From NCBI GenBank assembly GCA_013239625.1, contig MU053504.1, positions 2,302,607 to 2,366,606 of the forward strand: 64,000 bases of DNA. The letters run 5' to 3'. The stretch comes from Lama guanicoe (Eukaryota). The position numbers and the translations under genes are program-made. How positions within the stretch are numbered: the stretch's first letter is position 1; each line of letters starts with the position of its first letter. The notes under the pieces were generated by a model that was given only the letters and a program-made list of their open reading frames with translations, searched no databases and was not told the origin of the DNA. This document shows, piece by piece, positions 1-64,000 of this stretch.

Positions 1-540
1 CTCCGCGTCCCTCCCGGCCTGGGGCCACTGTCCCAGCGCTCCCAGCTCCCAGTCTCAAAGCGCCGGGAGTGTGAGTGGGGAGGCTGGCGCGGGCCCACGG
101 TTTCCTCAGCATCCCGAACCCGGACCCGCCCGGCTCCCTAAGCGCCAGCCCGGGGACGACGGCCCTCGGCGACCCCGCCCTCGTTCGCTCACTTACTCGG
201 TCGTGCCGGCGGCGGCGGTGGCGAGCGTGGCAGGACCGTCAGCGCCGGGCGGAGGGCGGCGAGCTGCAGGAGTCTGTCGGGACCCAGCGCAGCTGAGGTG
301 GCAACAGCCGACTGCGCGCGGCGGCCCCCGGCGAGGGGCGGGCCCGGCGGGGGAGGGGCGGGCGCCGCGCCTCTCATTCAACAGCGGGGGCGGGGTGAGG
401 GACCCGGATGCCCGGGCAGCCCCCGCCCCCCTCGCTGAGCCCTCCCTGGCTTCAGAGTCTGGAGTGCGCAGGCGCAGCGCTCAGATACCCGCCCCGCCCC
501 GCCCCTCCCACTGAGGTTGTGCCACGAGAGGAGCTGGTGC
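1..540 (-). promoter_or_regulatory. CpG island promoter (continues beyond left edge)
   Basis: Very GC- and CpG-rich versus the CpG-depleted remainder; clustered GC boxes (e.g. GGGGCGGGG ~387-395, CCCGCCCCGCCCCGCCCC ~488-505); NRF1-like TGCGCAGGCGCA at 465-476. Confidence 0.9.
197..330 (-). other. Probable non-coding first exon of an unidentified minus-strand gene (5' limit approximate)
   Basis: Minus strand reads ...GGCACGACCGA|GTAAGTGAG, a consensus donor (GTAAGT = plus 191-196), downstream of the GC boxes; no ATG on the minus strand in 197-330. Confidence 0.6.
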
Positions 541-3213
541 GGATGGATCTTATCTCTTTTGTGTTTAGTGTTTTTTCGTGTCCTGTAAGCATTTTTAAAG
601 TGAAAGCTTGAAATGCCACTTCCTTACTAGCATCCAACCTGCTAGCATGCCGGGGACACAGGAGTGGCATCAATCTGTTGGGGAAAATGTGCACACAGCC
701 CTCTTCCTCTGTCTGTTTCATTTGCAGCAGGTCTCAGACCTCTGAGACCCAGAATCTAATCAGATAGTGGAGAGAAGTGTGTGCAATAAAGAGTGCATTA
801 CTTTAGCTGCACTGACCTAGTCTCTTCAGACCCAAGTTCGCATTCCACAAGGCAGGCAAGAAACTGACCTTTGTTTTAGGGGGACTTAGCTCTTCCCGTA
901 ATACCAGGGCCTAGGGTTTATCTAATGCAGCTCCAAGGATCAGGGGAGGCCTCTTGTCTTTGGCAGGCAGTGTGTTCAGCGGAGACACCCTCCTGTTCCC
1001 AACCCCTTGGCTCTGCCACTCCTGGGCCACAGAAGTCTTTGGCATTGCTGGAAGTCTGCAGTCAGCAGGTCTCACAGTCATCAACTCTTCAGTGTGTGGG
1101 CACTGGAGCTTGGGGAAATTACAGAGATGATTGTCCACCTTTCCTCAGTCCCTAAGTCCCCCATCCTACCTTCCTTCCCCTACCCTCCAGGCCCCCTCAC
1201 TTAAACTATGAACAGCTCAGGTGCTTAACTTTGGGAAGCAAAGGTCTTTGTGGAAAGTGCCTGAGGGCAAGTTCCTTCTGCTTTGGCAAACAATAAACCT
1301 CCAACAGGTTGGGGAAGGGAGGCATGTGGAGGGATAAAGACAGAAACCTCAGTGAACATCTCAAGAAGTTACCCAGTGGTGGCAGCCTCCCAAAGTGAAA
1401 GCTAGGTAGAGGCATGTGCTAGGTAGAGCATGACAAAAGAAAGTCTGTCAACACCTAACCCTCGCCCCTGCCATTGAAGCCAAGAACTCGGGGATCCTTT
1501 TCCTTTCTCTCCCTTCCTTGCTAGCTCAATTAGAGCAGTTATCAGGAGGGCCTTCTCAACTCTAGTTTGCTGATACTTCTCACTCTGTCTAAATTAGGCC
1601 TCCTCATCCCTCTCCAGACCTATTGCTGGATTCTCATGCAAATCAATTCTCATGATATGCAGATCGGCCCACGTTACAGTCTTTTTCTCTCTCCCTGCCC
1701 CAGAGGCACTTTAGCCCTATTTTCCAGCCATTTCCAGAGCAGGTGTTTCATCTTTGATGTGTTTCTGATGTCCCCTCTTCTCTGCTCATATCTAGCTATC
1801 TGCCTGCTCTAATGTAAGGACATAAGGAGTAATGGCCATGTTCAGTTGCTATTTTCAGGGAGATCCATCGTATTAAAATTTTGTTGAGGCATCAGCTAGC
1901 CCAAGTGACCTTTGGAGTCAGGGAGAAAGTCTCCCAATAGACCTGGCCACAGTTTTACACCATACTTAAGGGAGAATCCTGCCTTTCTGTCCCTAGTGGT
2001 GAATTGTTCCTTGTCCCCTTTGAGGAATAAGTCAGAGTTTTGGTCTCCTTGGTGTCTTCAACTGGCTAAGCTGTCTAGTGATACAGAAGATTCTATTCCC
2101 CTCTGACCACTCCCAACCACCGCCCTACTTCTCTAGGCAAAATGCATATAGGGGTGTGTTATGGGTGCACTAAAGTGGGTCTGGGCAGTTTAGGTGGGTA
2201 CCCCAAAACTAGCAGCATCGAGAACTTGAGGTAGTGGCTTTCTCAGCTCACATGTTCCCTTGTTCCAGGGGTAGTGGCTTCACTGTTGGGGGCTTCAGAG
2301 GATGCCCCTCTTTCTATCTCTCCTCCCTCTAGTCCTTTTGCATCCTTTTCCTACATTATACTTCGTTTAAAACATTTTTCTCACCCTCAACCCATTTCTC
2401 AGAAAACTCTGCCCCTACCATGATGGTCCGAAGTCCTTCTAACTCCTCTACCTTCCGGAAAAGAAATGATATCTAATTTTAAATTAAATGTTTGTGACTC
2501 ATTTTGGAATGGCAGCTTTTCAGATAGTAAGTGTAGTGGGAGCAGGAGCTGGTTTTAGTCATCTTGGATCTGGTGTTCAATGCAAGTTTGTTGAATGATT
2601 GCCTGACTGGTAAAGGGAAAAATCAGTCTTTCAAATAGAAGCTAGAAATCTGAAGGTTGTGCACAGTCTGACCCTTTGCCTGTCTTCCACATCTAGTGGG
2701 GCCAGTCCATCTGTTGAGTGGTGGGTACTATCTCAGAAAAACATCCCTCATATTGACCAATCACTTAGCAGCTTAATTATCTAGAGCTCTGAATGGGAGT
2801 CCCACCATTTCTGTGAGAGCCTGAGGGGTGCTCTTGTGCTCCCTGAGCCCCTTTGTCAGATAATTTCAGAGCCTCCTGTTGGGGTTCTTCCTGCTAAGAG
2901 CCCTCCCAGTGATTCTCAGATCCTCACAGCCCATGTGGACCTCCAGCTGGGGTGTGATCCTGCCCACAGTGGCGTGGAATTGCTTGTCAATGCAGGTTAT
3001 GGATGCGTGATTGTGAGACAGTGGGAACAGGGGAGGAAATGTAGTTCCAATGTGCATAGTAGCTTCAGGTCAGGCTGTGTGTCCACTCTTGGATGTGGGA
3101 TTCTGGAGTCAAGGATTCTGTTTCTTCAGCCACCAACAAACTCCGTTTCCTTTCTGGCACATGCAGGCCCAAACACTCAAACAGAACTCAGAGCTTCTAA
3201 AAATATAAATATG

Positions 3214-4780
3214 GGACAATTGGGAGTGGCCAAGATGACAGAGTAGGAAGACCCTGAGTTCACCTCCTTCTATAGGCACATCAAAACTATAGCTGTTTAC
3301 AGAGAAACTATTGATGAGATAAATTGGAACACTAGCAGAAAAGATCTTCTACAACTAAAGATAGGAAGAAGGAATCACAATGAGACAGGTAGGAGGGATG
3401 GAGACACAGTATAGTCAAGACTCATACCTCCAGGTGAGTGACTCACAAATGGGAAGATAATTACCCTTGTAGAGGTTCTTCCCAAGGAGTGAGGGATCTG
3501 AGCCCCGCATCGGGATTCCCCGCCTGGGGGTCCTGCACCATGAAGACTAACCCGAGAACATTTGGCTTTGAAGGCCAGAGGAGCTTACTTTCAGGAGGCC
3601 CAGCGGGCTATGGGAAATCCACTCTTAAAGGGCATACACAAAATCTCACATGCTCAGGGACCCAGGGCAGAAGCAGTAATTTGAAAGGAGCCTGAGTAAA
3701 CCCACTTGCTGATCTTGGAGAGCTTCCTAGAGAGGCAGGAGGCAACTGGAGCTCACGCTGGGTACATAAACACTGGCAGCAGCCATTTTGGGGAGCTCAT
3801 CCTACCACAAGGACACTGGTGCTGGCAAGTGCCATTTTGGAATCTTCTTTCTAGATTATTAGCACCTGGATCCAGCCTTGTCCACAGAGGTACTGGGAAG
3901 CCTCAGGCCAAGCAGTCAGTCAGGTAGGGACACAGCTCCACCCACCAGCAGGCCTGGTGCCTTAAGACCCCTTGAGCCCAAAACTCCCCCAGAGAACCCA
4001 GGATTCAGTCCCACACACAGTGCACCAGCACTAGCCATGGGACTTCTGGAGCTCCACTGCCAGCCACTGGGTCCTGGCTCTGTCTACCAGCTGGTTGACA
4101 CCAACTCCAGGACCCCCAGGGCCCTGCAGGTTGAGGAGACCCCAGGACTATCAACAGGCTGACACCAGCACTGGGACCCCCTGAGGCCCAGCCACACCAA
4201 CCAGCAGGCTGACATCAGCTCCGAGACACCTTGGAACAAGCCAGCTATCCTGGGATTCAGCCTCACTGACCAGTGAATCAACACCAGCGGTGAGATACCC
4301 TGGACCCCCACAGCCAGCCATGCCAGGAATGGTCACTGCCCACCAGCAGGCCAACCGTGGTAGGACAATTATACTCCAAAACAGACAGACAAACCATGGA
4401 AAAAGAGATTAGATTTGTGGTTACTGCAGGTGGGGCTTGGGAGAGGGGACATTGGATGAAGGAATTTAAAAGTTACTAACTTCCCCTTATAAGCTAAAGA
4501 AGTACGGGGGATGTAGTATACAACACGATAAAAATAAATAACTCTGCTCTATGTTATTAATGAAAGTTGTTAAAAAAGTAAATCTAAGCATTCTCATCAC
4601 AAGGAAAAAACATTTTAAAATGTCTTTAATTTTGTATCTGTATTAGATGGATGTTCACTAAACTTACTGTAGTAATCAGTTCATGATAGAGGTAGTCAAA
4701 TCATGCTGTACACTTTAAACTTATGCCTTATGCATTGCTTTATGTCAATTATATCTCAGTAAAACTGTGAGAAAACAAAA
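3214..4780 (+). mobile_element. Old L1: 5' UTR joined directly to 3' end (ORFs absent)
   Basis: L1 5'-end motif GGCCAAGATG.CAGAGTAGGAAGACCCTGAG, internally repetitive 5' UTR to ~4355, then L1 3' UTR ending TATGTCAATTATATCTCAGTAAAACTG + A-rich tail; flanking repeats 3198-3213 and 4781-4796 (14/16 identical). Confidence 0.75.
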
Positions 4781-4919
4781 TAAAAACATAAATGTGCTCA
4801 GGATCTCTGGTGGGAGCTTCCTAGCTGAGACCAGTTGCAGACAGAGAAAATGGAGCCACTATTTCCCAGGGATGGTGTAGTCTGCTCAGACTTGCTTTTG
4901 GGTTGGAGGATGATGCCTT

Positions 4920-5200
4920 TCTTGGTACAGATCTCCCAAGAGCAGACCCTGAGATAAGGGCTAGGATGCAGGTAATTTACTTCGGAAGTGATCCCAAGAA
5001 ATAGAAGTGAAGAAATGGGGAAAACAAGGAGAGGAGAGGAGTCAATACCAATGTGTGTTGATGGGCCAGTTACTGCCATGAGCAACTGGGGCTCCATCCT
5101 GCTGGGAACCCACTGAGAAACTTTGTGGAACAGCCTCAATACTGTCTTCCCCAATGATGAGGAAGTTGGAGTAAATTTATCCACTGACTTCCATCCCCCC
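4920..5200. mobile_element. MaLR LTR fragment (MLT1-type)
   Basis: AGCAGACCCTGAGATAAGG...GGAAGTGATCCCAAGAA motif typical of old MLT1 LTRs. Confidence 0.6.
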
Positions 5201-6559
5201 TCTGCTTATAGACCAAGATCAGGGAATCAGTTTATGTCTGCATAGCAAGGTGAGCTGCATGGCTCAGCAACTCCTGCCCCTACCGCTACCCCCACAATTA
5301 GAACGGCAGCGTCACCGCAATTCCTGACCCTCCTGAGTTCTCCCACCCCATTGTGTCACTACCTTTTCTCTCTGCTGGCTTCTTAGGTCTGAGTTTGAAA
5401 GAGGAAGTGAAGTAGGATAATATCTTTGCCTACTCATTCTAGGAAAAAGGAACTACAGTGGTTTACATTCGCCTCCATTTCAACCTACCCAGTCTACCCA
5501 ACTGAGTCTCAACCACCATCACCTCATCCCAAAACAAGGGACAGGAAAAGAGGAAGGAAAAAGAGCAGACAGGTTCTCTGGAATGAATTCTGTCATCAGA
5601 GTCATAGAATCAGAGCTAAAAGGGAGGAGCTCTCACATTAGAAAGATGACAGTATCTTTTGCTTCTCCCACTACTGCAGCACCTCCTCTAGGCAGGCTTC
5701 CCTGATTTATCTTTCTATCCTTCCAAACTACAGGATCATAATTGGGGCTCAGCCCTTTATGCCCTTAGAGGCAGACTAAGGCTATGCCTGGGGAAGACAC
5801 TTGAACTCTGTAGGGGGTGGGTATCCTCCATGGGGAGACATAGCTTCTATTGCAGGCCTCTGGCTCCCTTACCTGAAGTTCTCATTCACCTGTCTGTCAT
5901 CCACAGGATGAATTGAACCCACACATCTACTTTAGTTCCCTCCTGAAACCCACTACAACTACTATAAAGGGATTCTTTTTTAAAAAGATGGAAACTTATG
6001 AGGACAATGAGAACAGCAGAAGAAACATGAAAAAAAAGAATTTTGGAAGCTGGAAAGTAGACGAATGAGTGATAATTGATTTAGCAGTCCTAAGAAAGCT
6101 GACACCAGGGAAAGCTAAGAACAGCCCTGCTTTCATGGCAAAATCCCGGAGGGAAAGCAAAAAAAAAAAAAGAAAGAAAGAAAAGAAAAAAGAAATTGGC
6201 ACTTTTTGATACCTCTGGAACTGAGTAAGCCAAAAATCAGAAGAACTGGGTGAAAGGTAATTGGGAAGCAGTTACAGTCCTAATTCCCTTCTCCCACTCT
6301 GCAAGCTCAGGGCACTCTCCCACCAGGCAGAGGCCTGGAGACTTATTCGCTGGAGAGGGTAAAACAGAGGGTCTCGGGACTGGGGGCAAATCACTGTCAG
6401 CCACTTTCTACCCCTCTTCTCTGGAACCCTGACCAGCCAAAAAGGAAAGAACTAAGGATACCAGCCTTGACATTTCCAATAAATGACCACCCTTGTCTCC
6501 CAACAGTGAATCTCTGAGTAGACAAGCCTGACTCCTGCACTTAGGGCTAGACTTTACTC

Positions 6560-6740
6560 TTTTTTTCTCTTTGTAAGTAGTCTTTTTTAAAATTTTGTTT
6601 TTGTTATTTACTTATTTATTTTGGGGGGAGGTAATGAGGTTTATTTATTTATCTGTTTTTTTAGAGGAGGTACTGGGGATTGAACCTAAGACCTTGTGCA
6701 TGCTAAGCATGAGCTCTAGCACTTGAGCTATATCCTCCCA
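6560..6740 (-). mobile_element. tRNA-Ala-derived SINE (Vic-1-like)
   Basis: Reverse complement of GGGAGGATATAGCTCAAGTG...CTTAGCATGCAC...GGTTCAATCCCCAGTACCTCC plus AT-rich tail. Confidence 0.9.
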
Positions 6741-6759
6741 CCTCAGGCCTTTGCTCTTA

Positions 6760-7175
6760 ATCTTAGGTTCCCTAGAAACAGAGGCTGAGCTGAGGATTCA
6801 GATGCACATGATTTATTGAGGGTGGCTGCCTGGAGAAGCCTCCTTCCTCTCTCCTTTCCACCACCTCCATCCCCAGAAGCAGCTGGGAAGGAGATGAGCA
6901 AGGATGTGGTCTTCACTAGAGTATAGCCTTGTCAGATCCCACAGGGAGCCCTGAAGTGTAATTGCATCACAGAGTTGATCTCACCTTGAAGCAAGAAACC
7001 TATTTCATACCCACGTATTAATCAGTCATTGGCTGCGGGCTGCCAGGGAAGAGGCCATAACCTTCCAGGAAAGACAGCTTCTGGCTGAGGACAATTCTCT
7101 AGAGAAGGGGAGAGTTGTGATCCATTAACAGCCAACATTCACGGGGGTATGGGCAGGACACTAATAATATCCATT
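6760..7175. mobile_element. MaLR LTR (MLT1K-like)
   Basis: TCTTAGGTTCCCTAGAAACAGAGGCTGAG...GATTTATTGAGGG...GCTGAGGACAATTCTC pattern; related copy at ~34110-34510. Confidence 0.65.
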
Positions 7176-8759
7176 GCAGAATATCAGATATCTGAGGGAA
7201 ACTAACATGGAAGACAGAAAACAAATAATAAAATCAAAACAAACAAGCAAACTAACAATCAAAATAAGCAGAAAAAAAGCAAGCTGGAAGAAAGCAAGAT
7301 TTACTCTCAAGAATAAGAGGATGTTACACCCATGGAACAAGAATAAGGTGCTATTTTAAAAAGTAGGAGACAAAAATAAGCTTTTAAAACAAACAAGCAA
7401 ACAAACATGACAACAGAAATGAAAAACTCAATAGATGGTTTGGGAAACAAAGTCTAGGTTTGTCTCCCAGAAAAATAAATCCAAAACACAAAACAAAGAA
7501 ATTTAGGAAAGAAAAGAAGGACAGAGGAGTAGTAGTGTAGAAGGCGTAATATCTGAATAACAGGCATTTCAGAAGAAGGGGGGAAGAAATTATTAATGAG
7601 ATAATTCAAGAAAAACCATTTATGAAAAACCATAAATTTCCAGTTTGAAAGGGCCTACCATGTACCTTGTTCAATGGGTAAAAACAGTCCAGCCAAGCCA
7701 CATACTTGTGAAATTTCAGAACCTTGGAGACAAAGAGCAGATTCCACAAATTTGGATAAAGAAAAAGTCATACACGAAGTCTCAAGAATCAGAGTGGCTT
7801 CAGACTTCTCTTCACTGGAACTGTTCCAACAACACTGGAAGGTAGAATACTAGAGTAATATCTTCAAAATTCTTCTTAAAAAAAAAAGATTTTCAATGCA
7901 GAATTCTATTACAAGCCAAACTATATCAATCAAGAAACAAGTAAAATAAAGACATATGCATAATCTCTTGCTCATGCTTTCTTTTCTAGGAAATAATTGA
8001 AGGATGTGTTCTACCAAACTGAGGGAGTAGACCAAAAAGAAGGACAGGATACAGGCAGCAGGGGATCCAACACAGTGGGGAGGTATGGGAATCCCCATAA
8101 GTGTGATATTAGATGAACCTAGGAGGACTGGAGCCGAGAGACTTGAGACACTGATATGTTAAGGACTGTTGTCACCAAGATGACATTGCCCTTGTGCCAT
8201 CTTTAGAATAAGTTTTTCTTAGAGGCATAGACTTTTGAGGTAAATTGGCTAAGTGACAGAGACCCCACTTATTGTTGGAAAGAGCACTAGACTAACACTG
8301 TTGAGGCTTCACAGGCAGTCCCAGCTTTGTCTTGAAGTAGCTGTGGAACCTGGGAAAGCCTCTTTCCCTCCCTGGACCTCAGAATCATCCACTGTAAGTG
8401 TCAGGTATGGACTATGTGATTCCATGTGTCTTTAAGGCTAGTTGTGCCTTTGCGAAATTTATTCTTCATAGTATTTAGTTATGTGGGTTTTAAAAAACGC
8501 ACAGAGCCATGTAACCACCTCCATAATCATGCTACAGGACAATTCCATCACCCTAAAAAAATGTTCTCATACTACTCTTCTGTTGTCAACCCCCTTAACC
8601 CCTTGAAACCACTGATCTATTCCCCAACCTTATAGTTCTACCTTTTCTGGAATGTCGTATAAATGGAATCATACAGTGTGAAGTCTTTTGAATCTGGCTT
8701 CCTTTATTTAACACAATTCATTTGGTTTGCTATACTGACCAGCATTTACTACTGATCTT

Positions 8760-9235
8760 GTTTTCAGTTCTCCCCCAAAGTAGACTCAGACAAGAATTCA
8801 AATGCAAGTAATTGGTGTGGAAGTGATTCCCAGGAAGTACCAGTTAGATCAATGTAGACGTGATATAGGGAAGGGAAGGAAGCTGAAATAAGGTGTGTTT
8901 TTCAAGTGAGGTATCACTGTGGGCAACAAGCTCTGTCGTCTTGGAACTTTGGGATACAGGGCAGAACACAAACCTCTGAGATGTCTGGCCCAAGGGGTGA
9001 ACAGCTGGGCTATCTATCCATCAACAGCTTGTTCATCACTGGTTGAGAGTTGCTTCTGGGGGCCTTAACTCTCCAGCATTTCTGGCTGGCTGGCCTGATA
9101 CATGGACCAAGCATGTTCCTGTGGCCAGAAAAAAAAACAAGCCTCAGGCAGAATACAGGCAATTACAAGTATTCATAGTACAGCATTTGGTATGCAGAGG
9201 TGAGTGCCAAGGGAGATGTATGGGGTACTGGCAGC
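8760..9235. mobile_element. MaLR LTR (old MLT1)
   Basis: CAAAGTAGACTCAGACAAGAATTCAAATGCAAGTAATT...GAAGTGATTCCCAGGAAG motif. Confidence 0.6.
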
Positions 9236-10439
9236 ATCAGCTATACCCTGCCCCCTCCAGTGAGAGACTAAAACCCTCATATACCACAAATCAACTTCAG
9301 AGAGGGAGCACTGGGGGATTCTGATATAGGGGCCTGAGAGGACAGTCAGGACAATGAACTCAGGGTCCCACTGAAAGAATTCTAAGAATTGGAGAGTAGG
9401 AAGAGTAGGAGAGTAGGAAGAGGTAAAACTCAGAGGTAAGGCTGCCCTGCCTGAGGACTGATGGAGACCACCACCCAAGGGCTATGCTCCCAGTGCTGAA
9501 TCTCACCCACGTCACCTACCCCGTGCTCCATTAGAATCAATCCCCTGATGTGAGCAGTACGGCCTTTTCTCTAGACAGTTGGTAAAACTGGCTTTTTATT
9601 ACTTACTCAGAACCCTTACCTCTCTTCTTTTAGCAAATTATTGGTGTCATGGATGTGAATCTCAGCAGAAAAATGCAGCTATGCAAGAAATATCTTTCAA
9701 TTTTCACAATCTAAATTGAACTCAGTTTCCATTGTGAGCTTCATTTTGTGGTGGTGTCACCTTAATCTCAGTCAGTTGTTGCCCAAGTTTCCAGGATGCT
9801 TTCAGAAATCCAAAGCATTGGCAAATGGCTTCTGGTCTGTGTCATCACTGTCCACATAAGCATCACACAAGATGTACTCTTTCAACCTTGTCTTTGCTAC
9901 TCATTTCACCCAAGCCCTTGCTGGCCTAACCCTCATCCTTGACTGTATGATTCCTTGGGGCCTGACTGTGTCTCAGCCAACTCCTGTGCTCCTCCTGATT
10001 CACAGGATATTCTAAGCTTCTGTGTTGGGCCAAAGATGACTCAGTGAATTACCTAGGACTCTGGATTTTCTGGGCTGTTCAAAAATGTATGCAACTCATG
10101 CTGTTACTTCCAGACTTTGCTAGTTCTTGGGAGCCCCAAAAGGGCTGGCTCAGCCTGCCATGTACACACAGCCAACTCTACTGGGAGGCCTTACTGCCAC
10201 CCTGAGCTCTACCAGGGTTCTCTCTGCACTCAGATTTCCTACACTCATCTGGGTTTCACTGAGGAAAGAAGGCAAGATATAGAGCTCCTTTTCTCAGACA
10301 GCGTCCATCACGTAAGTTTGCTCACTACTCAGTTTGGGGATTTATTCTAGTGTATGTGTGGGTGGGTTAATGTTTGCTCTCAAATCAAATGCATTCTCTC
10401 AAACATGTCCACACATACATTGGTCTAGGTTTCTTTCTA

Positions 10440-12410
10440 GTGGACTTTCTTTTTATTATGAGATAATTGTAGGTTCACATGCAGTTGTAAGTAATAATAC
10501 AAAAAGATCCTGTATCCTTCCTCTGTCTTCCCCTAGTGATAATATATTGCATAACTATAGCCCAAAAGCAGAGCCAGGAAATTAACGCTGATACAATATA
10601 CCAGTCTTACTCAGTTTTATGTTTATAAGTATTTGCGAGTGTGTACTTAGTTTTGTGCAGTTTATCACAGATGTAGATTCCTGTAATCACTGCCACACTT
10701 GAGATACAGAGCAGTTTGATTACAAGGCTCCCTTGTGCTGCCTTTTCATAGTCACACCCACATTCCTCCCACCTTACCCGCAACTGCTGTCTGTGACTCT
10801 TGGCAACTACTAGCAGATTCTCCATCTGTATAATTTTGTCATTTCAAGCATATTATATATATAAATTGACACAACATTGTAAACTGACTGTCTTCAATTT
10901 AAAAAAAGAATATTATATAAATGGAATCATACAATATGTAACCTTTGAGGTTTATTTCCACTGCATATTCCGTAGAGATTCATCCAAGTTGTGTGTATCA
11001 ATAGTTCATTCTCTTTTACTGCTGAGTAGTGTTCCATGGCATGGGTGTTCCCCGGTTTAACAATTCGCCCATTGAAGGACCTTGGAATTGTTTCCAGCTT
11101 TGACTATTATGAGTAGTCAAAACAATACAATGGTGATGAACTTTCGTGTACAGGTTTTTGTGTGAATATCTTACCTCTGGGATAAATGCCCAAGAGTGCA
11201 ATTGCTGAGTCATATGGAAATTGCCAAATTGTTTTTCAGAGTAGCTGTACTGTATTGTATTCCCACCAGCAATATATGAGGGATTCAGATTCTCTACATT
11301 CTTGTCAGCACTTGGTGCTGTCACAGCTTTTCATTTTAGCCATTCTGGTAGGTGTGTAGTGCTATCTCATTGTCGTTTAACTTTGCATTTTCCTAGTGGC
11401 TAATGGTATTGAATTTTTATTTTCATTTACTTATTTGCCATCAGTTTATCTTCTTTGGTGATATGTTTGGGCATATCTTTTTGTCACATTCTAATTGGAT
11501 TTTGTGAGGGTTTTCTTTGTTTTTGTTCCTTTTTTTTTTTACTGTTGAGTTTTGAGAGCTCTTTATATATTTTACATCCCAGTCTTTTGTTGGACATGTG
11601 GTTTGGAAGTATTTTCTCCCAGTCTGTGGCTTTTCTTTTTGTCCTCTTAAAGGGTCGTTCACAGAGCAAAAGTTTTCAATTTTGATAAAGTCCAGTTTAT
11701 CAAAATTTTCTTTTATGAACTGTGCTTTTGATGTCAAATTTAAGAACTCTTTATCTAGGCTTAGCTCCTGAAATTCTTCTTTTAAGTTTTTTTCTAAAAT
11801 TTTATATTTTACATTTAAGTCCATGACTCATTTTGCGTTAACTTTTGTATTAGATGTGATATTTAGGTTGAAGTTTTTTTTTTTTTAATTTGTTTTCTTT
11901 TGTTTTTGCCTTTGGATGTCCGGTTGTTCCAGCACCATGTGTTGAAAGGGCTATCCTCCTATGGACTTGCTTTTGCACCTTTGTAAGAAATCAGTTGGGC
12001 ATATTTGTGTGTGATGTATTTCTGGGTTTTCTATTCTGTTACATTAATCGATGTGTCTATCCTTTTGTCATATTATGTACATATGACTTCAATTATTTTA
12101 AGTTAGTTGAGGTTTGTTTTAAGGCCCAGGATATGGTTTATATTGGTGAACATTCTATGACTTCTTGAAAAGACTGTGTGTTCTGCTATCGCTGGTTGCA
12201 GTGTTCTTCATGTGCCAATTATATCCTTTCAGTTGATGGTATTGTTGAGTTTTTCTACATCCTTATTGATTTTCTAATGATTTTATCATTTGCTGAGAAT
12301 GGAGTTGAGGTCTCCACTTGGAATTGTGGATTTGTTTATTTCTCCTTTCAACTCTATCAGCTTTTGAACCATATATTTTGAGACTCTTTTTGGCAGGTAC
12401 ACAGTTAGGA
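10440..12410 (-). mobile_element. Old L1 (3' UTR and ORF2 fragments)
   Basis: Minus ORFs 11441-11824 (DLNVKYKILEKNL...DKLDFIKIENFCS) and 11016-11324 are decayed L1 ORF2p C-terminal sequence; T-rich plus strand. Confidence 0.9.
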
Positions 12411-12419
12411 TCCTAGCGC

Positions 12420-12850
12420 TTTGTGGCTAGTTTCTACATCTCTTTGCCCAAGGACTTTGTCCAAAGCATGAAGTTTCTGGTCTCTGAGCTGGCCAGAGAC
12501 CAGAACACCCTCCTACCACACAGCCCTCCACAGCACTTAACCAATGACTGAGAGGAGTAGGTGCCTAAACATACCAGTTCCCTTGCCACTCTGACAAGGA
12601 TTGGGGGGTGGGGGAGGGATAACCCTGGGGCATGTTCTACATTCTACACTAGCTCCCAGAGTTCTTCTGTGGGATTAAGCCCTAGCTGCCTGTACTGGTA
12701 GCTTACTGATAATGTACCTTTATTGGCTGCCTCCCCTTCCTTGTCTCACTTCTCCACTCTCCTATTATGTTTCCTGGCATCACCTCTCAGTTAACTTACT
12801 TGTATCTAATTCCTTGTCTGAAAGTCTGCTTATGGGAGACCCTCAAGTAA
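12420..12850. mobile_element. MaLR LTR (MLT1J-like)
   Basis: Ends ...TTTCCTGGCATCACCTCTCAGTTAACTTACTTGTATCTAATTCCTTGTCTGAAAGTCTGCTTATGGGAGACCC; related to 4920-5200 in opposite orientation. Confidence 0.6.
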
Positions 12851-13007
12851 CACAGTGGCTGAAGGGCATCATTATCCTTCAGTCACAGACAGATTGCAAC
12901 TAGCAATGAGCAAAGGCATTAAGCATGGGCAGTACCAAACATGGCTGCCACGAACATCTACTCGGGTGGTGCACTGTACAATTACTGGAGTTTCACAAAC
13001 TGATGCC

Positions 13008-13503
13008 TGTATTAGTTTCCTATTGCTGCTATAACAAAGTAGCTTAAAATAACACTAATTTGTTATCATAGAATTCTGGAGGTCAGAAGTCCAGAATGTG
13101 TTTCACTGCACTAAAATCAAGGCATTGGCAGCTGTGATCCTTTCAGAGGCTCTGTCTAGGAGAGGATACGTTTCCTTGCCTTTTTTAGCTTCTTGAGGCT
13201 TTGTGTGTTCTTGACTTGTAAACCCTTCCTCCATCTTCAAAGTCATCAGTGTTAACACCTTAAAGTTTCTTTCTCTTTCTCTCCTCTGTTTCTACCATCA
13301 CATCTCCTTCTCTGACTCTCCTGCCTCCCTCTTTCCTTTATGAGGACCCTGTGATTACACTGGACCAACCTTAATAATCCAGGGTAATCCTTCCATCTCA
13401 AGATCCTGAATTTAATTACATCACAAAGACCCTTATATCATATAAGGTAACAGGTTCTGGGGATTAGGATGTAGACCTTGGGGGGCCTTTATTCTGCTTA
13501 CCA
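13008..13503. mobile_element. MaLR LTR (MLT1B/C-like)
   Basis: TGTATTAGTTTCCTATTGCTGCTATAACAAA...TTCTGGAGGTCAGAAGTCC...GGGGATTAGGATGT...ATTCTGCTTACCA. Confidence 0.8.
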
Positions 13504-13979
13504 AAGCACTCATGGTCAAGGGTCCAGAATAAAGGGGCTGTAAGTTAGCAACACTGTGCATAGGAAGCACTGTGAGGGAGGTGAAGGTGGCCAAAGAGAT
13601 TATAATATAAAATGGAGAAATACAGAGAGGAAGACATATTTCTGTTGTTTTACATATAAATATGTAATATTTATATATAACATATTATCAACTAGTTACC
13701 AGTATGTAAATAAATAAACTATATATTATTTAGAAAGAGAGAGAGAAATGTGTGTATAAATGCATGTGTGTGCGCACCTAGGGGGAGTAAGGTGGAGGAA
13801 GTGAGGTGAGTGGAATAGTGACAGGGGCCTGGAAGGAACAAGAGAAACTGTAAGGAGGAGACAGGGAAGTGGCCCTGTCTGAGGTGGGGCTGCAGAGAGG
13901 TGGAGCCCATGCATTTTACAGAGAAAAGTTTTATAGGCCACCAAGAATGCAAACAAGCAGTAAAAAAAAAAAAAAAAAA

Positions 13980-14089
13980 NNNNNNNNNNNNNNNNNNNNN
14001 NNNNNNNNNNNNNNNNNNNNNNNNNNNNNNNNNNNNNNNNNNNNNNNNNNNNNNNNNNNNNNNNNNNNNNNNNNNNNNNNNNNNNNNNN
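13980..14089. other. Assembly gap (110 N) flanked by poly(A) on both sides
   Basis: Run of N directly visible. Confidence 1.
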
Positions 14090-14865
14090 AAAAAAAAAAA
14101 AAAAAAAAAAAAGAGGAAGGGAGTGAGTGTGGTCTGTTGCTCCAGGCAGACCAGAGGGTGGGCGGAGCCTTCCGTGGTGTCCAGGATTGCAGAGAGAGAG
14201 AAGGGAAGAGGCAGGGCTCTGAGACCACGGAGGAAAAGAAAAGAGAAACTAGGTTTAAGAGAAACTATGTTTGTTATGGGAAATAGGGCTGTGGTTTCAT
14301 AGTGGAAATGCCTGTGTGTGATAAGCAAGGGCAGGGTTTGGTAACAGGTTGGGGAAGAAATATACCTTTGGAACTTTTGTAAAACGTTTTGTCCCCTAAT
14401 AAAATTTGTGCGTAGCAAGTGAGATTCATGCATGAATTCATGTAACAAACACTGAGCTGCTGCTAGGCACTGAGCAGTGTTCTCCGCACTGGAGACAGGA
14501 ACAGTGAGCAAATGAGCTGAGTGAATGGACTCAGGGAATCAGCAATGAAAGAAAGACTATGGTATGAATGATGAAGTGGGTGAGCAGAGGACAGAGGCAG
14601 AGAACGCTTCCCTTGGCAGGAAGGGAAGTTTTCAGTACCCTGGTCGCCTGCAGGGAGGCTTGCCCAGCTCCCACCCTGCAGCGCATCTGGCCTGGGGAGC
14701 AGCTTTAGGCAGTCTTTCTCCACTCTCCTCCTCCTTGGAGTCCTTTCCTTTTTTCTTCCTCCTTTCCCTCTTCCCATGTCTTCCTTTACCCTGGTTCACT
14801 GTGGTTTCCTTCTCTTGCTTCCACCTTTTCTTTCTATCTTGGACCCAACTGAAGGAACAAAGATT

Positions 14866-15066
14866 GGGGGAGGGTATAGCTCAGTGGTAGAGTGCATGCG
14901 TAGCAAGCACGAGGCCCTGGGTTCAATCCCCAGTATTTCCATTAAAAATAAGCAAATACACATTATAAACTCAGTATATTTCAATAAAAATATATATTAA
15001 AAAATTAGTAAATAAATAAAAACCCAATTACCCCCCCAAATAAAATGATAGAAAATTTTAAAAAAC
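14866..15066 (+). mobile_element. tRNA-Ala-derived SINE (Vic-1-like)
   Basis: GGGGAGGGTATAGCTCAGTGGTAGAGTGCATGCGTAGCAAGCACGAGGCCCTGGGTTCAATCCCCAGT with A/B boxes, then A-rich tail. Confidence 0.92.
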
Positions 15067-15899
15067 CAAAGAAGGGGATGGGAGACTTCCACAGTCAAGG
15101 GCAATCTCCAGCAAGGGGGCATCTGGGAGCTATTAGCAGCCAACAAGCACAGCAGCTGGGCCAGGGTGTACCAGCCAGGAAAGGGGATCTGTGTGAGGCT
15201 CCGACAGCGGCCACAGAAAGAAGGAAGTGAAGTAGCAGATAATCTCACACTCTGCTCTAGAAAATGCACATTGCTATAAGACTTTGGAGAGCAATTTGAT
15301 GATATCTTATAGAGTGGAAGACTCACGTGCCCTATGACCCAGCACTTCCAGCCATATACCCTAGAGAAATGTTCACATGTGGCAGACAGTCTTGCAGAGA
15401 GAGGGAGAGAGGGCTGCAGACTGAGAGGGTGCTCAGTGAGCACCGGCATTTAGGCAACAGGAAGAAGATGAAAGACTCAAGCGTAGACTCCAGGAGGCAG
15501 GGACTATGTGGTCTTGCTCATTGTCAGTGTCCTCAGCATCATGCCTGGCACATAAGGAATGTTCTTAGGGTGCATGAGAAAGGAAGGAAGAAGTAGTGAA
15601 GGAGATAGAGGTCAGAGAGAATCCAAAAAATCAGGAGCCCTCACCCTGGGAGCCAGAAGAGGAGATCATTAAAGGGGATGGACGGCTACCTTGTGGACTG
15701 GTCCGCATTGGCCACTCTTCCACTCTGGACCCAGCCTCGCTGTCTGGGTGTGGCATTCCAGCACAGAAGGGACAAACACCTGTTTCATTTGGTGGGTTTG
15801 TCTCAGTCTTAGCCTCCGAGCAGTAGGAACTGAAAGGCCCCACCCCTTCCTGTCCGCCAGTCCATCTCTTTATTCTGCCACACCCTTCTCTCCCTTTTC

Positions 15900-16052
15900 C
15901 CTTTTTGGGGGTGGGTGGGTGGGAGGGAGGTCATTAGGTCTATTTATTTAATTATTATGTTTTTTTCTTTTTTAAATGGAGATACTGGGGATTGAACCCA
16001 GAACCTCATGCTTGCTAAGCCTGTGCTCTACCACTGAGCTATACCCTCCCCC
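15900..16052 (-). mobile_element. tRNA-Ala-derived SINE (Vic-1-like)
   Basis: ACTGGGGATTGAACCCAG...GCTCTACCACTGAGCTATACCCTCCCC on the plus strand. Confidence 0.92.
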
Positions 16053-17539
16053 CTTTCTCTTTTGCTTCCCCTGTTTCTCTCCTCATGTCTCCTCTCCAGC
16101 ATCCCTCCCTCTCAGGTCCTCACCGTGAGGAGTGAGGGTGCAGAGGCCCAGAGGGGAAGAGGCTTAGGGCAGTCGAGGCTCTCTGGGATCAGGAGTGCAG
16201 GTGGGCGTGGGGCAGGTGGGGGATGGAATGGAGCCCCTCAGTTGCTACCTGTTTGGCCTGAAAAGCTCTCCTGAGCCCTTGTAAAGGGCGGGGAGCCAAA
16301 GGCTCCAGGAAAAGGTAGACTCATTGCCCTAGAAATTAGGTGGTTTTGAGTGCGGGAGTTTCACATGTGGCTTTTTTGCGTAACCAGGTTATCAGATAGT
16401 CCATTAGAGGGCTCATAAAGTCTCCCGCTGCTCTGACTCACAGCATGAGACATGTGTGAGGTGATCCAGAGGGAGAGGCTCTGGAGAGGAGCCGCCCCGT
16501 GGCCGGCCTATGGGGTGTCAGGTAGCAATACATTTTGGGGCCTAAGTGTCACAAAAACCTGGACTTTAGAATCAATCTGAGTCCAAGTCTTGGCCCCATC
16601 ACTTGCCAGCTGTGTGACTTTAGGCACATAATTAATCTTCCCTGAGCCTTCGTGAGAGCATTGGTGGTTTCAAGGGGGAGGACTGGCCTGGGAAAGTGCA
16701 GCTGGCTGCCCTGACAGATCCCTGAGGAGGGCAGGACCTGGGCGTGGCTGCCACTTTCTGGACTTGAATCCTTGGATTCTCCTTGGAAATTTAGTGATTG
16801 GCGCTTTGGCAAACTTGGGCAGTACCTACTAAACCTACTGAATTTGTTTCCTACGACTGCTATAACTAAGCATACAAACTAGGGGACTTCAAGGCAACAG
16901 AAATTTATTCTCTCAAAGTTCTGCAGGCTAGAAGTCCAAAATCAAGGTGCCAACAGGGCCACACTCTCTCTAAGGCTCTAGGGTGAGTCCTCCTATTGGG
17001 GTCACCATTGCCCCTTTCTTTAGGACAAGAACTTTTCTATGGAGGCCGGGGCAGGGCACAATAATGCCTTTGTCAGTCCTGATAACATATGGAAGGGTGG
17101 GGAGCCTTCAGTGCAGGAAGAAAGGAGGGAACATTCTGGAGCCTAAGCTAATCGGGGAGGTTATTTGGGGATCCTTGCATCTCTTCTGGTCCCCTTGAGG
17201 TGGCCCTGGGTCCTCAGCATCCTGATGAGATCACCAGGTGTGGGTGGGAGCAGTCAACTCCAGCAAGTACTGCCTCTTCTGGGTCTCCCTCTCTGTTCCA
17301 AGGACTCACCCTTTCACCCATGTCCCTTAAACTAGAAAAATGGGGTGTGGAGAAGCTGGAGGTGGGGCTGGTAATGACCGGTAGGAGGTAGCCGAGGAGC
17401 AGGATGTCCACTCGAAGGGGCTGCCTGGGGACTCAGCGGATGCCAGGCAGGCTGGGAGAGTGGGGCTCTGTCCTGATTCCCAATAATTAAGCCTCAGAGC
17501 AGTGGGGGCAAATATGTGTGTGTGTGTGTGTGTGTGTGT

Positions 17540-17900
17540 ATGTATATATAGAGAGAGACTCCCATGGTTATACCTACTGGTAAGTCCAAAATCTGCAGAG
17601 TGGACCACCATGCTGGAGACCCAAAGGAGAGATGACGTTGCAGTTCAAGTCCAAAGACCATCTGCTGGCAGAATCTCCTCTTGTTCAGAAAGGCTTTTTC
17701 TCTATTCAGACCTTCAGTTAATTGAATGAGGCCCACCCACATTATGGAAGCCAGTCTACTTTACTCAAAGCCCACTGATTTGAGTGTTAATCTCATCCAA
17801 AAGCACCCTCACAGAAACATTCAGAATAATGTTTATCCAAAAATATAGGCACCGTACGGGCTAACCAAGTTGACACATAAAATTAAAATTAACCTTACTC
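17540..17900. mobile_element. ERVL LTR (MLT2-type), preceded by (TG)n microsatellite
   Basis: AAGTCCAAAATCTGCAG...GCTGGAGACCCA...TGAGGCCCACCCACATTATGGA...CAAGTTGACACATAAAATTAA. Confidence 0.8.
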
Positions 17901-17989
17901 AAATGACTTCACCAGGAAATAGGAATGGCAGCTCCCAGCCACTGAGGACTTTCCTTGTGTTGGTGGCCTTGCACTTACCTCCTAACATA

Positions 17990-18530
17990 TCGGTGTGGTG
18001 TTATGCTTGTTTCCCAGAGGAATCCACTGAATCTTGCCTAGTGTGATAGCCAGTGCTGGACCCCAGCCTGGATCTCTTTTCCCAGTCAGTAACCCCTCCC
18101 ACAACTGCTGCCAGGGCAGTGGCTAAAAACTTGCCTCTGAGACCTTCTCTAGGGGATTGCCTTGTGGCTGATGTCCTTGTCCAGAACCTCTTGGGAACTT
18201 CCCATCCCCGTCTCCTATCCCCGTCTCCCATCCCCCACCCCCTATTTTCCAGAGAAGGACAATGGCTGATTGACATAGGGTTATGAGAGCCTGGCTTGCT
18301 TACCTCAAGGGGGGATAACTCTGGACCATTCATCACCCCCGCCCAGCCACCAGAGCTCCCCGTGGGGTCAGGCTGAGGTGAGACTCCAGCGGAGACCCCA
18401 TCCTTGCCAAGTATCTTCCCTTGCCCTGCCCTGCTTCCCTTCCTCCCTTTCTCTTGAGGTCACTTCCTTAGTAAATCATGCTCATGAATTTCCATGTCAC
18501 GCTCTGACTCTAGTGAATGGGATTTCAGAC
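17990..18530. mobile_element. Ancient ERVL LTR (LTR16-like)
   Basis: CAGAGCTCCCCGTGGGGTCAGGCTGAGG...CCCTGCCCTGCTTCCCT...AGTAAATCA motifs. Confidence 0.5.
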
Positions 18531-19679
18531 ACCTGTTAGTGAGGAATTTAAAGCCAGGTTGAGCTGGCTTCAGAGCCAGCCCACGAACTCCTGCATTGTG
18601 CCCAGTTGGGGATGGGAAGCTGGCAGGCATGAACGCATCCTTGGGGGACTGGGGTCTTAGCTGAGAAGAGCCCTAGCTCTTTGGTGGCTTTGTCACTCCT
18701 TCCCTTGCTTGCTCGCTCCTAACTGCTGTCTCTTTCCACAAAATGCAGCACCAGCAACAAGCTTCCCAGTTGGGTACCTCCACGAGGGCAGGAGGGGCAA
18801 GTTGAAGGTTACACTCATGGGTGCAGAGACTGTGGGTCTGGAGCCGCATCCTCAAGGCTTCCCTGAGCGGAGAGTCTTGGCTTTCAGGAGCAGGAGGCAG
18901 ATGTGCAGCAGCAGCGCTGTCCTCAAAATCCTGAGCTGCTCCTTGGGAGAGAGTATGAGCCAAACCCAGGCAGGCAGGCAGGCCTCCTGGTCAGCAGGCT
19001 GCAGGCCCAGGCTGTGGTCTGAGGCCCCCATGTGCAGGCCCCTGCCTGTGGGAGTGCCGAGTCACCACCCTGGGAAGGCCTCTGCTGGATTTTTCCATAA
19101 CTTGGAGGTTTGGAACTGCCCCAGTCACCACTGCTGTAGTTAGAATTTTGCCTCTGGCTTTACCAGGTGGCCTCCAGTCCTCTCTAAGAGACAGCTGCTG
19201 AAGGAAAACAAATATGTGAGAGCACATTCTCCCGAGTGGAATGAGAGAGTCTGGACTGGAGAGGGTGGAGCCAAAGTCTGGCAGAGGAATTGCTGGGAGT
19301 GGCTGTGGAGCGGAGGAAGGGCTCCTTGCTGGCCCCCAAAGAGCCTTCTACTCCAACCAGCTGGAGAAGACAACAAAGGATGGGGCGCCTGTTGGCAGAA
19401 GGCTTCTTCTAAAAAAAAAAAAGTAGTTGGGCTGTTCTCTTTGGTTGAAGACCTTCACTACTGCTTTTTCTATAAAAGGATATCATGTGGGAACTTGGAA
19501 ACTTTGGTGTCAGAAGACCTGATTAAAAACCTCTATCCTATCCTTGTAAGTTTTGTGATGCTGGGAAAGTCACTTAATATATCAGAGGCTCAGTTTCCTC
19601 ATCCAGAAAATGGGTGGCCATGCTCAGTGCACAAGTTTACTGCCTGGGATGGGGCAAATCCAATGAAGGATATAGGTTA

Positions 19680-20280
19680 GTTTGCCTATTCTTGAACTTC
19701 ATATAAAAAGAATCATACAGTTTGTACTCTTTTGTGTAAAGTTTCTTTTGCTCAGCATATTACACTGGAGATTCAGCCAGGTTGCTGTGTGTATCAGTAG
19801 TGAGTTCCTTTTTTCTTGCTGAGCAGTATTCCATAATTTGCTTATACATTCTCTTGTTTTGTTTGTTTTTAAATATTAGTTCAGAATTCTTTTTTTTTTT
19901 AGTAATTTATTTACTTTTGAGGGGAGGTAATTAGGTTTGCTTGTTTATTTATTTATTTTTTTTTCCCCACCTGTATCTATTGCACAGAGTTTTCTCATTT
20001 CCTTAGAGAGCTTTCTCCCTTTCTCCTGATTGACATGTAGCAGTTATGTAATTTATGTGCTTATACTTCTGAGTGCTGGATGAGGGTATTTGTTTATTAT
20101 TATTATTTAACTGTGGTACTGGGGATTGAACCCAGGACCTCGTGCATGCTAAGCACACACTCTACCACTGTGCTATACCCTCCCTCTTCCATTCTCTTGT
20201 TGATAGACATTTGGGTTGTCTCCAGTTTGGATTCTTATGAATAAAACTAAGAACATTCATGTACAAATCTTTCTGTAGTC
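19680..20280 (-). mobile_element. Old L1 3' fragment (hosts a SINE)
   Basis: CATATAAAAAGAATCATACAG...GATAGACATTTGGGTTGTCTCCAGTTTGG. Confidence 0.75.
19859..20183 (-). mobile_element. tRNA-Ala-derived SINE carrying an extra 122-nt internal insert
   Basis: SINE head 20111-20183; TSD CATTCTCTTGTT at ~19847-19858 and ~20190-20201. Confidence 0.88.
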
Positions 20281-20399
20281 AGGCACCGTGTACCCCTGGA
20301 GTTTTGATTCACTGTCCTGCTTCACTGGAAAAGTTCCCTGCCACATTAGTCACATACTCAGCTAGAAAGACAGATGAGTTGTTTCCCCCATAAAGGCAC

Positions 20400-21165
20400 T
20401 ATTCACAACCTAGATGGAACTACACACCCATGTCCCTAAACCTGCTCCTTCTGGGGTCTTTGCCATGTCACTGTATTGCTTGGGCCAGAAACCTGATTAC
20501 TCTCTTTGCTCATATCCTTCAACCTAGCCATCAACAACCCCATCAGATGTACCTTCCAAACACCTAACCACTTATCTCCTCCATGGCTACCATCACCTGC
20601 TGCCTGGGTCACTGCCTCTCCTCTGCTTTCACCCTAGTTTTTCTCCCCCACCCCCACCTCCACTCCTGAGTGATTCTTACCATAGCGTGCAGAGCAATCC
20701 TGCAGAGGCTGAGAGAGACTATGTTCTGCCTTTGTATGAAATCCTCCCATGGTTCCCACCCAACTCTAAGCAAGAGCTGCAGTCATCACAATGTCTGTGA
20801 AGCCCTCACGATCTCCCCCTGCTAATTCTCTCCCATCACCTCCCTCCCCTTCTCCTCTTCAATCACATTCTGCTTGTTCCTTTAGTATGTCAAAGATGTT
20901 CCTGCCTGTGGACTTTTGCATTGATTGTTCTCCCTGAATAGAAAAGCTCTTCCCCTGGATATCCACATGGCTCCCTCCCTTACTTTCCTTCAGGACCACT
21001 GACTTTACCAGCTCTATTTTCCTCTACAGTGCTTGCCACACTTGAGACAGTCTATTCACTGGTTTACGTGTCTGTTGTCTGTTTGTCTGTCTCCCCCATG
21101 TCAGCTCCATGAGGGCAGAGACTTTGTCAGTTTGTACTTGTGTCCCTGGTGCCTGAGCAGTATCG
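20400..21165 (+). mobile_element. L2 3' region
   Basis: Pyrimidine-rich body ending AGCTCCATGAGGGCAGAGACTTTGTC...GTGCCTGAGCAGT. Confidence 0.75.
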
Positions 21166-21699
21166 GCTGTGTCCTCAGCACCAATTAAGAGACACAGAGG
21201 AACCTAGAGCACACATGAAAGGGGGAGTCAAGTTTGGAGTCTTTCACTCTAAGCTCACTATCTGGGTGTTGGCTACTTTAGGAGACTGCTAAGAGCATCA
21301 TTTGGGCTCTCCCTGCACCCTCAGATTTAGCTCACTTTGACCCAAGCCCTAATCTCACAGCCAATGTAATGAGTCCAGAGATTGGAAGAGGCTTTTGGAA
21401 ATGGTGAGTTGGATCCAGGCCTGGAAGGGTAGGTGGAGTTGTGTAGGCAGAGGACAGCGGGATAGCATGGGCTGGCATGGGGTAGTCCTGCGTAGGTGAG
21501 ATATGAGGGGCTGGCACCTTTGACAGGTTTTCTGAAAGGCCGCCCCCCAGGAAAGGCACCATCACCACTCCTTCTGGTGCTGACGCAGCAGGGCTTTGGG
21601 GGAGAGGTCCCAGCACCATCCACCCATGGTTTTTCTCCCGATATCATCATCAGTCCCAGTCTGGTTTCCTTAGCACTGAAGTAAATCTGTGGAAGGAAA

Positions 21700-21820
21700 T
21701 TTTTACTTGTATTTATTTATTTTTTAATAGAAGTATAGTCAGTTACAATGTGTCAGTTTCTGGTGTACAGCACAATATCCCAGTCATGCATATACATACA
21801 TATATTTGTTTTCATATTTT
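21700..21820 (-). mobile_element. Short 5'-truncated L1 3' end
   Basis: TTACAATGTGTCAGTTTCTGGTGTACAGCA motif shared with the L1 at 53223; perfect TSD TGTGGAAGGAAA at 21688-21699 and 21821-21832. Confidence 0.85.
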
Positions 21821-22647
21821 TGTGGAAGGAAACTTATTCCTCAATAAAGCAAACCTACAATATCTCTGGACAGGCAAGAATGAGGCAGCCCTACCTCAGT
21901 CAATCTCTGGAGAGACAAGAGTGAATCTGTCCCTAAACAAAGCAAGGTCTGACCTCTGCCAGGATGTTCTGAGGTCCTCTGCCTTCAGACACAGACCTTG
22001 CCACACCCAGCCCATTGATACCAGGTTCCATGGTACATCATGCTGGGTTTTGAAAGGTGTGAGGGGGATTTCCTAACCTTCTTGGCTGTTCCCATCCCAT
22101 CACCGCTGCCCACGGTATTTGTTGCGGGGAAGTTTTTTCTTGAATACAAGCTGTGTCTCAAAAGATTTTCCTACCCAGGAGGAGAGGGGGAGTTTACCAC
22201 CAGTGTGTAGTGTTCAGATTGGATTGGGTGGGTCATTCGGGATAGGTCTAGGATAAAGAGTCACAGGGGTCATGAAAATGATGACAGCAGGGATAAAGGT
22301 ACCCCAGAGGCTTCCCAACCTGTCATAGGTAGTATGGCAGGTAGGCAGGTTGCTGGCTGCAGAGGCCTCTACCTTGGCTCTATGTGCTAACCTGCCTGGG
22401 ATCCGGGCTCCTCTGAGCCCCAAAGACCCTGTTCTTTTGGAGAAGGGCTGGGTCCCAATCCACAGAGGCTTCCTCTAGACCCTCACTGACCTCTTCCACA
22501 GTTCTGTCTGGGTCTCCCCAGAGGTGGGTCCTCACTCAGGAGGGCAAGCTGTCCTGAAGTCGCCCTCCCAGAGCTCGCCCCCGCTCAGGGCTCTTGTCTC
22601 AACACATGTGGGGCTGGCCTGGGAACTCTCTTCCCTCGATTACAATA

Positions 22648-23095
22648 AGGATCTTAACCTTGTTTGGGCAACAGACCCCTTTGGCAGGCTGGTGAGGCCC
22701 ATGGAGCCCTTGCCAGAATAATGCTTTTAAATGCATAAAGTAAAACACACTGGATAAAAAAGAAAACCAATTGCACTGAAATGCAGATAGTAACATATTT
22801 TAAAGTATGATACAGTAAGGCATGTGTTTCTTGTTAACGCATTAACAAAGAAAATCTAGCATTGGATCTCACATCTATCATAATCTCATAAATGATATTT
22901 TAAGGTACCTGCAATGACTGTTATATGATAGAGAAATACCTGATTTCTTTTGGTGACAGTCTCAGACGCTGCTAACGCTAATGTGGTCTGTTGCCTACAT
23001 TCAGAATGCAAGGAAATGTCATAATTCAGTAGAGGCTAGTCAAAATAATGGGGTAATATTTTTCCCACCCAAGTCCATGGACCCCAGGATAAGAG
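22648..23095. mobile_element. hAT-Charlie non-autonomous DNA transposon (MER119-like)
   Basis: CTTAACCTT...GACCCCTTTGGCAGGCTGGTGAGGCCCATGGA...GAATAATGCTTTTAAATGCATAAA; related inverted sequence at ~24520-24870. Confidence 0.65.
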
Positions 23096-23188
23096 GACTG
23101 CCTTTGACCTTTCACTTTTATTGCCTCCTGGGGCTAGAATGAGGACATGGGGGGAGATGTGGAGGGGTGCACAAAGCAAGAATACTGC

Positions 23189-23231
23189 ACAACATTGTAA
23201 AATGACTATAATTCAATAAAAAATTAAAAAA
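23189..23231 (+). mobile_element. Very short L1 3' terminus
   Basis: CACAACATTGTAAAATGACTATAATTCAATAAA + A tail between direct repeats AAGAATACTG (23179-23188, 23232-23241). Confidence 0.8.
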
Positions 23232-23459
23232 AAGAATACTGGGCCCTGGTTTCTCATTTGTAAAATGTATTTATTTTAAATTAAACAAGAAGAATTGCAT
23301 TTGTTAAGAATTCAGGCACTATAGATTTATCTCTCAAACCCTCTTCCCTCCAGAGGGAAGCTTGTTATTTTATTTCTCACTCTCTCTCGCTCACGCATGC
23401 ACACCCAAATAAAATGACAAAAGTAATATTGAAATATATTTGCCTTGGAAAAAATCAGA

Positions 23460-23538
23460 TTATTTATTTATTTTTTTATTGAGGCATAGTTGATTTACAA
23501 TGTTGTATTCGTTTCTGGCGTACAGCATAATTATTCAG

Positions 23539-23576
<38 letters not shown>

Positions 23577-23748
23577 TTCCTTTTTCATGTTCTTTTTCAT
23601 TATAGGTTATCACAAGATTTTGAATGTAGTTCCCTGTGCTCTACAGTAGGACCTTGTTGTTTATCTATTTTATATATAGTTGTTTGTATCTGCTAATCCC
23701 AAACTCCTAATTTATCCCTCCCCCCACTTTCTCCTTTGGTAACCATAT
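23460..23748 (-). mobile_element. L1 3' UTR fragment with (TA)n
   Basis: AGTTGATTTACAATGTTGT...GTTCCCTGTGCT..ACAGTAGGACCTTGTTG...TTTGGTAACCATA. Confidence 0.85.
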
Positions 23749-25178
23749 AGAAACAGTCCTTTATCAAATGCTAGTAGGATCGTGCTGTACACACTCTCTT
23801 GAAACTTGCTTTTTTCTCTGTTAACAGAGGGTCTTGGATGTCCTTCCGTGTCAGTCCATACGCTGCTGTCTTCTTGATTTTTCTTACTCTTTTTACTGCC
23901 GAGTAGTATTTAATACTATGCATATATGTGTTTTAGTTTATTTAGTCATTGTCTTCTCAATCAGATTTTAGTTTTTTTCAGTTTTTCAGTGTTTTAGACA
24001 ATCTTGTTGTGAACACCCTTGCTTGTGCCTCTTGGGTATATAGCTGGATGTCTAAGTGCTAGGTCAGAGGGGGCACATGTTTTGAATTTTAATAGATATG
24101 ATTTAGCCCCTCTACCCATTGTGTCTAGGGTATGGGTGGGGCACCTAGGCCAGAATTCAGGCTTTAACTTCCCTCTCCCTCACTTCAGTCACCCAAGTCA
24201 CCCAGTCATCCATCAGCAAGCCATGTTAGTTTCACCTCATCTTCTCTTGCTCTTGCCTGAGTTAATGGATTAGGTCCCTGCTCCCACTCCCCATCCCTAG
24301 TCTTGGCCTTTCTACCTCCTACATGACCCACATTGTTCTGCAGTCAGAATTTTCCTTCTTGATCCCCAATCCAATCATGTCCTCCTCTGACTCAATGGTT
24401 TCCCATTACACTTAGGATAATTTCTAAGCCCTGTTGCTGGGTCTACTTTCCACTTGGCTAGGCCAAACTCTCCAGCATCCTTCCTCCCTGGCATCTCACC
24501 TCATCTGTATTTTCCTCTAAATTAAATCAAATGTTTCCTTTAATTACGGACATGGGCAACAAATCATACAGCTGAGTCTTTGCAACAGATATTTGTTTGC
24601 CACGAATATTTTCATGTCACATTACAGTTATAAATATTTTGAAAGGTCATCTATACTTCAGAGTTACAGTAGTTATTAGACAGTATCTCCCCTACACTAG
24701 ATCTTGTGTAGTATATCAAGGAAGAAGCACATATTACATTTTAAAATAATTTGGTAAAAGTATTTCAACATAACTGATTTCCTTTATAACCTGATGTATT
24801 TAATTTTTCCTATTTTATTATTCTTAGAAGGGGTCTATAGGGCTCACCAGACAAAAAGCCCAAGAATCCCTGTATCAGATGAGGAAAGGCCAATACTGAC
24901 TTATATGCTGGGACCCCTCTTGCCTGCACCAATGGCAGACATTACTGACCAATCATGGCAGTCTTCCCAGCAGACGCCTCTGTGGGCATTTTCCACTGAC
25001 TGATCTGTGTAGACATATGAGGCCAAATTTATTTGTTCTTACTTGTCTGTAGTGAACTACATGAACCAACGCAGAATAAAGCCAAGGCAGTGGAAGGGTA
25101 TGATTAAGTGCTTCTTTGGCAGGCACAGCAAATTAGAGCAAAGTTTGAAACTGAAAGTGAGAAAGGCATTAGCACAAC

Positions 25179-28100
25179 AAGAAACACTATCACAGAACAC
25201 TCCAGAGTAAGGCATTAAAGGAAGGACATAATTTTGAGAGATGGAGAAAGGAAGGTGAAATGGTATTCAGGGTGGGGAGAGGGGAAAGAAGGGTGAGAGG
25301 GAAGATTATACAAGCAAAGGTTCAAGGATGGAAAGAGCAAGAAATATCAGGAACATTGTGGGGACCAGGCTTTGGAGAAGTTGTGATAAATGAAGCTGAG
25401 GTGTCAACTTCAGTAGGAAGGCTTTGAATACCAAGATGAGGAGTTTGGTCTGGGAAGTCCCTAAGAGTCAGTGAGCAGAAGACAAAGGGTGTATCAGTTT
25501 GCTTTTGCTATTTAACAAAACACCCCAGAATTTAGTGACATAATACCATAATTATTTATTATTTCTCACTAATCTGTGGGTTGGCTGAGTGGATCTTCTG
25601 GTCTGGGCTGGCTTAGCTGATCATGGTGGTTCCCTCATGCATATTTGATTGACTAATGGATTGGATAGGGACTAGCTGGTTCAGGATAGCCTCATCATAT
25701 GGTCAGCATTTGGCTGGCTATTGGCTAGGCCACATGGCTTCTCATCTTTCAGAAGGCTAGCCTGGGCTTGTTCACATGGTGGCTAGGTAGATTTCCAAGA
25801 GAGGTGGAAATGCACATGGCCTCTTGAAGCCTATTCAGTATTGGCATTGTGCCACTTTGACCATATTCTATTGGCCAAAGCAATTCACAAGTCCAGCCCA
25901 GATTCAAGAGGTGGGGAAATACTTTTCCTCTTGATAGAAAGAGATGCAAAGTCACATTGCAAATGGTGTGGACACAGGAAGAGGAACAACTGTGGCCACA
26001 TTTGCAATTAATTTATCACAGAGGGTTTGAGAGTAGATGGTGGAACGTGAAACAGTAAGAAAAGAGCCCTGTGGACAGGGAGACTGGCTGGGACGCAATC
26101 ACAGTAGTGATTGGGAAGAAAAGGGTTAGATGATTGCCCAGACTCTCTAATGGGAAAGACTAGGGATGGGGGACAATAGAGAAAATGGGGAGGAAACAAG
26201 TCTCTGACTTTGAGGTCTGAATGGGCCAGGCAAGGGACAAAACCATTCACAGAGCTAGGGTGTCAGCAGGTGGCTGCTGGTGAAAGGCCTGTCCGATTTG
26301 GAGCCCTGCACCAGAGGGCCCTTGGAGGCCTTGGGAGATGGCAGCTTGGGTGTGCATTTGAGTCCTGAGGCCTCTGCTATCTACAAGCTGGGAGGGATCA
26401 TCAAGCCCTTTGACATCTCCTGGGCTTGCTGTTCCCCTCCGTAGGGTAGGGGGAGGAATTCTAACCTTGAAGGGCTGTTGGATGATAAATTGAGAGGCAC
26501 AGTAAATGGAAGCATTTTGTAAACTCTCCTGGGATGAACATTTATTAGTGGTTTTATGGCTTGGTTTTGTTTTTAATTCAAGAGATATTAGCCACCCAGG
26601 GATTGTGACTAGGACAGACCTAGGACAGGGCATGAAGGGGGAAGTGGAGGGCTCAGGGTTTGAGGGAAAATGCTGCTGTTAGGAGGTGAGAGGAAAAGAA
26701 GGATCCAGAGAGAGGGGGCATGATCTGTCCACAGTCCCTCTGACTTGGGGTTGGGGAAGTCTTAAGACAGTGGCAGTGTGGGGCACTCCCTATGGCTGCT
26801 CTGTGCTCACTCACATGTTGAGCTCAGAGTTGGAAGTCATACTGGGAGCAGTATGGTAGGAGATGTTAGTCTCAGTTAATCTCCCTGCTTGGTCCTCCAA
26901 AGGCAAACTCCTGGGTGGTCTGGACTGAGGTTGTACAGCTCCCCACTCCTCTCTTCTTTCTTATGCCTACTGCTCTGAAAAGTCCAGTGGCATCACTACT
27001 TCCAGATGTGGCCTCCAGATGTGGCCTGGAGCAGTTCCAGATGGATCAAGGATGCAGAGGCAGTAGCCAACCTCCTGGCTTTTCCTCCTCCCTTCTTCTC
27101 CAATGGGGCCTGCCCAATGTTTTCCCTTCTCTGCCTTCCTTCCACCACTAGGTCAGGGTACCAGGTACCCAGAGGCACTGGTGGATGGATAAATAAATGT
27201 TAGGAATAAACCTGAGCCAGACAGATGCATCTTTATTCGTGCTGGAAAGAGCTTATAACCGGGAGAGTGGAAAACTCTCAAATGTTTCCGTTCTGAGCAG
27301 TAAAGAAACACTATCACGGAACACTCCAGAGTAAGGCATTAAAGGAAGGACATAATTTTGAGAGATGGAGAAAGGAAGGTGAAATGGTATTCAGGGTGGG
27401 GAGAGGGGAAAGAAGGGTGAGAGGGAAGATTATATAAGCAAAGGTTCAAGGATGGAACAAGCAAGAAATATCAGGAACACTGTGGGGACCAGGCTTTGGA
27501 GAAGTGTTAAATGAAGCTGAGGTGTCAACTTCAGTAGGAAGGCTTTGAATACCAAGATGAGGAGTTTGGTCTGGGAAGTCCCTAAGAGTCAGTGAGCAGA
27601 AGACAAAGGGTGTATCAGTTTGCTTTTGCTATTTAACAAAACACCCCAGAATTTAGTGACATAATACCATAATTATTTATTATTTCTCACTAATCTGTGG
27701 GTTGGCTGAGTGGATCTTCTGGTCTGGGCTGGCTTAGCTGATCATGGTGGTTCCCTCATGCATATTTGATTGACTAATGGATTGGATAGGGACTAGCTGG
27801 TTCAGGATAGCCTCATCATATGGTCAGCATTTGGCTGGCTATTGGCTGGGCCACATGGCTTCTCATCTTTCAGAAGGCTAGCCTGGGCTTTTTCACATGG
27901 TGGCTAGGTAGATTTCCAAGAGAGGTGGAAATGCACATGGCCTCTTGAAGCCTATTCAGTATTGGCATTGTGCCACTTCGACCATATTCTATTGGCCAAA
28001 GCAATTCACAAGACCAGCCCAGATTCAAGAGGTGGGGAAATACTTTTCCTCTTGATAGAAAGAGATGCAAAGTCACATTGCAAATGGTGTGGACACAGGA

Positions 28101-29422
28101 AGAGGAACAACTGTGGCCACATTTGCAATTAATTTATCACAGAGGGTTTGAGAGTAGATGGTGGAACGTGAAACAGTAAGAAAAGAGCCCTGTGGACAGG
28201 GAGACTGGCTGGGACACAATCACAGTAGTGATTGGGAAGAAAAGGGTTAGATGATTGCCCAGACTCTCTAATGGGAAAGACTAGGGATGGGGGACAATAG
28301 AGAAAATGGGGAGGAAACAAGTCTCTGACTTTGAGGTCTGAATGGGCCAGGCAAGGGACAAAACCATTCACAGAGCTAGGGTGTCAGCAGGTGGCTGCTG
28401 GTGAAAGGCCTGTCCGATTTGGAGCCCTGCACCAGAGGGCCCTTGGAGGCCTTGGGAGATGGCAGCTTGGGTGTGCATTTGAGTCCTGAGGCCTCTGCTA
28501 TCTACAAGCTGGGAGGGATCATCAAGCCCTTTGACATCTCCTGGGCTTGCTGTTCCCCTCCGTAGGGTAGGGGGAGGAATTCTAACCTTGAAGGGCTGTT
28601 GGATGATAAATTGAGAGGCACAGTAAATGGAAGCATTTTGTAAACTCTCCTGGGATGAACATTTATTAGTGGTTTTATGGCTTGGTTTTGTTTTTAATTC
28701 AAGAGATATTAGCCACCCAGGGATTGTGACTAGGACAGACCTAGGACAGGGCATGAAGGGGGAAGTGGAGGGCTCAGGGTCTGAGGGAAAATGCTGCTGT
28801 TAGGAGGTGAGAGGAAAAGAAGGATCCAGAGAGAGGGGGCATGATCTGTCCACAGTCCCTCTGACTTGGGGTTGGGGAAATCTTAAGACAGTGGCAGTGT
28901 GGGGCACTCCCTGTGGCTGCTCTGTGCTCACTCACACGTTGAGCTCAGAGTTGGAAGTCATACTGGGAGCAGTATGGTAGGAGATGTTAGTCTCAGTTAA
29001 TCTCCCTGCTTGGTCCTCCAAAGGCAAACTCCTGGGTGGTCTGGACTGAGGTTGTACAGCTCCCCACTCCTCTCTTCTTTCTTATGCCTACTGCTCTGAA
29101 AAGTCCAGTGGCATCACTACTTCCAGATGTGGCCTCCAGATGTGGCCTGGAGCAGTTCCAGATGGATCAAGGATGCAGAGGCAGTAGCCAACCTCCTGGC
29201 TTTTCCTCCTCCCTTCTTCTCCAATGGGGCCTGCCCAATGTTTTCCCTTCTCTGCCTTCCTTCCACCACTAGGTCAGGGTACCAGGTACCCAGAGGCACT
29301 GGTGGATGGATAAATAAATGTTAGGAATAAACCTGAGCCAGACAGATGCATCTTTATTCGTGCTGGAAAGAGCTTATAACCGGGAGAGTGGAAAACTCTC
29401 AAATGTTTCCGTTCTGAGCAGT
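25179..29422 (+). repeat. Direct tandem duplication A, units 25179-27301 and 27303-29422 (each includes an MLT1-type LTR)
   Basis: Near-identical sequence at offset 2124 (2121 after a small indel); duplicated ORFs in the track (e.g. 26247/28368). Confidence 0.98.
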
Positions 29423-30744
29423 TCCAGCGGCTCTTGGAGGAGGAAGTGAGCTGTTTCCCTGGCTGGGGAGCTGCCAGGGAACTGGGCTCAGGGCCAGCTG
29501 GGGCCTGGGAGGAGCTGCTGAAATCTTCCCTCTAAATGGGAACAGCCTGGGTCCTGGTGTTTTACCAGGATAGAGCCCCAGTTAGGGGGGAAAGGCAATT
29601 GTTTTATTAGTAATAGACCATGCTACCAACCCAGCTGGTGCTGCTAAGAGTGAGTCCTTTGGTTGCCCGGGCAAGTGTGTATCAATGTACTATGTGCTTG
29701 AATTCTCGAGGGCTCATGTTCAAATGCAGACTCTGACTCTGTCCATGTGGAGTGAGGCCTGGAGTTCTGCATTTCTCTCTTTCAGATGATTCCAAAGCTG
29801 CCTGTCTATAGACCACATTTTGAGTAGGAAGGGTACTAGACTAGACATCCAGAACATATCTAAACTTTTGACACTTCTCTATTTTTTCTTGCAGGTTTTC
29901 CTGATTTTTTTTTTAAGTTCAGAAAATATCAAAGAGTAGACAGTGGAAAATCTCCTATATCTGGCCTCAGCAACCCAGTGATCCCTTCCTGTGGCCAAAC
30001 AGTTTTGTTGGCTTTTGTCTATGTCCTTCCAGGGATGTGTGATGAATATTCAAGCAAGCGTGCATATTCTCTTCTCTCTCCTTGCCCTATTTTGAATCTC
30101 ATCTCATATATCCTGTTTTGCATTTTGCTTTTTTCACTTAACAACCTACCTTGGACATCACTCCAGTTCCTTCTTTCTGTTTTTAAAGTCATACAGTTTC
30201 ATTACAGCTTACTGGGCAAATCCCTTTCAATGGACACTTGATTACGTCCAATCCTTTGCTCTTGCTGACAGTGGTGCAACGAATAACTTAGCATCCTATT
30301 ATTTCTCCTGGGTGTGAGTCTATCTGGAAGATGAAGGTCTGCAAGAGGAAATGTAGGGCCAAGGGATATATGCATTTGTAAGCTGGATGAATATCTCCCC
30401 AGAGTTTGTGCTAACAACGTCAGAGACAGACTATTTCCCATCTCTCAAAGCCACATGTTAACAAACTTTCTGATATTTGCCAATTTGATATACAAAAATG
30501 ATCACTACTCCTTTTGAAGCTCTCTCCTCCTTTAGCTTCCATCATTCTCTTCAACTATTTATTTATTAGAGGGTCCTTGCCTTCATCCTCTCTGTTCTAG
30601 CAGCCATATCAGGTGCTGGGAATCTAATAAGAAATAGCATGAGTCACTCTTGTGCTTTCATCTAGTGGGAAAGACGATTAATTAGCCAATAATTCCTGAT
30701 AAGCATGAAGAGTGCTCTGATAAGGGGGTGACTTCTTAAGACAG

Positions 30745-31110
30745 AGCTACTCAAACTTCAGTGTGCTCTTGCATCAACCTGTGGATCTCGTCAAAATGCA
30801 GATTCTGATTCAGCAGGTCTGGGGCAGGGTCTGAGAATCTCCCAGTTCTAACAATCTCCCAGGTGAAGCTGGGACTGCGGGTCCCAGGACCATATTTTGA
30901 GTAACAAGGGCCTACAGAACTTCTGTAAAAGAACTGGATGGTAAATATTTTCAGCTTTGTTAGACACCTGGTCTCTATGGCAGCTGTTCAATTCTGATTT
31001 GACAGCAGCGTAGACAATATGTAAATAAATGGATATGGTTGTGTTCTGATAAAATTTTATTTACAAAATGGGCAGTGGGCTGGGAATTTGTCCAGCAGCC
31101 TATGGTTTCC
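30745..31110. mobile_element. MER5-like plus MER58-like hAT DNA transposon remnants
   Basis: AAAATGCAGATTCTGATTCAGCAGGTCTGGGG...; GTAAATATTTT.AGCTTTG...GTTCTGATAAAATTTTATTTACAAAA. Confidence 0.75.
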
Positions 31111-34109
31111 TGAACCCCCATGTGGAACATCATAGACATCCAGTAACTGCTTGTTGAAGCAATGAGTGAAGGGTGCTATTTGAGTACTAGCCGGGGCCTG
31201 GACTCACCTCGGGCTCAGTGGTACCTGGAGGAATGGTGTAGTAGTACCAGGAAAACAAAAACCAGAATTTAACTGGAGGTAATTAAATGCATGGAATTGT
31301 TTAGACAGTCAGTGGAAAAGCTGAGAAGTCAACCAGGAGCAACCCAGAAATTAACAACAACAGGAAGCTGTTACCGCCCTGGGGAAGAGGAGAAGGGCGG
31401 AGATGGTATTACTGGGGCTCATGTCACCCAGTGGGAGCTGGAACCATAGGGAGGACCCAGCTGTGGTCGGAGTCCTGGGAAGAAATACCTTTGGAATCTC
31501 CCTTCTTCTTTCACTCCAATCTCCCATCGATTGGCCAGACCCAGCTGTGATCTAATTCACACAGGAAGCTGCAGGGGCCAACCCCTGTCATACGGAATAG
31601 AGCAGGAGAAGTCAAGTATAGTCTGAAGCCAACAGGTCAAGGCCCAGCCAAAGGGACACTTAAAATGAGACTGGAAGTGCAGGTAGTAGACCAGGCATAC
31701 GGGAGGGGAAGGCTGGGTGTTTCAGGCACAGAAAGTAGGCACAGGGCATGTAGGGGTGCGTGTGTGGGATGAGACCAGCAGGGAGGCCACTCCCTTAGGC
31801 AGGATGAGATTTATGCTTTAGAATAGGGAGGGGGTGGATGGGTGGGTAGCAAATGTCTTTGTCACATAGTTTTCTTTGTTTTGTGTTAAAAACATGTAAA
31901 AACGTAGAAACCATTTTTAGCTCACAGGATGCACAAAAACAGGCCACAGGCAGCCTTGCAGCCCATCACAGTTTGATGGCCTGTTGTAGAAAGATCCACT
32001 TTAGAAGAATGGGTTTGGGTGGACACGAAGCTGAGAGAGGAGATGGAGAGGTAGGAAAGGGGGCTGCTAAAGATGCCAGGCAGGCGACGGCAGGAGCCCA
32101 AATGGGGAGCATCACGGTGGAGAGAAGGGATGACTTAGAGATATGGAATGGACAGAATGTAGAATGGCTGGTCTGAATAGAGGGCTGGGCTGGGTCTGGA
32201 GGGATTTGTAAACTGACACATTGGATATTCTTCTGATGATCTTGGAACCCCCTTCCTCGCTTGCTTTAGGGAATGAGAGGAAATCCTGTCCTGCTGGCAG
32301 TGAGCTTCCCTCTGCACCCCCACCCTACCCACTCTCTTTAGGTAGAACAGTGGGGGAGCAAGTTGTGCTGCCTCTTAGTAAGACAGGAGTTGGCTGCCCA
32401 GGTGTCGGTGACTCACTGGTTGCTCACTGTAAAATATGGGTAGTAAGAATCTTCTGTTTTCAGTTTCAGGCCTTAGCTGCCATTCCAGAATGACAGAGGA
32501 CATCCCACCAACATTCTGTGACATCTCCCTGTGGCATTTGGGTCTAGAGTAGAGATGAGGGCTGGAAAGTCCCTTGCCCAGCCCTAAGCTCAGACACCTA
32601 CTGGGAACCCCTGCCATCATCTTGATCGTAGGCTGACTGTAGCAGAGACAGGGCCGAGATGCTGTCTTTGTTTGGGCTCCCCTAAAAGAGGAGGCAAGGA
32701 TTTGTGTGTAAGCAGTTCCTTGCACTAGGAGGGAGTCAGGAACTGAGGCAGCGGAGGGAAGCAGCCCATATTGGGTGCAATATGGAGCCAATTACCACTG
32801 TGGGCAACTGGAACTGAGTCCTGCTGGGGAGTTCTGGACTTCAAGGTAGAACATATACCCCCAGTGTTCTCCTCTCTGAGAAGCGAGGTAACTAGGGTAT
32901 ATTCAACAACTCCCGTGAGTCACAGACGGATGGATCCTCCAAGAGGGGTTGATTCCCTGGCGCTTGCAGCCTGCTACCTAGCCCTCTGCAGCTCAGGGCA
33001 CTCAAAGGGACTGCAAAGTGGGCTGGGCAGGTTTGAGCCCGCTGCCCCTTGTCCTGATTATTTGGGACCTGAGACTCTTCACATAACTGGGAACAGATGG
33101 AATTGTTTGTTACACAGGAAAAGCTAGCTGATACACAGTCCAACTTCTGCAATACCTGCCCCCCAGGTATTCTATCTGTCTGTTACCTTCATTGATGGAG
33201 AAGATACCAGCAAACAGAGGGCCTATTTCAGGTTTTATAAGGTCCGTGGTGTCTGTATTCATTGATGGCCTGCATGTACCCTCCACCCTGATATTTAAAA
33301 ATATCTCTGCCCAAGCCCACTCTGGCCTGGCAGGCTCCTACAGTAATGTGCCAGAGCAGAAGGAGGGGCTGAGGGTTGAAAGAGGCCAAGGGTGGGGTCC
33401 TGGAGACCACCTCTGTGGACCTGGAAGAGGATCAGGGGTTTCTCATAGGATGGAGCACAGGAACGGAACTTGGGAGGCAGCAAACCTGGGTCAAGTTCTG
33501 CTTCCACTGCTCATTAAGTCTGTGTCCTGGGGTAATTTGCTTTTTTATTCAGAGCTTCAGTTTCTCTAAGAGCAGAGTTAGGTTTTGTGGCGTCTGAAGC
33601 TGAAACAAGTTGGGAATGCTCTTTAAGCAGAAGACTATCTAAAACTCTCATAACAAAATTATGATTATAAAATTGCAGGACTTTGGAAGAGGCTCTGGCT
33701 TCCTTAGCTTTGCAGTGAATTGCTTCTGGCTTCCTCAGTTGTGGAATAGGAAGGGTAATAATAGTGATCGACAAGGATTGCTTTGAAGGTCAAATGAATA
33801 CACTGTATGTGGCTGTTCTAGTGGATGGGATCTAGCAGGAAGACAGCTTTGCAAGAAATGATTTGCATAGGGGGAAAGGGTTCATGTCGTGGCTGGTGGG
33901 TGGGCTTCTGTGGGAGAGATGGAGCGGCATGAGGAGCAGAAGAGTGGAGAAGGATGGTGCGGTACCTATACTTCTACCAGGCCCCTAAGGCTCACAGAGA
34001 GTGTCTACAGCCAGACGCAGGAGCTGATTTCATGAGGGTCTTTGTGAGGTTCTGGAGCCCAAGTAAGTTTGGGAAAGGTTCTGAACACAAAGTTGGGAGA
34101 AACACGTAT

Positions 34110-34510
34110 CTTCTAGAGTAAGAGGCTGAAATGGGGATTGTTGAGCAAGTGATTTATTGAGGACGTGCTCTCAGAGAAGAATGAAAGGGAGGAAGGGAAG
34201 CAGGACAGGTCAGGGGAAGATGCTCAACAGGGAGACAGTTTAGCTGGAGTCTAGCCTCCCCCTGACCCCACAGGGATCTGTGGGGTGTGAATGGACAGAG
34301 ATTTGTCCCATTCTGAGGGAAGCAGGGCAGGCTTTCCCTGCTGTGCCAATCAGTTTTTGGGAGGAGGATGGGTAGTATAACCTCCCAGATTCATCCATCC
34401 ATCAAGGGCAATTCTCAGGAGAAGGGGGCAGCCTTTGCAGCAGTTGCTGGATGGTTATGCTGGCCTGGGAAAGGGCATCTGGGCAGGGCACTAACAGAAT
34501 CTACTACAAC
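34110..34510. mobile_element. MaLR LTR (MLT1K-like)
   Basis: Similar to 6760-7175 (GAGGCTGA...GTGATTTATTGAGG...GACCCCACAGGGA...AGGGCAATTCTC). Confidence 0.6.
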
Positions 34511-35265
34511 GGTCCTCTCCCCATTTCTGCAGGATGCTCAGACCTACCGTGGTATGGGGTTGGCAACGTGGGAAGCATAGGGGAACGAAGGAATGGAATT
34601 TAGGAGAGACCACAGTGCTGATCTTCGGGGCAATCTGACAGGGGCTGTGGACAGGTGCTGCCCCCAAGTGGCTTCTAAGGACTTGGCTTTCTAGAAGGGG
34701 CCCCTGTGCTAAGCTCATGTGGAACAGCCTGGGGAATTTCAGAAATAACTGGAGCAAGTCGAGGGACTCTGGAGCACCTGTGGTCTGCAGCTGAGGGTAA
34801 AAGCCCGTGAAATGTGTGTTTTTCTTATTAATGCAACCTCTTTGTGTCCATGGGCTGGAAAGGCCGGGAGGAACTCCGGGCTCTTGTGCTCATGTGGAAA
34901 AGGGCTTTGTCAACTCTGAAGTACAGGATGATTTCCAAGACCATGAACATGATCAGTTCCCTGCCCTGTGGAAGGACCACTGGTTGGCTCAAAAAGAAGG
35001 GGAGATAAGCAGGAGGGTACGACTGTTGGTGACACTGGGTTCATATCCCTCGCTGTGTCCTATTGCCAAAGTTAATGTTATTTCTCTTTGGTGAGATGGG
35101 TCTTAGGAAAAAGCAACTAGAACTGGCATGTGGTGTAGGTAGGAGGTAAAATGGACAACCACCTTGGAAAAGTGTTTGGCAGCCTCATGAAGTTAAACAT
35201 ATACTCATCGTATGACCTAGCAATTTCACTGCTAGATATTTACCCAAGAGAAATGAAAGCCCGCT

Positions 35266-35940
35266 GTATTAGGTATCTACTGCTGTGTACTAAATTATGC
35301 CAAAATCTAGCAGCTTAAAATAACAATAAATATGTATTATCTTCACAATTTCTGTGGGTCAGGAATCCAGGAGCACCTTTGCTGGGTGGTTCTGGCTAGA
35401 GGTCTTTCATCAAGTTGCAGTCAATATGGTGACCGGCCAACAAGAAGTCTTGATGGAGCTGGAAGATCTGTTCCCACTCACTCACACACACTTGGCAAGT
35501 TAGCGCTGAATGTTGGTGAGAGGCTTCAGTTCTTTTCTGCATGGATCTCCCATGGGGCTGTTTGAGTGTCATCACATGGCAGTTAATTTTCCCCAAAACA
35601 AGTGATTGGAAGGAGTAAGGCAGAGGGTAAAGTTACAGCTCAGTGGTAGAGCGCATGTTTAGCATGCACGTGGTCCTGGGTTCAATCCCCAGTGCCTCCA
35701 TATAAAAATAAAACAAAAAAACAAAACCCCTCCCACAAAACCCAATTCCCCTCTCCCCCCACAAAAAAAGAGTAATGCAGAAGTTGCAATGTCTTTTAAG
35801 ACCTAGCCTTGGAGGACACACTGACATTTCTGAAATAGCCTACTGACTACTTGGCCAGCTCTATCCAATGTTGGAGTGATGACACAAGGTCTTGAGTATC
35901 AGGAGGGGAGGATCAGTTGGGACTATCTTGGAGGCTGGTG
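35266..35940. mobile_element. MaLR LTR (MLT1F/G-like) interrupted by a SINE
   Basis: TGTATTAGGTATCTACTGCTGTGTAC...TTCTGTGGGTCAGGAATCCAGGAGCA...ATCTTGGAGGCTGG. Confidence 0.75.
35625..35769 (+). mobile_element. tRNA-Ala-derived SINE (Vic-1-like)
   Basis: CAGCTCAGTGGTAGAGCGCATGTTTAGCATGCACG...GGTTCAATCCCCAG; TSD GAGTAA(G/T)GCAGA. Confidence 0.9.
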
Positions 35941-38409
35941 ACGACAAGCGTTAACACAGCCATGCCTCGTCTGTTCTGCACATACATGAGCAACACGTAC
36001 ACCTTTGGCATTCTGAGATTCTAGTATGAATTCTGAGTATCCCCGGGGTGGGTATGTGGCTTCGGTTCCAGTGAAGAAGAAAAAGACTGCAGTGCTCAGC
36101 AAGAGGCTGGGCAGGGAAGCTGTAGTGGATGCGCTCCTGAGTGAACATGTCTCAGGAGCAGCCCAGTGTGGAGGGTGGCTTGGTGCAGGTTGGTTAGACT
36201 TAATGGGAGGAAATGGAGGGATCACTTGGCTTCCGTTATTTAAAAAAATATGCATTGGAACAAGAGTCCAGGACCCTCAAGGCAGCCTGTCAGCTGGTGT
36301 GTCAGCGAAGAGTGGATTTAGAAGCACTTTAATGAAGAGGCAGTTCCAAACCCAAGGGCTTATCTTTTCCTCATCCTGGAGCCTCCCCAGCAGGGCAAGG
36401 AGCCTGTGAGGGGTTTCTCGTCTGTGCCACAAAGCCAGAGCACTGTCAGTCCTCAAATCATGGTCTCATGAGACCCCTCCTGTCTTCCAGGTTGGAGAGC
36501 AGGACTTACCCTCCACCTGTTAAGGACCCCTATTATCCAATCATGCGCTTTAATAAATAGGTTAACTCCAACAGAGTTGCGGTGAATTCTGATTGCTGGG
36601 CTCCTCTCTAGGAAGCTGAGTCCTAGGCTGAATATATAAATCCTCAGACCCCAAGCCTTCTCCCCCTATCTCACTAGCTCAGCTTCCAGTCTGGGAGCCT
36701 TGTGGAGTTGGGGTTGTAACCCTCTCTCCATCTCTATGGGCTGGGTAAGGGAATGGAGGCAGGAAAACAGGATGTAACCTCTAGTCCTTAAAGGCAGCCT
36801 GTGCTTCCATAATGAATTTTGGACCCCCAGTAAAGGAATTTTGAACAAATGCAAAAGTTTAAGGACCCGCAGACAAGCGGACCCCTTCTTTTTCATCACC
36901 AGAGCCGGCATTGCTTAAGGATGTGGGTGAAGGGATGAAAATGGTAGGGAAATGGAGGCACTAGCCCTTTAAAGGGGAAGCCAGGGTTTGCAGAGCAATG
37001 TAAATTAGCATGTAAATGGATCTGTAAAAGCAGACTTGAGACCCGGGGGCAGTGGACTTGGATGAACCAAAGGATCTTCGCGCCAGTTTGCCCAGCCCTG
37101 AATCTTGGTTCCCTGCTGGATGTGAGAAGAGGCGACACAGCTCCAGAATTTCTATAAAGGAGGCGCTGGGGTAAGGGGTGCAATATGGCTAGGAAAGTGG
37201 GAGATGGAGAGTCACTGAACTGACCTGAGAACCACACATTTTGTTGATTGTATGTTTACTACAGGGTGGCTTTGCCTCTCAATTTTCTCTCTCTTTTCTA
37301 TTAATGTGACAGCAGGAATCAATGTTACTTTAATAACTCCTCTATCTGATTATCTATTTTGGAATTTTGTAAACGATTCTTCTCTTTTGTGTTCTTTTAC
37401 CAACAGAATTTAGCTCTTCTCATTATGCATGATGGAATTTGACATCTTTTGATGTATTTGCCTGGTTCTAAGGTTATTCCAGTGGCCAGTGCAAATCTCT
37501 TCCTGGACCTCCAGACTCAAGTAGCACAGCATCACCTAAACAACCCCTGGATGTCTCGCGGAGACCTCAACCTGAACATATCTGAGATGGAATTCATAGT
37601 CCTCCAAAATCCAGTTCTTTTGAATAGTCCCTACCCCTACACCATCCAACTAGTGCCCAAGCCAGAAGGCTGAGATCAGTCTGGACACCTCCCTTGCTCT
37701 CAATTCCCCCTGAAGCAATCTATTTCTAAGTCCTGAGACCTCTTGTCTGACATCTTGACAATTTCAATGGCTCTTAACTGGTCCCTCTGCACCCTCTGTT
37801 ACAACACTCCCATCATGCCATTGCCAATACCAATCTGCACACAGATGTCAGGGTTATTTGCGTCCTCCACCCCGAGGCACTAGTTTATCTGTGTGACATT
37901 GGGGAAGTTGCTGCTCCTCTCTGAGCCTTCGCTCCCCATTGGTCAAACAGAAGTTGGTCTAGAGACTTGCCAAGGACCAGCACAGATTAATTTCTGGGGT
38001 GTTGTGGCACTGAGGGGCTACCTGCATTCTGGATAGAGAGTAACCCCGTGGTAGGGTGGGGGACACCCTAGGGTCCAGGAACTGCAGGGTAAGCAGTACT
38101 TGGAGCCATAGGCTTTCCAAGTTTTTGCAGCCTGCCACCCACTTCCTGCTACCAAGAGAGAAGAAGTGTTGTCGACTTCTTCTGAAATTCATGTCTGTTT
38201 TAATTGCTACCCCACCACATACCAAAAATACGTATTTACTCCTTTCCTATTCCTCAACTTCAAACCCAGCCCAGTCTAACCCAGGTTCTCACCACTGTGA
38301 ACTTTCCTATATTCATTATTAAAAAAACAAACAAATAAACTTTATTTTGGACCTGGGGGAGTGTCAGGGAAAGAAGATATGGCAATCCTAAGTGTGTGTG
38401 CACAAATGA

Positions 38410-39235
38410 CAGCATTGCTTTAGGTGTGCACCACAGATTTTGCTATGTTATATTTTCATTTTCATTTTAGTTTGCTCTATTTTAAAATTTTCCTTGAGTG
38501 TCCTCTTTGATCCATGAATTAGTTTGAAGTATGTTGTTTAATTTCCAAGTGTTTGGAGATTTTCCAGTTACCTTTCTGTTATTGATTACATTGCAGGCAG
38601 AGGACGCAGTATGATTAAATTCTTTTAAACTTGTTGAGGTTGATTTTATGGTCCAGCATATGGTCTATCTAGGTATATGTTCTCTGGGTGCTTGAAAATA
38701 ATGTATTTTTGATATTATTGGGTGAAGTGTTCTACAAATGTCAATTAGATCCTCTTGCTTAATGGTACAATGGAGGTCTTCTATACTCTTGCTGATTTTC
38801 TTCTAATTGTTCTATCAGTTATTGAGAAAGGGGTGTTGAAGACTCCAACTACGGTAGTGAATTTGTCTATTTCTTCTTTCAGTTCTATCAATTTTTGCTT
38901 CACGTATTTTGCAGCTCTGTCATGTTGTGTACACACGTTTAGAATTGCTTTATCTTTGCAGATTGTCCATTTTATCACTATATAAAGTCTTTGGTAATTT
39001 TCTTTGCTCTGAAGTCTATTTATCTGTTATTAACATAGCCATTTCTGCTTTCTCTTGGTTAATGTTTGCCTGTTATAATCTATCATATTTTTTTACTTTT
39101 AACCTACCTATATTGTTATATACGAAATGAATTTCATATGGACAGCAAGTCATACTTTTAAATCCCCTCTGCCATTCTCTGTGTTTTAATTGGTGCTCTT
39201 TGATAATTTATATTTAATGTGATTATTTATGTTAG
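38410..39235 (-). mobile_element. L1 ORF2 endonuclease-domain remnant
   Basis: Minus ORF 38781-38978: AAKYVKQKLIELKEEIDKFTTVVGVFNTPFSITDR, L1 ORF2p EN-like. Confidence 0.9.
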
Positions 39236-39244
39236 CCTGCCATT

Positions 39245-40450
39245 AGAGTCCAAGAATATACCTACACACATCTGGTCAATTGATTTTTGACAAAGGTACA
39301 AAGGCAATTCACTGGAGAAAAGATGGTATTTCCAACAAATGTTGCATGAAAAATTGGATATCCATATGCAGAAAAATGCACTTTGATCCATACATGACAA
39401 CACAAAAAGTGAACTCATAAGTGATCATAACCCTAAGTTTAAAATCTGAAATTATAAAATGATTAGAATAAAACATGGGAGAAAAAATTTATGACCTTGT
39501 GTTAGGCAAAAACTTCTCACAAAAAACACTAAAGCACAGCTGTTAAAAATTTAATAAGTTGTACTTCATCAACATTAATAACTTCTGCTCTTTGAAAGAC
39601 ACTGTTAGGGGAATAAAAACAAGCCAAAGATTGGAAGAATGGTATTTGCAAATTACGGAACTGATAAAAAGACTTGTATTCAGAATGTATTTTAAAAAAA
39701 ACTCTTAAAACTCAATAATAAAAAAACCAACAACTCAACAAAAAATGAGAAAAGAAGGGGGAGGGTACAGCTTAAGGAATAGAGTGCATGGTTAGCATGC
39801 ACGAGGTCCTGGGTTCATTCCCCAGTACCTCCTCCAAAAATAAATAAACAAATAAACCTAAGTACCTCCCTCCACCAAAAATTTTTTTTTAAATGAGAAA
39901 AGATATGAACTCATACTTCACCAAAGAAGTGATACAGATGGCAAATAAATGCATAAAAAGATGCTCAATATTCAGCCTCATTAGTCATTAGGAAAATGGA
40001 AATTAAATCACAATGAAATCTCACTACATACCTATTTGAATGGCTGAAGTAAAAAGAAAGACCATAGCAAGTATTGTGGCTGAAGATCAACTGAAACTTT
40101 GATATGGTGCTGTTGGGAATGAAAATGGTAAAACCATTTTTGAAAAGGTTTGAAAAGGACTTTGGCAGTACCTTAAAAAGTTAAACATACAAATTCTATA
40201 TGACCAAGCATTTCATTCCTAGTTTTTCACCCAAGAGAAGTGAAATGTTCATCCAAAGATTTGTACGTGAATGTTCATAGCATCCTTATTTTTATTAGGC
40301 AAAAATTATAAACAACCCAAATGTCCATCAACAGATGAATGGGCAAACAAATTGTGATATAAAATGGAATACTGCTCTGAAATAAAAGTAAATTATTGAT
40401 GCAACAACACAGATGAATCTCAAAATAATTGTGCTGAGTGAAAGACGTCA
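39245..40450 (+). mobile_element. L1 ORF2 C-terminal/3' UTR remnant
   Basis: TGATTTTTGACAAAGG...TTCACCAAAGAAG...ACAACCCAAATGTCCATCAACAGATGAATGG. Confidence 0.9.
39757..39890 (+). mobile_element. tRNA-Ala-derived SINE inside L1
   Basis: SINE head and tail; TSD AAATGAGAAAAGA on both sides. Confidence 0.9.
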
Positions 40451-40825
40451 TTAAAAAGGGCTTTTTAAGTGGGTTCCAAGGAGACACAACTATGATAGAT
40501 GGAGAAGGAGGTAAGGCATTCATCTTGAAGGAATAGCCTTGCACCATGTGTTGAGTTAACCATTTAAAGGGAGGTCCAGGGAAGACATGATCCCCTTAAT
40601 GGCAGCTGGACAGGACAGTAATACAGCAAATCCAAGTGTAAATGTTTGTTCACTTTCTGGCTTCATATCTCTTACCATGAGGACCTAAAAAGCCTGAAAT
40701 TTGAGCAGTTATTTTCGCACTTGGTTCCACACTAGAACCACTTGGGAACATTTAGAAATGATTTTGCCACCTGCAGATATTCTGATGAAATTGGTCTGAG
40801 CTGTAGCCTAGGCATCAGGATTTTT

Positions 40826-41475
40826 TTTTTGTCCTTCAATCCTTGTTTACTTGCTCTCTCTCTTTTTTTTTCATTTTTCAGTTTTATTAGGTAGAATTGT
40901 TTCAATTTGACTGTGTGTATACAATATATTGCACGTAAATACATATATACAATGTACTGCATGTATTTTTTTAGTTTACATATATGTACTCAACATTGTT
41001 TCTAAGAACAGTTTAGAGCTTTAGCTTTTTAAACTTACACAGTTATCAAAGAAATAAAGCCAACCACAAAATGAGAATCAACAGAATGTGGTAATCCAAT
41101 CATAAAGGACAGTCAATTGTGCTTACACATATTCAAGAAATCAATCATCTAAGTTATGAATAATAAGTAGTTCATTTGTGTCCTTTTTTTTAAGATTCCA
41201 CATATAAATGTTATCATATGACATTTTTCTTTCTCTTTCCAGCCCACTTCACTTAGAATGACGATCTCCAGATCCATCTATGTTGCTGCAAATGTTATTA
41301 TTTTATTCTTTTCTTGGCTGAGTAATATTCTGTTGTATACATATACCACATCTTCTTTATCCAGTCATCTGTTGATGGACATTTTGGTTGTTTCCATGTC
41401 TTGGCTATTGTAAATAGTGCTGCTATGAACATTGGAGTGCATGTGTCTTTTGAATTTTATTTTTTTCCAGGTATA
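40826..41475 (-). mobile_element. Chimeric L1-mediated insertion (L1 fragment + non-L1 polyadenylated sequence) inside a MER5-like element; second copy at ~42912-43565
   Basis: TSD TAGGCATCAGGATTTTT at 40809-40825 and 41476-41492; L1 sequence ~41166-41475; non-L1 part with minus-strand AATAAA at 40883-40888. Confidence 0.8.
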
Positions 41476-42146
41476 TAGGCATCAGGATTTTTAAAATCTC
41501 CCCAAGGAAACGAGTGTTTGAGACCATTGCTCTGGAGGGTTGTTAGAAAAACTATGTCTGGATCCTGAAGGAAAGAAAAAAGAAAAGATAAAATAAAGCC
41601 CTCAAATCTAGCAAACTCTTGGCCCTTGACACGGCAGAGAAGGAAAGAACCTAAGAATCAGGTTAAAATGTTCAAACCCAGTTAGTGGCCGGTTCCCCAA
41701 CCATATGATATTTTGAGCATCCATTGATAATCCTTATTCTAATTATTTCACTGGGGGTTGCAGGATTGTTATTTAGTTATTCTATCAGTCCTTTGACATT
41801 TATTTACTATTAGTTGAATTCTTCTTTACTTTCTATTTTGCTTTGAGTATCACTATGAACTCATGTTTTTTTTTAAAAGAACATTTTGTAATCAGTTATA
41901 GTTATTCTTTTTGATTTACTCAAAATGTTCCAAAATTGGTCAGTGGCAGTCCCTTCAAGCTAATGCCTTTGTCCTTTCAGCATGACCCCATGTATTTTTG
42001 AGCCCTTCCCTGCTTTCTGCACTGGTGGATGCCAAGTCCAGTGGGGAACAGAGCATTTACATGCTGTGAAATTAATACCCCATTACTTGTTTAATTTCTA
42101 CGGGAGAAGCACCTCTTTACATTAGAAAGATCTGGTGGTCACCATC

Positions 42147-42600
42147 TGTATTCTTTTCCTGGGACAGCCTAACAAATGACCTTAAATGGGATGGCTTCAA
42201 AGAACAGAAATTTGCTCTCTCACAGTTCTGGAGCTGGAAGTCTGGAATCAGGAGGGCTGGTTTCTTCTGAAGGCTCTGAGTGAGAATAAGTTCTGTGCCT
42301 CCCTTTAACTTCTGCTGGTTGCCGGCAATTCTTGACATTCCTTGTTATATAGACACCCCACTCCAATCTCTGCCTCTGCCATCACACGGTGTTGTCTCTG
42401 TGTGTCTCTGTGTTTTTGCATCCGAGTTCCCCTTTTATTAGAATACGAGTCATTGGATTAGGCCCACCCTAGGCCAGTATGACCTCATTTTTGGCTTGAT
42501 TACATCTGTAAAAACACTATTTCCATATAAAATCACATTAATAGGCACTGGAGATTAGGATTTCAACACATCTTTTGGAGGGACACAGTTCAATTGACAG
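42147..42600. mobile_element. MaLR LTR (MLT1C-like); duplicated at ~44237-44690
   Basis: ACAGAAATTTGCTCTCTCACAGTTCTGGAG...GTCATTGGATTAGG...GATTACATCTG...GGGACACAGTTCAA. Confidence 0.8.
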
Positions 42601-45039
42601 TGCCTTAACTAGTGATCAGACTTACCATCATGTGTAGTCAGACAACTGAACCTTGTGAGTCTCCTGCTATAATGCGACATGATGTCATAGTACCATCTTT
42701 GAAGTACTCTTGCTAAAAAGTTTATCCGGAATCTAATTAAGGGTTCTGAATGAACTTCTAGATGACAAGAAATATAGAGGGTAGAAAAACTGAGTAAATG
42801 ACATCATAATGAAGCAATCTGACAAGTCTGGAATAGGAATGTTCTGTAAGACAACTAGTCTGGTATCCTCAAAAAGCTAATGTCACAGGTAAAAAAAAAA
42901 AAGCATCAGGATTTTTTTTTGTCCTTCAATCCTTGTTTACTTGCTCTCTCTCTTTTTTTTTCATTTTTCAGTTTTATTAGGTAGAATTGTTTCAATTTGA
43001 CTGTGTGTATACAATATATTGCACGTAAATACATATATACAATGTACTGCGTGTATTTTTTTAGTTTACATATATGTACTCAACATTGTTTCTAAGAACA
43101 GTTTAGAGCTTTAGCTTTTTAAACTTACACAGTTATCAAAGAAATAAAGCCAACCACAAAATGAGAATCAACAGAATGTGGTAATCCAATCATAAAGGAC
43201 AGTCAATTGTGCTTACACATATTCAAGAAATCAATCATCTAAGTTATGAATAATAAGTAGTTCATTTGTGTCCTTTTTTTTAAGATTCCACATATAAATG
43301 TTATCATATGACATTTTTCTTTCTCTTTCCAGCCCACTTCACTTAGAATGACAATCTCCAGATCCATCTATGTTGCTGCAAATGTTATTATTTTATTCTT
43401 TTCTTGGCTGAGTAATATTCTGTTGTATACATATACCACATCTTCTTTATCCAGTCATCTGTTGATGGACATTTTGGTTGTTTCCATGTCTTGGCTATTG
43501 TAAATAGTGCTGCTATGAACATTGGAGTGGATGTGTCTTTTGAATTTTATTTTTTTCCAGGTATATAGGCATCAGGATTTTTAAAATCTCCCCAAGGAAA
43601 CGAGTGTTTGAGACCATTGCTCTGGAGGGTTGTTAGAAAAACTATGTCTGGATCCTGAAGGAAAGAAAAAAGAAAAGATAAAATAAAGCCCTCAAATCTA
43701 GCAAACTCTTGGCCCTTGACACGGCAGAGAAGGAAAGAACCTAAAAATCAGGTTAAAATGTTCAAACCCAGTTAGTGGCCGGTTCCCCAACCATATGATA
43801 TTTTGAGCATCCATTGATAATCCTTATTCTAATTATTTCACTGGGGGTTGCAGGATTGTTATTTAGTTATTCTATCAGTCCTTTGACATTTATTTACTAT
43901 TAGTTGAATTCTTCTTTACTTTCTATTTTGCTTTGAGTATCACTATGAACTCATGTTTTTTTTTAAAAGAACATTTTGTAATCAGTTATAGTTATTCTTT
44001 TTGATTTACTCAAAATGTTCCAAAATTGGTCAGTGGCAGTCCCTTCAAGCTAATGCCTTTGTCCTTTCAGCATGACCCCATGTATTTTTGAGCCCTTCCC
44101 TGCTTTCTGCACTGGTGGATGCCAAGTCCAGTGGGGAACAGAGCATTTACATGCTGTGAAATTAATACCCCATTACTTGTTTAATTTCTACGGGAGAAGC
44201 ACCTCTTTACATTAGAAAGATCTGGTGGTCACCATCTGTATTCTTTTCCTGGGACAGCCTAACAAATGACCTTAAATGGGATGGCTTCAAAGAACAGAAA
44301 TTTGCTCTCTCACAGTTCTGGAGCTGGAAGTCTGGAATCAGGAGGGCTGGTTTCTTCTGAAGGCTCTGAGTGAGAATAAGTTCTGTGCCTCCCTTTAGCT
44401 TCTGCTGGTTGCCGGCAATTCTTGACATTCCTTGTTGTATAGACACCCCACTCCAATCTCTGCCTCTGCCATCACACGGTGTTGTCTCTGTGTGTCTCTG
44501 TGTTTTTGCATCCGAGTTCCCCTTTTATTAGAATACGAGTCATTGGATTAGGCTCACCCTAGGCCAGTATGACCTCATTTTTGGCTTGATTACATCTGTA
44601 AAAACACTATTTCCATATAAAATCACATTAATAGGCACTGGAGATTAGGATTTCAACACATCTTTTGGAGGGACACAGTTCAATTGACAGTGCCTTAACT
44701 AGTGATCAGACTTACCATCATGTGTAGTCAGACAACTGAACCTTGTGAGTCTCCTGCTATAATGCGACATGATGTCATAGTACCATCTTTGAAGTACTCT
44801 TGCTAAAAAGTTTATCCGGAATCTAATTAAGCGTTCTGAATGAACTTCTAGATGACAAGAAATATAGAGGGTAGAAAAACTGAGTAAATGACATCATAAT
44901 GAAGCAATCTGACAAATCTGGAATAGGAATGTTCTGTAAGACAACTAGTCTGGTATCCTCAAAAAGCTAATGTCACAGGTAAAAAAAAAAAGACGGTGTG
45001 TATGTGACCAGCACTGCCCAACTTTCTTAATTTAATTGT

Positions 45040-46400
45040 ATTGCTCACTGGGTGAGAGTGTCCATGCCCACTATGGAATATTTTAGGGCAGTGGGTGCTA
45101 TGACCATGGAAATTCAGTCAAGGCAATAGTTCTGATGGTTAAGGTGAGGCATGCCTGTTTCTCCTCTATTTTATGTTTAGTGACTCCCCTAAGATTATAA
45201 GGGGTATCTCATTTACATTTAGTGGGATTCCCTGGTGTAAGTGTAATGTGAGCGCCACTATTGAAGCATGAGAGTTTGCCAATTGGTGCGTTTCCTCAGG
45301 TGCTAAAGTTAACTCAGAACCCACGTTGCAGAGGAGCAAAAGCCAACTGGTGCCCTTTTATCTTTTTACTGTATATGTGCTTATATGTATATATATATAT
45401 ATATTTTAAGCAAATTTTGGATTTCCAGTCAGGTTACTTCTGATTTTGGACCTCTGTTTTTGTTTTCTCCCCTTGTATCCAGGTATTCTGGGGGGAGGTT
45501 GTTGTTGACTATACTTTGGTGTAGACCCCCCCTACCCTTCTCATATTTGTATTTCTTTTTCCAGAGAGCCTCAAATCAGCATCATCAGGGTTAGAGGCCT
45601 TCTCCATAGCAACTGTCAGGTTATTGGCTAGGGGGCACCAGCCTAGGCAGGGGGCAGAGTTGTGTTGATAAGACACCATACTCCATTGATCCCAGAGTCT
45701 TTTTTGGCCCCTTTTGAAGTTGTTCAATAGGATCATGGTATCCTCTGGCCCTTTAAGAGAGGCAGGGATACAGCATACAAGGCACTTTTCATAAGGATCT
45801 GTGCCATGGCGCAGCATGGTGTTTTCCCCATCACCCTTTGCATTGGCAGAAGCAGCAGAGGCATGTAAAACTCGTAGGGTACTAGTGAGCCATCTGCTTT
45901 TAAGAATGTGGCCCTCAGCAAGCCCCACAGTGACTGTCCTCTTTCACAGGAGTGAACATCGTTGAACCTGACTATTGCACAGGGCATTGGTCACAAATCA
46001 ACAGCTGTAGTCTAAGAGTCATTCCCCTGAGCTTACCATCAGTGGTGGCTTGGCTGGAATTGAGATATACAATTCATTGAGACACACATATAGGTCAAAG
46101 CCAACGTACACAACCCAGGGCCATTATAAGGAGGGCCCCAATGTCATACTTCCAACCCTAAATGCGAATGATTGAAACTTCCAAAATAGGCTGATAAAAT
46201 CTATAACTGGTGCTCATTTGGTCTCAGTAAATGCAGCACAAACAGCACAGCCCAAAATGCAAGCTAACCAGCAAGCAGCAGACCCAGTTAACCAGCCAAA
46301 GCAAGAGAAGAGAGCCCTCCAGTAGTGGTCATCATCTAGACAACCTGCTTGCACTGCTATGTTGGGGTTCACCCTGATTCCCTGGGTTGACAACCTATGT
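45040..46400 (-). mobile_element. Decayed ERV-L-class internal region (protease, probably preceded by gag)
   Basis: Minus-strand translation gives NSGAHITLTPGNP (45262 leftwards) and, after a frameshift, VIAPTALKYSIVGMDTLTQ (45104-45048), matching ERV-L protease motifs D(T/S)G...LIPGDP and VISP...IIGIDIL. The gag assignment and right boundary are positional inference. Confidence 0.65.
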
Positions 46401-46842
46401 TGAAGTATTGAGCAGTGATGTGTCATGATGTCTGCAACTGGCTTTGAAAAGCTTCATCCTGAAGGCAGTGGGGAGCCACTGAGGGCTTTAGGCAGAGGAG
46501 GGAAAAGGTTGATTTGGGCCAGAGAAAAATCCCTGGTGGAGGGGGACAGTGTGCTGCAGCTACGGAGGAAGGGATGGGAGTGGGCGGAGTGTGGGGAGAT
46601 GAATTTTAGTAACTGCTTTAATAATCCAGTGAGAGTTGAAGAAGCTCCCCTCTGTGGTGGTGGGAGATGGGGGAGGCTGTACTGAGGAGGGAATGAGGTC
46701 AAGGCTCACTCATTGGTGGGAACATATTGCCTAGTGGCTAAAAAAAAAACGCTTGGAGCCAAACTACGCATGGGTTTAGGCAGCCACTGGGCACATCATT
46801 TAACTTTAGTGTGCCTCAGTTTCCTTATCTATAAAATGGGGT

Positions 46843-47225
46843 GTACTAGTTGACAAGAGGTGCCATAACAAAGTACCACAAACTGGGTGGCTTAAACAGC
46901 AGAAATGTATTTTCTTGGCGTTCTGAAGGCTAGAAGTCTGAGTTCCAGGTGTCCATAGGCTTGGTTTCTTCTGAGGTCTCTCTTGTTGGCCTGTAGATGG
47001 CTGTCTTCTCCCTGTGTCTTCAGATGTCCTTCCTCCTTAGGTGTCCGTCCACATTTATTCTTCTCATAAGGACATCAGTCATATTGGATTAAGGCCAATG
47101 CTAATGAACTCATGTCAACTTAATTACCCCTTTAAAGACCCTACCTCCAAATACAGTCACATTATGAGCTTATTGGAGGTTAGGACTTCGAATGTGAGTT
47201 TGGGGGAGATACAGCATAGCCCATA
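46843..47225. mobile_element. MaLR LTR (MLT1A-like) inserted in a MIR
   Basis: TGCCATAACAAAGTACCACAAACTGGGTGGCTTAAAC...CTTCTCATAAGGACATCAGTCATATTGGATTAAGG; MIR core TGCCTCAGTTTCCTTATCTATAAAATGGG immediately left. Confidence 0.85.
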
Positions 47226-47575
47226 CCGGAGGATAATCATAGAATTTATTTCACAGACTGTGAGGATTAATTGAATTAGGACACGTCAAGTGCATAGAAC
47301 AGTGATCAGAAATGTTTTCCATTGCTAAAGATGACAGATGAAATGACATGAAAATGAGGCAGCCATTTATTTCACAGATGTCCCTAAGCTTCTGCCTCCT
47401 GTGAAAGTGGCTCCTTTGAGTCCTAACATTTCTCAGAGCCCAGCACTGTCAGAAGCATCCCCTACTTGCTTTGGATGTCTCTGAGGTCACAGCTCTCAAG
47501 GGTCAAAATCCTCTTTAACCCCCTGCTCCCCACATGGCAGCCTGCCCGGGTAGTCCCTTGAAAGCAGCTAAGCCT

Positions 47576-47730
47576 GTGGTTCTCAAAATGTGGTCTCCAG
47601 ACCATTAACATCACCTGGGAACTTGCTAGAAAGTCAAATTCTTGTGCCTACCCCAGACTTACTGAGTCAGAATCCCTGTGTGTTAATAAACCCTCCAGGT
47701 GAGGACCCTCCAATTTGAGAACTACTAACC
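47576..47730. mobile_element. MER5A-like DNA transposon (others at ~55201-55380 and ~62980-63150)
   Basis: GTGGTTCTCAAAATGTGGTC...CATCACCTGGGAACTTG.TAGAAA...TTTGAGAACTACT. Confidence 0.8.
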
Positions 47731-49217
47731 AAATGTTGCTTCAGGCGCTTGTGTGGGGAAGGAATGATATCTGCTGAAACACCGCTTGGGGGCAGCACAG
47801 GACTGCCAGGTAAGCACAGGCTAATGAAAACACCCACAAATGCAAAAACCTCCCACAGTCCTTCCTGCCGCCAGTCTTGTCCCAAATCCTCCTCAGTCCT
47901 CCCCACACAGTCAGAGAAACCTCTAGAAATGTCAAACCTGATTGTGTCACTGGTTTGGCAGCTCTCGAAGGCTCTAAAGGCCTTTTAACTTCCCAGGCAG
48001 CATCTCCTGTCTCATGCATCTTTCACATTGCCGTGTTCTCTTTGTATCTTCCCTGGAGTCAGAACTACCAGGGTTTGAATTTCAGCTCTGCCATTTACCA
48101 TGTGGGTGTGGCTTGGGCAAGACAAATCATTCTGAGCCTCAGTTTTCCTCATCTGTGAAATGGGAGCAATTAATAAGCCTTTTCTCAGAGGGCTCTTACT
48201 AGAGGGAGCTTGTAGGGATTCTAGCCTAGGCTCTCACAGACAGTGCTTTGGATGGAGCAACTCTCTTTCCGCTTGTGCACCGCCAAGCACAGTGTAATGT
48301 CAGGGTCCACGTGTTTCATGCCAGGTGCAGTGTGTGCATTTGAGCTCCACATATCTCCCCAGTGTCATAACTGCCACCTACCAGTGCCTGTGTCTCTTTG
48401 CCTGGGGCTTTCTCTGGCTGCTGGCACCCACTGTGGTGCCAGAACCAGAAAACTCCCTACAATGGAGATGATAATAGTGCCTACCTCGTGGCACTGCTGC
48501 GAGGGCCTTGTTAGTGCCCTGTATGGAATGGGTCCGCAGACTTTTGCTGTTAGGGAGACCTAGCACCTGCTTTTCTCCTGCCCGTCTCTGTGACTCCTCT
48601 ACCCTCAGGAATGGCCATGTCGGAATATCAGGCAGTGAATGAGGGACAGGGTTTGGGGAAGAGGCCTGAAGGGGCCTGGCTCGCTGGTGACTCCCTGCTC
48701 TACCACTGCTGACCTCCTGCCCTTGGGCCATGCAAGCTGGCTCCTGGCCACCCCCTTTCAGGAACTTAAGATGCCTGAGTGGTGTCATAGGATGTAAGAG
48801 GACACCAGGCCCTAGGGGCTGCCAGATAACCCTGGTGCCTTGGCAGGGCAGTTGGTGTTTTGTGCGCTCTCAAAACCTGGACCATCTCAGGATGGAGACC
48901 TGGAGGTGACACAGCTCCTCAGCCCACAGCCTGCAGGCACATGGGCACACGACCCTGCCCAACAGTCAGTGATACCAGGATGCCTCCTGGGGGTTGCTTT
49001 GCCCTTGGTCTTCATGTTCTGTGTGGGGCTGCCCTGGATGCAGTAGACACACGTCTATATGGCCTGCAAAGGGATTCCAAAAGCACCCTCTCCCCATTCC
49101 CAGCCTAAATATCTCTGCTAACAGCCTGTCATGCTGTCTGACTGGGCGTGAAACCCTGGCGTGCATCATTGCCCTCTTCCAGCTACTCTGAAAAAGTTAG
49201 CAAACTGCACGCAGAAC

Positions 49218-49375
49218 CAGCTGTATAATTTGCAGAGCCCTGTGCAAAATGAGAGCGTACAGATTCCTGTTCAAAAAGTACGAAGAATAATTTCAAGACA
49301 GTGGCAGTGCAGCACTAAGCCGAGTGTGGGCTCTGTGGGACAGGACAGGTCGCACACTCACGAGGCCGCCCCTGA
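49218..49375. mobile_element. MER45-like hAT DNA transposon
   Basis: TGTATAATTTGCAGAGCCCTGTGCAAAATGA...CCTGTTCAAAAAG...GGTCGCACAC.CACGAGGCCGCCCCTG. Confidence 0.65.
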
Positions 49376-50350
49376 CCGCAGCTGGTAACCCCGCACATGA
49401 TAGAGTTCTTTGGCAACTTTCCTTGCACCAAGCAGAAGCCCTGGAGCTGCTCAGAGAAGATGCAAGGACACAAAGTCAAAATCTGTCCCTCACTCAGCTC
49501 AGGACACCTGTTGTCTTGGAGACACTAGAGGCCAGTGTTCCCTGCCCAGCTGGCCTTTCTCACTGGGCCACCTCCATGGCAGCGTATGGGGCCGTTTCTG
49601 TCTCTGGTCTGGCTGACCTCTGGGCAGGTCCTTACTCATGTGCCTATACTGCTGTGTTTGCCTCGTCTGTTCTGGAATGTGGGTCCCCTTTTCTCTTCCC
49701 TGAACAACCACCAGACCTTTGGATTTAGATCTTAGCAGCCCCTGGGGAGCACCCTTAGACCTCTCCCCATGCACAGGGCTCCTCTCGGCTCTCTCTAGGC
49801 CCTCTCCCAGCCCAGGAGGCTGAGCTACATGGCTGCTCCTTTACTCTGGCTTCTGGTTGAGTGTGACTAGAACTGCTGGAACTGGAGGGAGGGAGAAATG
49901 AGAGAGGTGGGGCCATTTTTTCTCCCAGTTCCTTCCTGTAGCTTCCTGGAGCCTGGCGGTGTCCCTGTCCCAGGTCACAGCTTCTTGTCAGGCTGCCGTC
50001 TCCATGCAGCCCTCTCTGCCTCCAGGTTTTACTTCTCTGGGCTAACAGCTCCCTGCCTCAGCCCTTCAGGACCCGTGGTCATAGAATCCAGCTGTCACTA
50101 CTGTTCCTGACCTTGAGATCCCCCCATATGCTGCCCAAAGCTTTGTAAATAAATCCCTTTATTAAGAATTATCCTAATTTGATATCCTAGAATTATCCTA
50201 ATTTGAATTTGCATCTGTTTCTTTCTGGGATGCTGACTGGTACTGAAACCGAGTTTTATCCAAAACTTTTTTTCTTTCTGGTCCCATACCTGTTCCCCTC
50301 AAGGGAGTATCAAAGAGGGGTATTTGAGGAGTATCAAAGAAAAGATGGAT

Positions 50351-51277
50351 TGAAACTGAGCAGGACCCTGTGGGGACGTCCTGGGTACAAAAGCCTTTCC
50401 ATGTCCTGCTTCTTGTTTGTAGGAAAAGGGCTTCGGCCTCCTAGACCTTCCCTGAGTTCCAAGGGTAGATTCAAACAGTTACTAATTAGGGGAGTGAGGG
50501 AATGTGGAAACAAAGCAAAAGCAGTCAAAAACAATAGTGCAAAAATAAAAAATAAATATATATTTATATATATTTAAATAAATAAAATTAAAAAAAAAAA
50601 AAGAAAACAAAGTGGGGAGAGTATAGCTCAGTAGTAGAGTGTGTGCTTAGCAAGCATGAGGTCCTGGGTTCAATCCCCAGTACCTCCATTAAAAAAATTT
50701 TTTTTAAAATAAATAAACCTAATTACCTCCCCTTAAAAAATAAACAAAAAACACAAAGCAAACAGAAAAAAAGAGAAAAAGAAAGAAAGAGAGAAAGAAA
50801 GAAAGAGAGAAAGAAAGAAAGAAAGGGAGAAAGGAAGGAAGAAAGAAAAGGGCAGTGATACAGCAGAGTCCTAGTTCCGCCTCAAGGGATACACATAACA
50901 ACCTGATGTTACCTTGGAGTTGTTCTGCAGGAACGAAGGCCCCCACCCAGGTGGAGGATGGTTACTACATGCTGAGACCCCAGACCGGCTGGAATCAGAA
51001 GGGTGGTGATTGAGATTCCTGGAATCACCACCCTGATACCTCACCACCAACCAATCAGAAGAAAGTTATGCACCTTGCAGCCGTCAGCCCTCAACGTTGC
51101 CTTTAAAAATGCTTCCCTGAAACCCACTGGGGAGTTTGGTTCTTTTGAACTTGGATCACCCATACTCCTTGCTTGGCACCTGCAATAAACACCGTACTTT
51201 CCTTTACCACAACCCAGTGTCAGTCAATTGGTTTTGCTGTGTGACGGGCAAGTGGACCCAAGTTCGGTCTGGTAATA
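50351..51277 (+). mobile_element. ERV1-type solo LTR (MER41-like), split by a SINE and A-rich tracts
   Basis: TGAAACTGAGCAGGACCCTG start; CCAAT (~51051), TTTAAAAA (~51103) and AATAAA (~51184) in LTR order; homologous to the inverted LTR at 52123-52658. Confidence 0.7.
50614..50848 (+). mobile_element. tRNA-Ala-derived SINE with GAAA-expanded tail
   Basis: GGGGAGAGTATAGCTCAGTAGTAGAG...GGTTCAATCCCCAGTACCTCC...AAACCTAATTACCTCCCC. Confidence 0.9.
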
Positions 51278-52122
51278 GTACAGAGATCTTTGTTCTCTGT
51301 TGTGCCAGAAATCTATCTTTATAGCCCCTGATCCCTAGAAACAGCCAAGTCAAGTGGTGAGTACCCAGGAACTTAGCCAGGGGCCACTCCCTTGTTCCTT
51401 GGAAGTGCACACTCTACCTCATTTTGAAGGAGAATTAATAAAATGGCCACACGCAGGCTAGCAGATTATTTATTCTTATGTTTGCTCTTAAACTGGCCAA
51501 CTAACCTGACTGATCTGTTGCTGTTCACAGCTCCAGGCCCATTGTTAAAATGAAGCTATCTTTATCCAGTCTCTGTTTTATTCCAGTAATCAAAAGCGGT
51601 AGTTATACTTGGTTTCTGAGTTGGTCTCCAGGGAGAAGGTCACGGGACTGTAACTTTACAAAATAGTCTGAATCACCAAGAAGACCACGCACTTAAAGAT
51701 AAAGAGACTGAAACAGTAACAACCACTAGCCTCTATAGAATTGGTCGCCTGGAGACATCATGATGCCACTCTAAGTCTTATGACAAGAAAATGGTTCTGT
51801 TGATTGTTATCGATGTTTTGTTGTTTGAGCTATGGCTAATCACCCTCCCCTATCCCTAAGGTGGGTTCACAGTTTTGAAGGCACTAGTCTGCTATGAGTC
51901 CCCTTTGCCCGGCAAAGCAATAAAGCCGTCTCTTTTCTTCGATGTTCTAAAACCTTGTCTCTGAGTTTCAGTTTGGCTCATCAGGGACGGGGGCCAATCT
52001 TACAGCAACAATGTTGCCCCAAACGTATCCACTTGACCTTCCATCCATAGCTGATTGGAAATCTATTCTAGGGATCTAGAAGTCCTGTCTTTTTCTTTTT
52101 CAGCTTCAGGGCCCGATGGAGT

Positions 52123-52658
52123 TGTTAGTGAGCAAAAGTTCATGTGCCCAATGCACAGTGAGGTCAAACAAACTGAAACGTTGGAGTATGGAGTGGGAAA
52201 GGTTTATTGCAGCGCCAAGCAAGAAGAATGGGTGGCTTGTGCTCAAAAAACCCAAAATTCTCAATGATTTTTTGGGAAAAGTTTTTATAGGGAAAATTTG
52301 GGATGAGGGCTCAGGGTGTGTGGCTTTCTTCTGATTGGCTAATGGTGAGATAACAGGGTTGTGATCCAGGCATCTTGTGCTCAGCCTGAACTGGGGTGGG
52401 GGCCTTAGTTCCTGCAGAAGAACTATTCCTATTGCACTATTGTTTCTTGACTATCCCTCCCTTGAGTCTGCATTCTTCCCCTTCACTGATTAGCTGATGT
52501 TTGTATCTGCCCTTTGGAACTCAGGGAAGGTCAAATAGGCTGAATGAAGCCTATTTCCTGCAAACAAGAAATGGGGGGCATGGTAAGGATTTCCATGTTT
52601 CAGAGGCAAGATGGTCCCCTCAACCAGAGCACCCCGCCCCCAGACAGGTCCCCTTCAA
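52123..52658 (-). mobile_element. ERV1-type solo LTR related to 50351-51277
   Basis: Reverse complement shares CTTGTTTG.AGGAAA...GACCTTCCCTGAGTTCCAA.GGG.AGAT.CAAACA; TG...CA ends; minus AATAAA at ~52203-52208. Confidence 0.7.
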
Positions 52659-52679
52659 TCAGGTAACCAGAGAAGCAGA

Positions 52680-53205
52680 GAGTTCTACTCTCTGTTTCTC
52701 TGAGTTTGGCTTTTTTTAAGGTTCCATATATAAGTGACATCATATAGTATTTGTCTTTCTCTGTCTGACTTATCTCACTTAGCATAATGCCCTCAAGTTT
52801 CATGTAAATTGCCGCAAATGGCAGGATTTCCTTCTTTCTCATGAGCTGAGCTGTGAGAGCAGATGGGCTTCCCTGGATAAAGTCAACCTCAACAGCCTGG
52901 CTGTTGTAATATTCTCATGGCTGAGTAATATTCCATCGTGTGTATGTGTGTGTGTGTGTATAGAAAACATTTTCTTTATCCATTCATCCATTGATAGGTA
53001 CTTGAGGCTGTTTCCATATCTTGCCTATTGTAAGTAATGCTGTAATGAATATGAGGGTGCAGACTCTCTTTGAGATCCTGTTTTCATTTCCTTTGGATAT
53101 ATAATTCAGAAGTGAGATTGCTGGATCCCATGGTAGTCCCATGTTTCATTTTTTTGAAAAACTTCCATACTGTTTTTCATAGTGGCTGCACCAGTTTACA
53201 CTCTA
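52680..53205 (-). mobile_element. Old L1 fragment containing a templated insertion
   Basis: Minus ORF 52600-52842 KKEILPFAAIYMKLEGIMLSEISQTEKDKYYMMSLI is the L1 ORF2p C-terminus. Confidence 0.9.
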
Positions 53206-53222
53206 AAGTGTGGAGGGGCAGT

Positions 53223-53943
53223 CTTTTTTTTGTATATATATTTGTTGGAGTATATTCTGTTTACAATGTTGTGTCAATTTCTGGTGTACACCATAATGCT
53301 TCAGTCATACATCAACATACATATGTTTGTTTTCATATTCTTTTTCACCATAGGTTACTATAAGATATTGAATATAGTTCCCTGTGCTATACAGTATTAA
53401 CTCGTTGTTTATCTGTTTCATATATATTAGTTAGTATCTGCAAATCTCAAACTCCCAATGTATCCCTTCCCACCTCCTTCCCCCCTGGTAACCATAAGTT
53501 TGTTGTCTATGTCTGTGAGTCTGTTTCTGTTTTGTAAATAAGTTCATTTGTCTTTTTTTTTAGATTCCACATGTAAGTGATATATGGTATTTTTCTTTCT
53601 CTTTCTGGCTTACTTCACTTAGAATGACAATCTCCAGGTCTATCCATGTTGCTGCAAATGGCATTATTTCATTATTTTTTATGGCTGAGTAGTATTCCAT
53701 TGTATAAATATACCACAACTTCTTTATCTAGTCATCTGTTGATGGACATTTAGGTTGCTTCCATGTCTTGTCCATTGTAAATAGTGTTGCTATGAAAATT
53801 GGGATGCATGTATCTTTTTGAACTAAGGTTCCCTTTGGATATACACCTAGGAGTGGAACTGCTGGATCATATGGTAAGTCTATTTTTAGTCTTCTGAGGA
53901 ATCTCCATCCTGTTTTCCATAACAGCTGCACCAAATGACATTC
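53223..53943 (-). mobile_element. Younger 5'-truncated L1
   Basis: ORF2p C-terminal peptide [24 protein letters not shown]; perfect TSD TGGAGGGGCAGT at 53211-53222 and 53944-53955. Confidence 0.92.
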
Positions 53944-54014
53944 TGGAGGGGCAGTTAACCTGTAGGGTCTGATACTATATCTAGTGTCAGAATTGAGTTA
54001 AATGATAGGACAAA

Positions 54015-54475
54015 TGTTGTGGGATACAATGGCGGCCAGTTGGTGGCATGGTGACGTGCGGGTGGGTGAAAGAATTTACCAGAGATAAAGTATGAGAATA
54101 GAAAGGAGCTTCTTAAGGTACACTGCCATAGACAGCAGCAGGCCACACAGATGAGAGGTGCCTGTGTGAGCCCCGAGGGCCGGTCATTGGGGTCTTTTAT
54201 AAAGTCGGGTCACAAGGTGACTGATGGGCTTGTAGGTGAGGTAAGTGGTTTAGGGTCGGTGAAGGGTGGCAGCATTTATGACTCTGATAAAGTGGGCTGA
54301 AATGGACCAGCCTGAGCCATTGTGAGATTAAGCATTACCTGGGGCTGTTAGTTTGTTCCGGCAAACACGCCTGGTAAAGAATGTACTTTATTTGTTGAGG
54401 GATCGCAGGCAGACATCTGAGTACCCAGAAATGGGGGTTGTTGGACTCTGAAGGACGTCATTTGGTCGCTCAACA
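54015..54475. mobile_element. Probable solo LTR inserted in a MER21-like LTR fragment (~53956-54555)
   Basis: TGTTG...CAACA inverted termini; both flanks align with the MER21-like copy at ~60610-60720. Confidence 0.6.
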
Positions 54476-56267
54476 ACCAGTCGGTGTCCACCAGAGAAAT
54501 GAATTGCATGGTGGTGGGAAAAACTCCACACAGCTGGTGCCTGAAGTGCTCTGTACGAGTGTGGAGAAAGGTTTCCCGAGTCCTGGGTGGGCTGTGAGCC
54601 ACTGCAGCCTTGCTCCACCGGCCTGCCGTTGAGGTGGGAGGGATCAGGACAAAACCACACACAGGAGAAGAGGCCTCCCCCGGCTTGTGGGAGTCACTTG
54701 GAGGCTTGGGCTCCAACCTGGGTCTGCTGTCAATGAGCTGGGTCGATGGACATGTCCCTTCTGCTCTCAGGGCCTCAGGCTCCTCACAGGTAGCCAAGGG
54801 GGGAGACCTATAGGCCCTGCTTCATCAGTGCGAGGGGCTGAGTGCATCCTGGGAGCGCTGGTAGGGTGTGCAGGCCAGGGATACCGCCGACTCCAACGTG
54901 GCTCTCTGAGTGTGAGGCCTTGTTCTCTCTGGGAGAGGAGCCAGGGCCCCCCGCCCCCATTCTTCATTCAGAAAGCTTGGGCTCCCAGCCAGGGAGAGAG
55001 CCTCCTGCTCCAGCAGCTCAGCCTTCTTCTCGGCTTCTGGCCTCTCCCTCCTCTGGGCTCTTCCTCCAACTCCTGCGCTGAATCAGGGCGCCCAGGGGAG
55101 CTAAGCGCAGGCTGTTGAGGTTGACTTTATCCAGGGAAGCCCATCTGCTCTCACAGCTCAGCTTTTAGTCATTGGAAATTGTCTGTTCCACATGTTAGAG
55201 CAGTGCTTCCCAAAGTTTGGACTCCACACCAGTAGCAAGAGCCACACCTGAGAACTTGTTAGGAATGCGAGTTCTCAGGTCTCATCCCAGACCTGCGGAA
55301 TCAGGTACTCCAGTGGGTGCAACCCGGCAGCAGGCGTTTGAAGGGGCCCTCCAGGGGATGCCCCATGTGAGAACCACTTGAATCTGTTCTAGAAATGGCT
55401 AGGAGCTGTTGCTCCTACAAAAGATGCAGGAGGGGCTGGTCTGGTGCTTATCTAGATCCCTTGTAGCTGCAGGTGCCCCATTCCGGGCTCCTGTGAATGA
55501 GGCTGGCTGCTAAGGCCTCCGGCCGGCCCTTCTCTTGAGCTCCGCTCTATGCTGAATCACTATGCTCAGAAATGCTTGAGAGATTATGTACTTACCACCA
55601 CCTCCCCCTCGCCGCCACCACCACCGTGGGCTGCGGCCAATGACTGATGGACGGGATATAACAGGCTGGCCCCTTGTCTCAAGGTGGGACATTCTGGTGT
55701 GAATTACTCTCTGGAGCCCCTCTGTGAATTAGGTCAAGGCTAGATTTTAATTGCTCCAAGTTGTTGCTTACCCCAAATGTCCAGAGCGGCTGTTGGTACA
55801 ACAGGTATGAATTACCGTACAAGACTCTGGTAAAAAAAGAAAATGTCACTTGGCTTGCTTTGGAAAAATAAAAATAAACCTGGCTGTGAAGCCCTGCCCG
55901 CCAAGACGGCGCTGCTCAGCACCCTCCTCTGTGGGCTGGCGTGCACTCAGCCAGGGGGCCTTTCGCAGTGGGGGAGGCTGGGGCCGTCCCTGGATCGGAG
56001 GCCCTGGTACCACTCTGCGATGGGCACATTTACCTCTTGGCCTTAAAGAATCAACTCATCTGTGCTTGGTCCAGAAGTCACAGGAACATGTTTCACAGGG
56101 AGCCCAGGAAATACAAAAAATTTGTCAATGATTCTCCCCCCAAACTGCCCTTTCTGAAAGGAGAGGCAAGATGTTTACTTTTTGTCCTCAATAGGAAAAA
56201 AAAAAAAAAGGCAAGACATGAATTAATTTCCCTAATTCGTTTCTGGAAGTTTCAGAGCAGAAGGTGT

Positions 56268-56270
<3 letters not shown>

Positions 56271-56298
<28 letters not shown>

Positions 56299-56326
56299 TA
56301 TGTGTGTGTGTGTGTGTGTGTGTGTA
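56271..56326. repeat. Compound (GA)n-(TG)n microsatellite
   Basis: Directly visible. Confidence 0.95.
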
Positions 56327-57399
56327 GGGGTATGTTTGCATATTGTATACGCAGAGGTGTGTTTGCACCCGTGAGACTGGGGCTTGGGTTCAATTACAGA
56401 GAGATGGTGACCGTGGCCAGAGGCCCTACGGCTCCCTGAGGTGTCTGTCTCTCCCCTAACCCCAGTTTTCTGCCTCAGGCCTCACAGCTGACATGGCTCC
56501 CATCTGCTGCCCTCTTGGAGCCCATTGGGAGCACAGAAGGGGGTGCTGGACAGGACAGTGGCGTGACCTGTCCAAGTTCCAGCCACCTCCCTGCTTTGGC
56601 TCTTCAGGGATCTGTGGTTCTCACTCCTGGTGTTGGCTGTTTTAGCTGTTTGGGAGCCCAAATGGCAAAACCTGGGTAATTACAGTAATATAATAAAACA
56701 TGTAAAGCATTTTTTCCCCCTTGCGAGCTGTGATTATGGGTGATTTCTACTTATGTCTTTGTGTTTATTTGCATTTTTAAAACTTTCTACAATCAACATG
56801 AATTATGTGTGCAATAATTTAAAATGACACCGTAAGAATAATCAGAAACACTCCCACATCTATTCCTTGAGTGGCAGCTTCTTACCCACATCATCAAAGG
56901 AAAGCTTTCATTTCCTCAAGTTTGTGTTATGAAAACTTCTTGGCATACAGAAAAAGATCAGAAATAAAATGGAAAGACCAGTATGACAAACACCTGTACA
57001 GTATACAATATACTTGACCATGTAAATTCATACTGGGACATTTTTTTCCTATTTTATTTATTTATTTATATTAAAACATACACTTTTCCCCTAAAACATT
57101 AAGAAAAATAATGAAAATATTCTAAAACAGTTTGTAAGTAAATTGCAGCTATCATGATATTTCACTTCTAAACACTTTGGACTACATCTCCTAAAAGTAA
57201 AGATTCCTGAGAATCCAGGTCAGTTCTTGTGAAATGTCCTACAATCTGGCCTAGTCACTGTCAGCCCTCTCTCCTTGGCCACTTCCCTCCACGGAATATT
57301 TCCCTGGATGGCTTCACCTGCCCAGAATGTCTGCAGATTTAGGGTGTATTGCAAACCCTACCTCCCCTATGAAGCCTTCTCTAATATTATCAAATAATA

Positions 57400-58560
57400 T
57401 CCTATTTTGTTATCTAACTATTCATTCATCATTTCTTGAGTAGAACAACTCAGACCAAGATTCAGTCTTGCTCCAGGGAGCTAGAAGTCCAGGTGTCTTG
57501 GGGCAGGAAACAAGTAATTATGTAGAGTGTGGTGGGTGCTGTGGGCAGCACCAGGACTTGGTGCTGGTGGAGTTGGAGCAATAGTGCCTCCCTGAGGCTA
57601 GCGGTGGTCAGAGAAGATATTTCAGAGGCAGATGATATCTGATCTGAGACCTGAAGGGCGTGGGAGGGGCAGATCAGGATCGGTGGAAGATGCCTTGGTT
57701 AAATTTTCATGTTAGGAAAATTTCTCTGCCCATGTACTCAAAAATAGTGTTTGAATGAATGAAATGCTGAGTGGAGAGTGCACTGGAGAAGAACAGAACT
57801 GGAGGCACAGGGACTATCGGGGAGCTACGGCAGTCACCCAGATGATTGGAGTGTAACTTGAGTAGATGGATTTTAGGGTTATTAAGGAGGTACATTCAGC
57901 AGGGTTTGGTTATTGAGTATATATGGGAGGATGAGCAGGGAGATAGGTCAAAACTAGATAAAGCATCCTAATTTCCATTTGAGCAACTGGACTGACACTG
58001 GTACCTTCCATGAATCAGGTAATTAAAACAAAAAAGAAGCAGGTTGTGGGGGAGGGAAATAGCTCGGTAGTAGAGTGTATGCTTAGCATGCACGATGTCC
58101 TGGGTTCAATCCCCAGTACCTCCATTAAATAAATAAAAATAAAAAAGAAATAGATTTTATAGATGGAGGGGTGGATGGGGGAAGTGAATTTCCTTTTTTA
58201 CATGTTTTATTTGAAGTGCCTGAGGCTCACCCAGGTGGAGACATCTGATAGCTGGGAGTTTAAATGAAAGGTCAGAGGACTCATCTAGATGGAGGATACA
58301 GGGTTGTGGGGTAAACGTATCTGTATGCTTGGCAAATGACGCCGCACCTCAGAAAGGAGAAGTGAGCTGAGCCCCAAGCCTGGAGGAACTGCCTGCTGCA
58401 TTTGAGAGTCAGGAGACTGAGAAGGTGTGGACAGAGAAGTGAGAGGAAAGCCAGGACCTGGTGCCAAAGAAACCAAGGGCATTACTAAGGAAGGAGTGAG
58501 TCAAATGATCCCAAGAGGGTAAGTCAGATGAGGACGTACGAAGGTCCATACTGGGCGGTA
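57400..58560 (-). mobile_element. Degenerate L2 (another segment at ~61890-62560)
   Basis: CATTCATCATTTCTTGAG start, purine-rich body, CATGTT..ATTTGA..TGC motif. Confidence 0.6.
58048..58150 (+). mobile_element. tRNA-Ala-derived SINE (short tail)
   Basis: GGGGAGGGAAATAGCTCGGTAGTAGAG...CTTAGCATGCAC...GGTTCAATCCCCAGTACCTCC. Confidence 0.9.
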
Positions 58561-59871
58561 TCATTGAAGGACAGTATCAATAGAGTGATAAGGGCAGAAG
58601 CAAGATTCCAGGGGCGTGGATGATAAGCAGAACCCACGGCAGGGAAATCCCATGAGGGTTTGTTCTGTGAGCAGTAGGAAGGAGTTGGGAATGGTGGATG
58701 GGTGGACGGAGGAAGGGGAAGCTCTTCGAAATGGGGCCTTCCTTTCTCCACTGTTTCACAGTGTCCAGCCAGTGAGCAGAAAACCTGTGATAGGACATAG
58801 GAATGGAGGAGGATGGTGGCAACTGCCAAATAAACACTCCATCCAGGGAAGCCAGCCAAGGCTGGGCTCAGAATATCTGGAACGGAACCTACCTTCCGTC
58901 TGCTGCAGGAAGTGGTATTGGGAGCTGAGCTGACTGTGGGATTTCCGAGCGGTGAGGATGTTCCTGGTGAATGCTTTTTATTTATTTATTTATTCATTCA
59001 TGAAAAAGAGTTGGAATTAAGGGACCCCCTCCCCTCCTCCAAACATTCCCTCCCACAGAGGAAGTGCTTAATTTAGCCTTATGTCCCAGTTGAAAAAATA
59101 TCCCTAAGGTTTGGAGGCTTCTGCTGGTTGTTTGTCACCCTTGACGATGGCAGGATGTTAATGCATACAACAAGATCGGACTCTTTGTGTCTTGATTTCA
59201 GCTGAGGTCCTAAGAGAATAGGTGGCACCATCCCAACCTCCGCACCAAGAGGAAGTCCTGTTAGACCATTTACGCAGGATGTGGAAAGAGGTGTCTCTAA
59301 AACCAGCTTTAGGTACCTTTGATGACCCTCCACCCTCTGCCCCATAAAAGAGGTTGATGAGACAGAGAGAGAGAGAGTTGAAATGAGTGCAAATGATGGA
59401 GTCTTCCATGGCATCACACAGAAAGCTTGTTATGTGCCCTTGGAGCATGCAGGACACAGAAGACTGGTATCTGACTTATCCAAGAAAGCTGACTTGTGAA
59501 AGACTATGCCTCAAACCGACTGAGATCTAAAATGCAAACATGACTGTGTTTGGGAAGTAACTGCAGCGCCCGAGGTGTTGAGTCAAAGGCACTAGTCTTT
59601 TTGTACCAGATGTGACCACAGAAAGAGGCAAAGAGGATTATTCAGATTCTTACCCAAAGGGCTATCTAGCATAAGGAGCCGGGAGGCAAACCCTCTCAGA
59701 TACCCGACTACCTGTAAGAGGCGGCTTTGAAGAGGTGGCTTTGCTTATCGCTAAGCAAGTAAAAAGACTGGAATCCCAAGGCTTTCTCAAGCGTTTGCAG
59801 GAAGAGTTCTTGGCTGTACAATGGGCATCTGCTCAGCAGCAAAGTCAGAATACAGCTGTTGCCTGCACATC

Positions 59872-60740
59872 TGTGATACTGTGATTTATCATAGGAGATA
59901 TACATCTGATCTTTGTTCCTGGTTTCTGGCATAAAGCTCCTAAAAGCCTTGGGATTTCTTAAGTAAGAGCAATAAAGGTGTCTTGATATTATAACAAACC
60001 CCTTTTGATCTCACCTGAGTTTAGGGAAGCCCTTAAGGATTGGGGAGCTGGTTGCCAGGGGACCAACTTTTAGTCCCATTCCCCCTGACCTCTAGAGAGT
60101 GGAGACTGAGTTCAATCATTAATGGCCAATGAGTTTTGGTTTTTTTTTTTAATGGTAGGGGGAGGTAATTAGATCAATTTATTTATTTTTAGAGGAGGTA
60201 CAGGGAACTGAACCTGGGACCCCTTACACGACCACTTGTGTGCTCTACCACTTGAGCTATACCTCCACCTTGGCCTATGATTTATTTAATCATGCCTATG
60301 GAGACGGGGAGAGTGGCGCGCCTGGAGAGGGGGTGGAAGCTCCTCACCCTTCCCCCATCCTTGCCTTATGCACCTCTTCCATCTGGCTGTTGTGGAGTTA
60401 TATCCTTTCATAATAAACCAGTAAATATAGTAAGTAAAATATAAAATATGCATTCTGTGAACCAGAACTTAATCAGATCCAAGGAGGGTTCACGGGGACC
60501 TCTGATTTATAGCCAGCCAGTTGGAAGCACAGATGACAAACGAGACTTGTAGCAACTGATGTCTGAAGTGGGGCAGAGGGGTGAGGGCAGTCCTGTGGGA
60601 CTGAGCCCTTAACTTGTGGGATCTGACACTGTCTCCAGGTAGATAGAGTCAGAACTGAGTTGAATTGTGGGACACTTAGTGAGTGTCCACTGAGAATTGA
60701 AGAATTGCTTGGTGGTGTTAGAACAAACATACCCACTGAA
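59872..60740. mobile_element. MER21-like LTR split by a SINE
   Basis: TGTGATACTGTGATTTAT...AGCTCCTAAAA.CCTTGG...GGGCAGTCCTGTGGGACTGAGCCCTTAAC.TGTGGGATCTGAC...CTCCAGGTAGATAG. Confidence 0.75.
60133..60270 (-). mobile_element. tRNA-Ala-derived SINE with altered central arm
   Basis: Family head and tail motifs; TSD TGGCC(A/T)ATGA. Confidence 0.85.
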
Positions 60741-61101
60741 ACATCCAAGTCTATTATTTTGTATGTCTTTAGGGAGCTGTCATTAAGTTGAATTGTGGAG
60801 GATGTCATAATATAGAGGCCAATGAATAAAAGTCAAGAGATTCCAAATGTAAAAAGAAAAACAAAAAGAAAAAAGATGTTCTTCAGGTAAGTTTACTTAA
60901 ACATCAAATTGACTGTGGATAAACACATCTGAAGCCTTCTAAAGGTTTGATGGGGCTGGAATAAGAAATCTCCAAGCCTGCTCTGCAACCCTTAAAGCAA
61001 CCCCAGACCTGCTGCACCAGTCAGAAGCCAATTGTGAAACGTATGCAGAACCCAGGGAGGACACATGCTTCAAAGTCCATTTTAAATTGGGAAGAACTGG
61101 C

Positions 61102-61222
61102 GGGGAGGGTATAGCTCAGTGTAGAGCACATGCTTAGCGTGCGTGAGGTCCTGGCTTTAATCCCCAGTACCTCCACTGAAAAAATAAATATCTAAATCTA
61201 ATTACTCACTCCTGCCCCCCAA
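61102..61222 (+). mobile_element. tRNA-Ala-derived SINE (Vic-1-like)
   Basis: GGGGAGGGTATAGCTCAGTGTAGAGC...AATCCCCAGTACCTCC; TSD GGAAGAACT. Confidence 0.9.
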
Positions 61223-64000
61223 GGAAGAACTAATCTCCAAGTGGCAATTCTATGGCCAAAGAGGAAAGGAATAGACCCAAATGGGCCAACCAAGGAACTC
61301 ACTCCGTTGTCAGGGCAGAGATTCCATGACTCCTGTGGGTTAAGTATGGCTTGGTCATAGCTTGGACCAGCGACTGTTGGGCAGGTTTCCCATTCTCCCA
61401 CTTTTCAAATGAGTGTTTTGTTGTAGTTATTTTGTTTCTACTCCAGCATTGCACACATCCCCATGCACAGTGGGGCCGGATAATATGTCTTTTATTTTAT
61501 AGGCCATTGAATGCAGAGAAGTTTATCCAGATCTGATGGGGAGAGCAGCACATCTCCCATAGACCTGGACTTTGAGCTAGAATCATTCATTGGATAGGAC
61601 TTTGGGACCTTTAGGGAGGGGCAAGGGTTTTTTTCTACGTATGGGCAGAGAGCTTGCATGGCCAAAGTGGTGGACTGTTAAATCACTAAATTGATTGTGG
61701 TGGTGACAACATAACTATATGAGTTTTTCAAAAATTGGAGAACGGCACATTAAAAAGGGTGAGCATTCATACATATAATTTATACCTTAAAAAAAAAGAA
61801 GGAAAAATGCAGGCATCCTCAGGGCATTTTACAATCGCACTCTCTTTGACATGGAAATAAATGCTGTTCACCACACACACACACACACTAGCTGGGCAGG
61901 GGAGATCAAGAGTCTTATTTTGGGCATGTTGAATTTGAGATGCTCAAAGACAGTTGGACAAAAATCCAGGCCCAGGCGGAGTGATTGTGGGCTGTTGATG
62001 CAGATTTAGCAGACACCATGTTGAAGCCATGGGGCTAGAGAGAGAGTGTAAGCAAGGGGAGGCAGCCCGTTCCAAGACTGGAGCACTCCAGCACTCAGGA
62101 GGCACATCCACTGAGGTAGGAGGAAAACCCACTCGGGGAGGGCGGGGCCCCAAAGAAGCCAAGAGCCGAAAGCCTTCCCAGAAGGAGGCAGCTGTCAGCA
62201 GTTTTGAATGTTTCTGAGAGATTGAACGAGTGAGTGAGGGCCACTGGATTTGGGAACCAGGAAGTTTTGGGGGGTTTTAGCAGAGTGTGAAGGAAGGTAG
62301 ACTAAAGTAGGTTGCGAAGGGAGGAAGTGGTGATGGGACCTGTCCCTAGTACTTTGAAGCAGTTTTGCTTTGAATATCAAGTGAGGAATGGTGGTAGCTG
62401 GAGGCAGACACAGAGGTCTAGGGAAGCCCCCCTTTCCACTTTGTTTAAAGATGAGAATTGCTGAAAGATACTTGTATGCTTGTGGGAATGGTCCACTAGT
62501 CCCACAAGAGAGAAAGTGAGGGAAGAAATAGGAGAGGAGGGAGAACTGAAGGAGGAGGGACACAAGTGATAGAAGTGGGATCTTCTCCATCTCTGAGGAG
62601 TATGGGGAGAGAGAGCGGGTCCTAAGTGGAGGTGGGTCTGAAGATTTGGAAGGAGGATGGCGTCTGCTTCCTCAGTGAAGAGTGAAGCAATGAAGAGAAT
62701 GGTGCCTGTGTCCTCAACAGCTGGGCTGGGCACACAAGGGGGTGTTGGAGGTTTGAGAACAGAGGAGAAGGAATGAACAAGTCCCAGCAGAGAGTGGGAG
62801 AGGCAGCACCCACGGGAAGAGTGGTGTGCTGGGAAGGCAATGCTGAGAGCCCCGTGGCCCTGGATAGAAAGGGAGGCCAGTGACTAGGCTGAGTGACTTT
62901 CTCCGGCAGTACTCACTATCCAGGTTCTCTGGGGTTTGTGCAGAGTGCAGGCAGCTCTAACTCAATCAGTTATTCTCACAGTGGGCTTCATCGACCAACA
63001 GGATGAGACTCACCTGGGAACCTGTTAAAAATGCAAATGATTGGACACCACCCCAAACCTACTGAATCAGAAACTCTGGGGTGGGGCCCAGCCATCTGTG
63101 TTTTTTGCAAGCTCTCCAGATGGTTCCAAAAGCTTGAGAAGATCTGAACTAGAGTGAAGGAACTTGAGGGCACTGGGGATGACCTGCAACTTGAAGCTGA
63201 GAATGGCTACCATCTTCCAGGGCAGAAGTCCTCATGCTATGAGCTCTGGTGTATCTTCTCTCTTAACTAGTGACAGATCTAGAAGCAAACCCTGGGTATT
63301 GCCAAGGACAAAATGCTGTTAAGAGGGGCTCTGACCGTTCTAATGAAAGATTGTTTCACAAGGTAAACACATCTTTCAAATGTACTTTTTATTTTTCTGA
63401 ATCTGCATTTGAATGGGTTTTGTGTAATTGGATTTTTGCTCCTGCCACAGTGTTTTGAAAGGATCCTGGACTCTCCTTTCTCTCCCCAGGGCATGTCTTC
63501 CAGGCTTGTCACAGGGACCTTCTTGAGCCCTTCTCTCTCCTTCCACATGGCTCGTTCCAGTTTTCAAGTCTGTGGGGAAACAACAATGAACCGGACACTC
63601 TCCTACGTGTGAGAGCTGAAATAAAGACCAGGATGAGTCAGCCTCTGCCAACCTCCAGGATCTCCCGGTCCTCCCAGTGACTCAGAGGATGGTCTGTTTA
63701 ATGGGTAAGTGCTCCTCCCAGGAAGCTGGCAGCCCCAGCCTCCCCCTACCTGAGTCACCAGGCCTGGGTGCTCCTATCAAGACATAGTTATCTCCAGGAC
63801 CAGGGGAGGCAAGCCAAGAAAGATCAGGGATAAATGGACCAGGAAATAGGATGGGAATTGAAAGGCTAAGATATGGGAGGCTAAATTTGTTCCTCATTTG
63901 CCTGTGGCCTTGAGTGGACCAACAAAGAGCTCCTATTTGAAAATGGGAGAAATTGAGAATCCTCCAATGTTGGTAGCCCCAGTAGTGGCCCAAAAAGGAG

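What the first reader, a model, noticed from the sequence alone, without database searches (positions are those of the whole stretch)
52836..52934. Perfect 56-bp inverted templated insertion copied from ~2.2 kb away, with a patchwork repair scar
Seen: 52844-52899 is the exact reverse complement of 55108-55163 and interrupts otherwise continuous L1 sequence (...TTCTCATG|GCTGAGTAATATTCC). It is followed by GCTGTTG (fold-back of its own CAACAGC), then TAATATTC (also at 52927-52934) overlapping TTCTCATG (also at 52836-52843). Donor and target share GCTGAG. Established: multi-step microhomology-primed copying of nearby DNA is a signature of polymerase theta-mediated end joining or MMBIR/FoSTeS template switching. 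Inference: a recent germline repair event (zero mismatches inside an old L1) that also creates a 56-bp inverted repeat across ~2.2 kb.
Basis: partly seen in the sequence, partly recalled or inferred. Interest (0 to 1): 0.7.

Follow-up and report, generated by a model that had tools for sequence, protein, structure and literature searches.

The report
Inverted copy patched into dead LINE-1
A dead LINE-1 element in this mammalian genome carries a 76-base insertion made of a perfect backwards copy of DNA 2.2 kb away plus short local copies, likely an ordinary scar left when a copying strand switched templates during replication or repair, and it is not confirmed in raw reads.

Summary
52844-52899 is the exact reverse complement of 55108-55163. 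It is part of a net 76-base insertion (52844-52919) into an L1 fragment, with no L1 sequence lost: 56 bases of donor, 12 bases of locally templated filler and an 8-base target duplication. The filler is not chance (at most 17 of 20,000 shuffles are covered as fully). Read 5'->3' on the top strand, four of five junctions have 1-4 bases of pairing; the entry junction has none, only a 6-base match shifted by one. Most likely one growing strand left the site, copied the donor backwards, returned and stuttered three times. This fits the proximal repair-mediated duplications of Pace et al. 2009 (824 in human, 202 in cow). Polymerase theta is not shown, and the 56-base tract from 2.2 kb away is untypical for it. 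"Recent" is weakly supported: 0 of 56 mismatches allows up to about 5% divergence. Read support, empty sites in relatives and genome-wide copy number stay untested; I put an assembly artefact at about 13%. This scan already noted similar events on other pieces of this genome. Ordinary.

The parts
52720..52843 (-). Left half of the host L1 fragment (end of ORF2 and what follows it), antisense
   Evidence: Aligns with two other L1 copies in the window; limits are those of the aligned stretch
52836..52843 (+). First copy of the 8-base target duplication TTCTCATG
   Evidence: Identical to 52912-52919
52844..52899 (+). 56-base perfect inverted copy of the donor
   Evidence: 56 of 56
52900..52903 (+). 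GCTG: first 4 bases of the right flank, copied after a likely return to the site through 2 shared bases (TG)
   Evidence: 2 bases back, 4 bases forward; 52898-52903 equals 52918-52923
52899..52906 (+). Fold-back copy of 52890-52897; 7-bp stem with 3-base loop
   Evidence: -6.1 kcal/mol with DNA parameters; a 4-bp stem (-2.5) exists before the extension
52906..52914 (+). 9-base direct copy of 52925-52933 (right flank)
52912..52919 (+). Second copy of the target duplication, overlapping the previous piece by TTC
52920..53200 (-). Right half of the host L1 fragment, ORF2 C-terminal region, broken by stops and frameshifts
   Evidence: match to LINE-1 ORF2p chains, E 1.5e-6
55108..55163 (+). Donor: non-L1 sequence, 2208 bases from the copy, no third copy in the window
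   Evidence: no Pfam family in 28 of 28 frames tested around it and at the acceptor

Best explanation
A dead L1 fragment holds a 76-base insertion made of a perfect inverted 56-base copy of DNA 2.2 kb away, 12 bases copied from within 15 bases of the junction and an 8-base target duplication, likely written in the germ line by one growing top strand that hopped between templates at a stalled or broken replication fork. Inferred path: the strand stops after 52843; it copies the donor's opposite strand from 55163 to 55108; it returns to the exact site through TG and adds GCTG; that GCTG pairs with the strand's own CAGC and a snap-back adds TTG; it re-anneals to the right flank through G and adds TAATATTC; its TTC end slips back 8 bases before the site and synthesis resumes, which duplicates TTCTCATG. 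The pieces and overlaps are shown. The order, the single strand, the fork and any enzyme are inferred. The 3-8-base rounds would suit polymerase theta; the 56-base tract would suit a more processive polymerase. No function is proposed: it is a neutral scar. Confidence that it is a real template-switch scar of any route is about 0.85; the number given is for this path.
For: Exact pieces and overlaps. No loss of L1 against two paralogues. Filler fully templated, far above chance. The fold-back piece needs the donor copy to exist first, which sets the direction on the top strand. Direct copies from both sides of the site (52836-52843 and 52920-52933) need a bottom-strand template unbroken across about 22 bases. 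An inverted copy from ahead of the site is what a switch to the lagging-strand template gives (geometry 1-4-3-2, the type found in 31% of events in PMC5453318, passages). The size, distance and junction class match Pace et al.: 753 of 1,136 donors within 3 kb, and microhomology plus target duplication plus filler in 2 of 39 proximal cases (sections 6-7). Normal humans carry 26-33 complex multi-template germline events each among calls of 25 bases or more (PMC8421209, section 10 part 1).
Against: The entry junction, the longest jump, has 0 strict microhomology; the 6-base GCTGAG match is shifted by one base and reads more naturally as a final annealing of a bottom strand (such a match occurs at 21 of 11,564 start points nearby, a test chosen after seeing it). 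The path was fitted after the fact, and 1-2-base overlaps are often chance. One other parse works too: donor continuation with one base skipped gives a 3-base primer. Filler AT content (65%) is hardly above the flank (61%). No read, individual or relative was examined at base level. The assembly shows likely false duplications 8 and 23 kb away.
Confidence: 0.5

Rival explanations
1. Two-ended double-strand break. The resected right end folded back on its own single-stranded tail 2.2 kb inward (or invaded the sister), copied the donor on the bottom strand and was joined to the left end through the 6-base match with one base bulged, polymerase theta finishing the join. This is the SDSA model of Pace et al. 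and the first reader's TMEJ reading.
For: An inverted copy from the resected side is expected from intramolecular snap-back (inference). The longest match then sits at the last junction, as reported for secondary microhomologies (PMC7165422, passages). The class microhomology plus target duplication plus filler is in Pace Table 1.
Against: In this direction the 7-8-base fold-back piece must be made before the donor copy that templates it. Direct copies of the right flank need the top strand that resection would have removed. No deletion is present, whereas 25 of 39 proximal cases of Pace had one (Table 1).
Confidence: 0.27
2. Assembly or library artefact: a chimeric read or a gap-filling error placed donor sequence in the L1.
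For: Two tandem duplications of 2123 and 2090 bases, each with one A between the copies and allele-like differences, suggest assembly error in this window. No listed run holds more than 0.68 of 38 sampled words over the site, which is also what a private allele would give.
Against: Assemblers join on overlaps far longer than 0-4 bases (general knowledge). One chimeric molecule would need five junctions and an exact return with an 8-base duplication. There is no N or duplicated flank at the site.
Confidence: 0.13
3. Capture of a free fragment: a flap or displaced strand from the donor, already carrying its fold-back end, was ligated into a staggered break.
For: Zero strict microhomology at entry. 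In yeast, complex insertions often hold two inverted pieces of one locus and are captured by end joining (PMC11724301, passages).
Against: The GCTG that primes the fold-back matches the acceptor's right flank, and the 9-base flank copy still needs synthesis at the site. A free fragment has no reason to come from 2.2 kb away.
Confidence: 0.07
4. Mobile-element route: L1-mediated retroposition of a transcript piece, or a hAT-type insertion (8-base target duplication).
For: 8-base target duplication; a dispersed repeat resembling MER5A (label recalled) starts 37 bases from the donor.
Against: No poly(A) or poly(T) tail. The duplication does not start with an A-rich endonuclease site in either orientation (consensus recalled). 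The 68 bases between the duplications have no terminal inverted repeats. None of 39 proximal cases of Pace had a tail.
Confidence: 0.03

Closest known systems
Proximal repair-mediated duplication (Pace, Sen, Batzer, Feschotte 2009, PMC2671141; read: abstract, sections 6, 7, 12, 21 and passages; supplements not seen)
   Same: Insertion of 50 bases or more inside a transposable element; donor 50 bases to 5 kb away; no poly(A); microhomology, target duplication and filler (2 of 39 proximal cases); common in mammals (824 human, 202 cow, 192 dog).
   Different: At the small end (their median 147 bases). Here the filler resolves fully into local templates. Orientation counts were not in the passages I saw and may be in their Table S1. 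Uniqueness and an orthologous empty site are untested here.
Complex MMBIR-like templated insertions, germline class (PMC8421209; read: passages and section 10 part 1 of 2)
   Same: Inverted first template, further templates in forward direction, short microhomology or one-gap microhomeology at junctions, 26-33 complex events per person.
   Different: They were called from reads and mine is from an assembly; I did not see their template distances.
Polymerase-theta templated insertions (PMC7165422; read: abstract passage and passages)
   Same: Several rounds of under 10 bases in direct and inverted orientation, each making the microhomology for the next.
   Different: The 56-base tract from 2.2 kb away exceeds their 3-30-base flanking insertions; AT enrichment is unclear; POLQ dependence cannot be read from sequence.
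Four-point template switch, type 1-4-3-2 (PMC5453318; read: passages)
   Same: Leave, copy in reverse complement from ahead, return at the same site; creates an inverted repeat.
   Different: Their model is short-range and single-round and explicitly leaves out long-range and repeated switches.

Membership tests
Proximal repair-mediated duplication | Insertion of at least 50 bases interrupting one transposable element | tested here: met
   76 bases; L1 on both sides
Proximal repair-mediated duplication | Element halves adjacent within 30 bases of consensus | tested here: met
   No loss against two paralogues in the window used in place of a consensus
Proximal repair-mediated duplication | Donor more than 50 bases and less than 5 kb away | tested here: met
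   2208 bases between the arms
Proximal repair-mediated duplication | Donor at only one other place in the genome | not testable with these tools
   No genome is held; no third copy in 64 kb
Proximal repair-mediated duplication | No poly(A/T); microhomology, filler, deletion or target duplication at the ends | tested here: met
Proximal repair-mediated duplication | Empty site in relatives, or PCR or read validation | tested here: inconclusive
   Only word shares of 24 listed runs and a model of them; nothing seen at base level
Polymerase-theta templated insertion | Synthesis rounds rarely over 10 bases, templated from flanking DNA | tested here: not met
   Met by the 3-8-base pieces, not by the 56-base tract from 2.2 kb
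Polymerase-theta templated insertion | Insert richer in AT than its flanks | tested here: inconclusive
   Filler 65%, flank 61%, donor copy 46%
Polymerase-theta templated insertion | Dependence on POLQ | not testable with these tools
   Needs genetics
Complex MMBIR-like templated insertion | Several templates, at least one inverted, with microhomology or one-gap microhomeology at junctions | tested here: met
   4 of 5 junctions with 1-4 paired bases, the fifth with 6 bases at one gap
Complex MMBIR-like templated insertion | Event supported by reads | tested here: inconclusive
   No base-level read data obtained
L1 target-primed retroposition | Poly(A) tail and endonuclease-type site | tested here: not met
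   Sequence at both ends; site consensus recalled
hAT insertion | Terminal inverted repeats inside an 8-base duplication | tested here: not met
   Ends of the 68 bases do not match

The most novel reading that the evidence does not exclude
A very recent allele, private to one lineage or animal, that records base by base a 2.3-kb jump from leading to lagging template at an uncoupled fork, followed by polymerase-theta-like stuttering with no sequence lost. It would suggest that part of the proximal repair-mediated duplications come from fork template switching rather than from two-ended break repair, testable by comparing donor side and orientation with fork direction across many events.
Probability: 0.25. 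Interest if true: 0.35.

Novelty: new member of a known kind. Interest (0 to 1): 0.2.

Why it matters
Little by itself: a neutral 76-base change in a dead L1, of a class counted in hundreds per mammalian genome. Its value is as a clean example in which every inserted base has a template and the hops can be ordered. If it segregates, it is a presence/absence marker. A 56-base inverted repeat with arms 2.2 kb apart is unlikely to matter structurally (inference).

Tried and rejected
No whole genome is held, so genome-wide copy number is open. Read support at the junctions was not obtained. Run search: 24 runs listed, 22 hold part of 52700-53100, 20 hold half or more of 38 sampled words, best 0.68, with no gap among the top 20 across four coded organisms. 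An otherwise identical empty allele would hold 299 of 371 words. In simulations, a best of 25-27 of 38 arose with probability 0.19-0.35 for empty and 0.000-0.19 for filled alleles, depending on an unknown systematic loss of L1 words. This leans towards absence from those runs but does not decide it; none of the runs was seen at base level. Pfam on 28 frames around donor and acceptor: 0 of 28 hits, so an exonic or RNA-templated donor has no support and is not excluded. Rfam found only 7 tRNA-like SINE heads. Earlier scan notes near the site and by donor sequence: none. Inversion of the intervening 2.2 kb: rejected for this assembly. Restriction-ligation (Hi-C type) chimera: considered because CATG meets AGCT at entry, rejected because the donor end carries no matching site. 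Mate-pair circularisation junctions give direct, not inverted, joins (general knowledge). Literature searches were on mechanisms and artefacts; I did not search for this locus and make no claim about its absence from print.

Full report
Observation. The 56 bases at 52844-52899 are the exact reverse complement of 55108-55163, 2208 bases away, and the match stops sharply at both ends. A sensitive search finds no third copy in the window. Aligned to two other L1 copies in the window, the host is continuous across one gap, and its right half matches LINE-1 ORF2p residues 1167-1214 in solved structures (E 1.5e-6; the neighbouring copy E 1.2e-22). So the L1 site is the acceptor, the net insertion is 76 bases (52844-52919), and no L1 sequence is lost. 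The host is 70-71% identical to those paralogues over aligned columns. The SINEs look camelid (label recalled; earlier notes on this genome agree).

Anatomy. After the donor copy come GCTG (the first four bases of the right flank, with TG shared before it), a fold-back that makes 52899-52906 the reverse complement of 52890-52897, a 9-base copy of 52925-52933, and a second TTCTCATG that overlaps the previous piece by TTC. The shared GCTGAG is shifted by one base, so strict microhomology at entry is zero. The 20 bases after the donor copy are fully covered by local matches of 7 bases or more; this happens in at most 17 of 20,000 shuffles and at most 68 of about 19,600 genomic 20-mers over four flank sizes. 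The 12-base middle alone is significant only at about 1-5%.

Mechanism. Shown: the pieces, their templates and their overlaps. Inferred: one top strand made them in order. The fold-back needs the donor copy first, and a 4-bp hairpin (-2.5 kcal/mol) appears exactly after GCTG is added. Direct copies from both sides of the site need an intact bottom template. An inverted copy from ahead of the site is what a switch to the lagging-strand template gives. I therefore commit to a template-switch excursion at a stalled or broken fork, ended by three short rounds of the polymerase-theta type (0.5 for this path, about 0.85 for a real scar by any route). The weak point is the entry junction: the longest jump has no strict microhomology, and the 6-base near-match fits a bottom-strand, two-ended repair better (0.27). 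The path is fitted after the fact, and one other parse of the donor exit exists. Sequence cannot name the enzyme: primary theta tracts are rarely over 10 bases (PMC7165422, passages), and yeast makes fold-back and same-locus inverted insertions with Pol delta and end joining (PMC11724301, abstract and passages).

Is it real, and how old? I have no base-level read evidence. Among 24 listed runs the best holds 0.68 of 38 sampled words; an empty allele caps at 0.81. A model favours empty alleles strongly if few words are systematically missing and hardly at all if up to 30-40% are, so this is inconclusive. Against the assembly: two tandem duplications of about 2.1 kb in this window have a single A between copies and allele-like differences, 15 substitutions plus one indel and 9 plus one, and earlier notes list other 2.1-kb duplications in this genome (unchecked). 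For reality: five junctions with 0-4-base overlaps and an exact return are not how assemblers err (general knowledge). I put artefact at 0.13. Age: 0 of 56 mismatches allows up to 5.2% divergence, and 9 of 10 human-specific events screened by Pace et al. appeared fixed, so 'much younger than the L1' is supported and 'very recent' is not shown.

Comparison. Pace et al. 2009 (PMC2671141; abstract, sections 6, 7, 12, 21 and passages) defined this class by insertions of 50 bases or more in transposable elements with a donor within 5 kb: 824 in human, 202 in cow, and microhomology plus target duplication plus filler in 2 of 39 inspected cases. All sequence-level criteria that I could test are met; genome-wide uniqueness and an orthologous empty site are open. 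Their supplement (Table S1, not seen) may give orientations. Complex multi-template germline insertions number 33 and 26 in two people (PMC8421209, section 10 part 1). The geometry is the 1-4-3-2 type of PMC5453318 (passages), though that model excludes long and repeated switches. L1 retroposition and hAT insertion fail their tests (no tail, no terminal repeats).

Verdict. A new member of a known kind, neutral, tidy, unconfirmed in reads. The scan has noted similar events on other pieces of this genome. Interest 0.2.

Noticed in passing
window 25179-27301 / 27303-29422 and 40812-42901 / 42903-44991: Two head-to-tail duplications of nearly the same length (2123 and 2090 bases), each with a single A between copies and 99.2% / 99.5% identity; 11 of 15 and 7 of 9 substitutions are transitions. 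Same size, same spacer and allele-like differences suggest two haplotypes placed in a row at contig joins. Earlier notes list further 2.1-kb duplications in this genome, so a systematic assembly artefact is likely.
   Followed up: partly
window 13980-14089: The only N gap, 110 bases, flanked by A runs on both sides.
   Followed up: no
window 50410-52592: Several 70-88% inverted matches between 50410-51190 and 52202-52592: two related LTR-like fragments in opposite orientation just left of the host L1 (label recalled, untested).
   Followed up: no
window 55201-55385: Dispersed repeat 37 bases right of the donor with three relatives at 67-69% identity (30805-30906, 47576-47670, 62967-63076); resembles MER5A (recalled).
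   Followed up: partly
window 53560-53935: A second, different antisense L1 ORF2-end fragment 360 bases right of the host.
   Followed up: partly
window 50165-50182 and 50189-50206: Perfect 18-base direct repeat with 24-base spacing.
   Followed up: no
window 1-500: CpG island, 77% G+C, CpG observed/expected 0.86; probably a promoter; gene not identified.
   Followed up: no
window 54828-55164, minus strand: Purine-rich open frames next to and through the donor, with a GATAAA motif inside the donor; could be a promoter or exon, but no Pfam hit.
   Followed up: partly
window 14870, 15977, 20115, 35629, 50617, 58053, 61105: Seven tRNA-like Rfam matches that sit at the heads of a SINE family.
   Followed up: no
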